Program-made: the position numbers and the translations under genes
In this document: positions 1 through 21,007 of the stretch, piece by piece
Position numbering within the stretch: the stretch's first letter is position 1
How the letters are laid out: each line of letters starts with the position of its first letter
From: Candidatus Micrarchaeota archaeon
GTDB taxonomy: Archaea > Micrarchaeota > Micrarchaeia > Anstonellales > Bilamarchaeaceae
NCBI GenBank assembly: GCA_018304385.1
Contig: JAGVWJ010000039.1
Span: forward strand, 1 to 21,007
Reading direction: 5' to 3'
Length of the DNA: 21,007 nucleotides
The notes under the pieces: generated by a model
Seen by the model: the letters and a program-made list of their open reading frames with translations, nothing else
Told to the model about the DNA's origin: nothing
Databases searched by the model: none

Positions 1-237
1 GTTGATATTAAAATTTTCCTAGAAGATCATTCGAAGATAGAAAGTATAAAAAAAGCAATTGAAAAAATTGTAAAAGTACAGAAATTTTGGGAAGAAGAAA
101 TTGCTTTTGGCGCAAAAGCGCTTAAGGCAGTATTACTAATGAGCGATAAGGAAGGCGGAATGGATAGCATTGAAGAAAAAATAAAATCTATATCTGGAGT
201 TAGCGAGATAGAAGTAGAAAATGTTACTAGAGTATAA
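1..237 (+). CDS. ef1b: Translation elongation factor aEF-1beta (5' truncated by window edge)
   Basis: Frame 1 reads VDIKIFLEDHSKIESIKK...WEEEIAFGAKALKAVLLMSDKEGGMDSIEEKIKSISGVSEIEVENVTRV* (TAA 235-237). EEEIAFG..AL and EGG.D.IEE.I....GV..IEV are EF-1beta signatures. Not in the ORF track. Confidence 0.93.
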   Translation, partial: VDIKIFLEDHSKIESIKKAIEKIVKVQKFWEEEIAFGAKALKAVLLMSDKEGGMDSIEEKIKSISGVSEIEVENVTRV

Positions 238-255
238 TAAAGAAACAGTTTTTGG

Positions 256-277
256 GCGCTTTTTACCTAAAAAGCGC
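256..277. promoter_or_regulatory. Perfect 9-bp hairpin just upstream of the rps13 ribosome-binding site
   Basis: GCGCTTTTT (256-264), loop ACCT, AAAAAGCGC (269-277); GGTGA at 281-285. Confidence 0.5.
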
Positions 278-289
278 AATGGTGATTTA

Positions 290-997
290 TTGAAGGAAGA
301 AAAAAAGGAAACGCATGAAAAAACTGAAAAAAAGAAAGAGCCATTCAAAAAGCCACAGGCAATGCCAAAAATGGATGATAGACCAGGGTTTAAAGGTATT
401 GTAAGAATTGCTGGAAAGGATATAAGAGGAAATATTAGATTGCGAAGGGCGCTCACATACGTACGAGGGATTGGCCAGAACTTGAGCGTGTCAGCTGCAA
501 ACATTCTTCATTCTAAATTAGGCCTCGCGCCAGATAAGGAAGTAGGGGAGTTAAGCGATCAGGATATTGAAAAAATAGATGGGATACTTTTTAATATCCA
601 AAATCAACACATACCAAAGTTCCTTCTAAATAGACAGGCAGATATGCTAGACGGAACGAACAAACATATAATTATGAGTGATCTTATATTTAATACTAAA
701 CAGGATGTTGAAAGAGAGAAAAAACTTTATACCTGGAAAGGATATAGATTTTATTACGGACAAAAGGTAAGAGGACAGAGAACAAGAAACAGTGGAAGAA
801 CTGGTATGACAGTTGGTGTTCTTAGAAAAGCAGTTATTGCAGCGCAGCAAGCGCAGAAAGAGGCGACTGGAAGACCTGGAACGCCAGGAGCAGCAGCCCC
901 AGCAGCAGGTGCAGCAGCACCTGCAGGAGCAGCGAAACCAGCAGGCGGTGCTGCAAAGCCAGCTGAAAAACCAGCTGCTAAAACAGAGAAGAAATAA
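290..997 (+). CDS. rps13: 30S ribosomal protein S13 (uS13) with N-terminal and Ala/Pro/Gly-rich C-terminal extensions
   Basis: GIVRIAGKDI...ALTYVRGIG and YTWKGYRFYYGQKVRGQRTRNSGRTG motifs. Start moved from 221 to TTG at 290 because GGTGA lies at 281-285 and 221 overlaps EF-1beta. Confidence 0.96.
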   Translation: MKEEKKETHEKTEKKKEPFKKPQAMPKMDDRPGFKGIVRIAGKDIRGNIRLRRALTYVRGIGQNLSVSAANILHSKLGLAPDKEVGELSDQDIEKIDGILFNIQNQHIPKFLLNRQADMLDGTNKHIIMSDLIFNTKQDVEREKKLYTWKGYRFYYGQKVRGQRTRNSGRTGMTVGVLRKAVIAAQQAQKEATGRPGTPGAAAPAAGAAAPAGAAKPAGGAAKPAEKPAAKTEKK

Positions 998-1011
998 GAT
1001 TAAGTGATATT

Positions 1012-1554
1012 ATGGGAGACCCACCAAAACTTAGAAATAAATATTCAAGACCAAAGCACTTATGGGAAGCAGATAGACTAAAAGAGGATACTACGCTTAA
1101 AAAAGAATACGGATTAAAAAACATGCGCGAGCTGTGGATAGCAACAGCAGAACTAAAAAAATATAGACGTGAAGCAAGGCGCTTGTTATCGTTAAGTGCA
1201 GAAGAACGCGAAAAAGACAAAATAAAAATACTAACAAAGTTAAATAATCTCGGAATATTAGATAAAGATTCGGCTGTAGATGATATCTTATCATTAACTG
1301 TAAAACATATATTAGAAAGAAGATTGGCTACAATAGTTTTAAGAAAAGGATTAGCGCATACAATGCCGCAAAGCCGTCAACTTATAACACATGGATTCAT
1401 AGCTATTGGAGGTAGAAAGGTATCTGCTCCAAGTTATTTAGTTTATAAAGAACAAGAGGTAGTAATATCTTATTCAAAACCAATAGATTTAAGTAAAAAA
1501 CCACTGGTAATAGAGGAGAAAAAAGAGGAAACAAAAGTGGAAAATGCAGCTTAG
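1012..1554 (+). CDS. rps4: 30S ribosomal protein S4 (uS4, archaeal type)
   Basis: MGDPPKLRNKYSRPKHLW, EYGLKNMRELW, ILERRLATIV, SRQLITHGFI. Confidence 0.97.
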   Translation: MGDPPKLRNKYSRPKHLWEADRLKEDTTLKKEYGLKNMRELWIATAELKKYRREARRLLSLSAEEREKDKIKILTKLNNLGILDKDSAVDDILSLTVKHILERRLATIVLRKGLAHTMPQSRQLITHGFIAIGGRKVSAPSYLVYKEQEVVISYSKPIDLSKKPLVIEEKKEETKVENAA

Positions 1555-1573
1555 AAAACAAAGGTAGATACAG

Positions 1574-2044
1574 ATGACTGAAGAAAAAAAACCAGAGGTA
1601 AAAACTGAACAAAAAGAAACACCAGCGCAAGCGCCAAAACCACCAGAGCTTAAAAGAGCAAAGCCACGATTTGCAGTTGTTCATGTATACTCATCTAAAA
1701 ACGACACTATAATTACAGCAACAGATTTAAGCGGTGCAGAAACATTAGCATGGGCAAGTGGCGGTATGATGGTAAAATCAGATCGTGAAGAAGGAAAACC
1801 TTACGCAGCTATGCAGGCAACTCTTAAAATTGTTGGCAACTTAAAAGAAAAGGGAATTACTCATGTTCACGTACGCATTCGCGCTCCTGGTGGTAATGGA
1901 TTAAAAACACCCGGGCCTGGTGCACAGGCAGTTATTAGAACAATGGCAAGAACTGGCATACGCATAGGCAAAATAGATGATGTTACACCTGTTCCTACTG
2001 ATTCCATGAAAAGAAAGGGTGGAAGAAGAGGAAGAAGGGTATAG
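1574..2044 (+). CDS. rps11: 30S ribosomal protein S11 (uS11)
   Basis: [72 protein letters not shown]. Confidence 0.98.
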
Positions 2045-2078
2045 ATTGGCAATGGGCAGTGAGCCTTGAGCAATGAGC
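2044..2078. repeat. Degenerate 7-bp tandem repeat (5 units ending in GC) between rps11 and rpoD
   Basis: GATTGGC AATGGGC AGTGAGC CTTGAGC AATGAGC. Confidence 0.7.
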
Positions 2079-2089
2079 ATGGTGATATT

Positions 2090-2677
2090 TTGAAAGTCTC
2101 GCTTGAAAAGGAAAGAGCAAATAAAATTGAGTTATCAATTGAAGGAATAAATATAACATTTGCTAATGCAATTCGTAGATACGGAATGATGCGCACACCG
2201 ATACTAGCAATAGATAATGTAGTATTCTATGATAATACAGCTTGGATTTTTGATGAATACTTATCGCATCGCCTGGGTATGATGCCAATAACAACACCAG
2301 AAAAATTACCCCAAGATGTGGAAGTAATATTTACATTAGATGAAACTGGCCCAAAAATTGTCTATTCAAAAGATATAAAAAGCAATGATAAAGAGATTTC
2401 AGTTGCAAGAGAGCAGATACCGCTATTAACATTAAACGAAAATCAGAGATTACGCTTTGAAGCAAAAGCAAAATTAGGTTATGGCACAAAGCATGCAAAA
2501 TTCCAAGCTGGTTTGGTTACTTATGAAGCTATTGGTGAAAACAAATTTAAATTCAAGGTAGAAAGTTTTTATCAGATGAAACCAACTGAAGTTATTGTAA
2601 GGGGATGCAACGAATTAGAAAAAGATCTTGCTGAAGCTGCAAAAGAATTAAAGAAAGCAGAAAAGAAGAAGGATTAG
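2090..2677 (+). CDS. rpoD: DNA-directed RNA polymerase subunit D (Rpo3), short form
   Basis: FANAIRR...TPILAIDNVVFYDNT..FDEYLSHRLGMMP; G.G.KHAKFQAG. TTG start at 2090 after GGTGA (2081-2085); canonical position after rps11. Confidence 0.95.
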   Translation: MKVSLEKERANKIELSIEGINITFANAIRRYGMMRTPILAIDNVVFYDNTAWIFDEYLSHRLGMMPITTPEKLPQDVEVIFTLDETGPKIVYSKDIKSNDKEISVAREQIPLLTLNENQRLRFEAKAKLGYGTKHAKFQAGLVTYEAIGENKFKFKVESFYQMKPTEVIVRGCNELEKDLAEAAKELKKAEKKKD

Positions 2678-2720
2678 CACTAATTTTAATTCAACTGGTT
2701 GCATACCGAATATAGGTCTA

Positions 2721-2750
2721 TTTTTAAATATATACATAATTGTATATATT
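2721..2750 (+). promoter_or_regulatory. TATA box plus 10-bp perfect inverted repeat (candidate PadR operator)
   Basis: TTTTTAAATA at 2721-2730; AATATATACA (2727-2736), TAAT, TGTATATATT (2741-2750), ending directly before the ATG at 2751. Confidence 0.6.
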
Positions 2751-3077
2751 ATGAGAAATTTAAATATAGTTCCGTCACATATCTTAAAAAAAATGTATCT
2801 TTTTATCCTCTGGCTTATAAGCAAGAGAGAATTACATGGGTATGGAATGATCAAACTACTGAACAAAGAAGGTATGAAACATGCAACTGCTAGCAGACTC
2901 TATCCTCTTCTTAATATAATGTACAAGGAAAATCTAATTTTTCAAAAAGAAAAGAAGCAAGGAAAGAGAGTAAGAAAGATATATGCGCTTACTGCAAAGG
3001 GAAAAAAGAAACTCAGTGATGGAAAGAAAATGTTCCCTCCATTAATGCGTGAGTTCCTAAAAGAGATGATTGGATGA
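2751..3077 (+). CDS. PadR-family transcriptional regulator
   Basis: ILWLISKRELHGYGMIKLL...LYPLLNIM...RKIYALTAKGKK is the typical PadR winged-helix pattern. Confidence 0.92.
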   Translation: MRNLNIVPSHILKKMYLFILWLISKRELHGYGMIKLLNKEGMKHATASRLYPLLNIMYKENLIFQKEKKQGKRVRKIYALTAKGKKKLSDGKKMFPPLMREFLKEMIG

Positions 3078-3748
3078 AACAGGACGTCATACGGCTGGAA
3101 AACGTATCAAAAATATATGATATGGGTGAGGAGAAGATTTTCGCACTTGATGAAATTGACTTGAACATAGAAAAAAATGATTTCGTGAGCATCCTCGGCC
3201 CTAGTGGAAGCGGAAAAAGCACGCTTTTGCACATTCTTGGCTTATTAGACGACCCTACAAGCGGAAAGGTTTTTCTAGACGGAGTTGAGATAAACAAGCT
3301 AAATGAGGATACTCGCGCTCATTTAAGAGGAAAGAAAATTGGCTTTGTATTCCAAACATTTAATCTAGTTCCAAGTCTCACTGTATTGGAAAATGTTGCA
3401 TTGCCTGCTGTAATATATGAACAAGATGAATATTCAGCCCATTCAAGGGCTACTAAAATATTAGAAAAAATAGGCATGGGTGATAGGCTTTTGCATTATC
3501 CTGGCCAGCTTAGTGGCGGGCAAAGACAAAGGGTTGCAATTGCACGTGCACTAGTAAACGAACCAGAGATAGTATTAGCCGATGAACCTACAGGCAATTT
3601 AGATTCAAAAACTGGAAGCGAGGTACTTAAAATGTTTAGAGGATTGCATGAAGAAGGTAAAACGATCGCCATCATAACACATGACGCTAGTATAACCAAA
3701 ATAACAAAAAGGATAATCAGAATAAAGGATGGAAAAATAACGGGGTGA
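3074..3748 (+). CDS. ABC transporter ATP-binding protein (LolD/MacB type)
   Basis: Walker A GPSGSGKS, signature LSGGQRQRVAIARAL, Walker B IVLADEPTGNLD, H-loop ITHD. Confidence 0.96.
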   Translation: MKQDVIRLENVSKIYDMGEEKIFALDEIDLNIEKNDFVSILGPSGSGKSTLLHILGLLDDPTSGKVFLDGVEINKLNEDTRAHLRGKKIGFVFQTFNLVPSLTVLENVALPAVIYEQDEYSAHSRATKILEKIGMGDRLLHYPGQLSGGQRQRVAIARALVNEPEIVLADEPTGNLDSKTGSEVLKMFRGLHEEGKTIAIITHDASITKITKRIIRIKDGKITG

Positions 3749-3752
3749 GATT

Positions 3753-5225
3753 ATGAAATCTGTGGTATTTGTCATTTTATTCATTTTATTAGGTGGTGTC
3801 TTATTCGCGCCATTATCAATAGATTCTTATGAACTTACCCCATCAGAATTAAAACTAGGCCAAGAAGGTTCGATAAAAATAGTGCTCAAAAATATACAAC
3901 TAACAGGAGTGACTACTGCCTCCCAGGTAGATGACATAACGGTTTATTATAACTCAATAGAAGGCATAGATGTAAGAGTAGACCAACCAATAAGAGTAGG
4001 CACAATAGAAAGCGGATCTAGCGCCATAGTAACAGTGCCAATTAGGGTCTTACCAAATGCTAAGGCAGGCATAATTCCTGTTTCATTTTCAATTAAACAA
4101 AAAGATGGCGACACGCAAAACTTAATAGTTCCTGTTAAGATTTCTAACCCCCCAATATTAACCTTATCCTTAGATAAACAGACTATTAGCAGTACAGATA
4201 CGTTAAATGTAACCATTACGAATAATGGAGGAAATGTGAATAAACTTATTGTACGATTAAACAATACGGAAAAATTTTCTTTTGTAGGTACTGACCAGAT
4301 ATATGTTGGAGGTATAAATGGTTCTAAAACATTCAAAATTGCCATTGACTCGAGAAACGCTGACGAGGGGGTTAATACAATTCCCTTGCTACTCGCCTAC
4401 GAAGAAGAAGGTGGCGATTCTGCAAGCGAAGCAAAAAATATTGCCATAACTGTAAAAAAAGAAAAGGCAGATGTTATTTTTAGCCAGGAGGCTCAGATTG
4501 TAACATCTATTGATAATGTGCTCAAACTAAAAGTAAGAAACATCGGCCGGTCGCTTAATGATTTTCGGGTAATCCTTGAAGATGATAATATAAAGGCCAA
4601 AGAAACAAAAGAAATAAAGCTTGGCGATTTTGCTGCTGATGATGAAAAAATAATAGATATACGCGTATTCGCTGATACAGAACCAGGAGTTAGAAATACC
4701 AATATAAAACTTAAATGGGTAGAGGAAGACGTGGAAAAAGAGGAAAAGATAACTATTCCTATTGTTGTAAGCTCAGATGCGGATGTAGGAATATTCCTTG
4801 ACTCCAAACCTGCGCCTCTTGTACCAACTGGAGAGCACACCCTATCCGTAACGGTATCAAATATTGGTTCTTACAGAATTGAAAATGTTGAGGTTGCACT
4901 TCAAGAGAATGATATACTGGAGGTTCTTAATGCCCAAAGGTCACAATATATAGGTGGTCTGGAGAACGATGCCTTCAGCGCGGTTCAATATAAAATCAGA
5001 ATAAAAAATATCCAACCAGGGACCCATACCCTTCCTATATTTGTAAGATATAAAGATCAATCAGGAATCTGGATAGAAAAAAATATAACTAGCAGTGTTG
5101 TTATAAGGCCTTTTGAAGAATCTGGAAAGAAAGGTGGCAGCACTCTGCCGTATATAGTTGGTGCAGCTTTATTGCTACTATCTATATACTGGTATTTTAG
5201 AAGAAAAAAGAAACAAGTGGTATAA
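3753..5225 (+). CDS. Secreted, membrane-anchored Ig-like repeat protein (COG1361 S-layer-domain-like)
   Basis: N-terminal signal peptide; repeated beta-rich ..V.N.G....V.V.L modules with YIG.LE motifs; C-terminal TM helix plus basic tail (IYWYFRRKKK); typical companion of archaeal MacB-like ABC operons. Confidence 0.8.
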   Translation: MKSVVFVILFILLGGVLFAPLSIDSYELTPSELKLGQEGSIKIVLKNIQLTGVTTASQVDDITVYYNSIEGIDVRVDQPIRVGTIESGSSAIVTVPIRVLPNAKAGIIPVSFSIKQKDGDTQNLIVPVKISNPPILTLSLDKQTISSTDTLNVTITNNGGNVNKLIVRLNNTEKFSFVGTDQIYVGGINGSKTFKIAIDSRNADEGVNTIPLLLAYEEEGGDSASEAKNIAITVKKEKADVIFSQEAQIVTSIDNVLKLKVRNIGRSLNDFRVILEDDNIKAKETKEIKLGDFAADDEKIIDIRVFADTEPGVRNTNIKLKWVEEDVEKEEKITIPIVVSSDADVGIFLDSKPAPLVPTGEHTLSVTVSNIGSYRIENVEVALQENDILEVLNAQRSQYIGGLENDAFSAVQYKIRIKNIQPGTHTLPIFVRYKDQSGIWIEKNITSSVVIRPFEESGKKGGSTLPYIVGAALLLLSIYWYFRRKKKQVV

Positions 5226-6458
5226 TTGAAACTTGTTGATATGATTAAGTATTCTGTAAATAGCCTAAAACACCGCCAGATACGGTCATGGCTAACCATG
5301 CTTGGGATTATAATTGGAATAGCTGCCGTTGTGTCCCTTTTAACTATTGGTCAGGGATTTAATGATGAAATAGAAAAACAACTATCTGCATTTGGTTCTA
5401 ATACAATTTTTGTAGCCCCGATAGCAGAATCACAGGGCACTGCTGCTGCATTTCGTGGAGGGCCAGGCACATCACCAACATCAGGAAAACTTTTCGAAAG
5501 AGATGCTGACAGGTTGAGAAGAATAGCTGAAATAGATGAAATCTCCAAGCTTATCATGGGAAGGGGAACTGTTGGTTTCAAAGATAAACAGATAACTTCT
5601 TCTGTACAAGGCATAGAACCAGGAATATTTGAGAAGACAACATTAGTAGAAATTGAGAATGGGAGATTTCTTATAGATAATGACCAATATGTTGCAGTAA
5701 TAGGATCAACTTTATCTGAAGAATCTTTTGGAACTAATAAAGTTAGCGTGAACAGTTTCATAACAATAAATGGAAAGAAATTCCGTGTTGTTGGTGTATT
5801 AAAGAAAACTGGTGGTGGTTTTGGGCCGTCATCGCAATTAGATACTGCATTATTAGTTCCGTTCAAAGATGCGCAAACGCTTTTCAAAGACTCGCTCGCT
5901 GAGAACGAAGTTGGCGCAATAGTTGTAACTATAAAAGAAGGTTCAGATGTAGAAGAGATTAGTGATAAAATAATACAGGAAATTGCTAATTCGCATAAAG
6001 TACGCGCAGACGAGAAGGATTTTAGTGTAATAAATCCAAAAACAATACAGGAAACAATTGGCGCGATTATTGGACTCGTTACTATATTTTTAGGAGCTGT
6101 TGCTGCTATATCTCTTATAGTTGGCGGTATTGGAATTGCGAATACCATGTTTACCAGCGTGCTCGAACGAACGCATGAAATAGGCGTGCTAAAGGCTGTT
6201 GGCGCAACGCGAAACGATATTCTCAAGATATTTGTTTTTGAAAGCGCAGCGTTAGGTGGTGTTGGCGGAGTGCTTGGAACAGCTTTTGGTATAATTGTAG
6301 TATATTTAGCTGGTGCTGCAGGAGCGCCTGTTTCTATTAAAATCGAGATAATATTGTTTGCAATAACATTTTCTATAGTTATTGGTCTTATTTCTGGATT
6401 TGTTCCTGCGCGTCGGGCTGCTGCACTCTCGCCGGTGGATGCATTGAGATATGAATAG
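5226..6458 (+). CDS. ABC transporter permease (MacB/FtsX family)
   Basis: RSWLTMLGIIIGIAAVVSL, VGGIGIANTMFTSVLERTHEIGVLKAVGA, PARRAAALSPVDALRYE; TTG start. Confidence 0.96.
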   Translation: MKLVDMIKYSVNSLKHRQIRSWLTMLGIIIGIAAVVSLLTIGQGFNDEIEKQLSAFGSNTIFVAPIAESQGTAAAFRGGPGTSPTSGKLFERDADRLRRIAEIDEISKLIMGRGTVGFKDKQITSSVQGIEPGIFEKTTLVEIENGRFLIDNDQYVAVIGSTLSEESFGTNKVSVNSFITINGKKFRVVGVLKKTGGGFGPSSQLDTALLVPFKDAQTLFKDSLAENEVGAIVVTIKEGSDVEEISDKIIQEIANSHKVRADEKDFSVINPKTIQETIGAIIGLVTIFLGAVAAISLIVGGIGIANTMFTSVLERTHEIGVLKAVGATRNDILKIFVFESAALGGVGGVLGTAFGIIVVYLAGAAGAPVSIKIEIILFAITFSIVIGLISGFVPARRAAALSPVDALRYE

Positions 6459-6462
6459 ATTG

Positions 6463-6484
6463 CAATGAGCCTTGAGCTGTGAGC
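6463..6484. repeat. Degenerate 7-bp tandem repeat (3 units) after the permease stop
   Basis: CAATGAG CCTTGAG CTGTGAG C; shares TGAGCCTTGAGC (6466-6477) with 2060-2071. Confidence 0.65.
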
Positions 6485-6574
6485 AAACACGCGACAGGCG
6501 CTTTGTTCACGACTGGAGCATGTTCAATGAGCCAGACACTGGTTATGAGTTTTGGGCTGAGGAGAAGAAGAATT

Positions 6575-7426
6575 TTATATGACATTTTTATAATAATTCC
6601 AGTAATCTTCCTTTAATCCTTTTATTAATGATGTAAATCTAATACCTAGTCTTTTTATTTTCTTATTGCTGACAAAAAAGCTCTCATTTGCAAATGGAAA
6701 TTCTTCTTCTTTGAATTTTTCTCTATCCGCGCTGGGATTAAATTGAATCTTAGGTTTTATACCTACAATTTTTCCCATCTGTTCTACTAGTTTTCTAAGT
6801 GTAATTATGTCATCCCCTGCGCAGTTGAATGCACCAACTATTTTGTTCTCAGTCAACAATGCTATTATATCTACAACTTCCTTTGCAAACACAAATTGTA
6901 TTTTTGCTTTCCCATCTCCTGGCAAAACCAAAGGAATGCCTTGTTTTATTCTAGAATATATAAAGTGTTCTCTATCAACATAATTTCTAGGGCCAAGAAT
7001 ATACACTGGTCTTATTGTCGCGTATTTTATTCCGCTTTTTTCGAGAATTTTTTCACATTCCGCTTTTCCTTTGTTATAATTTCCCCATAAGGGCCAGTTA
7101 CCGAGTTCTGATTCTTCGGTTAATGGAAATTTATCAGTCTTCTTATATGAAGCAACAGTCCCGAAATTTATAAAAAAATCAAAATTAAGCTGTTCGATTG
7201 CTTTTTTTGTTTGTTCACCCTTGTAAGCGCACATATCTATAACTACATCGAATTTGTCTTTTATATTAAAGTCATTGTTCCTATCTCCTTGGATGAATGT
7301 TACATGCGAATAATTCGACTCTATTTTACCACGATTAAAGATTGTTATAGTATGACCATTCTTAAAGAGTTTTTGGATTAGATATGGGCCAACAAACCTA
7401 GACCCGCCTATTATTAGTATTTTCAT
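6575..7426 (-). CDS. NAD-dependent epimerase/dehydratase family protein (atypical SDR)
   Basis: MKILIIGGSRFVG Rossmann motif, YNKGK (YxxxK), IRPVYILGP. Confidence 0.9.
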   Translation of the reverse strand: MKILIIGGSRFVGPYLIQKLFKNGHTITIFNRGKIESNYSHVTFIQGDRNNDFNIKDKFDVVIDMCAYKGEQTKKAIEQLNFDFFINFGTVASYKKTDKFPLTEESELGNWPLWGNYNKGKAECEKILEKSGIKYATIRPVYILGPRNYVDREHFIYSRIKQGIPLVLPGDGKAKIQFVFAKEVVDIIALLTENKIVGAFNCAGDDIITLRKLVEQMGKIVGIKPKIQFNPSADREKFKEEEFPFANESFFVSNKKIKRLGIRFTSLIKGLKEDYWNYYKNVI

Positions 7427-7570
7427 GTTTTTGTTTACACAATTCTGTTTTTAATAAGTTGGGTCCTAATTTTTTACTTATATTTTACTTCTATAAGTAA
7501 GACATAGAATTGCCGACGCAGCAGAAGAAAATATAAGACTGCGTCTTTATAGAGAATATAAGTAGTACGA

Positions 7571-7582
7571 CGGAAATATAAG
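7571..7582 (+). promoter_or_regulatory. Probable BRE/TATA promoter of tRNA-Leu
   Basis: CGGAAATATAAG about 30 nt upstream of the tRNA 5' end at 7610. Confidence 0.45.
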
Positions 7583-7624
7583 AATGAGAATCTAGAAGTA
7601 TAATATAGTGCAGGGGTGGCGGAG

Positions 7625-7673
7625 TCACATCAGTTTCGAGTTTCCGGTTTCGGGTCTCGAGAATGTGTCGCAA
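7625..7673 (+). other. tRNA intron 1, 49 nt, D-loop position 15/16, BHB-type
   Basis: Central helix GCGG (7619-7622) / TCGC (7668-7671); 3-nt bulges AG|T and AA|C; inner helix CACAT/ATGTG. Removal restores the D-loop AGCGGCCAA. Confidence 0.88.
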
Positions 7674-7728
7674 CGGCCAAACGCGTAAGGTTGAGGGCCT
7701 TATGGCTTAGTGCCTTCAAGTGTTCGAA

Positions 7729-7897
7729 ATTGCTGCTTTCTTAAAAAGAAAGCAGTGGCAAAGAAACACGATATTTCGTGTTTTTGGCTCAAGCCTTTTT
7801 TATATTAGAAAATATTTATTCTAAAAAGGCTTTGTCAAAGTGGCAAAAAAACTTTGACAAATCGTTACATCATAGATGTAAAGGCTTGAACGAGCAA
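7729..7897 (+). other. tRNA intron 2, about 169 nt, T-loop (59/60, or 57/58-58/59), relaxed BHB
   Basis: Removal restores TTCGAAT. Central helix TTCG (7723-7726) / CGAG (7891-7894), 5' bulge AAA, 3' bulge of 4 nt (CAAT); the exact junction can slide by 1-2 nt. Confidence 0.82.
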
Positions 7898-7963
7898 TCA
7901 CTTCCCCTGCACTTTATCCTAGTATTAGCAATAACCCTAAAATCATCCTAGCTCAAAACGCTT

Positions 7964-8155
7964 TTAGACTTTTTTCACGTTCTTTGCACGCAACCCGCGT
8001 TCGCTTGATTCAACCTCGTACTCTACAGCGTCGCCGGTCGCTAGTACTGCTCCACCTTCAACTGCCGAAGTGTGCACGTACACGTCCTTACCATCATCAC
8101 CTGTGATAAAACCAAAACTACGCGCGGTATTAAACATTTTTACTTTTCCTTTCAT
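7964..8155 (-). CDS. Cold-shock protein (CspA family)
   Basis: MKGKVKMFN...FGFI (RNP1), DVYVH (RNP2), VEYEV...RAKNV; GAGGGTGA ribosome-binding site upstream. Confidence 0.95.
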   Translation of the reverse strand: MKGKVKMFNTARSFGFITGDDGKDVYVHTSAVEGGAVLATGDAVEYEVESSERGLRAKNVKKV

Positions 8156-8276
8156 TAGATCACCCTCTTTTCATATTACTTTTGAAGCGTATAGCTTATA
8201 AATTTTTATTATAACTAAATTTTCCCGAGATCTTTCAAATAGAAATCTTCTTAAATCATAAGTCAATAGAATAACT

Positions 8277-9659
8277 ATGAGACTAACTTTTAATGGTGCA
8301 GCTGGAATTGTTACGGGTTCCTGCTATCTTCTAGAAACAACTGGAGAAAAAATTCTTATCGACTGCGGAATGTTTCAGGGTACGAAAGATATAACCAGAA
8401 TGAACTACGAACCATTCAGATTCAAACCTAACGAAATTTCTTACTTATTGCTAACTCACGCTCACATAGATCATTCAGGTCTCATACCCAAGCTAATAAA
8501 AAATGGTTTCCACGGAAAAATAATCGCAACACCACCTACAGTAGATCTGGCAAAAATTATGCTAAAAGATTCAGCTCATGTAAATGAAGACGATACTCTT
8601 CATGAAAATAAAAGACGTATGAGGCTGGGGCTTAAACCAAGAGACCCATTGTATGCGCTTAGTGACGTGCTTAGGTCATTTGAATTTTTCCATCAGATTG
8701 GATATGAAAATCCATATTCACTTACAGATAAAATCACTGTAATATTCCACAACGCTGGCCATATTTTAGGATCTTCCATAGTGGAACTCTTAGTTAGAGA
8801 AGCAGGAAAAACTACGAAGATAATGTTTTCTGGAGATTTAGGTCAGGGAGGAACTCAGATCTTAGAAGACCCTGCAACTATTCAGGAAGCTGATTTTGTT
8901 CTTGTTGAGTCAACATATGGAAATCGTCCGCGTGAGGATGCTACAATACGTGGAGAACTTCTGTCCAAAGAAATAAATGAAGCATTTGCTAGAGGCGGAA
9001 AACTGATGATCCCGTCTTTTGCAGTTGAAAGAACACAGGAATTGCTCTATTATTTGCACATTTTAATTCGTGATGGGAACTTCCCTGCTGAAATTGTATT
9101 TCTTGATAGCCCCCTTGCAATCGAGGTTACTGAAGTTTTCAAAAGATACATGAATTATTTCTCCCCAAGATTGAGAAAGGAATTCACCAATCCATTCACC
9201 TTCAATCAGTTGAAATGCCTTAGGACTGCAGATGAATCACGCAGCATGAACGACTATAATAAACCATGTATAATAATAGCTGGCAGTGGTATGTGCAATG
9301 CTGGAAGAATTAGGCATCACCTTAAACATAATATATGGAAATCAGAGAATACACTGCTTTTTGTAGGTTATCAGGCTGAAGGAACTTTAGGCAGAGTTAT
9401 TCTTGATGGTGCAAAGAAAGTTAGAATGATGGGGCTCGAAGTAGCGGTAAATGCCAAGATAAGAAAAATAGAAAGTTTTTCTTCTCATGCAGATTCTAAG
9501 CACTTGACCAGCTGGATTACTGCTCTTAGAAACAAACCAAAGAAAATTTTCATAACCCACGGGGAGCCTGCTTCAGCAAGAGGACTTGAATCTAATCTTA
9601 GGAAACTAGGTTTTCGGACACATGTTCCGCGTATTGGAGAAGTTGTTGAACTGAAATAA
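8277..9659 (+). CDS. MBL-fold beta-CASP ribonuclease (COG1236-type, no KH domains)
   Basis: HAHIDHSG, AGHILGS, SGDLG, ESTYG, AGSGMC, SSHAD and THGE motifs are all intact. Confidence 0.93.
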   Translation: MRLTFNGAAGIVTGSCYLLETTGEKILIDCGMFQGTKDITRMNYEPFRFKPNEISYLLLTHAHIDHSGLIPKLIKNGFHGKIIATPPTVDLAKIMLKDSAHVNEDDTLHENKRRMRLGLKPRDPLYALSDVLRSFEFFHQIGYENPYSLTDKITVIFHNAGHILGSSIVELLVREAGKTTKIMFSGDLGQGGTQILEDPATIQEADFVLVESTYGNRPREDATIRGELLSKEINEAFARGGKLMIPSFAVERTQELLYYLHILIRDGNFPAEIVFLDSPLAIEVTEVFKRYMNYFSPRLRKEFTNPFTFNQLKCLRTADESRSMNDYNKPCIIIAGSGMCNAGRIRHHLKHNIWKSENTLLFVGYQAEGTLGRVILDGAKKVRMMGLEVAVNAKIRKIESFSSHADSKHLTSWITALRNKPKKIFITHGEPASARGLESNLRKLGFRTHVPRIGEVVELK

Positions 9660-9714
9660 CTATACTGTGCACAATAACATAAAATTACCACCTACCTCTA
9701 ACTTTTTAATCTAG

Positions 9715-9760
9715 TCTTCCAAAGTCTCACAAGGTGGGTTAATGAAAAAAATCGAAGCGC
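9715..9760 (+). repeat. Direct repeat copy 1 of the APC permease leader and first codons
   Basis: 43/46 identical to 10855-10900; identical 32-bp core TCTCACAAGGTGGGTTAATGAAAAAAATCGAA at 9725-9756 and 10865-10896 (1140 bp apart). Confidence 0.92.
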
Positions 9761-9894
9761 TTGGCCAGATAATACAGAAGTGTATCATCGTTTGGTTTCT
9801 CATGCCATTAGCAACTATACGAACAAAAAATTACAAGATATCTTATTCTAATCTATTCAGTCAATCACCTAAGTCGTATCCGGCCAGCCTTTAA
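9742..9894 (+). CDS. Possible 50-aa ORF opened by the duplicated start (MKKIEALGQIIQKCIIVWFLMPLATIRTKNYKISYSNLFSQSPKSYPASL)
   Basis: AGGTGG ribosome-binding site and ATG copied from the APC gene; no recognisable family; may be a remnant. Confidence 0.25.
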   Translation: MKKIEALGQIIQKCIIVWFLMPLATIRTKNYKISYSNLFSQSPKSYPASL

Positions 9895-9917
9895 TAGGTC
9901 TTTTGCTGTAATCTTAA

Positions 9918-10132
9918 CTACGCTTACGACCGATAAATCGCCGATGCGATTTATGGTCCATTGTTCGATGCGTCGAACAATCGGAACCAAAATTTGGCGT
10001 TTGTAGATATCCTGAAACCGACCTTCGGTTTCAATCTATCAGCAACCTGCTGGTTGCCGATACCGACATTTTCGTGCTGATATAGACGTTTTTACGTCGT
10101 AGGGAACTGAGTCCGATTATCTCTTCCCCTAC
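9918..10132. ncRNA. Unassigned multi-hairpin structured element (ncRNA, intron-like or MITE-like)
   Basis: Perfect stems: 9933-9954 (9 bp), 9960-9981 (9 bp), 10013-10033 (9 bp, plus TAGAT/ATCTA), 10042-10057 (6 bp), 10085-10098 (5 bp), GTAGGG/CCCTAC 10099-10132. Basal stem CTTACGAC (9923-9930) / GTCGTAGG (10096-10103). The structure is directly visible; its class is unknown. Confidence 0.6.
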
Positions 10133-10177
10133 ATTAACTTTTTTCTGTAACTCTGCACCCTTTAGTTCTGTAATTTT

Positions 10178-10777
10178 TCATTTTATAGAAGCCCTAAGAA
10201 AAAATCTTGCATATAAATAACCAAATATGAATGGACCTATATGAGCTGCGTGAGCTATATTTACACCAGGAAACGGCTTAAAAATATTAAATATATCTAA
10301 AGCTTCGTAAATTAAAAAAAGTATCAAAGCAGTTCGAACTTTCATTTTTATAAAAAATACTTCGATATTTGTATTCAAAAATAATAGGACACACGCACCA
10401 AAAACTGCAGAAACAGAATCACTAGCACCTATTGCAGTTCCACTTCCCCCCAAACCTAATACTAGCACGATAGTCATGCTAATAGCACCTACGAAACCAC
10501 CTAGAAAAAAAAGTTTTAAGAGTTCTTTGCTGTTAAACTTGCTCTCAAGCAGGTTGCCAAAAATAAAAAGCGCGTACATATTTTGGAATAAGTGAATCGG
10601 GTGCCCATGGAGAAAGACGTGGGTAAAAATCCTATAGGGTTGATTGATCACTTCTGTTATGGAAAAACGAAATGCTTCACGGTAGCCATCATCCCATGTT
10701 TGAATAATAAATGTTAAAATAATTATCACAATAAGGATGTTGGTCGCACTTATATATCTTTTAAGATCGAGTGACAT
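10178..10777 (-). CDS. Rhomboid family intramembrane serine protease
   Basis: YRIFTHVFLH..PIHLFQNMYALFIFGNLLE, catalytic-Ser motif GAS(D), AHAAHIG. Confidence 0.9.
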   Translation of the reverse strand: MSLDLKRYISATNILIVIIILTFIIQTWDDGYREAFRFSITEVINQPYRIFTHVFLHGHPIHLFQNMYALFIFGNLLESKFNSKELLKLFFLGGFVGAISMTIVLVLGLGGSGTAIGASDSVSAVFGACVLLFLNTNIEVFFIKMKVRTALILFLIYEALDIFNIFKPFPGVNIAHAAHIGPFIFGYLYARFFLRASIK

Positions 10778-10854
10778 TGAGTTATTACTAAGTTAATAGT
10801 TAAAAATTTATTGATCTATTATAGAATATTGGGTCCGTATATATTTAAACTTGA

Positions 10855-10900
10855 TCTTCTAAAATCTCACAAGGTGGGTTAATGAAAAAAATCGAAACGC
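10855..10900 (+). repeat. Direct repeat copy 2 (native APC permease leader and start)
   Basis: See copy 1 at 9715-9760. Confidence 0.92.
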
Positions 10901-12264
10901 CTAGTCTGAAGAAGGAATTGGGCTTATTAGGCAGCTTTGCAATGGGATTTGCAGATGTTGGCGCTGATATATTCCTAGCACTTGGACTTATTGCAGCATA
11001 CGCACACGGCTTAATGCCACTAGCAATATTAGTTGTAGCAATCGTATATATTTGCTCTGGATTGGCTTATGCAGAGTTAGGCGCGGCAATACCTGTTTCT
11101 GGAGGATCATCTGCATTTGCAAAAGAAACATTTGGGAATTTTGCTGGTTTCTTAGCTGGCTGGGGTTTAATATTAGATTACACGCTATGCATAGCATTAT
11201 TTGCATTTGCATCTGCAGGTTATTTGTCATTCTTTTTTCCAGCAATTGCTAGTCTAATCCCATCAATAGCAGCGCTTTTAATCTTCGTATTAATGGCAGT
11301 TAATTTATTAGGAATAAAAGAATCCTCTTCAGTTAATTCTGCGCTTACGGTCATAGTAATCGTAATAGTGACAGCTCTAATATTTCTAGGTTTTAGTTTT
11401 TCATTTGATTATGAAAAATTTAAATCTGGATTGACTCCGATAGCAAAGGACCCTGGGTTTAGAGATTTCTTGTATTCAATAACAATAGCAATGGTAACAT
11501 TTGTTGGCATAGAAAGTATATCTCAAGGTGCTGAAGAAACAAAGGATCCGGGAAAGACGATACCGCGAGCTACATTATTATCTATATTTTTCGTTGTTGT
11601 ATTTGCTATTTTTATGTCTGTTATGGCGCTTGGACTCGTAACGCCAGCAACGCTTGCAGAAAATATGGAAAAACCATTAATCCCGGTTGCAGATGCACTC
11701 CCATTTGCAAATGTGCTAGTTCCAATAGTTGCCTTTGCCGGCTTCATGATATGCTTTGTTTCTGCGAACACAGGTGTAATTGGTGTTTCAAGAGTAGTTT
11801 ATTTCATGGGAAAGTCTGGATTAGTATCAAGAAGATTAAGCTGGGTGCATCCTAAATTTAGAACGCCTTGGATAACTACAATCATATTCTCGATTATTGC
11901 GATGCTACTTGCATACTTTAGCGATATGGTGCTTCTAGGGGAGCTTTATGCATTCGGCGCGCTAACCGCTTATACGCTAACGAATCTCTCTTCAATGCAA
12001 CTTAGAATAAAAATGCCAGACTTAATAAGGCCTTTCAAAATGCCATTTAACGTAAAAATAGGAGAACACGAGATATCACTCGTCTCGCTAGTTGGAATAT
12101 TCAGCTGTCTTACTATATTTATATTAGTAGCATTTCTACATGTTGAAGGAAGAAATTTCGCATTTCTTTGGTTCTTGATTGGTATTATATACTTTAAATT
12201 TTATCAAGATTATAGAAACAAAGAACAGAAAATGATCGCGCATAACAAAGCGCAATTTATTTAA
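10882..12264 (+). CDS. APC-family amino acid permease
   Basis: About 12 TM helices; LAYAELGAAIPVSGG, FVGIESISQGAEET..P..TIPRA, SRVVYFMG, HPKFRTPW, RPFKMP. Confidence 0.93.
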   Translation: MKKIETPSLKKELGLLGSFAMGFADVGADIFLALGLIAAYAHGLMPLAILVVAIVYICSGLAYAELGAAIPVSGGSSAFAKETFGNFAGFLAGWGLILDYTLCIALFAFASAGYLSFFFPAIASLIPSIAALLIFVLMAVNLLGIKESSSVNSALTVIVIVIVTALIFLGFSFSFDYEKFKSGLTPIAKDPGFRDFLYSITIAMVTFVGIESISQGAEETKDPGKTIPRATLLSIFFVVVFAIFMSVMALGLVTPATLAENMEKPLIPVADALPFANVLVPIVAFAGFMICFVSANTGVIGVSRVVYFMGKSGLVSRRLSWVHPKFRTPWITTIIFSIIAMLLAYFSDMVLLGELYAFGALTAYTLTNLSSMQLRIKMPDLIRPFKMPFNVKIGEHEISLVSLVGIFSCLTIFILVAFLHVEGRNFAFLWFLIGIIYFKFYQDYRNKEQKMIAHNKAQFI

Positions 12265-12287
12265 TTGTATTAGAATTATATTCTATT

Positions 12288-12920
12288 ATGACCAGTCATG
12301 AGATTATTCATGGTTTAGCTTATTTCATATTCCTTATTGCACTGCTTCTTACAATCTATTTTCGCGATAAGGCAAGAAAATTACCAAAGATTACTGGAAA
12401 GGAGATACGTTCGGTATACCGCAAAGCGTGGGTGGAATCTGTTCTTAAAAGCGGAGACAAAGCCCAGTTCATACAAACAATGCGGAATAATATCTCTATA
12501 TCAACTGCATTACTTGGGGCTACTATTGTTTCATTTGGCTTAATATTAAACGCAGGAATTATAAAACAAAACGGGGATATTTTTATTGCTGTTAGAATAC
12601 TTTCAATGATATCTCTGATTGGATATGCGCTTTTTATGTTACTTCTAGAAATAAGAACGCTTACATATATCCCTATAGTATCGCATGTTCCTGAGGCTTA
12701 TATCAAAAAGTATGAAAAAACAGATAAAGCAAGCTATATCGCAAAGCTTTTGCATGAATCTTTTGATTATTTTTCTAATACGGTCCGTGCATTGTTTTAT
12801 ATTGCGCCGTTACTTATTTGGTTTTACAATGTTTATCTATTTATAGTTGCAACCATGATTATTTCATACGCTATGTATCATGAAGATTTCGGAACAAAGA
12901 GCGGGATTGTCTTATTCTAA
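12288..12920 (+). CDS. Membrane protein, DUF599-like
   Basis: R..W...V....AQFIQTMRNNISISTALL and FSNTVRALFYIAPLLIWF resemble the DUF599 pattern; multiple TM helices. Confidence 0.7.
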   Translation: MTSHEIIHGLAYFIFLIALLLTIYFRDKARKLPKITGKEIRSVYRKAWVESVLKSGDKAQFIQTMRNNISISTALLGATIVSFGLILNAGIIKQNGDIFIAVRILSMISLIGYALFMLLLEIRTLTYIPIVSHVPEAYIKKYEKTDKASYIAKLLHESFDYFSNTVRALFYIAPLLIWFYNVYLFIVATMIISYAMYHEDFGTKSGIVLF

Positions 12921-12925
12921 ATTAT

Positions 12926-13411
12926 TTATTCAAAATTCGTCCTTGAAATTTTTATAAAGTGAATATCTTCTTTCTCAATATATGCAATTACTAGTTCTTT
13001 CCTTAGTTTTCCGGCAAATCCTATTGCTTGTTTTATATCTTTCATATTAGTTTGCCAGTCTCTTGGCACAACCTTCAAAACGTATTGCGTTCTATCCTCG
13101 CCAACGCGAATTCCTTTTTGATGGACACGAAAATATTCAGTAGTATCCATGCTGACTCTTGTAATATAACCGCGATCTCTTAGAAATTTTATTATTTTGT
13201 ATTTATCATCTGCAAGTGCATCACCTTTTCTTGCATTTTCCAGTATTTTATCTTTATCAAATTTTATTACTCCTTTATCTGCGAAATATGCAGCCTCTAG
13301 CAATGGTAATTTTGCTTTTCCGCCTTCTTCAATTCCTGCACCTAAACCAATCAATTTTGTAATAAGCTCACTATCACTGACCTCTAAATAATCTTCATAA
13401 AGTTTTATCAT
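12926..13411 (-). CDS. tRNA splicing endonuclease, non-catalytic structural (beta) subunit
   Basis: LPLLEAAY, YKIIKFLRDRGY, FRVxxKG, YVLKV, AGKLRKELVIAYI match the EndA fold. Catalytic Tyr is replaced by His (FRVH) and catalytic His by Arg (EDRTQY). AGGTG ribosome-binding site. Confidence 0.85.
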   Translation of the reverse strand: MIKLYEDYLEVSDSELITKLIGLGAGIEEGGKAKLPLLEAAYFADKGVIKFDKDKILENARKGDALADDKYKIIKFLRDRGYITRVSMDTTEYFRVHQKGIRVGEDRTQYVLKVVPRDWQTNMKDIKQAIGFAGKLRKELVIAYIEKEDIHFIKISRTNFE

Positions 13412-13419
13412 TTCTGCAC

Positions 13420-13878
13420 CTAAAATTTCTTAGACATCTTTCCTTTTGTATTCTGCAAGATCTGTTCTATTGCATTATTAGTTAAATTCTCTATATTCAT
13501 ATCCGCTTCGTGCGTTCCTCCAAGACTGTCTATGGTAATGCTCCCAATTCGTACTATTCTTTGAAATAGAGACTGATGTACATTAACATTAGCTATTCTT
13601 TCAAATGGTATTATAATTCTCTTAACACCTACAATGCCTGTTTTTAGGGTAATATCATGATCTGTTAGCTCTATTGATTTGAATCTATTTGCTATCCAAG
13701 TTAATAGCGATCTGAATATAACCAATATCCAAATTACTAATATTACTTGATTGTGATAATCACCTATATTACTTGGTAGATAAGGTGCTGAGAATTCCAC
13801 AAGTCCACTCATTATTACTCCAAATACAGTATATCTAAAATAAGAAGGCATGCCACTCGGGTGAAATACTTCAGTCAT
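13420..13878 (-). CDS. Membrane protein with bacterial PH domain (bPH_2/YdbS-like)
   Basis: Two N-terminal TM segments, then IELTDHDITLKTGIVG..RIIIPFERIANVNVHQSLFQRIVRIGSITIDSLG. Confidence 0.85.
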   Translation of the reverse strand: MTEVFHPSGMPSYFRYTVFGVIMSGLVEFSAPYLPSNIGDYHNQVILVIWILVIFRSLLTWIANRFKSIELTDHDITLKTGIVGVKRIIIPFERIANVNVHQSLFQRIVRIGSITIDSLGGTHEADMNIENLTNNAIEQILQNTKGKMSKKF

Positions 13879-13930
13879 ACTAATAATGGCTACTGAAGTT
13901 ATTAAAAAACCTTTCTTACCGATTGACTCT

Positions 13931-14312
13931 ATGATTACTGCTTACTGCGATGGTGCGTGCTCAGGAAACCCTGGACCAATGGGCATTGGCATAAATAAAA
14001 GAGATCAGCGAATTTATTGGAAAAGGCACGAATAATATTGCAGAATATAACGCAGCACTGCGAGCACTTGAAGAAGCGAAGAAGCTCGGGGAGAAAGAAG
14101 TTATTATTAGAAGTGATAGCCAACTACTTATTAAACAACTAAATAGAGAGTATAAAATAAAAGAAACGCATCTTAAGCCGTTAAAATTGAAGATTGATGA
14201 ATTATGTTTGGAGATACATGCTAAGTTTGAGCATGTTGAACGCGAGCGAAACAAACGAGCTGATTACTTATCTAAGAGGGCGATTTCCAATGAAACTAAC
14301 AACAAACCTTGA
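13931..14312 (+). pseudogene. rnhA: Ribonuclease HI, frameshifted near 13994
   Basis: 13931-14035 reads MITAYCDGACSGNPGPMGIGI then stops. The +1 frame from 13995 reads IKEISEFIGKGTNNIAEYNAALRALEEA...IRSDSQLLIKQL...HVERERNKRADYLSKRAI...* (TGA 14310-14312). Absent from the ORF track. Confidence 0.88.
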
Positions 14313-15483
14313 ACTTGGAAAATATTTCACATTTGAGTTATCAAAGCAAATGCCAATACATAACTGGTTTTATTATAAGGAAGGATTTGCACCACAAGTT
14401 GTAGAATGGGCAATAAAGCAAGGGGTTATTGGCTCGTGGCCGGTGGCTAGTGGCCAAATGCTAATAGCTAATAGCCAAAAGCTATTACTTGATCCTTTCT
14501 GCGGCTGTGGCACAAGTATGCTCACTGCTAAAGGCGCAGGGCTCAATGCAATTGGTTTTGATATATCACCAATAGCTGTGCTCGCTTCTCAAGTTAAATG
14601 TGAAAACTATGATAAAAATGAAATAGAAGGGATAAGGAAATTTTTGGATATTTCGAAATTACCAGAAGCAAACTTTGATTGGCAGTTTGAATTATTTTCA
14701 CCACGTGCAGTATTTCCAAGATCTAATTATAATGCGCTTTTATCATTAAGGCAAGCAATAGATACAGTGGAAAATGGAAAAATAAGAAACCTCTTGCTAT
14801 TGACGTTAGTTTCTATAATTCCACAGGTCGGCATCTTCATAAAAGACGGTGGAGTACTTCGTATAGATAAACGTAAGCACGCGATGCCTACTAAGGAAGC
14901 ATTTAGGAGAAAACTAAAAAATATGATCTATGACTTAGAAAAACATGCGGTTGTTGGTGAGGTACCAGAAATTTCGCAAGGAGATGCGCGCGCTATGCAG
15001 GTTGCAGATAATTCAATAGATATAATCGTAACCTCTCCACCTTATTTGAATAATGTTGACTATACTAAAGTTTATGGTCTTGAATTAAGTTTAATGTTTT
15101 TAGATAAATCAATAACCAAGCAGATTCGAGGCGAAAGCGTTCGTTCGTTTATTACTTCAAATGTTCCGCCAGACAGTGTACCGCCAGAAATTGGGGATGC
15201 TGGCATTAAGGTGCCGGTTATTGGTAATTATTTTTCTGACCTTGAAAAAACACTAATAGAAATAAAACGGGTGCTTAAAACCGGAAGCGCTTGCTATTTG
15301 ATTATTGGAAATTCTGTTGTTTACGGCCTGCAGATATTTGTTGATGAATTGCTTGCAGAAATGGCAGAGCGTTTAGGCATGCAAACTGAAATAATTGTTG
15401 GTGCCGAGCGAGTTGCTGATGTTAAACCAAGAAGGGTGAAAATTAGGGAGAGTATAGTGGTAATAAGAAAAACAGGATTGTAA
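14290..15483 (+). CDS. Amino-DNA methyltransferase (motif order I then IV, SPPY; likely N4-cytosine)
   Basis: IHNWFYYKEGF, LDPFCGCGT (motif I), GDAR, IVTSPPY (motif IV). Start moved from 14194 to ATG 14290, which overlaps the RNase HI 3' end. Confidence 0.88.
   Translation: MKLTTNLELGKYFTFELSKQMPIHNWFYYKEGFAPQVVEWAIKQGVIGSWPVASGQMLIANSQKLLLDPFCGCGTSMLTAKGAGLNAIGFDISPIAVLASQVKCENYDKNEIEGIRKFLDISKLPEANFDWQFELFSPRAVFPRSNYNALLSLRQAIDTVENGKIRNLLLLTLVSIIPQVGIFIKDGGVLRIDKRKHAMPTKEAFRRKLKNMIYDLEKHAVVGEVPEISQGDARAMQVADNSIDIIVTSPPYLNNVDYTKVYGLELSLMFLDKSITKQIRGESVRSFITSNVPPDSVPPEIGDAGIKVPVIGNYFSDLEKTLIEIKRVLKTGSACYLIIGNSVVYGLQIFVDELLAEMAERLGMQTEIIVGAERVADVKPRRVKIRESIVVIRKTGL
14427..14482. repeat. Eight degenerate 7-mers forming an imperfect fold-back inside the methyltransferase ORF
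   Basis: TATTGGC TCGTGGC CGGTGGC TAGTGGC CAAATGC TAATAGC TAATAGC CAAAAGC. Confidence 0.85.
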
Positions 15484-15499
15484 TTAGGCCTCCGCCTAA
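15484..15499. terminator. Small hairpin directly after the methyltransferase stop
   Basis: TTAGGC-CTCC-GCCTAA; archaeal termination does not require hairpins, so the role is uncertain. Confidence 0.25.
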
Positions 15500-15552
15500 C
15501 AAAACAAACCCCCTTTTTAAATATTTAGAATCCTAGTTATGTTGTGATTTAT

Positions 15553-17505
15553 ATGTCATTTAACAAAAATGTATTTATTTTCGTTGCGTTGATTGGAATC
15601 TTGCTAATAGCAGGATGTACAAAGATCAAAGGCGGAAAGGCAGTAGTTGAGCTTCCTAAGTTTTCTTCTTGTAATGAAATTGCGAATGCGTTTAAAAGCG
15701 CCAGTTCAAGTTATGATTATGGAATAATGTATGAGAGCACATCGATAAAAAGCTCAATAAGTAGCCCAATGCCAATGGCTGCACCAACATCTGGATCAGA
15801 CAGCGCATCAAAGCCAAGCTATTCAACAACAAATGTGCAAGTACAGGGTGTTGATGAGGCAGATATTGTAAAGACAGACGGAAAATATATTTATACTATT
15901 TCTAATGGAAAACTACATATAGCAGAGGCTTACCCTGCAGATACTGCGAAAGTACTTTCTTCTACTAAACTAACAAACATGAGTCCTAATGAGATATTTA
16001 TAGATGGAAATAAAGTTTTAGTATTTGGAACGCAAGGTGGGGGTTATTATGATTTTTCAGAAGTTGGTTACCCATACTATAATTACAAATCATTTACTAA
16101 TATACAAATATTCGATGTAACAGATAGAGCTAATCCAAAGCTCGAACGCAGTATTGATTTCGAAGGCAGTTATGTATCATCTAGAATGATAAACTCAACA
16201 GTTTATTTTGTAATAAATGATCAACCAAATTATTACTACTATGGGCCAAAAGAAAAAGATAATGAAACAATAGTTCCACTTTATCGTGATAGTGCAGTTA
16301 GCAAAGAGCTTTCACCAGTTGCTAAATGCGGAGATATTGGAAGATTAGAACCACTAGATGCTAGAAGCTTTGTAATAGTCGGATCACTATCTATGAAAGA
16401 TGTTAATGCAGATATAACTAAGGAAGTAATAGTTGCATCAGGTGAAAATATTTATGCATCTCAGAATAATTTATACTTAGCTGAGTTGAAATATGATTAT
16501 GTTTATCCTGAAGCTACTACCCCCGTTGATGTAATATTACCTAGAAGACCAGTGCGCAGCGCAGAAGAAACAGTTATTCATAAGTTTGCGCTTGATAATG
16601 GCGAGATTAGCTATTTAGGGAAAATGGAGGCGCCTGGCAGCATTCTTAATCAGTTTTCAATGGACGAGCATAAAGAGCACTTTAGGATAGCAACTACTAA
16701 AGGACATGTTGCACGAGGCGGTGGAGATTCTACAAACAATGTTTACATATTTGATGATCAGCTAAAAATGAGTGGCAAATTAGAGGATCTTGCACCTGGT
16801 GAAAAAATATATTCAGTACGCTTTATGGGTGATAAAGGATACTTAGTAACATTCAAAAAGGTCGATCCACTTTTCGTAATAGACTTAAGCAATCCAAAGA
16901 ATCCAAAAGTGCTCGGTAAGCTAAAAATACCTGGTTATTCTGATTATCTACATCCAATAGATGAAAACCATATTATAGGTATAGGAAAGGAAACAGTTGA
17001 GGCAGAAGAAGGCGATTTCGCTTGGTACCAGGGAATAAAAATGGCTGTATTTGATGTTAGTGATGTGGAGAATCCAAAAGAAATGTATAAGACTGTAATA
17101 GGCGATCGAGGAACAGAGTCTTATGCATTACAAGATCATAAGGCATTTCTTTATGATAAAAGCAAGAATCTATTAGTAATACCTGTACTTTTAGCAGAGA
17201 TACCATCTGAAGAGAAATTCAATCGAGATAAAAGGGGCAGCTCTCCTAAATACGGAGATTATGTTTTCCAAGGTGCGTATGTATATGATTTAACTTTGGA
17301 AAACGGTTTCCAATTAAGAGGGACAATAACACATGTGGATGGTAATGAATCATTCAAGAAATCTGGATATTATTATCGTGGCTATGGTGATGAAGTAAAG
17401 CGATCGCTCTATATTGGTGATTACCTCTATACTATATCAGATAATAAGATACTTGCAAATGCACTTAGTGATTTGGCGCTTGTGAAAGAATTAAAACTAA
17501 ACTAA
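15553..17505 (+). CDS. Secreted lipoprotein with C-terminal beta-propeller domain (COG4880-like)
   Basis: Lipobox-like LLIAGC; YSTTNVQVQGVDEADIVKTDGKYIY, LNQFSMDE...FRIATT, GEKIYSVRFMGDKGYLVTFKKVDPLFVIDL, GKLKIPGYSDYLHP. Start at ATG 15553 (GTG 15544 is an alternative). Confidence 0.9.
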   Translation: MSFNKNVFIFVALIGILLIAGCTKIKGGKAVVELPKFSSCNEIANAFKSASSSYDYGIMYESTSIKSSISSPMPMAAPTSGSDSASKPSYSTTNVQVQGVDEADIVKTDGKYIYTISNGKLHIAEAYPADTAKVLSSTKLTNMSPNEIFIDGNKVLVFGTQGGGYYDFSEVGYPYYNYKSFTNIQIFDVTDRANPKLERSIDFEGSYVSSRMINSTVYFVINDQPNYYYYGPKEKDNETIVPLYRDSAVSKELSPVAKCGDIGRLEPLDARSFVIVGSLSMKDVNADITKEVIVASGENIYASQNNLYLAELKYDYVYPEATTPVDVILPRRPVRSAEETVIHKFALDNGEISYLGKMEAPGSILNQFSMDEHKEHFRIATTKGHVARGGGDSTNNVYIFDDQLKMSGKLEDLAPGEKIYSVRFMGDKGYLVTFKKVDPLFVIDLSNPKNPKVLGKLKIPGYSDYLHPIDENHIIGIGKETVEAEEGDFAWYQGIKMAVFDVSDVENPKEMYKTVIGDRGTESYALQDHKAFLYDKSKNLLVIPVLLAEIPSEEKFNRDKRGSSPKYGDYVFQGAYVYDLTLENGFQLRGTITHVDGNESFKKSGYYYRGYGDEVKRSLYIGDYLYTISDNKILANALSDLALVKELKLN

Positions 17506-18197
17506 TTTATTCTAAGTTTTTCTTTAAGAACAGCTAGTGCTTCGCCCACTGTGGTGAAGACTAATGCATCGCTTGCAGATTCATTAACACTTTCAGGCAG
17601 ATCTCTCAATCCTCTTGAAAGCTGAGCTATCTGCGGATCTTCCTCCCGGAGGATTACCCCTCTGGAAACTAAACTAAGTCGAATAGTGTATAAAACTTTT
17701 GGGATATTTGTACCTGGCACTACCTCATCTTTTCGTGCAACTAATAGCTTGGTAAATCTTACCTCTGTACCTATATCTAATGTTAGACCCCCCTTTAATT
17801 CCTCTTTAGGATCTACTAAAGTTATAATCGCGATAGTGCCTTCATAGCTAATAGACCTTTGTGGTCCTGAGATTGGCTGCCACCTTGGATAATACACTGG
17901 CCCAACATCTTCAAATTTAAATTCCCCACCTTTAAAAAGATCTTCTGCAATAACATCAACTCTTCTTAGCTGAGGATTTGCTAACAAAGTATTGGTGCTT
18001 TCTGTATCCCATCGATCTGTTTGAGGATCGTAGTTGCCGAATCTTCTATCATAATATTTAGTAAGTCTGCCTTTTTCAACTATGCCTTCTGCCTTGCCCA
18101 GAGCATCCTCAAAATCCCATGCTGCTTGCTTTCGTGCTAATACCTGAGGATTGATTGTTATTGCCCTCTCTATTCTGCGTGTAAGCCTTTGTAACAT
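17502..18197 (-). CDS. Hypothetical protein (231 aa)
   Basis: Long ORF filling the gap between convergent and divergent neighbours; AAGTGA ribosome-binding-site-like sequence upstream; no family recognised. Confidence 0.75.
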   Translation of the reverse strand: MLQRLTRRIERAITINPQVLARKQAAWDFEDALGKAEGIVEKGRLTKYYDRRFGNYDPQTDRWDTESTNTLLANPQLRRVDVIAEDLFKGGEFKFEDVGPVYYPRWQPISGPQRSISYEGTIAIITLVDPKEELKGGLTLDIGTEVRFTKLLVARKDEVVPGTNIPKVLYTIRLSLVSRGVILREEDPQIAQLSRGLRDLPESVNESASDALVFTTVGEALAVLKEKLRIN

Positions 18198-18280
18198 AAT
18201 ACATCACTTTCCATTTTAAATAATAACATGTTTAGGAAGATTTTTAAATCCGCACTGCAATATAAGATTCTAGTTTTGAT

Positions 18281-19375
18281 ATGTCAGTCAATAAACACGC
18301 AGTATTAGTGCTGAAAGATGGCACAATAATTTATGGAAAAGGGTTTGGCGCTACAGCTACAAAGGTAGGCGAATTAGTCTTTAACACCTCAATGATGGGT
18401 TATCAGGAAGCGCTTACTGATCCGAGTTATGCTGGCCAGATTTTATTAATGACTTATCCGCTTATTGGGAATTATGGGGTAGACGCAAAGGACAAATGGG
18501 ATTCTAATTATTCTTGGTTTGAATCAAGAAGCGTGCAAGTGGAAGGTTTTGCTGTGCGTGAGTTAAATAATTTACCAGAGCATAGAGAAGCTACACAGAA
18601 TATTGATAAATTTTTAAGCGAGGCTGGCGCTCCTGGTATTTGTGATATTGATACTCGCTATATTGTTAGACATATTAGAAATGCGGGTGTAATGCCTGCT
18701 GTGCTTGCAACTTATGAGAATGGAATTGATGTTAAGAAACTACTAGACGAGCTTACATTTAAATACGAGAATATAAATTTTGTCGAGCGCGTAACAACGC
18801 GCGAGCCCCTTGTTTTTGGTAAAGAAAATAAAAGAACAGTCACACTTATTGATTATGGCGTAAAAATGAATATTGTACGCGAGCTGGTTGCGCGTAAATT
18901 AAAAGTAATTGTTTTGCCAAGTTTTGCGAATACGCAGGATGTTGAAAAATATGAACCATCAGGAGTTGTTTTATCTAATGGCCCGGGTGATCCAGCGATT
19001 CTTAAAGATGCGCATGAAACAATTAGGCAACTCGCTAATAAATTTCCAATACTTGGCATATGTTTAGGTCATCAATTGCTTGCACATGCGCTTGGTGGAA
19101 CAACATATAAATTAAAATTCGGTCATCGTGGTGCTAATCATCCTGTGCTAAATAAATTAACAGGCAAAATAGCGATAACAACGCAGAATCATGGATATGC
19201 GGTAGATAAATTGCCAAAAGATCTTGAGATTACTCATGTTAATGTAAATGATGGAACAATTGAAGGCATGAAGCACACTTCCAAACAGATATTTAGCGTG
19301 CAGTATCACCCTGAGGCTTCACCTGGGCCAAGGGATTCGAAATATATATTTGATGAATTTGTGAAAATGTTGTGA
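18281..19375 (+). CDS. carA: Carbamoyl-phosphate synthase small subunit
   Basis: GELVFNTSMMGYQEALTDPSYAGQIL, LSNGPGDP, GICLGHQ (catalytic Cys), TTQNHGY, VQYHPEASPGP. Confidence 0.98.
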   Translation: MSVNKHAVLVLKDGTIIYGKGFGATATKVGELVFNTSMMGYQEALTDPSYAGQILLMTYPLIGNYGVDAKDKWDSNYSWFESRSVQVEGFAVRELNNLPEHREATQNIDKFLSEAGAPGICDIDTRYIVRHIRNAGVMPAVLATYENGIDVKKLLDELTFKYENINFVERVTTREPLVFGKENKRTVTLIDYGVKMNIVRELVARKLKVIVLPSFANTQDVEKYEPSGVVLSNGPGDPAILKDAHETIRQLANKFPILGICLGHQLLAHALGGTTYKLKFGHRGANHPVLNKLTGKIAITTQNHGYAVDKLPKDLEITHVNVNDGTIEGMKHTSKQIFSVQYHPEASPGPRDSKYIFDEFVKML

Positions 19376-19809
19376 TGAAAATGAAAGAAAAGACTGATTG
19401 TAAGATATGCAATGACATTCCAGATAAGTGGGATTGGAATGAACAGTTTGATGATAAAAATTCTCCAGAATATAAAAAGATAAAGGAGGCAATTTATAAA
19501 TTAGAGAATGCTGCTGACAAGTATAAAGTATGTCCTGAATGCAGGACATATTATTTTTATGAAGAATCTTATTCTAGTTATGAGTCTGGCTCCGAATGGG
19601 TTATTATTAATCTTCATCGCTTTACTGCTGCATGCAAAAAGTGCGGAATTCAGATCATAAGCGAATGCGGTTGTATCCCCATGAATAAACCGAATGAATC
19701 CTTGATAAAAAATAAAGAAATTAATTATACTTTATGCGGCGAGGCTTGTAGATCGGGTACAAAAGAGAAATGCATTAAATGCGGTACAGAATTTGTAATT
19801 AGTCATTAA
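19372..19809 (+). CDS. Cys-rich hypothetical protein with two predicted Zn-binding modules
   Basis: CKIC...CPEC, then CKKC...CGC...CGEAC...CIKC. Confidence 0.75.
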   Translation: MMKMKEKTDCKICNDIPDKWDWNEQFDDKNSPEYKKIKEAIYKLENAADKYKVCPECRTYYFYEESYSSYESGSEWVIINLHRFTAACKKCGIQIISECGCIPMNKPNESLIKNKEINYTLCGEACRSGTKEKCIKCGTEFVISH

Positions 19810-19823
19810 ATAAAAGGTGTAAA

Positions 19824-20012
19824 ATGAAAGAAAGAAAATGCGCCAACTGTGGAATTCCGATAATAACTACTGGTTGTCTTGTTGATGAAGAGATGGTAGA
19901 AAAAAGAGACAAAAAAGAGATAAACTATATTATTTTTGGGGAAGCAGGTATACCACTTAAACCTGTTAAAAGAAAATGTGTTAATTGTGGTACAGAATTT
20001 GAGGTGTTGTAA
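19824..20012 (+). CDS. Small Zn-ribbon protein, paralog of the C-terminal domain of 19372-19809
   Basis: CANCG...KEINY..FGEA...KCVNCGTEF; AAGGTG ribosome-binding site upstream. Confidence 0.78.
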   Translation: MKERKCANCGIPIITTGCLVDEEMVEKRDKKEINYIIFGEAGIPLKPVKRKCVNCGTEFEVL

Positions 20013-20013
20013 A

Positions 20014-20880
20014 ATGAAAACCAAAAATTTGATCTCAATGCAAGATTTAAGCAAAGAAGATTTAGAAAATTTGTTTAAGCTAACAGATGAGCTGAAGAAT
20101 AAAACAATGCAGAAGAATGGAAAAACTGCTGCGCTATTGTTTAATAGGCCAAGCACTAGAACGCATGTTTCATTTGATGTTGCACTTAACCAGCTTGGAT
20201 ACAGTACTACTTATCTTGATTATGTTTTTACACAACTCGTTAGGGGCGAGAAACTAAAAGATAGCGCTAAGGCAATTAGCCAGTATGTAAATTTAATTGT
20301 TGCGAGGCTTGTTCCGCATTCTATGCTTGAGGAATTAGCAAAATATTCTGATGTTCCAGTGATTAATGCAGGTAGTGACTTAGAACACCCTTGTCAAGCT
20401 CTAGGCGATCTTTATACGATTAAAGAGGCTCATGGCTCAAAGCTCAAGACTGGAAGCAAAATAGTGTTTGTAGGGGACCCAAGAGATGCTGTTGCTAATT
20501 CGCTTTCAATTGGTGCGCAAGCACTTGGATTGAAATTTATTTATCTATGTCCAAAAGGATACTACCCTTCAAATAAAAAAGCAGATGTTTCTAGCGATCT
20601 AAAAATCGTAAAGGATGCTTCAATAATTTATACAAATGCATGGTCACGAGAGCTAAATGAAGAAGCAACAGAAATAATGCGGGATTTTCTTTCTTATCAG
20701 GTGAATGAGCAAATGCTAGCCCAAGCACCAAAGGATGTCTTAATAATGCACCCTCTACCTGCATTTCGCGGATTAGAGATTAGTGATGCTGTTCTTGATA
20801 GTAAAAATTCTTTGGTATGGCAGCAGGTGAAGAATAGATTGTATGTACAGAAGGCTGTCATACAATCATTGGAGAAATAG
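20014..20880 (+). CDS. Ornithine-carbamoyltransferase-like transcarbamylase, divergent substrate site
   Basis: FNRPSTRT, RGE, PVINAGSDLEHPCQALGDLYTI are OTCase-like, but the substrate-side motifs read GDPRDA, YTNAWSRE and HPLP. Start moved to ATG 20014 after GAGGTG (20001-20006). Confidence 0.85.
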   Translation: MKTKNLISMQDLSKEDLENLFKLTDELKNKTMQKNGKTAALLFNRPSTRTHVSFDVALNQLGYSTTYLDYVFTQLVRGEKLKDSAKAISQYVNLIVARLVPHSMLEELAKYSDVPVINAGSDLEHPCQALGDLYTIKEAHGSKLKTGSKIVFVGDPRDAVANSLSIGAQALGLKFIYLCPKGYYPSNKKADVSSDLKIVKDASIIYTNAWSRELNEEATEIMRDFLSYQVNEQMLAQAPKDVLIMHPLPAFRGLEISDAVLDSKNSLVWQQVKNRLYVQKAVIQSLEK

Positions 20881-20890
20881 TTGATAGATT

Positions 20891-21007
20891 ATGAAGGATA
20901 AAATATCAAAAGTATTAGTTATAGGTAGCGGCCCGATAGTCATAGGTCAAGCTGCTGAATTTGATTATTCAGGTACGCAAGCCTGCACAGCACTACGTGA
21001 GGAAGGA
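20891..21007 (+). CDS. carB: Carbamoyl-phosphate synthase large subunit (3' truncated by window edge)
   Basis: [39 protein letters not shown]. Confidence 0.97.

Follow-up and report, generated by a model that had tools for sequence, protein, structure and literature searches.

The locus studied here, positions 7610-7911 of a micrarchaeal DNA window (the whole stretch analysed, 21,007 nucleotides long), raises the question of how a tRNA could be produced from a gene that is hardly recognizable as one. A first-pass annotation proposed a tRNA-Leu(GAG) split into three exons by introns in its D-loop and T-loop. This reading brings three questions with it: whether the gene is real, how its two introns could be recognized and removed, and how unusual such a gene is within its genome and its genus.

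Identity and boundaries of the gene

Exon 1 (7610-7624) supplies mature nucleotides 1-15, comprising the 5′ strand of the acceptor stem, U8, G9, the 5′ strand of the D-stem and the start of the D-loop. It is followed by intron 1 (7625-7673; 49 nt), whose boundary is unique, after mature nucleotide 15 in the D-loop (Sprinzl position 15/16). Exon 2 (7674-7728; mature nucleotides 16-70) carries the rest of the D-arm, the anticodon arm with the anticodon GAG at 7693-7695, the variable arm and the 5′ strand of the T-stem, and ends with T-loop nucleotides 54-59. Intron 2 (7729-7897; 169 nt) lies in the T-loop, where flanking A residues allow three equivalent placements of its boundary (57/58, 58/59 and 59/60) that leave the product unchanged. 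Exon 3 (7898-7911) adds T-loop nucleotide 60, the 3′ strands of the T-stem and acceptor stem, and the discriminator A; CCA is not encoded. All these features lie on the + strand, and the 84 nt of exon sequence are distributed over 302 nt with exactly the coordinates and junctions that were first reported.

When spliced in silico (7610-7624 + 7674-7728 + 7898-7911), the exons form an 84-mer that ARAGORN identifies as tRNA-Leu(gag). Its acceptor stem has 7 bp and its D-stem 3 bp, the latter closing an 11-nt loop; the anticodon loop reads TTGAGGG, the variable arm is long and the T-arm is AAGTG-TTCGAAT-CACTT. The spliced junctions read GGCGGAG/CGGCC for intron 1 and GTTCGAA/TCACTT for intron 2. 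The long variable arm, the anticodon GAG, the discriminator A73 and orthology to Leu(GAG) genes are those of a class II tRNA-Leu.

Standard scanners overlook this gene, as had been expected: neither ARAGORN, with and without its intron option, nor Rfam found a tRNA in the raw 21-kb window. Such blank scans are expected for non-canonical introns and are thus no evidence against the gene. The open reading frame that the annotation track lays over the locus (7491-7673, - strand; 60 aa) overlaps the promoter, exon 1 and intron 1 and has no Pfam match. It is therefore spurious, as had been suspected.

Relatives were sought in 99 genomes of the same family, with hits aligned to the 84-mer by a spliced aligner. 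The ortholog in G073, a genome of the same genus, is identical in its exons at 84/84 positions. It has no intron 1, exon 1 being contiguous with exon 2 exactly at 7624/7674, and it carries a different intron, of 99 nt, at the identical T-loop site. This ortholog bears out the earlier placement of the introns at D-loop 15/16 and in the T-loop, with none at the canonical 37/38 position. The same promoter cassette precedes the G073 gene at 86% identity, and given this lower value the identity of the exons is far more than chance would give.

An uninterrupted gene is present in 20 genomes from 7 other genera, and the five of these orthologs that were re-scanned are tRNA-Leu(gag) according to ARAGORN. 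Other relatives are interrupted in different ways: a single intron of 77 nt precedes the T-stem in G069, at least three introns, one of them at 15/16, occur in each of G068 and G098, and the T-loop of G049 contains an intron of 42 nt. The T-loop is 7 nt long in G073 and in all uninterrupted orthologs, mostly TTCGAAT. Among 25 Leu tRNA relatives that align without gaps (anticodon GAG in 23, CAG in 2), base changes in the anticodon and T stems are compensated, for example at 28:44 (TA/CG), 32:40 (GC/CG/AT) and 61:75 (AT/CG/GC). In G074, the third genome of the genus, the queries used recovered Leu(CAA) and Leu(CAG) only and no Leu(GAG). Metagenome scans with exon 2 were blank at first and then returned only two bacterial Leu tRNAs that share the anticodon arm but are otherwise unrelated. 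The ARAGORN call on the spliced form and the orthologs in relatives confirm, at the level of sequence, that 7610-7911 is a real tRNA-Leu(GAG) gene with two introns at unusual sites.

The gene is preceded by a promoter/leader cassette (7507-7609, + strand) that ends at the tRNA +1 and includes an A/T-rich, TATA-like box at ~7574-7582 (-36 to -28). Copies ending at +1 stand at identical spacing before Pro(GGG) (C24:44682-44766, gene at C24:44767), Ile(GAT) (C26:24069-24142, gene at C26:24143) and Ala(TGC) (C20:87211-87285, gene at C20:87286) in the same genome (G000), which holds more than 20 partial copies. The cassette presumably acts as the promoter. Immediately 5′ of +1, Leu(UAA) (C33:8306-8335, - strand) and Ser(UGA) (C55:2630-2661, + strand) each have a perfect hairpin of the GCCGCCTTTTA..TAAAAGGCGG type, which could be a leader-processing or promoter-associated element. 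Downstream of the tRNA gene are genes for a cold-shock-domain protein (7964-8155, - strand) and a beta-CASP/RMMBL RNA-metabolising nuclease (8277-9659, + strand).

The two introns and their junctions

Intron 1 had been credited with a clear bulge-helix-bulge (BHB) motif, a description that holds for most of its elements. The central helix H pairs 7619-7622 (GCGG, exon nucleotides 10-13) with 7668-7671 (TCGC, intron positions -6 to -3), the bulges AG/T and AA/C are both 3 nt long and in canonical register, and the inner helix h′ pairs 7626-7630 (CACAT, intron nucleotides 2-6) with 7663-7667 (ATGTG) over 5 bp, enclosing a core hairpin at ~7634-7662. The outer helix h is absent, which makes the motif a relaxed HBh′ rather than a strict hBHBh′. 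An H of 4/4 together with an h′ of 5 bp or more occurs at random genomic sites with a frequency of 2.3e-4. Through this HBh′ motif the intron would be recognized by the pairing of exon nucleotides 10-13 with TCGC and cut two bases into each 3-nt bulge.

In G073, G098, G068 and G069, homologs of intron 1 interrupt Leu(CAG), Leu(UAG) and Leu(GAG) genes at the identical site, and relatives were found in Leu isoacceptors only. The eight members of the family keep H (4/4 in six, 3/4 in two), with one G-U pair replaced by A-U and one by G-C, and the sequence of h′ differs while its pairing is kept, for example as GATCA/TGATT or ATAC/GTGT. Conservation of H and h′ was scored by junction-anchored counting in place of RNAalifold on a MAFFT alignment of the eight D-loop introns, which missed the BHB, the junction columns being misaligned by gaps. 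Unconstrained minimum-free-energy (MFE) folds contain no BHB conformers either; that of the 302-nt precursor is non-tRNA-like and uninformative, and the BHB conformer of intron 1 is 3.7 kcal/mol less stable than the local MFE structure. Within the 302 nt, 58 pairs satisfy a loose BHB filter, that of intron 1 among them. Relaxed BHB-like patterns are thus frequent by chance in so hairpin-rich a stretch, and the comparative evidence, rather than the motif, carries the case.

The conserved core of intron 1 (7630-7661) was also considered as a dispersed mobile element. This idea was rejected, the non-Leu hits being short, GTTTC-type heptamer-like repeats in intergenic DNA and no copies of the intron. 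The core resembles runs of these repeats, which in many genera are found between genes and also shortly after the 3′ end of several tRNA genes; core-like examples lie at C52:16162-16181 and C12:48845-48862 of the same genome as well as at L024 and L046-L048.

Intron 2 is modular. It contains hairpin M1 (7732-7756), a short hairpin (~7764-7783), the long hairpin M4 (~7789-7832) and a nested two-hairpin insert of 47 nt (7833-7879) placed between 8-nt direct repeats AAAGGCTT (7825-7832 and 7880-7887), and it ends with a guide, CGAGC (7891-7895), and a terminal AA, all on the + strand. Alignment with the long introns of Leu(UAA) and Ser(UGA) from the same genome, Leu(CAA) of G074 and Val(UAC) of G073 identifies it as a diverged member of a family of long modular introns. 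The 5′ parts common to this family are a first hairpin with a compensated stem, a CAAAGAAAC segment, the short hairpin and GTTTTTGG; the 3′ parts are the long hairpin (~7789-7832) and an end of the form GGCTT-SAA-guide-AA. Over intron positions 43-169 the identity to the T-loop intron of G073 tRNA-Val(UAC) reaches 80%, and modules of intron 2 recur in the genome's own Leu(UAA), Ser(UGA), Tyr and Leu(CAG) introns and in G074 Leu(CAA). Related sequence is hence found across tRNA types, as in transposed intron families of the Thermoproteales type.

The 47-nt module is present in intron 2 and in the G073 Val(UAC) copy and absent from the other aligned members of the family. Related modules occur in the Tyr intron of this genome, in the Leu(GAG) intron of G073 and in intergenic DNA upstream of Asn (C59:33333-33378 of this genome), and the module behaves like a miniature insertion element. 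The alternative that it is an intron within an intron was discarded, there being no BHB at any sliding boundary. Intron 2 is a patchwork and apparently a mobile element, and both intron families are probably gained, lost and exchanged among tRNA genes in this archaeal family.

The motif of intron 2 had been called relaxed; this holds, and the description can be refined to a 5-bp helix adjoining both cut sites, with the 5′ site facing a multi-branch loop. In this helix CGAGC (7891-7895) pairs with T-arm nucleotides 53-57 (GTTCG, 7722-7726), and two bulged bases on each strand precede the cut (AA/A and AA/T), giving the TTCGAAT loop. At none of the three equivalent boundaries is there a 4-bp central helix register that would give a 7-nt T-loop. 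A fold in which the acceptor, anticodon and variable stems were enforced, and nothing else, contains the 7722-7726/7891-7895 helix, stacked on a 10-bp helix (7789-7798/7880-7889), with the 5′ site in a multi-branch loop. The junction is predicted from this model to adopt a bulge-helix-loop (hBH-like) layout that yields the correct product. Recognition would depend on the guide CGAGC and terminal AA at the 3′ end of the intron, paired with T-arm nucleotides 53-57; the 3′ cut would fall in the bulge between the guide helix and the T-stem, and the 5′ cut two bases past the guide helix, in the loop that bears the intron hairpins.

Among the 65 introns catalogued in this genome, the junction helix of intron 2 is the sole one of 5 bp, and 29 have a perfect 4-bp H in canonical register. 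The homologous introns of the genome's own Leu(CAG) and of G073 Val(UAC) have the same ending one base earlier (58/59) and are canonical. One tentative reading of these relationships, which we hold to be possible although not probable, is that Micrarchaeota have a modular, self-spreading family of introns of which intron 2 is a functioning copy, recently re-sited and still tolerated by the epsilon2 endonuclease with its 5-bp guide helix. Exchangeable hairpin modules would form the body of such an intron, followed by a 4-5-nt guide and a terminal AA, and the guide would form the splice motif with whatever tRNA loop receives the intron, so that retargeting would need a change of the guide only. 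Hairpin cassettes of the intergenic type could nest in the intron body, and the 5-bp guide helix would be one base out of step with its canonical relatives.

The same rarity of the 5-bp helix, set beside the many perfect 4-bp introns and the two canonical homologs, also lends some weight to a different account of a functional gene, in which cleavage in a 4-bp register leaves a T-loop of 6 or 8 nt or a 1-nt sequence error in the A runs of the junction conceals a canonical motif. This account is improbable. The uninterrupted orthologs and G073 all have a 7-nt T-loop, which is exactly the length produced by a 5-bp helix with cuts two bases past it, and published relaxed substrates have bulges of 1-4 nt or lack one bulge (PMC3239211). 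The bulge-helix-loop layout is the putative geometry for intron 2, where the enzyme may accept the 5-bp helix or may cut the two sites independently.

Processing, copy number and function

The host genome encodes a broad-specificity endonuclease and an RtcB-type ligase. The endonuclease is an epsilon2 EndA of 399 aa (contig C28) that matches the ARMAN-2 structure PDB 4FZ2 over its full length (E 1e-129), and the RtcB gene is cut by a contig end. In this analysis the placement of the genome in Micrarchaeota draws on the EndA match to ARMAN-2. The ARMAN-2 epsilon2 EndA cleaves in vitro both strict BHB substrates and a relaxed hBH intron at T-loop position 59/60 (PMC3239211). It is very probable, in our assessment, that 7610-7911 is a single functional tRNA-Leu(GAG) gene: the common promoter cassette would drive a precursor of ~300 nt, from which the ARMAN-2-like epsilon2 EndA would excise both introns, the exons then being ligated by RtcB.

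A shorter EndA-like paralog (161 aa) is encoded within the window itself (12926-13411, - strand), conserved alongside the full-length epsilon2 endonuclease. This protein retains the catalytic Lys but has other residues at the catalytic Tyr and His positions; it may serve as a partner subunit that lacks catalytic activity, and we found no description of it. It was considered as a cause of the intron load of the genus and rejected: being present in 96/99 genomes of the family whatever their load, it does not explain that load.

The layout of the Leu(GAG) gene is representative of its genome. In this 1.53-Mb assembly, the Rfam model detects 4 tRNAs and ARAGORN in intron mode 4; Rfam finds 5 and 9 in the same-genus genomes G073 and G074, respectively, compared with 45 and 36 in G058 and G054 of a sister genus. 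With the 45 tRNAs of G058 as queries, 33 loci were located, and 32 of them have introns (none in 1 gene, one in 6, two in 19 and three in 7), which makes the twice-split layout the rule in this genome rather than the exception. Of the 65 introns, a few with imprecise boundaries (for example, a doubtful 559-nt gap in Ser(GGA)), 25 lie in the T-arm and 22 on the D-arm side, and the remaining 18 interrupt the anticodon or variable region; their median length is 51 nt, and 12/65 are at least 100 nt long. ARAGORN accepts the spliced forms of 31/33 genes. The uninterrupted G058 queries did not locate Val, Asp, Trp, Leu(CAA), Thr(UGU), Ile(UAU) and some Arg and Ser isoacceptors, genes whose exons may be shorter still, or which may fall in the 11% of the genome absent from the assembly.

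An intact Leu(GAG) gene elsewhere had been named as the finding that would count against this copy. None was found in the 89%-complete assembly by BLAST with the exons or by a genome-wide search with the 45 tRNAs of the relative. Leu genes were otherwise recovered for CAG, UAA and UAG only, every one of them interrupted. CTT and CTC account for 29% of Leu codons in long open frames of this genome, CTT alone for 24%. With no second copy found and these codons frequent, the gene is, judging from the genome sequence, needed.

That the locus is instead a disrupted pseudo-tRNA, with CUU and CUC decoded by a different tRNA or by a gene copy within the 11% that is not assembled, is very unlikely. Such a view can draw on the off-standard splice motif of intron 2, the obvious nested insertion within it and the incompleteness of the assembly, at 89%. 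It has to contend with exons that are 84/84 identical to those of G073 between flanks at about 86%, with all stems intact and with a G073 ortholog likewise interrupted in its T-loop. The promoter cassette is also that of other tRNA genes, 32/33 tRNA genes of this genome look alike, and no other Leu(GAG) was found even though CTT accounts for 24% of Leu codons.

Least likely of all, to the point of being nearly negligible, is that the pieces are expressed separately and joined in trans or that intron 2 is removed otherwise, such as by self-splicing: intron 2 is long and highly structured and the whole precursor has a z-score of -8.3, but the exons form one contiguous, ordered series on a single strand within 302 nt, neither split nor permuted, long complementary leader sequences are absent, no group I/II ribozyme core matches at the Rfam gathering score (up to E 10, matches are at chance level only), 169 nt is too short for such ribozymes, and sister introns of the intron 2 family have canonical BHB junctions. 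Excision of both introns by the epsilon2 endonuclease thus remains the preferred explanation.

Relation to known systems and biological significance

In split and tri-split tRNAs, as in Nanoarchaeum equitans and Caldivirga maquilingensis, separate genes give transcripts that are joined in trans. The Leu(GAG) tRNA resembles these in being assembled from three pieces through BHB-type junctions, but here the three exons lie in order within 302 nt. Multi-intron tRNAs and transposed intron families of Thermoproteales were reportedly described by Sugahara in 2008 and Fujishima in 2010.

The closest comparison is ARMAN-2 (Candidatus Micrarchaeum acidiphilum), in which 56% of tRNA genes are disrupted (PMC3239211). 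Both organisms encode the same epsilon2 type of enzyme (Fujishima et al. 2011, PMC3239211; Hirata et al. 2012, PMC3488258; PMC12397907), both have introns at non-canonical sites including T-loop 59/60, hBH and HBh′ motifs and several introns per gene, and in both the disrupted genes escape tRNAscan/ARAGORN. They differ in extent, with 56% disrupted there against 32/33 located genes here, where 4 are visible to Rfam or ARAGORN. They differ also in the intron itself: the published 59/60 test intron is 13 nt long, whereas the one described here has 169 nt, is modular, contains a nested insert and has a 5-bp junction helix.

For Thermoproteales, the published accounts describe up to three introns per tRNA and related introns across tRNA types and positions (PMC4090602; bioRxiv 10.64898/2026.10.13.758758). 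The likeness lies in intron sequences that recur across tRNA types and in junctions constrained by the BHB requirement. The differences are that this archaeon belongs to another phylum and has an epsilon2 endonuclease in place of (alpha-beta)2, that its introns combine long hairpin modules with a short site-specific guide before the terminal AA, and that similar hairpin cassettes also occur outside tRNA genes. In Asgard archaea, as here, many D-arm introns are overlooked by standard annotation and a minority lack the canonical motif; intron families shared across tRNAs are almost nil there (1.5% at 80% identity), in contrast to the 80% identity between intron 2 (positions 43-169) and a Val tRNA intron of a sister genome (bioRxiv 10.64898/2026.10.13.758758).

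Multi-intron tRNAs, non-canonical sites, relaxed motifs and intron families shared across tRNAs are thus already established in ARMAN-2, Thermoproteales and Asgard archaea, and the earlier statement that multi-intron, non-canonical tRNAs are known from ARMAN and Thermoproteales agrees with the literature (PMC3239211; PMC4090602). Four features extend past what has been published: tRNA genes are interrupted almost throughout in this genus, long modular introns contain nested hairpin cassettes, Leu(GAG) itself is polymorphic for its introns within the genus, and a single junction helix measures 5 bp. In the open-access literature, we found no description from Micrarchaeota of near-total interruption, nested cassettes, polymorphism within a genus or a 5-bp helix.

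The Leu(GAG) gene is ordinary for its extremely intron-rich genus, and its value lies in the context that it exposes. Standard tools see 4-9 tRNAs per genome in this genus, so their tRNA counts are useless for it, and inferences on annotation, completeness and decoding will be wrong without intron-aware methods. Comparison of this genome with G073 at Leu(GAG) offers a clean natural example in which to study how tRNA introns of archaea are acquired and swapped. The 5-bp junction helix in the sole Leu(GAG) gene located provides a testable prediction on the limit of substrate tolerance in the epsilon2 endonuclease.

What the first reader, a model, noticed from the sequence alone, without database searches (positions are those of the whole stretch)
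7610..14482. Synthesis: small structured insertions tolerated by a relaxed-specificity splicing machinery
Within about 7 kb there are two non-canonical tRNA introns, a second hairpin cassette of almost the same length with BHB-like ends, 7-bp-period repeats inside an intron and inside a gene, and a beta-type splicing endonuclease subunit. One hypothesis links them: non-coding hairpin or 7-mer modules spread through the genome and persist where they are spliced out or stay in frame. No transposase, integrase or homing nuclease is in the window, so the mobilising activity is unknown. Each part is visible in sequence; the link is inference.
Basis: inference. Interest (0 to 1): 0.7.

Follow-up and report, generated by a model that had tools for sequence, protein, structure and literature searches.

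The report
Fold-back mini-elements colonising a Micrarchaeon
This tiny archaeon (Micrarchaeota) carries several families of short hairpin and seven-base-repeat DNA modules that come and go between close relatives; they persist inside tRNA introns, between genes and, read in frame, in protein loops, and only the tRNA copies show a splicing signature.

Summary
The window holds a tRNA-Leu(GAG) that is found only after two non-canonical introns are removed (49 nt in the D-loop, 169 nt in the T-loop). It also holds a 215-nt hairpin cassette, two seven-base-period arrays and a non-catalytic EndA paralog.

The unifying idea holds in its weak form. Hairpin and heptamer modules are multi-copy, and close relatives show filled and empty sites. 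The same families occur in tRNA introns, in leaders and spacers, in the cassette, and in frame inside genes.

Three specifics fail:
- BHB-like motifs at the ends of the cassette and of the in-gene inserts are no commoner than in shuffled sequence. Nothing suggests splicing outside tRNAs, and the in-gene copies look translated.
- The broad-specificity enzyme is the three-unit epsilon2 EndA, encoded on another contig. The window's 161-aa protein is an extra paralog, not the beta subunit of an (alpha-beta)2 enzyme.
- The cassette is not an intron look-alike. It is a patchily distributed element with a promoter-like box, whose ~105-nt core carries two inserted hairpin modules here. Its 3' tail copies a tRNA-Leu 3' end.

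No transposase candidate was found.

Earlier follow-ups of this scan described related hairpin families on other pieces of this genome, and heptamer arrays in other genomes.

The parts
7610..7911 (+). tRNA-Leu(GAG) gene: exons 7610-7624, 7674-7728 and 7898-7911
   Evidence: ARAGORN calls an 85-nt tRNA-Leu(gag) only after both introns are removed. The exons match orthologs in G002 and G004.
7625..7673 (+). Intron 1, 49 nt, in the D-loop, with a BHB motif (no outer helix)
   Evidence: The BHB geometry was found by my scanner and in the minimum-energy fold. The intron is absent from the same-genus G002 ortholog. A homologous heptamer-built intron sits at the same site in tRNA-Leu(CAA) of G015.
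7631..7658 (+). Heptamer array of family H4 (NNGTYTY), the core of intron 1
   Evidence: Tandem Repeats Finder gives period 7, 4.3 copies. The genome has 17 such arms against 0 in shuffled genomes, 9 of them inside long open frames.
7729..7897 (+). Intron 2, 169 nt, in the T-loop (59/60; equivalent cuts at 57/58 and 58/59), multi-hairpin, relaxed junction
   Evidence: Its removal is needed for tRNA detection. G002's tRNA-Leu has a different 97-nt intron at the same site. G002's tRNA-Val(TAC) carries an intron at 59/60 that is 80% identical over 134 nt. No strict BHB could be drawn by hand.
7831..7861 (+). Hairpin with loop GGCAAAAAA (TTGACA-stem family) inside intron 2
   Evidence: It matches C59:33340-33370 at 97% over 31 nt. 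Other copies share the same loop on variable stems.
9715..9756 (+). Orphan copy of the promoter and first codons of the permease gene (matches 10855-10896)
   Evidence: 95% identity over 42 nt. It marks a rearrangement scar in a locus whose gene content differs from G002.
9920..10134 (+). Hairpin cassette: a core with a promoter-like box upstream, two inserted hairpin modules and a tRNA-Leu-like 3' tail
   Evidence: G015, a different genus, has two copies that are 92-93% identical, with a TATA-like box about 30 nt upstream in all three. Versions of ~105 nt without inserts occur in G080, G004 and G148. In the family search (G080 core as query) matches came from 8 of 176 genomes of the order, two of them tail-only.
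9930..9986 (+). Insert 1: double-hairpin module that includes ATTGTTCGATGCGTCGAACAAT
   Evidence: It is absent from the G080, G004, G148, G151 and metagenome copies of the cassette. The 22-nt hairpin recurs at six other loci of this genome, identical at four and 1-3 bases off at two. One of these lies in the 59/60 intron of tRNA-Ile(TAT) on C15.
10010..10062 (+). Insert 2: two further hairpins
   Evidence: It is absent from the G080, G004 and G148 copies, and present in the G015, G151 and metagenome copies.
10121..10133 (+). Tail resembling the 3' end (T-stem 3' strand, acceptor 3' strand, discriminator) of a tRNA-Leu
   Evidence: It matches ATCTCTTCCCCTGCA of the genome's own tRNA-Leu on C16, with one G-to-A change. 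In relatives, the tail plus about 25 nt downstream matches the 3' end and trailer of a real tRNA-Leu(GAG).
12926..13411 (-). 161-aa EndA-like paralog lacking the catalytic Tyr and His
   Evidence: PF01974, 35.6 bits. In the alignment to 1a79, Tyr115 is His, His125 is Arg and Lys156 is kept. It is conserved in 18 of 18 genomes of the family. The catalytic enzyme is the 399-aa epsilon2 EndA on C28.
14290..15483 (+). N6/N4-type methyltransferase gene that hosts the in-frame heptamer insert
   Evidence: Pfam N6_N4_Mtase. Orthologs occur in all 18 genomes of the family.
14429..14485 (+). Heptamer fold-back of family H2 (TRGCYAN), in frame, encoding about GSWPVASGQMLIAN
   Evidence: The insert is absent from the G002 (83% identical protein) and G001 orthologs. 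It is 90% identical over 48 nt to an insert in a Trm5-like gene at C4:39738-39794, which G002 also lacks. It is the only segment with pLDDT below 50 in a model of mean pLDDT 85.

Best explanation
The stretch samples a genome-wide feature of this Micrarchaeota lineage. Several families of very short fold-back modules turn over quickly at the DNA level. They are 20-60-nt hairpins and 30-60-nt arrays of seven-base units that fold back on themselves. They are kept wherever they do little harm.

In tRNA genes they form, or sit inside, introns that the three-unit epsilon2 splicing endonuclease (encoded on contig C28) removes. That enzyme is known from ARMAN-2 to accept relaxed motifs. This allows two introns in this tRNA-Leu and four in a tRNA-Ile elsewhere in the genome.

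Other copies lie next to tRNA ends (upstream of a tRNA-Leu 5' end; downstream of a tRNA-Val in G002) and in spacers. In protein genes only copies that land in the one open reading frame of the module, and in a tolerant loop, survive, and they are translated. The hairpin cassette at 9920-10134 is not an intron. It is a horizontally spread ~105-nt element with a promoter-like box and a tRNA-Leu-like 3' tail, and it has itself been colonised by two hairpin modules.

Shown here: the anatomy, the copy numbers, the filled and empty sites, and the shared families across contexts. Inferred: DNA-level mobility, translation of the in-gene copies, and splicing by the epsilon2 enzyme. The mobilising activity is unknown.
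For: tRNA and enzyme:
- The tRNA is detectable only after both introns are removed, and intron 1 has a BHB.
- The C28 protein matches the ARMAN-2 enzyme (PDB 4fz2) at E 1e-129 over its full length. ARMAN-2 epsilon2 cuts relaxed 59/60 introns in vitro (PMC3239211).
- Standard tools find almost no tRNAs in 1.5 Mb: 2 by ARAGORN and 4 above the Rfam cut-off.

Filled and empty sites:
- D-loop intron.
- T-loop intron content swapped, and the same intron present in tRNA-Val of G002.
- Methyltransferase insert.
- Trm5-like and aaRS-like gene inserts.
- Cassette inserts 1 and 2.

Same families across contexts:
- The ATTGTTCGA hairpin occurs at 7 loci, among them a tRNA-Ile 59/60 intron, the DNA just upstream of a tRNA-Leu, spacers and the cassette.
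- A family-A double hairpin sits in frame in the G005 methyltransferase ortholog.
- H4 heptamers occur both in tRNA introns and in open frames.

Non-randomness.

Horizontal spread: the cassette is 92-93% identical between genomes whose orthologous proteins are 41-49% identical.

In-gene copies: 17 of 32 H2 loci lie in open frames of at least 120 aa, several of them (all five long fold-back copies) read as ..SW..ASG...ANSQ... The modelled insert is a low-confidence loop.
Against: - No transposase-like partner was found: no Y1/TnpA, no TnpB, and one integrase. I saw no clear terminal inverted repeats or target-site duplications. Mobility is therefore inferred from the pattern only.
- Hairpin stems vary between copies while loops and flanks are conserved. 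That pattern fits a structure-selected motif as well as a copy-and-paste element.
- Some arrays are shared with G002 and so are not recent.
- There are no RNA or protein data. Splicing of the tRNA introns, transcription of the cassette and translation of the inserts were not observed.
- The genome is 89% complete and relatives are 71-97% complete, so 'absent' means 'not found'.
Confidence: 0.68

Rival explanations
1. Strong form of the first reader's idea. All the small structured insertions, including the cassette and the in-gene heptamer arrays, are removed from RNA by the relaxed-specificity splicing endonuclease. On this view they are introns of non-tRNA transcripts.
For: - The enzyme is broad in specificity (PMC3239211).
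- BHB introns in archaeal protein genes are cited in PMC12397907.
- Earlier notes of this scan report a BHB-processed circular RNA elsewhere in this genome (not checked here).
Against: - BHB-like motifs at the cassette ends and at two in-gene inserts are at or below shuffle expectation.
- The inserts are stop-free and in one frame; the two with clean alignments exceed G002 by 42 and 48 nt, the third by about 31-33 nt. Spliced sequences would not need these properties.
- The conserved cassette boundaries do not coincide with any candidate motif.
Confidence: 0.05
2. There is no mobility. The modules arise locally and repeatedly, by replication slippage for heptamers and by snap-back or template switching for hairpins. 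They resemble each other only because the same mutational process and base composition act everywhere.
For: - Heptamer units differ between loci, and arrays grade from G-rich to A-rich arms.
- Hairpin stems differ between copies.
- No transposase was found.
Against: - Identical 22-27-nt hairpins occur at five loci, with near-identical copies at two more.
- Two H2 inserts in unrelated genes are 90% identical over 48 nt.
- A 134-nt intron segment is shared by tRNA-Leu of G000 and tRNA-Val of G002.
- A 195-nt cassette is 93% identical across genera.
Confidence: 0.1
3. The modules are functional RNA or DNA signals kept by selection. Hairpins would act as processing, stability or protein-binding sites. 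Heptamer arrays would be platforms for a multimeric RNA-binding protein, since all families read as NRG-N4 repeats on one strand.
For: - Loops and flanks are conserved on covarying stems.
- H1 arrays sit directly after stop codons at 2046-2079 and 6458-6487.
- H2 fold-backs fold 8-10 kcal/mol better on the sense strand.
Against: - Close relatives lack the copies with no sign of compensation.
- Copies occur in either orientation and in unrelated contexts, including protein loops.
- No candidate binding protein was sought or found.
Confidence: 0.12
4. This rival concerns the cassette only. It would be the end, or the scar, of an integrative mobile element that targets the 3' end of tRNA-Leu. Alternatively it would be a small RNA carried by such elements, with a tRNA-Leu acceptor-like minihelix, and not a host gene.
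For: - The 3' tail plus about 25 nt downstream matches the end and trailer of a real tRNA-Leu(GAG).
- The cassette lies 2.2 kb downstream of tRNA-Leu(GAG), in the same orientation, in a locus whose gene content differs from G002.
- Its distribution is patchy and identity between genera is high.
- Its neighbours are AbiEi/AbiEii, AAA_14-DUF4143, Schlafen-like and methylase genes.
Against: - No integrase lies beside any copy examined.
- There was no match in IMG/VR viral contigs.
- The repeat shared with the neighbouring tRNA-Leu is only about 11 of 13 nt.
- A conserved TATA-like box and a defined 5' end point to a transcription unit.
- No 5' tRNA half that would make it a split tRNA was found.
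Confidence: 0.3

Closest known systems
Non-canonical and multiple tRNA introns of Candidatus Micrarchaeum acidiphilum ARMAN-2, cut by the three-unit epsilon2 EndA (Fujishima et al. 2011, PMC3239211; Hirata et al. 2012, PMC3488258; PDB 4fz2)
   Same: - Same phylum.
- An orthologous enzyme (E 1e-129).
- Introns at 59/60 with relaxed motifs, and introns in other loops.
   Different: - Disruption is far more extreme here: 2-4 tRNAs are detectable without intron removal, and one tRNA has four introns.
- Introns reach 169 nt and are built from dispersed modules.
- A small non-catalytic EndA paralog co-occurs with the enzyme. It is not mentioned in the parts of the three papers that I read or keyword-searched.
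[quoted passage not shown] 2010, as summarised in PMC4090602)
   Same: Related intron sequences occur in different tRNAs, here tRNA-Leu of G000 and tRNA-Val of G002 at 59/60. The mechanism is unknown and thought to act at the DNA level.
   Different: - Here the shared units are sub-intron modules that also occur outside tRNAs, in spacers and inside protein genes.
- The enzyme is epsilon2, not (alpha-beta)2.
Rickettsia palindromic elements (RPEs) and other intragenic MITEs (reviewed in PMC10969869)
   Same: Short palindromic multi-copy elements inserted in frame in unrelated genes, translated into a family-specific peptide, and tolerated by the fold.
   Different: - The modules here are much smaller (20-60 nt against about 150 bp).
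- The host is an archaeon.
- They also serve as intron material.
- No terminal inverted repeats, target-site duplications or partner transposase were recognised.
Cyanobacterial STRR heptamer repeats and the 'very small mobile repeated elements' (SDRs) of Nostocaceae (Elhai et al. 2008, cited in PMC5861425; details from my own knowledge, paper not held)
   Same: Tandem heptamer arrays occur together with nested hairpin-like elements of about 20-30 nt and no known transposase.
   Different: - A different domain of life and different unit sequences.
- Here the arrays form fold-backs, enter tRNA introns and sit in frame in proteins.

Membership tests
Archaeal protein-spliced (BHB) tRNA introns | Removing the intron restores a canonical cloverleaf tRNA | tested here: met
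   ARAGORN calls tRNA-Leu(gag) only after both introns are removed. The exons equal those of the G002 ortholog.
Archaeal protein-spliced (BHB) tRNA introns | A bulge-helix-bulge or accepted relaxed motif at the exon-intron junctions | tested here: inconclusive
   Intron 1 has a 3-4-3 motif with an inner helix and no outer helix. For intron 2 I could draw no strict motif, only the helix ATTGCT/AGCAAT abutting the T-stem. This resembles the relaxed 59/60 class of ARMAN-2.
Archaeal protein-spliced (BHB) tRNA introns | Excision and ligation seen in RNA | not testable with these tools
   No RNA data could be queried.
epsilon2 three-unit splicing endonuclease | One polypeptide of about 390 aa with pseudo-catalytic, catalytic and beta units, homologous to ARMAN-2 EndA | tested here: met
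   The C28 protein (399 aa) aligns to 4fz2 over residues 11-399 at E 1e-129. It gives two PF01974 matches in one frame. This gene lies outside the window.
   Tyr is replaced by His and His by Arg, and Lys is kept, in the alignment to 1a79.
   A PF01974 search of the genome finds only this protein and the three-unit C28 protein. The genome is 89% complete.
MITE / RPE-like non-autonomous elements | Multi-copy, dispersed, with filled and empty sites | tested here: met
MITE / RPE-like non-autonomous elements | Terminal inverted repeats with target-site duplications, and a related autonomous transposon | tested here: not met
   No Y1 transposase or TnpB was found in the genome. No clear duplication appears at the insert boundaries aligned. 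DDE transposases were not searched.
Split tRNA (3' half gene) for the cassette | A matching 5' half elsewhere with a complementary trailer | tested here: not met
   No GTAGGGG-type 5' half was found in this genome. The tRNA-Leu genes of G015 are complete.

The most novel reading that the evidence does not exclude
One transposase-independent process creates and moves these fold-back modules. It might be reverse action of the splicing endonuclease and ligase followed by copying into DNA, or template-switch repair. The same machinery would then seed tRNA and rRNA introns, decorate small RNAs and add loops to proteins. The cassette core would be a mobile-element-borne small RNA that mimics the tRNA-Leu acceptor stem, for example as a decoy for the neighbouring AbiEii-type nucleotidyltransferase toxins.
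Probability: 0.1. Interest if true: 0.85.

Novelty: new variant of a known kind. Interest (0 to 1): 0.6.

Why it matters
How archaeal tRNA introns arise and spread is unknown. This lineage offers dated events: the same gene with and without an intron within one genus, and one intron in two different tRNAs. It also shows that intron bodies are assembled from tiny modules that circulate outside tRNAs too, down to in-frame peptide loops. That ties intron gain to a general small-repeat dynamic, not to a tRNA-specific process. It gives concrete substrates for testing with the already crystallised epsilon2 enzyme. It also warns that standard tRNA finders miss nearly all tRNAs in such genomes.

Tried and rejected
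- ARAGORN with introns allowed and a lowered threshold gave 173 mostly spurious calls and was not used.
- Rfam at E up to 10 found nothing credible for the cassette or the arrays.
- My first BHB scanner was too permissive: about 90 hits in 340 nt. I tightened it and judged results only against shuffles.
- The split-tRNA reading of the cassette was rejected.
- A 16-mer metagenome scan returned almost only chance hits. One true copy was recovered.
- The IMG/VR scan for the cassette tail was empty.
- An nhmmer profile of the double hairpin recovered only the seven seed loci plus weak hits, because the stems covary.
- I did not build a covariance model of the cassette core: eight sequences at 83-97% identity carry too few changes.
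- The idea that heptamers are binding sites of a HutP- or TRAP-like protein was not tested.
- The Elhai 2008 paper could not be read.

Full report
**Setting.** The window is contig C53 of a 1.53-Mb, 36.5% GC, 89%-complete genome. Genome records that share its elements are titled Candidatus Micrarchaeota. Relatives have genomes of 0.8-1.6 Mb. Standard tools find almost no tRNAs in the whole genome: ARAGORN finds two without introns, and Rfam finds four above its cut-off. Neither finds any in the window.

**tRNA-Leu.** Reading 7610-7911 shows acceptor strands GCAGGGG and CCCCTGC around a class-II tRNA body.
- Removing 7625-7673 and 7729-7897 gives an 85-nt tRNA-Leu(GAG) that ARAGORN accepts. Removing either intron alone gives nothing.
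- Intron 1 (49 nt, D-loop) folds into a bulge-helix-bulge motif. The central helix is GCGG/TCGC, the 3-nt bulges are AGU and AAC with the splice sites after their second base, and the inner helix is CACAU/AUGUG. There is no outer helix.
- Intron 2 (169 nt) lies in the T-loop at 59/60, with equivalent cuts at 57/58 or 58/59. It is a chain of hairpins. Its ends pair as ATTGCT/AGCAAT against the T-stem, and I could draw no strict motif. ARMAN-2 59/60 introns are likewise relaxed, and its enzyme cuts them (PMC3239211).

**Comparisons with relatives date the introns.**
- The same-genus genome G002 has the orthologous gene with identical exons. It has no D-loop intron, and at the same T-loop site it has a different 97-nt intron.
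- G004 has only one intron, at another T-arm position, and a Leu(CAG) gene of G016 has none.
- A homologous heptamer-built D-loop intron sits in tRNA-Leu(CAA) of G015.
- The 3' 134 nt of the window's intron 2 recur at 80% identity at 59/60 of tRNA-Val(TAC) in G002.
- Introns are therefore gained, lost and exchanged between different tRNAs, as described for Thermoproteales (PMC4090602).

**The enzyme.** The window's 161-aa protein matches the EndA catalytic domain weakly. Aligned to M. jannaschii EndA, it has His for Tyr115 and Arg for His125, and keeps Lys156. It is conserved in all 18 sampled genomes of the family. However, the genome encodes a 399-aa protein on C28 that aligns end to end with the ARMAN-2 three-unit epsilon2 enzyme at E 1e-129. 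No separate catalytic alpha subunit was found. The window's protein is an extra, non-catalytic paralog of unknown role. It is not mentioned in the parts of the three EndA papers that I read or keyword-searched.

**The cassette (9920-10134).**
- It is strongly structured on both strands.
- It is not a tRNA, and nothing in Rfam matches it.
- Two copies that are 92-93% identical occur in G015, a different genus whose orthologous proteins are 41-49% identical to this genome's. Homology starts exactly at ACGCTTACGA and ends at CCCCTRCA. A TATA-like box lies about 30 nt upstream in all three copies.
- Across 176 genomes of the order, the family search with the G080 core as query found matches in only 8 genomes (two of them tail-only), at 83-97% identity.
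- Copies in G080, G004 and G148 are about 105 nt long. They lack two blocks present here: 9930-9986 (a double hairpin) and 10010-10062 (two hairpins). A metagenome copy has only the second block. A G151 copy has a larger second block and a further insert in the 3' hairpin.
- The cassette is thus a small element that hairpin modules have colonised. This is a filled-versus-empty comparison outside any tRNA.
- Its 3' tail matches the last 13-15 nt of a tRNA-Leu. In relatives, the tail plus about 25 nt downstream matches the end and trailer of a real tRNA-Leu(GAG).
- No 5' half that would make it a split tRNA exists.
- Its neighbours are accessory or defence-type genes: AbiEi/AbiEii twice, AAA_14-DUF4143, a Schlafen-like gene and a methylase.
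- Here it lies 2.2 kb downstream of tRNA-Leu. Relative to G002, this locus has different genes between the same flanking ORF and the permease. An orphan copy of the permease start lies next to the cassette.
- Whether the core is a small RNA gene or a scar of integration at tRNA-Leu is open.
- BHB-like motifs around it are no commoner than in shuffles, and none matches its boundaries.

**Hairpin modules.**
- The 22-nt hairpin ATTGTTCGATGCGTCGAACAAT in the cassette recurs at six other loci of this genome, identical at four of them and 1-3 bases off at two. Each time it is paired with a second, variable hairpin, and twice it is enclosed by outer stems that differ by compensating changes.
- One copy lies in the 102-nt 59/60 intron of a tRNA-Ile(TAT) on C15. 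I confirmed that gene by removing four introns of 22, 37, 56 and 102 nt.
- Another copy abuts the 5' end of a tRNA-Leu on C26. Another lies in an array of six GCGC-flanked ATT...AAT hairpins upstream of a protein gene on C38.
- Perfect hairpins with stems of at least 9 bp number 188, against 58-77 in shuffled genomes.
- In the G005 ortholog of the window's methyltransferase, an 84-nt double hairpin of this family sits in frame.

**Heptamer arrays.**
- Period-7 and period-14 arrays are three- to five-fold enriched over shuffles, more than other periods that are not multiples of three.
- They fall into families: H1 TGRGCMN (72 arms), H2 TRGCYAN (41), H4 NNGTYTY (17) and a small H3. All give 0 in shuffled genomes.
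- Many are fold-backs: a run of units followed by a run of their complements.
- The intron-1 array is H4 and the methyltransferase array is H2, so the two share architecture but not sequence. H4 arrays do occur both in tRNA introns and in long open frames.
- Arrays are depleted from coding sequence: 59% lie in long open frames, against 90% of random sites.

**The methyltransferase insert (14429-14485).**
- It is absent from the G002 (83% identical protein) and G001 orthologs.
- A 90%-identical copy sits in a Trm5-like gene on C4, and another array sits in an aaRS-like gene. G002 lacks the first and has a shorter version of the second.
- In-gene H2 copies use one reading frame and encode ..SW..ASG...ANSQ.. 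peptides. Four of the other five frames carry stops.
- In an AlphaFold model of the methyltransferase (mean pLDDT 85), the insert is the only segment below 50. It forms a loop before motif I.
- BHB-like motifs at two such inserts are at chance level.
- These copies therefore look translated, as with Rickettsia palindromic elements (PMC10969869), and not spliced.

**Mobilising activity.** I found no Y1 transposase or TnpB and only one tyrosine integrase, which lies next to the C15 tRNA. LAGLIDADG domains were also found. The integrase is a candidate only for whole-element integration, not for modules of 20-60 nt. The mechanism remains unknown.

**Verdict.** The weak form of the synthesis is supported: small fold-back modules spread and persist where they are tolerated. 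The specific link through splicing holds only for tRNAs. Relative to the literature, this combines known kinds (ARMAN-type disrupted tRNAs, transposed introns, RPE- or STRR-like repeats) in a new lineage, with modules that cross all three contexts. Earlier follow-ups of this scan reached similar views of the hairpin families on other contigs of this genome, and of heptamer arrays in other genomes. I tested the points used here myself.

Noticed in passing
G000 contig C15:7107-7397 (outside the window): tRNA-Ile(TAT) is interrupted by four introns (22 nt in the D-loop, 37 nt at 37/38, 56 nt at 53/54, 102 nt at 59/60). ARAGORN accepts it only after all four are removed. PMC3239211 gives three as the maximum per tRNA gene known in 2011. 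The genome's only tyrosine integrase lies just downstream, at C15:7728-8285.
   Followed up: partly
window 2046-2079 and 6458-6487: Two H1 heptamer arrays (units TGAGCAN / TGGGCAN), both starting TAGATTG(G)CAATG, lie directly after the stop codons of ORFs 1574-2044 and 5226-6458. Their placement suggests a 3'-end or intergenic role.
   Followed up: no
window 13931-14290: An RNase HI-like gene is split between two frames. Frame 0 gives MITAYCDGACSGNPGPMGIGINK, and the rest (EISEFIGKGTNNIAEYNAAL...) is in the +1 frame. The switch is at an A-run near 13994. This may be an assembly error, a pseudogene or a programmed frameshift.
   Followed up: no
window 12926-13411: A small non-catalytic EndA paralog is conserved in all 18 sampled genomes of the family alongside the epsilon2 enzyme. 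Its best solved-structure matches are alpha4- and alpha'2-type enzymes, not crenarchaeal beta subunits. It could be a relic of an ancestral alpha4 enzyme or an accessory subunit.
   Followed up: partly
window 6460-10880 against G002:C107: The locus around tRNA-Leu is hypervariable within the genus. The epimerase, cold-shock, beta-CASP and rhomboid genes of the window are missing from the G002 locus, which instead has an AAA_14-DUF4143 ATPase and an ABC transporter pair between the same flanks.
   Followed up: partly
L048 (G015:C11) and L084 (G148:C34): In two genera the cassette core lies directly upstream of an AbiEi/AbiEii pair. AbiEii-type nucleotidyltransferases are related to toxins that modify tRNA acceptor ends (my own knowledge), and the cassette ends in a tRNA-Leu acceptor-like hairpin. 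This may be one shared island and not two independent cases.
   Followed up: no
all heptamer families, e.g. window 7631-7658 and 14444-14485: On one strand every family reads as an NRG triplet plus a four-base spacer (GAG/UAG/CAG/AAG-N4). That spacing recalls the binding sites of ring-shaped RNA-binding proteins such as HutP (my own knowledge). No such protein was searched for.
   Followed up: no
L033 (G002:C146), about 40 nt after the tRNA-Val 3' end: An H4 heptamer array (CAGTTCC GAGTTTT CAGTCTC GGGTTTT) follows the tRNA 3' end directly, so these arrays also occupy tRNA trailers.
   Followed up: no
L077 (G015 ortholog of the methyltransferase): An independent hairpin-bearing insert of about 26 codons sits at the same point before motif I as the window's heptamer insert. 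This loop appears to be a repeated landing or tolerance site.
   Followed up: partly

Follow-up and report, generated by a model that had tools for sequence, protein, structure and literature searches.

The window analysed here, a 21,007-nt stretch of DNA from a Candidatus Micrarchaeota archaeon (contig JAGVWJ010000039.1), contains a tRNA-Leu(GAG) gene whose T-loop is interrupted by 169 nt of stacked hairpins, within which one strand can pair with either of two partners. This architecture raises the question of whether the segment is an intron whose folding gates splicing, a mobile element, or an intron of another origin. The reading preferred here, to which a probability of about 0.75 is assigned, is that of a protein-spliced BHB-class intron built as a mosaic of repeat modules, in which insertion of one module (M2) with an accompanying duplication gave rise to the two pairings.

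The tRNA-Leu(GAG) gene occupies positions 7610–7911 and is interrupted by a D-loop intron and a T-loop intron. Exon 1 (7610–7625, plus strand) includes the acceptor 5′ strand, the D-stem 5′ strand and the start of the D-loop, and is collinear with the ortholog (L053) in the congeneric species G002. The D-loop intron (7626–7673, plus strand; ~48–49 nt with a boundary ambiguous by 1 nt) is missing in that ortholog. Exon 2 (7674–7728, plus strand) supplies the rest of the D-arm, the anticodon arm (GAG), the variable arm, the T-stem 5′ strand, and T-loop positions 54–59; it is 95% identical to its counterpart in G002 (contig C107), is kept across the family, and is present in a single copy in this genome. 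The T-loop intron (7729–7897, plus strand; 169 nt) is followed by exon 3 (7898–7911, plus strand) with U60 of the T-loop, the T-stem 3′ strand, the acceptor 3′ strand and the discriminator A; CCA is not encoded.

In the unspliced window, no tRNA was seen by ARAGORN or Rfam. Joining of 7610–7625, 7674–7728 and 7898–7912 gave an 86-nt sequence identified by ARAGORN as tRNA-Leu(gag), with a normal cloverleaf, a long variable arm, and a 7-nt T-loop UUCGAAU. Thus, 7729–7897 is an intron that separates T-loop positions 59 and 60. Runs of A make its ends ambiguous by up to 2 nt; an independent definition of the ends comes from the intron-less ortholog of G024 (L026; also L057), in which exon 2 directly abuts exon 3. 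The T-loop is uninterrupted in Leu(GAG) of six genera (G024, G012, G013, G014, G018 and G019), and G004 has an intron at 53/54. Removal of the introns therefore restores a canonical tRNA with which the intron-less orthologs are collinear, as is characteristic of the BHB class.

Archaeal tRNA introns have been described as ‘less than 100 nt’ in length (PMC4033280). Fifteen credible T-loop introns of 39–202 nt, five of them long (155, 169, 177, 179, and 202 nt), were picked by eye from the noisy output of a heuristic search for T-arm and acceptor pairs in this genome, and this list is not a census. The intron studied is long as compared with the literature, but typical of a class in this genome. 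The whole assembly (G000; 1.53 Mb, 36.5% GC, 89% complete) gave 4 tRNAs with ARAGORN and 4 Rfam tRNA matches above threshold; hence almost all of its tRNA genes must be interrupted at non-canonical sites, hidden by multiple introns. The locus illustrates why nearly all tRNA genes of these genomes escape standard finders.

Folded alone, the intron has a minimum free energy of −58.6 kcal/mol, as compared with −29.9 ± 3.5 kcal/mol for dinucleotide shuffles (z −8.1), and none of the 200 shuffles folded as well. The four stems listed in the initial annotation, which had described a long T-loop intron of stacked hairpins, are all perfectly complementary, with mean pair probabilities of 0.83–0.98, and that description is borne out. 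The 5′-most hairpin, H1 (7732–7756, plus strand; P 0.96), is formed by GCUGCUUUCUU and AAGAAAGCAGU and has the form CTTTCTT...AAGAAAG; its homologue in the ‘CCATAGCCCC’ family of T-loop introns is the GCCCCTTTCTTT hairpin, and the GC-rich base of H1 includes two compensatory changes (alignment A5). In H2 (7759–7788, plus strand; P 0.98), the CAAAGAAAC strand is paired with the GTTTTTGG strand around a short ACGAT hairpin, and both motifs are conserved (alignments A5 and A2). The long hairpin M1 (7789–7832, plus strand) consists of the 5′ strand UCAAGCCUUUUU, an AT-rich inner arm, and an inner copy of the 3′ strand, AAAAAGGCUU. The last eight nucleotides of M1 (7825–7832, plus strand) are the left copy of a direct repeat, AAAGGCTT, that resembles a target-site duplication, and its right copy lies at 7880–7887 (plus strand). 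Between the copies lies M2 (7833–7879, plus strand), a 47-nt double-hairpin cassette with hairpin A at 7831–7861 (plus strand; loop UGGCAAAAAAA) and hairpin B at 7865–7881 (plus strand).

The right repeat copy and the adjoining 7888–7889 make up the outer partner for the 5′ strand of M1. Two 10-bp Watson–Crick pairings, 7791–7800/7823–7832 and 7789–7798/7880–7889, are thus available and mutually exclusive, as had been noted. The terminal 6-bp inverted repeat ATTGCT/AGCAAT, also pointed out earlier, is present in the sequence but is not predicted to form (P <0.03), because its arms compete, the 5′ arm being engaged in H1 and the 3′ arm in the T-loop helix. As a candidate intron-closing or BHB helix it was rejected on the same probability and on a geometry incompatible with BHB. 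The earlier statement that the intron lacks a C/D box and an open reading frame stands: neither a C/D box nor any Rfam family was found in it, at the gathering threshold or at E values up to 5, and the only open reading frames that overlap it are short and unsupported. A TATA-like sequence TTTTTATATT in the M1 loop was considered as an internal promoter or a mark of a split tRNA and was discarded, as it is not conserved in other M1 copies.

The T-arm sequence 7722–7726 (GUUCG) pairs with 7891–7895 (CGAGC) with a mean probability of 0.95 when the T-arm and intron are folded together, and the minimum-free-energy structure includes a sixth pair, 7721–7896. The intron 3′ strand CGAGCA (7891–7896, plus strand) is therefore paired with 7721–7726 (UGUUCG) of the T-arm and forms the central helix of the predicted splice motif. 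A 7-nt T-loop requires cuts at 7728|7729 and 7897|7898. The model places the 3′ site in a 3–4-nt bulge beside the T-stem; the 5′ site falls in a multiloop, within single-stranded AAAUU and 2 nt beyond the helix. The strict hBHBh′ motif, i.e. a 4-bp helix between two 3-nt bulges that are cut after their second base, was not found: as judged by hand enumeration in both topologies, any 3-4-3 arrangement leads to a T-loop of 6 or 8 nt, and a T-loop of 7 nt is reached only with a central helix of 5 bp or a bulge of 4 nt. The predicted fold has the relaxed hBH/BHL arrangement, with one bulge next to the central helix and the second site in a loop. From this model, a relaxed bulge-helix-loop substrate with the above cut sites may be inferred. 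Related introns share the end design [G/C]AAC-GA[A/G]C-A(A/G), and several of them form strict motifs. In the model, a single nucleotide separates the end of the outer M1 pairing from the central helix, on which this pairing could stack.

Enzymes suited to such a substrate are encoded in the genome. A 399-aa open reading frame on contig C28 matches ARMAN-2 EndA (4FZ2) over its full length (E 1e-129), and the ligase RtcB is encoded on contig C51. The EndA match accords with an assignment of the genome to Micrarchaeota. Endonucleases of the epsilon2 type act on strict BHB substrates as well as on relaxed BHL/hBH ones (PMC3239211; PMC12397907), ARMAN-2 EndA cleaves a 59/60 intron with a relaxed motif in vitro (PMC3239211, PMC12397907), and broad-specificity enzymes accept bulges of 1–4 nt (PMC3239211). 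In the proposed pathway, the epsilon2-type endonuclease would cut the pre-tRNA at 7728|7729 and 7897|7898, each cut being placed 2 nt 3′ of the 5-bp helix between T-arm bases 53–57 and CGAGC at the intron 3′ end. RtcB would then join the exons and probably circularise the intron. The hairpin modules would be passengers, tolerated presumably because each of them folds on itself, so that the long intron stays compact and the splice helix is left free. The window itself includes a second splicing endonuclease gene at 12926–13411 (minus strand), which encodes a 161-aa alpha-type-like paralog (E 2e-11 to 1A79, 2GJW, and 1R0V); together with the epsilon2-type gene on C28, this makes two such genes in one small genome.

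Comparison with other introns showed the segment to be pieced together from repeat modules specific to the lineage. The backbone (7729–7832 plus 7880–7897), which consists of H1, the CAAAGAAAC/GTTTTTGG helix and the long hairpin M1 (UCAAGCCUUUUU ... AAAAAGGCUUGA), aligns with the ‘CCATAGCCCC’ T-loop introns found in Leu(UAA) of this genome (contig C33), in Leu(CAA) of G001, and in a tRNA of G002. M1 forms the 3′ end of T-loop introns in many different tRNAs of G001 and G002, and likewise that of one D-loop intron there. In 12 insert-free copies from G000, G001 and G002, most of which are located in tRNA introns, stem P1 of M1 is 95.8% paired (alignment A2), with compensatory changes at 2 pairs (C-G/G-C and G-C/U-A/C-G) and a covariation score that was reached by none of 500 shuffles. 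This covariation relates to P1; the inner hairpin P2 is left out of the claim, since MAFFT gave no single register for it. At G000:C20:60102–60143 (L003), the M1 hairpin is reversed inside a D-loop intron, which argues that M1, too, spreads as DNA rather than acting as an orientation-dependent RNA signal.

The M2 cassette has the form TTGTCA-NNN-KGGCAAAAAAA-NNN-TGACAA, followed by a short spacer and TTGACA...TGTCAA. In an alignment of 15 copies (A3), pairing in its stems reaches 99.6%, compensatory changes are seen at 11 of 17 pairs, and the covariation score is 0.54 as compared with 0.15 in shuffles; the hairpin-loop sequence is conserved above these covarying stems. The covariance model built for M2 (R1) scores the copy in the window at E 5e-15 and gives 44 hits in this genome, which correspond to ~29 loci, as both strands of the palindromes are counted. 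In related genomes, 0–55 hits were obtained (41 in G002, 55 in G005, 8 in G001, and 9 in G004), and in the search, which covered 60 genomes, 13 of 40 genera were positive. The cassette occurs in both orientations, between genes as well as within open reading frames. The segment 7833–7879 is thus multicopy, dispersed and patchily distributed among relatives, as expected for a miniature mobile element. The initial annotation had suggested such an element for the intron; this is apt for M2, and for the modular intron as a whole only in a looser sense. Its expectation of related copies elsewhere was confirmed both by the M2 loci and by the occurrence of M1 and the backbone in other tRNA introns. 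No match to Y1_Tnp, the sole transposase family searched, was found in the 89%-complete assembly.

Open frames of 247–347 aa enclose approximately six M2 copies of this genome, which are apparently read through in frame (G000:C3:17742–17815, C24:55810–55883, C24:52845–52918, C29:43711–43788, C60:5573–5641, and C35:11019–11100). A 202-nt T-loop intron at G000:C20:26431–26494 (L075 282–345) corresponds to the 155-nt intron of Leu(UAA) on C33 plus a 47-nt M2-type cassette; the cassette is situated in the 3′ strand of H1, with no clear flanking repeat, and the stem is partly lost. The tRNA-Tyr gene of G002 (contig C67; L032) has a D-loop intron with an M1-like hairpin and an M2 cassette whose hairpin A is identical to that of the window, and the tRNA-Tyr gene of this genome (C59:33573) is without a D-loop intron.

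The manner in which M2 is joined to M1 accounts for the double pairing. Insert-free M1 copies read ...AAAAAGGCTTGAAC... or ...CTAAAAAGGCTTGAAC..., and the copy in the window reads ...AAAAAGGCTT(47 nt)AAAGGCTTGAAC... or, correspondingly, ...CTAAAAAGGCTT(47 nt)AAAGGCTTGAAC.... The paralogous M1 copies hence provide an exact empty-site picture with an 8-nt repeat. An orthologous empty site for this intron was found neither in relatives (no Leu(GAG) was detectable in G001) nor in metagenome contigs, where the exact 20-nt junction pattern gave two chance matches in unrelated coding regions. In all 12 insert-free copies, the M1 5′ strand has a single partner. Since the duplicated 8 nt offer it two, the original 12-bp stem is replaced by two overlapping 10-bp options, of which the inner one retains the five A-U pairs and the outer one the two outermost pairs, at which covariation is seen in the family. 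Judged from these alignments, the apparent switch is best regarded as a duplication scar.

Of 26 M2 copies, 27% are flanked by direct repeats of at least 7 nt; in cross-paired controls, the share is 5.5%. In roughly half of the copies, the flanking repeat is only 4–5 nt long. The repeat sequence differs between copies (AAAGCAT, AATGCGT, AAAGCGT, AAGGCTT, and AAACCTTT). The repeats thus behave like target-site duplications with what seems to be a loose AARGCNT preference; given this consensus, they could also be partly element-borne and not pure target duplications. M2 would have been inserted at the level of DNA, with duplication of its target, through some mobilising enzyme.

The 3′ domain composed of M1 and M2 (~104 nt) recurs with 84% identity in the T-loop intron of tRNA-Val(UAC) in G002, and the T-loop of the Val(UAC) ortholog in this genome (contig C38) is intact. 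Occurrence of the domain in non-orthologous tRNAs of two congeneric species indicates that intron sequence moves between tRNA genes. In this genome, the domain is found also in intergenic DNA on C59, ~190 nt upstream of tRNA-Tyr. At the latter site (G000:C59:33290–33400; L002 1464–1571), the sequence reads GTTTTGG, M1, M2 and CAATTGAAAAG, with no tRNA exons around. The insertion junction is identical in all three composites, and the simplest explanation is therefore a single insertion followed by spread of the composite.

The initial annotation had proposed a folding switch as one possibility. In this explanation, the exchange of the M1 5′ strand between the inner and outer partners would be selected, gating the splice motif and timing splicing. 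Forced folds of the two states differ by 0.3 kcal/mol in the whole precursor and by 2–3 kcal/mol in shorter contexts, so they are nearly isoenergetic; the end of the outer partner is 1 nt away from the central splice helix, and some version of both partners is retained in all three composites. However, the 8-nt duplication is sufficient to produce both partners, and the 12 aligned M1 copies, mostly from tRNA introns, have a single one. In the paralog that lies between genes on C59, decay has left the inner partner with 6 bp, whereas the outer partner has kept 10 bp with two compensatory changes relative to the window copy, so that of the two helices only the full or outer one is conserved by covariation, and not both as would be characteristic of a bistable RNA. 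Moreover, deletion of 7833–7887 in silico left the architecture unchanged, with a splice-helix probability of 0.98 as compared with 0.95 in the presence of the insert, and the helix is predicted to be equally probable in either state. Selection for a switch is thus very unlikely, and the proposal of gated splicing is not upheld. A different objection concerns the direction of change: the M1+M2 form could be ancestral, and M1-only copies could have arisen by deletion between the direct repeats, with no insertion at all. Recombination between the 8-nt repeats would indeed yield the exact ‘empty’ form, and the composite is found three times with the same junction. This course of events is nevertheless unlikely, as M2 occurs without M1 at ~29 loci here and at many in relatives, each such copy has a flanking repeat of its own and some lie inside long open frames, and M1 without M2 is known in at least 12 copies, once reversed.

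Strong folding could alternatively reflect a function of the excised intron as a stable, possibly circular, small RNA whose loops, such as GGCAAAAAAA, bind a protein or a target RNA. The z value of −8.1 and the conservation of the M2 loop over covarying stems are in keeping with this, and archaeal BHB introns are known to be circularised (PMC3326292). The probability of such a function is considered very low: the intron contains neither a C/D box nor a match to Rfam, an M1 copy within a D-loop intron is inverted, and the presence of the cassette in both orientations, between genes and in open reading frames fits selection at the level of the DNA or the element. Still less credence is given to the view that repeat insertions have disrupted the gene and that it is dead and not spliced. 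Failure of standard tRNA finders and the departure from strict BHB geometry speak for it, but the exons are intact and canonical, the gene is the only one for tRNA-Leu(GAG) found in this assembly, nearly all tRNA genes of the genome are equally hidden (4 ARAGORN calls in 1.53 Mb), the genome codes for an endonuclease of broad specificity, and the promoter-like region upstream of the gene is conserved with G002. The evidence is therefore best accommodated by a spliced mosaic intron enlarged by insertion of M2.

Cassettes of this kind may also constitute introns by themselves. In Leu(GAG) of G002, the same 59/60 site is occupied by a different intron of 98 nt, made up of a full M2 copy (E 3e-14) and, after it, a 42-nt mini-cassette. 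T-loop introns of 42 nt at 59/60 in two tRNAs of this genome and in Leu(GAG) of G006 match the M2 model end to end, with E values from 2e-5 to 1e-3. These whole introns look like solo mini-cassettes, which hints that insertion of a cassette may create an intron. The loci concerned are G000:C26:22393–22451 (L082 44–102), G000:C20 (L083 52–110), and a G006 locus (L024 1398–1459). It is tentatively suggested that mobile double-hairpin cassettes are a DNA-level route for both the birth and the enlargement of tRNA introns in Micrarchaeota, a generalisation held with less than even confidence. Birth might then proceed, again speculatively, by landing of a cassette in a T-loop or an existing intron, the insertion becoming the intron. 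The cassette hairpins and the T-loop UUCR would perhaps supply the motif cleavable by the broad-specificity epsilon2 endonuclease.

The introns at 59/60 in ARMAN-2 (Candidatus Micrarchaeum acidiphilum) are the closest known counterpart with respect to enzyme type, T-loop position and relaxed motif (PMC3239211; PMC3488258; PMC12397907), and many tRNA genes are disrupted in that organism, too. However, the 59/60 intron tested in ARMAN-2 is 13 nt long, as compared with 169 nt and four or five repeat modules here, and the central helix is predicted here to have 5 bp instead of 4. Transposition of introns in Thermoproteales, as summarised in PMC4090602, is similar in that near-identical introns occur in non-orthologous tRNAs of different identity and are presumed to spread at the DNA level by a mechanism given there as unknown. 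The present case differs in phylum and endonuclease type, in that the moving unit is a sub-intron module (the M1+M2 3′ domain or M2 alone), and in that modules are not confined to tRNA genes but occur elsewhere too, in both orientations and also inside open reading frames. For tRNA introns of Asgard archaea, a 2026 preprint states that “how they arrive remains open” (10.64898/2026.10.13.758758), and no description of hairpin cassettes in archaeal tRNA introns was found in a literature search.

M2 shares with the bacterial palindromic repeats (REP/BIME/REPIN, the RPE of Rickettsia, and pneumococcal BOX) a short, gene-less, multicopy hairpin structure with covarying stems, a patchy distribution in relatives, and the tolerance shown to it within non-coding RNA and, in some cases, within the reading frame of proteins. 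It differs from them in that no RAYT/Y1 transposase was found in the assembly and in that M2 is flanked by direct repeats of 5–9 nt. With the preferred reading, the locus would be a clean sequence-level example of an intron grown by insertion of a small mobile hairpin cassette, and would exemplify both the movement of intron modules between non-orthologous tRNA genes within one genus and the tolerance of a presumably endonuclease-spliced intron for 169 nt of stacked passenger hairpins. It also cautions that what looks like an RNA switch in a repeat-rich genome may be the scar of a duplication.

Two further features lie near the T-loop intron. The D-loop intron of the gene (7626–7673) contains a CTCGAG-type palindrome and resembles, at ~86% similarity, the one found in the D-loop of another Leu isoacceptor in G002 (contig C69); homologous or similar D-loop introns are present in G009, in other Leu tRNAs, and in G015, and it is a second mobile intron within tRNA-Leu(GAG). 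Downstream, the tRNA gene is adjoined on the opposite strand by a gene (7964–8155, minus strand) for a 63-aa cold-shock-domain protein (Pfam CSD, E 1e-19).

Follow-up and report, generated by a model that had tools for sequence, protein, structure and literature searches.

The locus

The window analysed here (the whole stretch of DNA under study, 21,007 nt) belongs to a Candidatus Micrarchaeota genome of 1.53 Mb and 89% completeness. A block of closely packed hairpins occupies part of the gap between a beta-CASP RNase gene and a rhomboid gene, downstream of a tRNA-Leu(GAG) gene with two introns. The coordinates of these features, and of the parts into which we divide the block, are collected in Table 1; other genomes and contigs are referred to below by G and C numbers, with G000 standing for this genome.

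Table 1. Features of the hairpin block and its surroundings (positions in the window; an oblique stroke separates the two strands of a stem).
Feature	Position	Strand	Remarks
tRNA-Leu(GAG) gene	7610-7911	+	D-loop and T-loop introns; 3' exon 7898-7911
Accessory DNA between tRNA-Leu gene and cassette	7912-9854
Cold-shock-domain gene	7964-8155	-	Pfam
Beta-CASP RNase gene	8277-9659	+	Pfam
Orphan copy of permease promoter and start	9705-9760
Promoter module 'A'	9855-9919	+	~80% identical to the region preceding the G089 backbone
TATA box	9890-9897	+	30 nt ahead of backbone start
Hairpin block	9918-10132		In 518-nt gap from beta-CASP RNase gene (+) to rhomboid gene (-)
Backbone, ~110 nt in total	9920-9929, 9986-10009, 10063-10133	+	From uninterrupted relatives
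Backbone segment 1, 5' strand of outer helix P1	9920-9929	+	From alignment of uninterrupted copies and P1 pair counts
Insert 1, twin-hairpin repeat (hairpins 1 and 2)	9930-9985	+	Interrupts 5' strand of P1
Hairpin 1, perfect 9-bp inverted repeat	9933-9941/9946-9954
Hairpin 2, perfect 9-bp inverted repeat	9960-9968/9973-9981
Backbone segment 2, P1 tip hairpin and 3' strand of P1	9986-10009	+
Insert 2, second hairpin pair (hairpins 4 and 5)	10010-10062	+	GATA on either side
Hairpin 4, stem	10014-10021/10025-10032
Hairpin 5, stem	10041-10047/10052-10058
Backbone segment 3	10063-10119	+	Two related ~20-nt half-units, hairpin 10086-10100, 5' strand of terminal helix
Backbone hairpin, 5-bp stem	10086-10090/10096-10100
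Terminal helix, stem	10101-10108/10123-10130
Core, copy of tRNA-Leu 3' exon	10120-10133	+	3' strand of T-stem, 3' strand of acceptor, discriminator
T6 run and diverged 'type 1' right flank	10134-10165	+	T6 run at 10139-10144
Rhomboid gene	10178-10777	-

Both the 5' acceptor and the 3' end of the tRNA-Leu(GAG) gene can be read directly from the sequence. ARAGORN misses this gene because its introns split it and, with introns allowed, reports only two tRNA genes in the 1.53 Mb genome. All four tRNA-Leu-type genes of the genome (C53:7610, the one in the window; C16:36270; C26:22559; C33:8305) have a long T-loop intron immediately ahead of the 3' exon.

The beta-CASP gene is the fourth paralogue of its kind in this genome, where relatives have two to four beta-CASP matches each. 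Of 40 relatives only 4 have an orthologue of it, and none was found in the two same-genus genomes. The closest orthologue sits in a different genus (87% identical in amino acids, 83% in nucleotides) and homology stops at the gene borders, so that the gene looks like a gene-sized horizontal transfer. No synteny with the beta-CASP/rhomboid locus was found in the same-genus genomes, whose corresponding proteins are ~35% identical; with relatives this diverged, neither an empty site nor an excised circle was seen for the locus. On the far side of the rhomboid gene, the promoter, ribosome-binding region and first codons of an amino-acid permease gene (10882-12264) at 10844-10900 are duplicated 1.14 kb upstream, with 89-95% identity, as the orphan copy of Table 1. 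The two duplicates bracket a short ORF (9742-9894), the cassette and the rhomboid gene, which suggests that the segment between them was inserted or rearranged as a block.

Hairpins and folding

A sequence-only reading of this stretch had described the block as six back-to-back hairpins closed by a basal stem, and the inverted repeats were indeed found where it placed them. Folding of positions 9900-10150 gave -76.9 kcal/mol on the plus strand, compared with -52.5 (sd 4.5) for dinucleotide shuffles (z -5.4, with 0 of 200 shuffles matching it), and -86.3 kcal/mol on the minus strand (z -8.1 against dinucleotide shuffles); on both strands the fold is thus better than that of shuffled sequence. 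The proposed basal stem (9923-9930/10096-10103) exists, with eight pairs of which one is U.G, but is not conserved among copies of the underlying backbone described below, since uninterrupted copies read ACGAG where the window reads ACGAC, that C being contributed by insert 1. Similarly, the view that all stems are perfectly Watson-Crick, and therefore fold on either strand, applies to the inserted hairpins but not to the backbone helices; these contain conserved G.U pairs, which would let them function only on the plus strand.

As the same reading had concluded, the block bears no signature of a known RNA: ARAGORN detects no tRNA in it, and no Rfam family matches the window at the gathering threshold. 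Permissive Rfam searches (E up to 10) with the window and two uninterrupted copies returned chance-level matches only, and a literature search for hairpin repeats or small RNAs of Micrarchaeota yielded nothing relevant.

A backbone with two insertions

Homologue searches with the cassette and with its pieces, a check that the sequence-only reading had pointed to, found relatives in other genera and in metagenomes. Compared with these, the block reads as a patchwork of a ~110-nt backbone and two inserted hairpin pairs, and not as one RNA fold. Uninterrupted relatives of the backbone are present in five other genera and in metagenomes, with complete ~110-nt copies read in G152, G004, G089 and several metagenome contigs. 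Once both inserts are removed, the window sequence is 75-80% identical to the uninterrupted backbones and, over its first ~83 nt, nearly identical to the G089 backbone; it is without an inner ~14-nt stretch of the last hairpin that other copies have. The whole block was found twice in G015, which belongs to another genus, at 92-93% nucleotide identity. All junctions were taken from pairwise comparisons; MAFFT, applied to interrupted and uninterrupted copies together, misplaced the inserts.

The pieces of the block also recur separately in this genome and its relatives, namely hairpin 2 alone, hairpins 1 and 2 as a pair, and the 3' third alone. This genome has just one copy of hairpins 3, 6 and 7 and of the linkers, and elsewhere these are found always together, in fixed order, with the promoter and the tRNA-like end. 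Set against the uninterrupted copies, hairpins 1, 2, 4 and 5 are apparent add-ons, and hairpins 3, 6 and 7 form the backbone. A single closed architecture of six hairpins therefore fails, because four of them appear to be later insertions into a ~110-nt unit that occurs elsewhere without them. The further suggestion of a novel structured RNA or a non-autonomous mobile element is partly supported: insert 1 is non-autonomous mobile DNA, and the backbone, with its TATA box and plus-strand G.U helices, looks transcribed.

A covariance model of the backbone, built from six copies, identified one copy in this genome and was positive in 7 of 99 family genomes, with one to three copies in each. No backbone copy was found in viral contigs (IMG/VR). 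A viral origin was considered and rejected on this result, the 26 matches to a 16-mer being chance matches by the covariance model.

The inserted hairpin pairs

Insert 1 is missing from at least six backbones and present, with identical junctions, in G015; filled and empty sites compared side by side suggest a 2-nt GA duplication. Its family comprises 21 copies from at least ten genera, which align over ~60 nt with conserved junction and ends. Both stems show many compensatory changes across these 21 copies, pointing to selection on the hairpins. This genome holds three full and five half copies, all within other hairpin clusters. With regard to the features by which MITEs are recognized, insert 1 has 5-nt complementary ends and the apparent GA duplication, and no parent IS was identified. 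Insert 1 is a dispersed twin-hairpin repeat, a form of non-autonomous mobile DNA.

A search for Y1 (HUH) transposases (PF01797) gave no match in this genome (89% complete) and gave matches in control genomes; a TnpB-type gene likewise had no match in this genome. The possibility that the hairpins are a TnpB/omega-RNA or an IS200/IS605 end was dropped, given that no Y1 or TnpB gene was found in the genome. Neighbouring proteins of ~430 aa in G015 were considered as TnpB candidates and turned out to be ATPase and Schlafen-like proteins.

Insert 2 is missing from most backbones and is represented by two copies in G015 and two in G154. No free-standing copies were found, insert 2 being confined to some of the backbone copies; its first stem differs by two compensatory changes between the window and the G154 copies.

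Hairpin 2 by itself recurs seven times in this genome, each time inside another hairpin cluster, as would be expected if the block were a pure pile-up of mobile palindromes in the manner of BIMEs, that is, six independent repeats with no underlying unit. We consider such a pile-up quite unlikely, as it does not account for hairpins 3, 6 and 7 and their linkers, single-copy here and found elsewhere only jointly and in fixed order, nor for an insert 2 that has no free-standing copies.

Two of the clusters in this genome have particular surroundings. On contig C15, a palindromic copy of hairpin 2 (7345-7371) lies in a hairpin cluster, and ~350 nt past it is the sole tyrosine-recombinase (Xer-like) match of the genome (7728-8285). 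On contig C26, a hairpin pair with an exact hairpin 2 copy (22560-22640) lies immediately upstream of the tRNA-Leu gene, in the place where the promoter of that gene would be expected.

The tRNA-Leu end and its repeats

The core at the end of the backbone is identical at 12 of 14 positions to the 3' exon of the tRNA-Leu gene 2.2 kb away, both being on the plus strand, and at 15 of 16 positions to the 3' end of the C16 tRNA, with one G-to-A change in the core. The cassette thus ends in a copy of the tRNA-Leu 3' exon, which makes it an attachment-site-type repeat behind a tRNA gene. All backbone copies end in such a core, and the copies of the window, G152 and G004 each have, at 2.0-2.3 kb upstream, a tRNA-Leu gene in the same orientation. 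The sequence common to tRNA and unit measures only 12-16 nt in most pairs, and the two cores of the window are followed by flanks that show no match to one another. For the G089 backbone, end and flank agree with the end and flank of a tRNA-Leu gene in 34 of 37 positions (score 59, against a maximum of 29 with shuffled sequence).

Further copies of the core are organized as series. Relatives carry same-strand core arrays behind tRNA-Leu genes, and a 10-mer of the core is enriched in these genomes (16 vs 2 in G015; 8 vs 0 in G154). Among nine backbone copies with sufficient flank, six have further same-strand cores within ~2.3 kb and three have no neighbouring core. The right flanks of the cores fall into few types, each of which follows a tRNA gene in one genome and a unit in another, for example the 'type 1' flank, seen after tRNA-Leu genes or backbones in other genomes; this reassortment is the pattern expected of recombination at the core, which we regard as its probable cause.

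Units other than the backbone can take the same position. On the minus strand of contig C16 there is a tRNA with the same acceptor end (~36270-36063), and 2.2 kb further downstream along that strand comes a unit (~33990-33888) in which the promoter precedes a different short body that ends in a one-mismatch copy of the core, a layout as in the window. Additionally, a unit of ~80 nt ending at a core at locus L186 (G133:C28:19200-19550) has the full 5' acceptor sequence at its start, and may be a degenerate or unusual tRNA-like gene instead of a promoter unit.

The sequence-only reading had likened the block to the T-loop intron 2 kb upstream. The likeness is not one of fold, and the cassette has no sequence similarity to that intron (7729-7897); what links the two is the copied 3' exon. 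The unit nevertheless ends exactly in this exon, with its body at the T-loop intron position, in a genome in which nearly all tRNA genes are intron-split and in a window that contains a gene for a splicing-endonuclease subunit (12926-13411), all of which would suit an intron excised at a BHB motif from a non-tRNA transcript, or a trans-joined 3' half of a split tRNA-Leu. We rate either of these as very improbable. All four tRNA-Leu-type genes carry their own 3' exon in cis, no partner complementary to the leader was found in the genome, and the closing stem is a plain, non-conserved 8-bp helix without two 3-nt bulges around a 4-bp helix. Moreover, no splicing is needed to explain the inserts, because these are absent at the DNA level in other copies.

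Integrases and cargo

Of 99 genomes, 44 encode tyrosine integrases of one ~410-aa family, the highest number per genome being six. In relatives, the integrase gene starts 60-110 nt after a core, behind tRNA-Leu genes or units; on G089:C37, for example, the backbone is succeeded by core and flank, after which the contig ends in an integrase fragment. In integrase-bearing elements of G091 and G084, a TATA box with a short hairpin unit stands directly before the core at the far end. Neither the window nor the rest of its genome (89% complete) yielded a member of this family, the only tyrosine-recombinase match being the Xer-like one mentioned above.

The genes near backbones include AbiEi/AbiEii, a short pAgo with TIR-APAZ, a Schlafen-like protein, a DNA methylase, Fic, an IS240 transposase and AAA_14-DUF4143 ATPases (PADLOC PDC-S01). 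The short Argonaute and TIR-APAZ pair (SPARTA-like by PADLOC) occupies 1471-4367 of locus L068 (G089:C37), directly upstream of the backbone copy, with an MBL-fold nuclease and a CARF-like regulator nearby. Homology between the beta-CASP gene of the window and the MBL-fold gene near the G089 backbone was considered and none was found. A counter-example to accessory cargo is seen at locus L149 (G015:C6), where leuA-leuB-leuC-leuD-ilvE (8139-15121), apparent housekeeping genes, lie in an array between two same-strand cores with a tRNA gene adjoining; such a leu cluster is unexpected cargo for a DPANN-type genome.

Core intervals of 1.6-2.3 kb are frequent, with one or two genes each and not always an integrase, and the units that close them are structured. 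These properties recall integrons, in which case unit and core together would be attC-like folded sites ending cassettes of 1.6-2.2 kb and the tRNA-Leu end would be the primary site. Archaeal integrons are on record, most of them without integrases (PMC9668308). An integron-like system is improbable here, however, in that the recombinases are ordinary tyrosine integrases beside the tRNA, as in classical integrative elements, the unit bodies, with several helices and a promoter, are unlike the single imperfect hairpin of the attC layout, and larger core intervals of 4.9, 11, 16 and 23 kb also occur.

A broader proposal would make tRNA-Leu the seat of an integron-like gene-capture platform of Micrarchaeota, with short cassettes, carrying defence or metabolic genes, stacked behind the tRNA and each closed by a promoter-bearing structured unit. 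The transcript of the unit would end in a mimic of the tRNA 3' exon and would be cleaved by the enzymes that process tRNA. In this way the recombination state would govern whether the following gene, or the integrase, is expressed, and the units would be preferred landing sites of a transposase-less twin-hairpin repeat that also seeds tRNA introns. We hold this combination, taken as a whole, to be unlikely.

Putative promoter and transcription of the backbone

Every backbone copy has a TATA-like octamer that starts 29-31 nt before the first backbone base, a distance that holds across at least five unrelated types of upstream sequence. Promoter module A is found elsewhere in front of a second unit type, in one case 2.2 kb behind a tRNA (the C16 unit of this genome). 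Beyond the end of the backbone, a run of five or six T follows within 20 nt in about half of the copies.

The backbone helices point to a plus-strand product. The uninterrupted backbones tested fold better on the plus strand by 2.6-14.5 kcal/mol, and P1 is 84% paired, as opposed to 34-52% in slid-pairing controls, with invariant G.U pairs. Two A-U to G-C double changes in P1 were seen in the diverged G006 copy; covariation in P1 was not significant against a shuffle control, a weakness attributable to the few columns that vary. The terminal helix is found in three states, wobble/wobble, C-G/A-U and, in the window, U-A/A-U. Taken together, the backbone looks as if it were transcribed from its own promoter. 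Two other readings of the strand signals were examined and rejected. The unit is not supported as the 5' leader of a downstream gene, a co-oriented gene being present in only 10 of 15 copies, no different from chance. A minus-strand small ORF starting from the reverse complement of the core meets stops in most copies, in the window at the second codon.

A transcribed, folded unit could be a free-standing gene for a small non-coding RNA acting in trans, perhaps with neighbouring defence genes; behind its promoter it would have four helices, then a tRNA-like 3' minihelix serving to process the end, and it would terminate at the T-run, its nearness to tRNA-Leu and integrases being secondary. The fixed distance of the TATA box in unrelated contexts, the T-run in about half of the copies, the energy advantage of the plus strand, the conserved G.U pairs, the compensatory changes in P1 and the terminal helix, and a sequence conservation far above genomic background are all compatible with it. 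It is nonetheless an unlikely account for a unit of such sparse occurrence (7 of 99 family genomes, one to three copies) that tolerates insertions of 53-56 nt in two helices and that, in the window, has lost its best-conserved 3' segment. Nor would a small RNA explain why the end and flank duplicate tRNA-Leu ends and flanks, why same-strand arrays with integrases exist, or why unrelated unit bodies take the same position before the core.

Origin of the cassette and its significance

We favour, with a probability of about 0.6, the interpretation that the block was once an attachment-site arm on the integrase-distal side, equipped with an outward promoter, and that it has decayed and been colonised by hairpin repeats. 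The origin would be of an ordinary kind, a mobile-element junction with miniature repeats, in an unusual form and host. The backbone would represent the integrase-distal arm (attR, or the 'P arm' of attP) of Micrarchaeota elements that integrate site-specifically into the 3' end of tRNA-Leu genes, and with each integration the tRNA end would come to be repeated, in the same orientation, beyond the inserted genes. The window shows the corresponding order: the tRNA-Leu gene comes first, accessory genes fill the next 2.2 kb, and the promoter leads into the backbone, its core and what is left of the flank. Comparison among genomes establishes the composite build, the dispersal of insert 1, the repeated tRNA end and where it lies, the arrays, the integrases beside cores in relatives and the accessory cargo; recombination at the core, promoter activity and the sequence of events are predictions.

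The outward promoter would transcribe the structured arm across the core and, in a circularised element, would read into the integrase gene 60-110 nt past the core, as a junction promoter comparable to the outward Pcirc of ICEclc. The T-run just after the core, where present (about half of copies), would end the transcript before any integrase gene. The recombinase may bind at the core to an inverted repeat with one G-rich and one C-rich arm, which are separated by a 6-nt spacer.

As to the order of events, the twin-hairpin miniature repeat would then have inserted into P1 and the second hairpin pair into the next helix, and the composite would later have passed between genera. Such transfer is indicated by the 92-93% nucleotide identity of the cassette in G015, compared with 33-36% for the rhomboid protein within the genus. 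The copy in the window would be a relic, with a mutated core, a deleted inner 3' segment and no integrase, whose promoter now points towards the rhomboid gene from its 3' side.

If so, an apparent six-hairpin RNA becomes the marker of a hot spot for gene insertion behind tRNA-Leu in DPANN-type archaea. The genomes of such archaea are tiny and dependent on gene transfer. Cassettes bounded by the core carry AbiE, short Argonaute and TIR-APAZ, extra RNases and candidate defence ATPases, so that the units could help to locate accessory and defence genes where Micrarchaeota assemblies are fragmentary. With its outward TATA promoter ahead of the core, the system is, furthermore, a candidate case of recombination-state-coupled expression in archaea, and the comparison of filled and empty backbones yields exact insertion junctions of the twin-hairpin repeat.

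Comparison with known systems

The twin-hairpin repeat resembles bacterial REP/BIME sequences, including the CGTC- and GTAG-tagged families, and Rickettsia palindromic elements (PMC3733652, PMC2817692). Like REP/BIME, it consists of short palindromes with 8-13-bp stems and 4-5-nt loops, forms close dimers and mosaic clusters, and is located between and inside other elements; its stems covary, so that the hairpin is the conserved part. Unlike REP/BIME, it has an archaeal host (Micrarchaeota) and only ~8 copies in the genome, its dimers are fixed head-to-tail pairs of two different hairpins, and it shows an apparent 2-nt duplication. REP/BIME sequences with RAYT differ further, no RAYT/Y1 transposase gene having been found in this genome.

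With the T-loop introns of the tRNA genes in this genome, the unit shares back-to-back hairpins and a body directly before tRNA-Leu 3' exon sequence. In contrast to tRNA introns, the unit has only a promoter upstream, without tRNA exons 1-2, and has no splice motif.

Integrative elements and genomic islands that target tRNA 3' ends include tandem arrays and integrase-less remnants (CIME-type). The system described here agrees with them in the same-strand direct repeat of the tRNA 3' end behind the tRNA gene, in the tyrosine integrase gene beside the tRNA-proximal core (in relatives), in accessory and defence cargo, in several cores in a row, and in a far-end promoter facing the core. Recombination and promoter activity are, in the present system, predicted. 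It departs from them in its core of 12-16 nt (up to 37 with flank), in its many intervals of only 1.6-2.3 kb without an integrase, and in target tRNA genes that have T-loop introns directly before the core. Finally, the arm itself sets it apart, being conserved, structured, apparently transcribed and a target of hairpin repeats.
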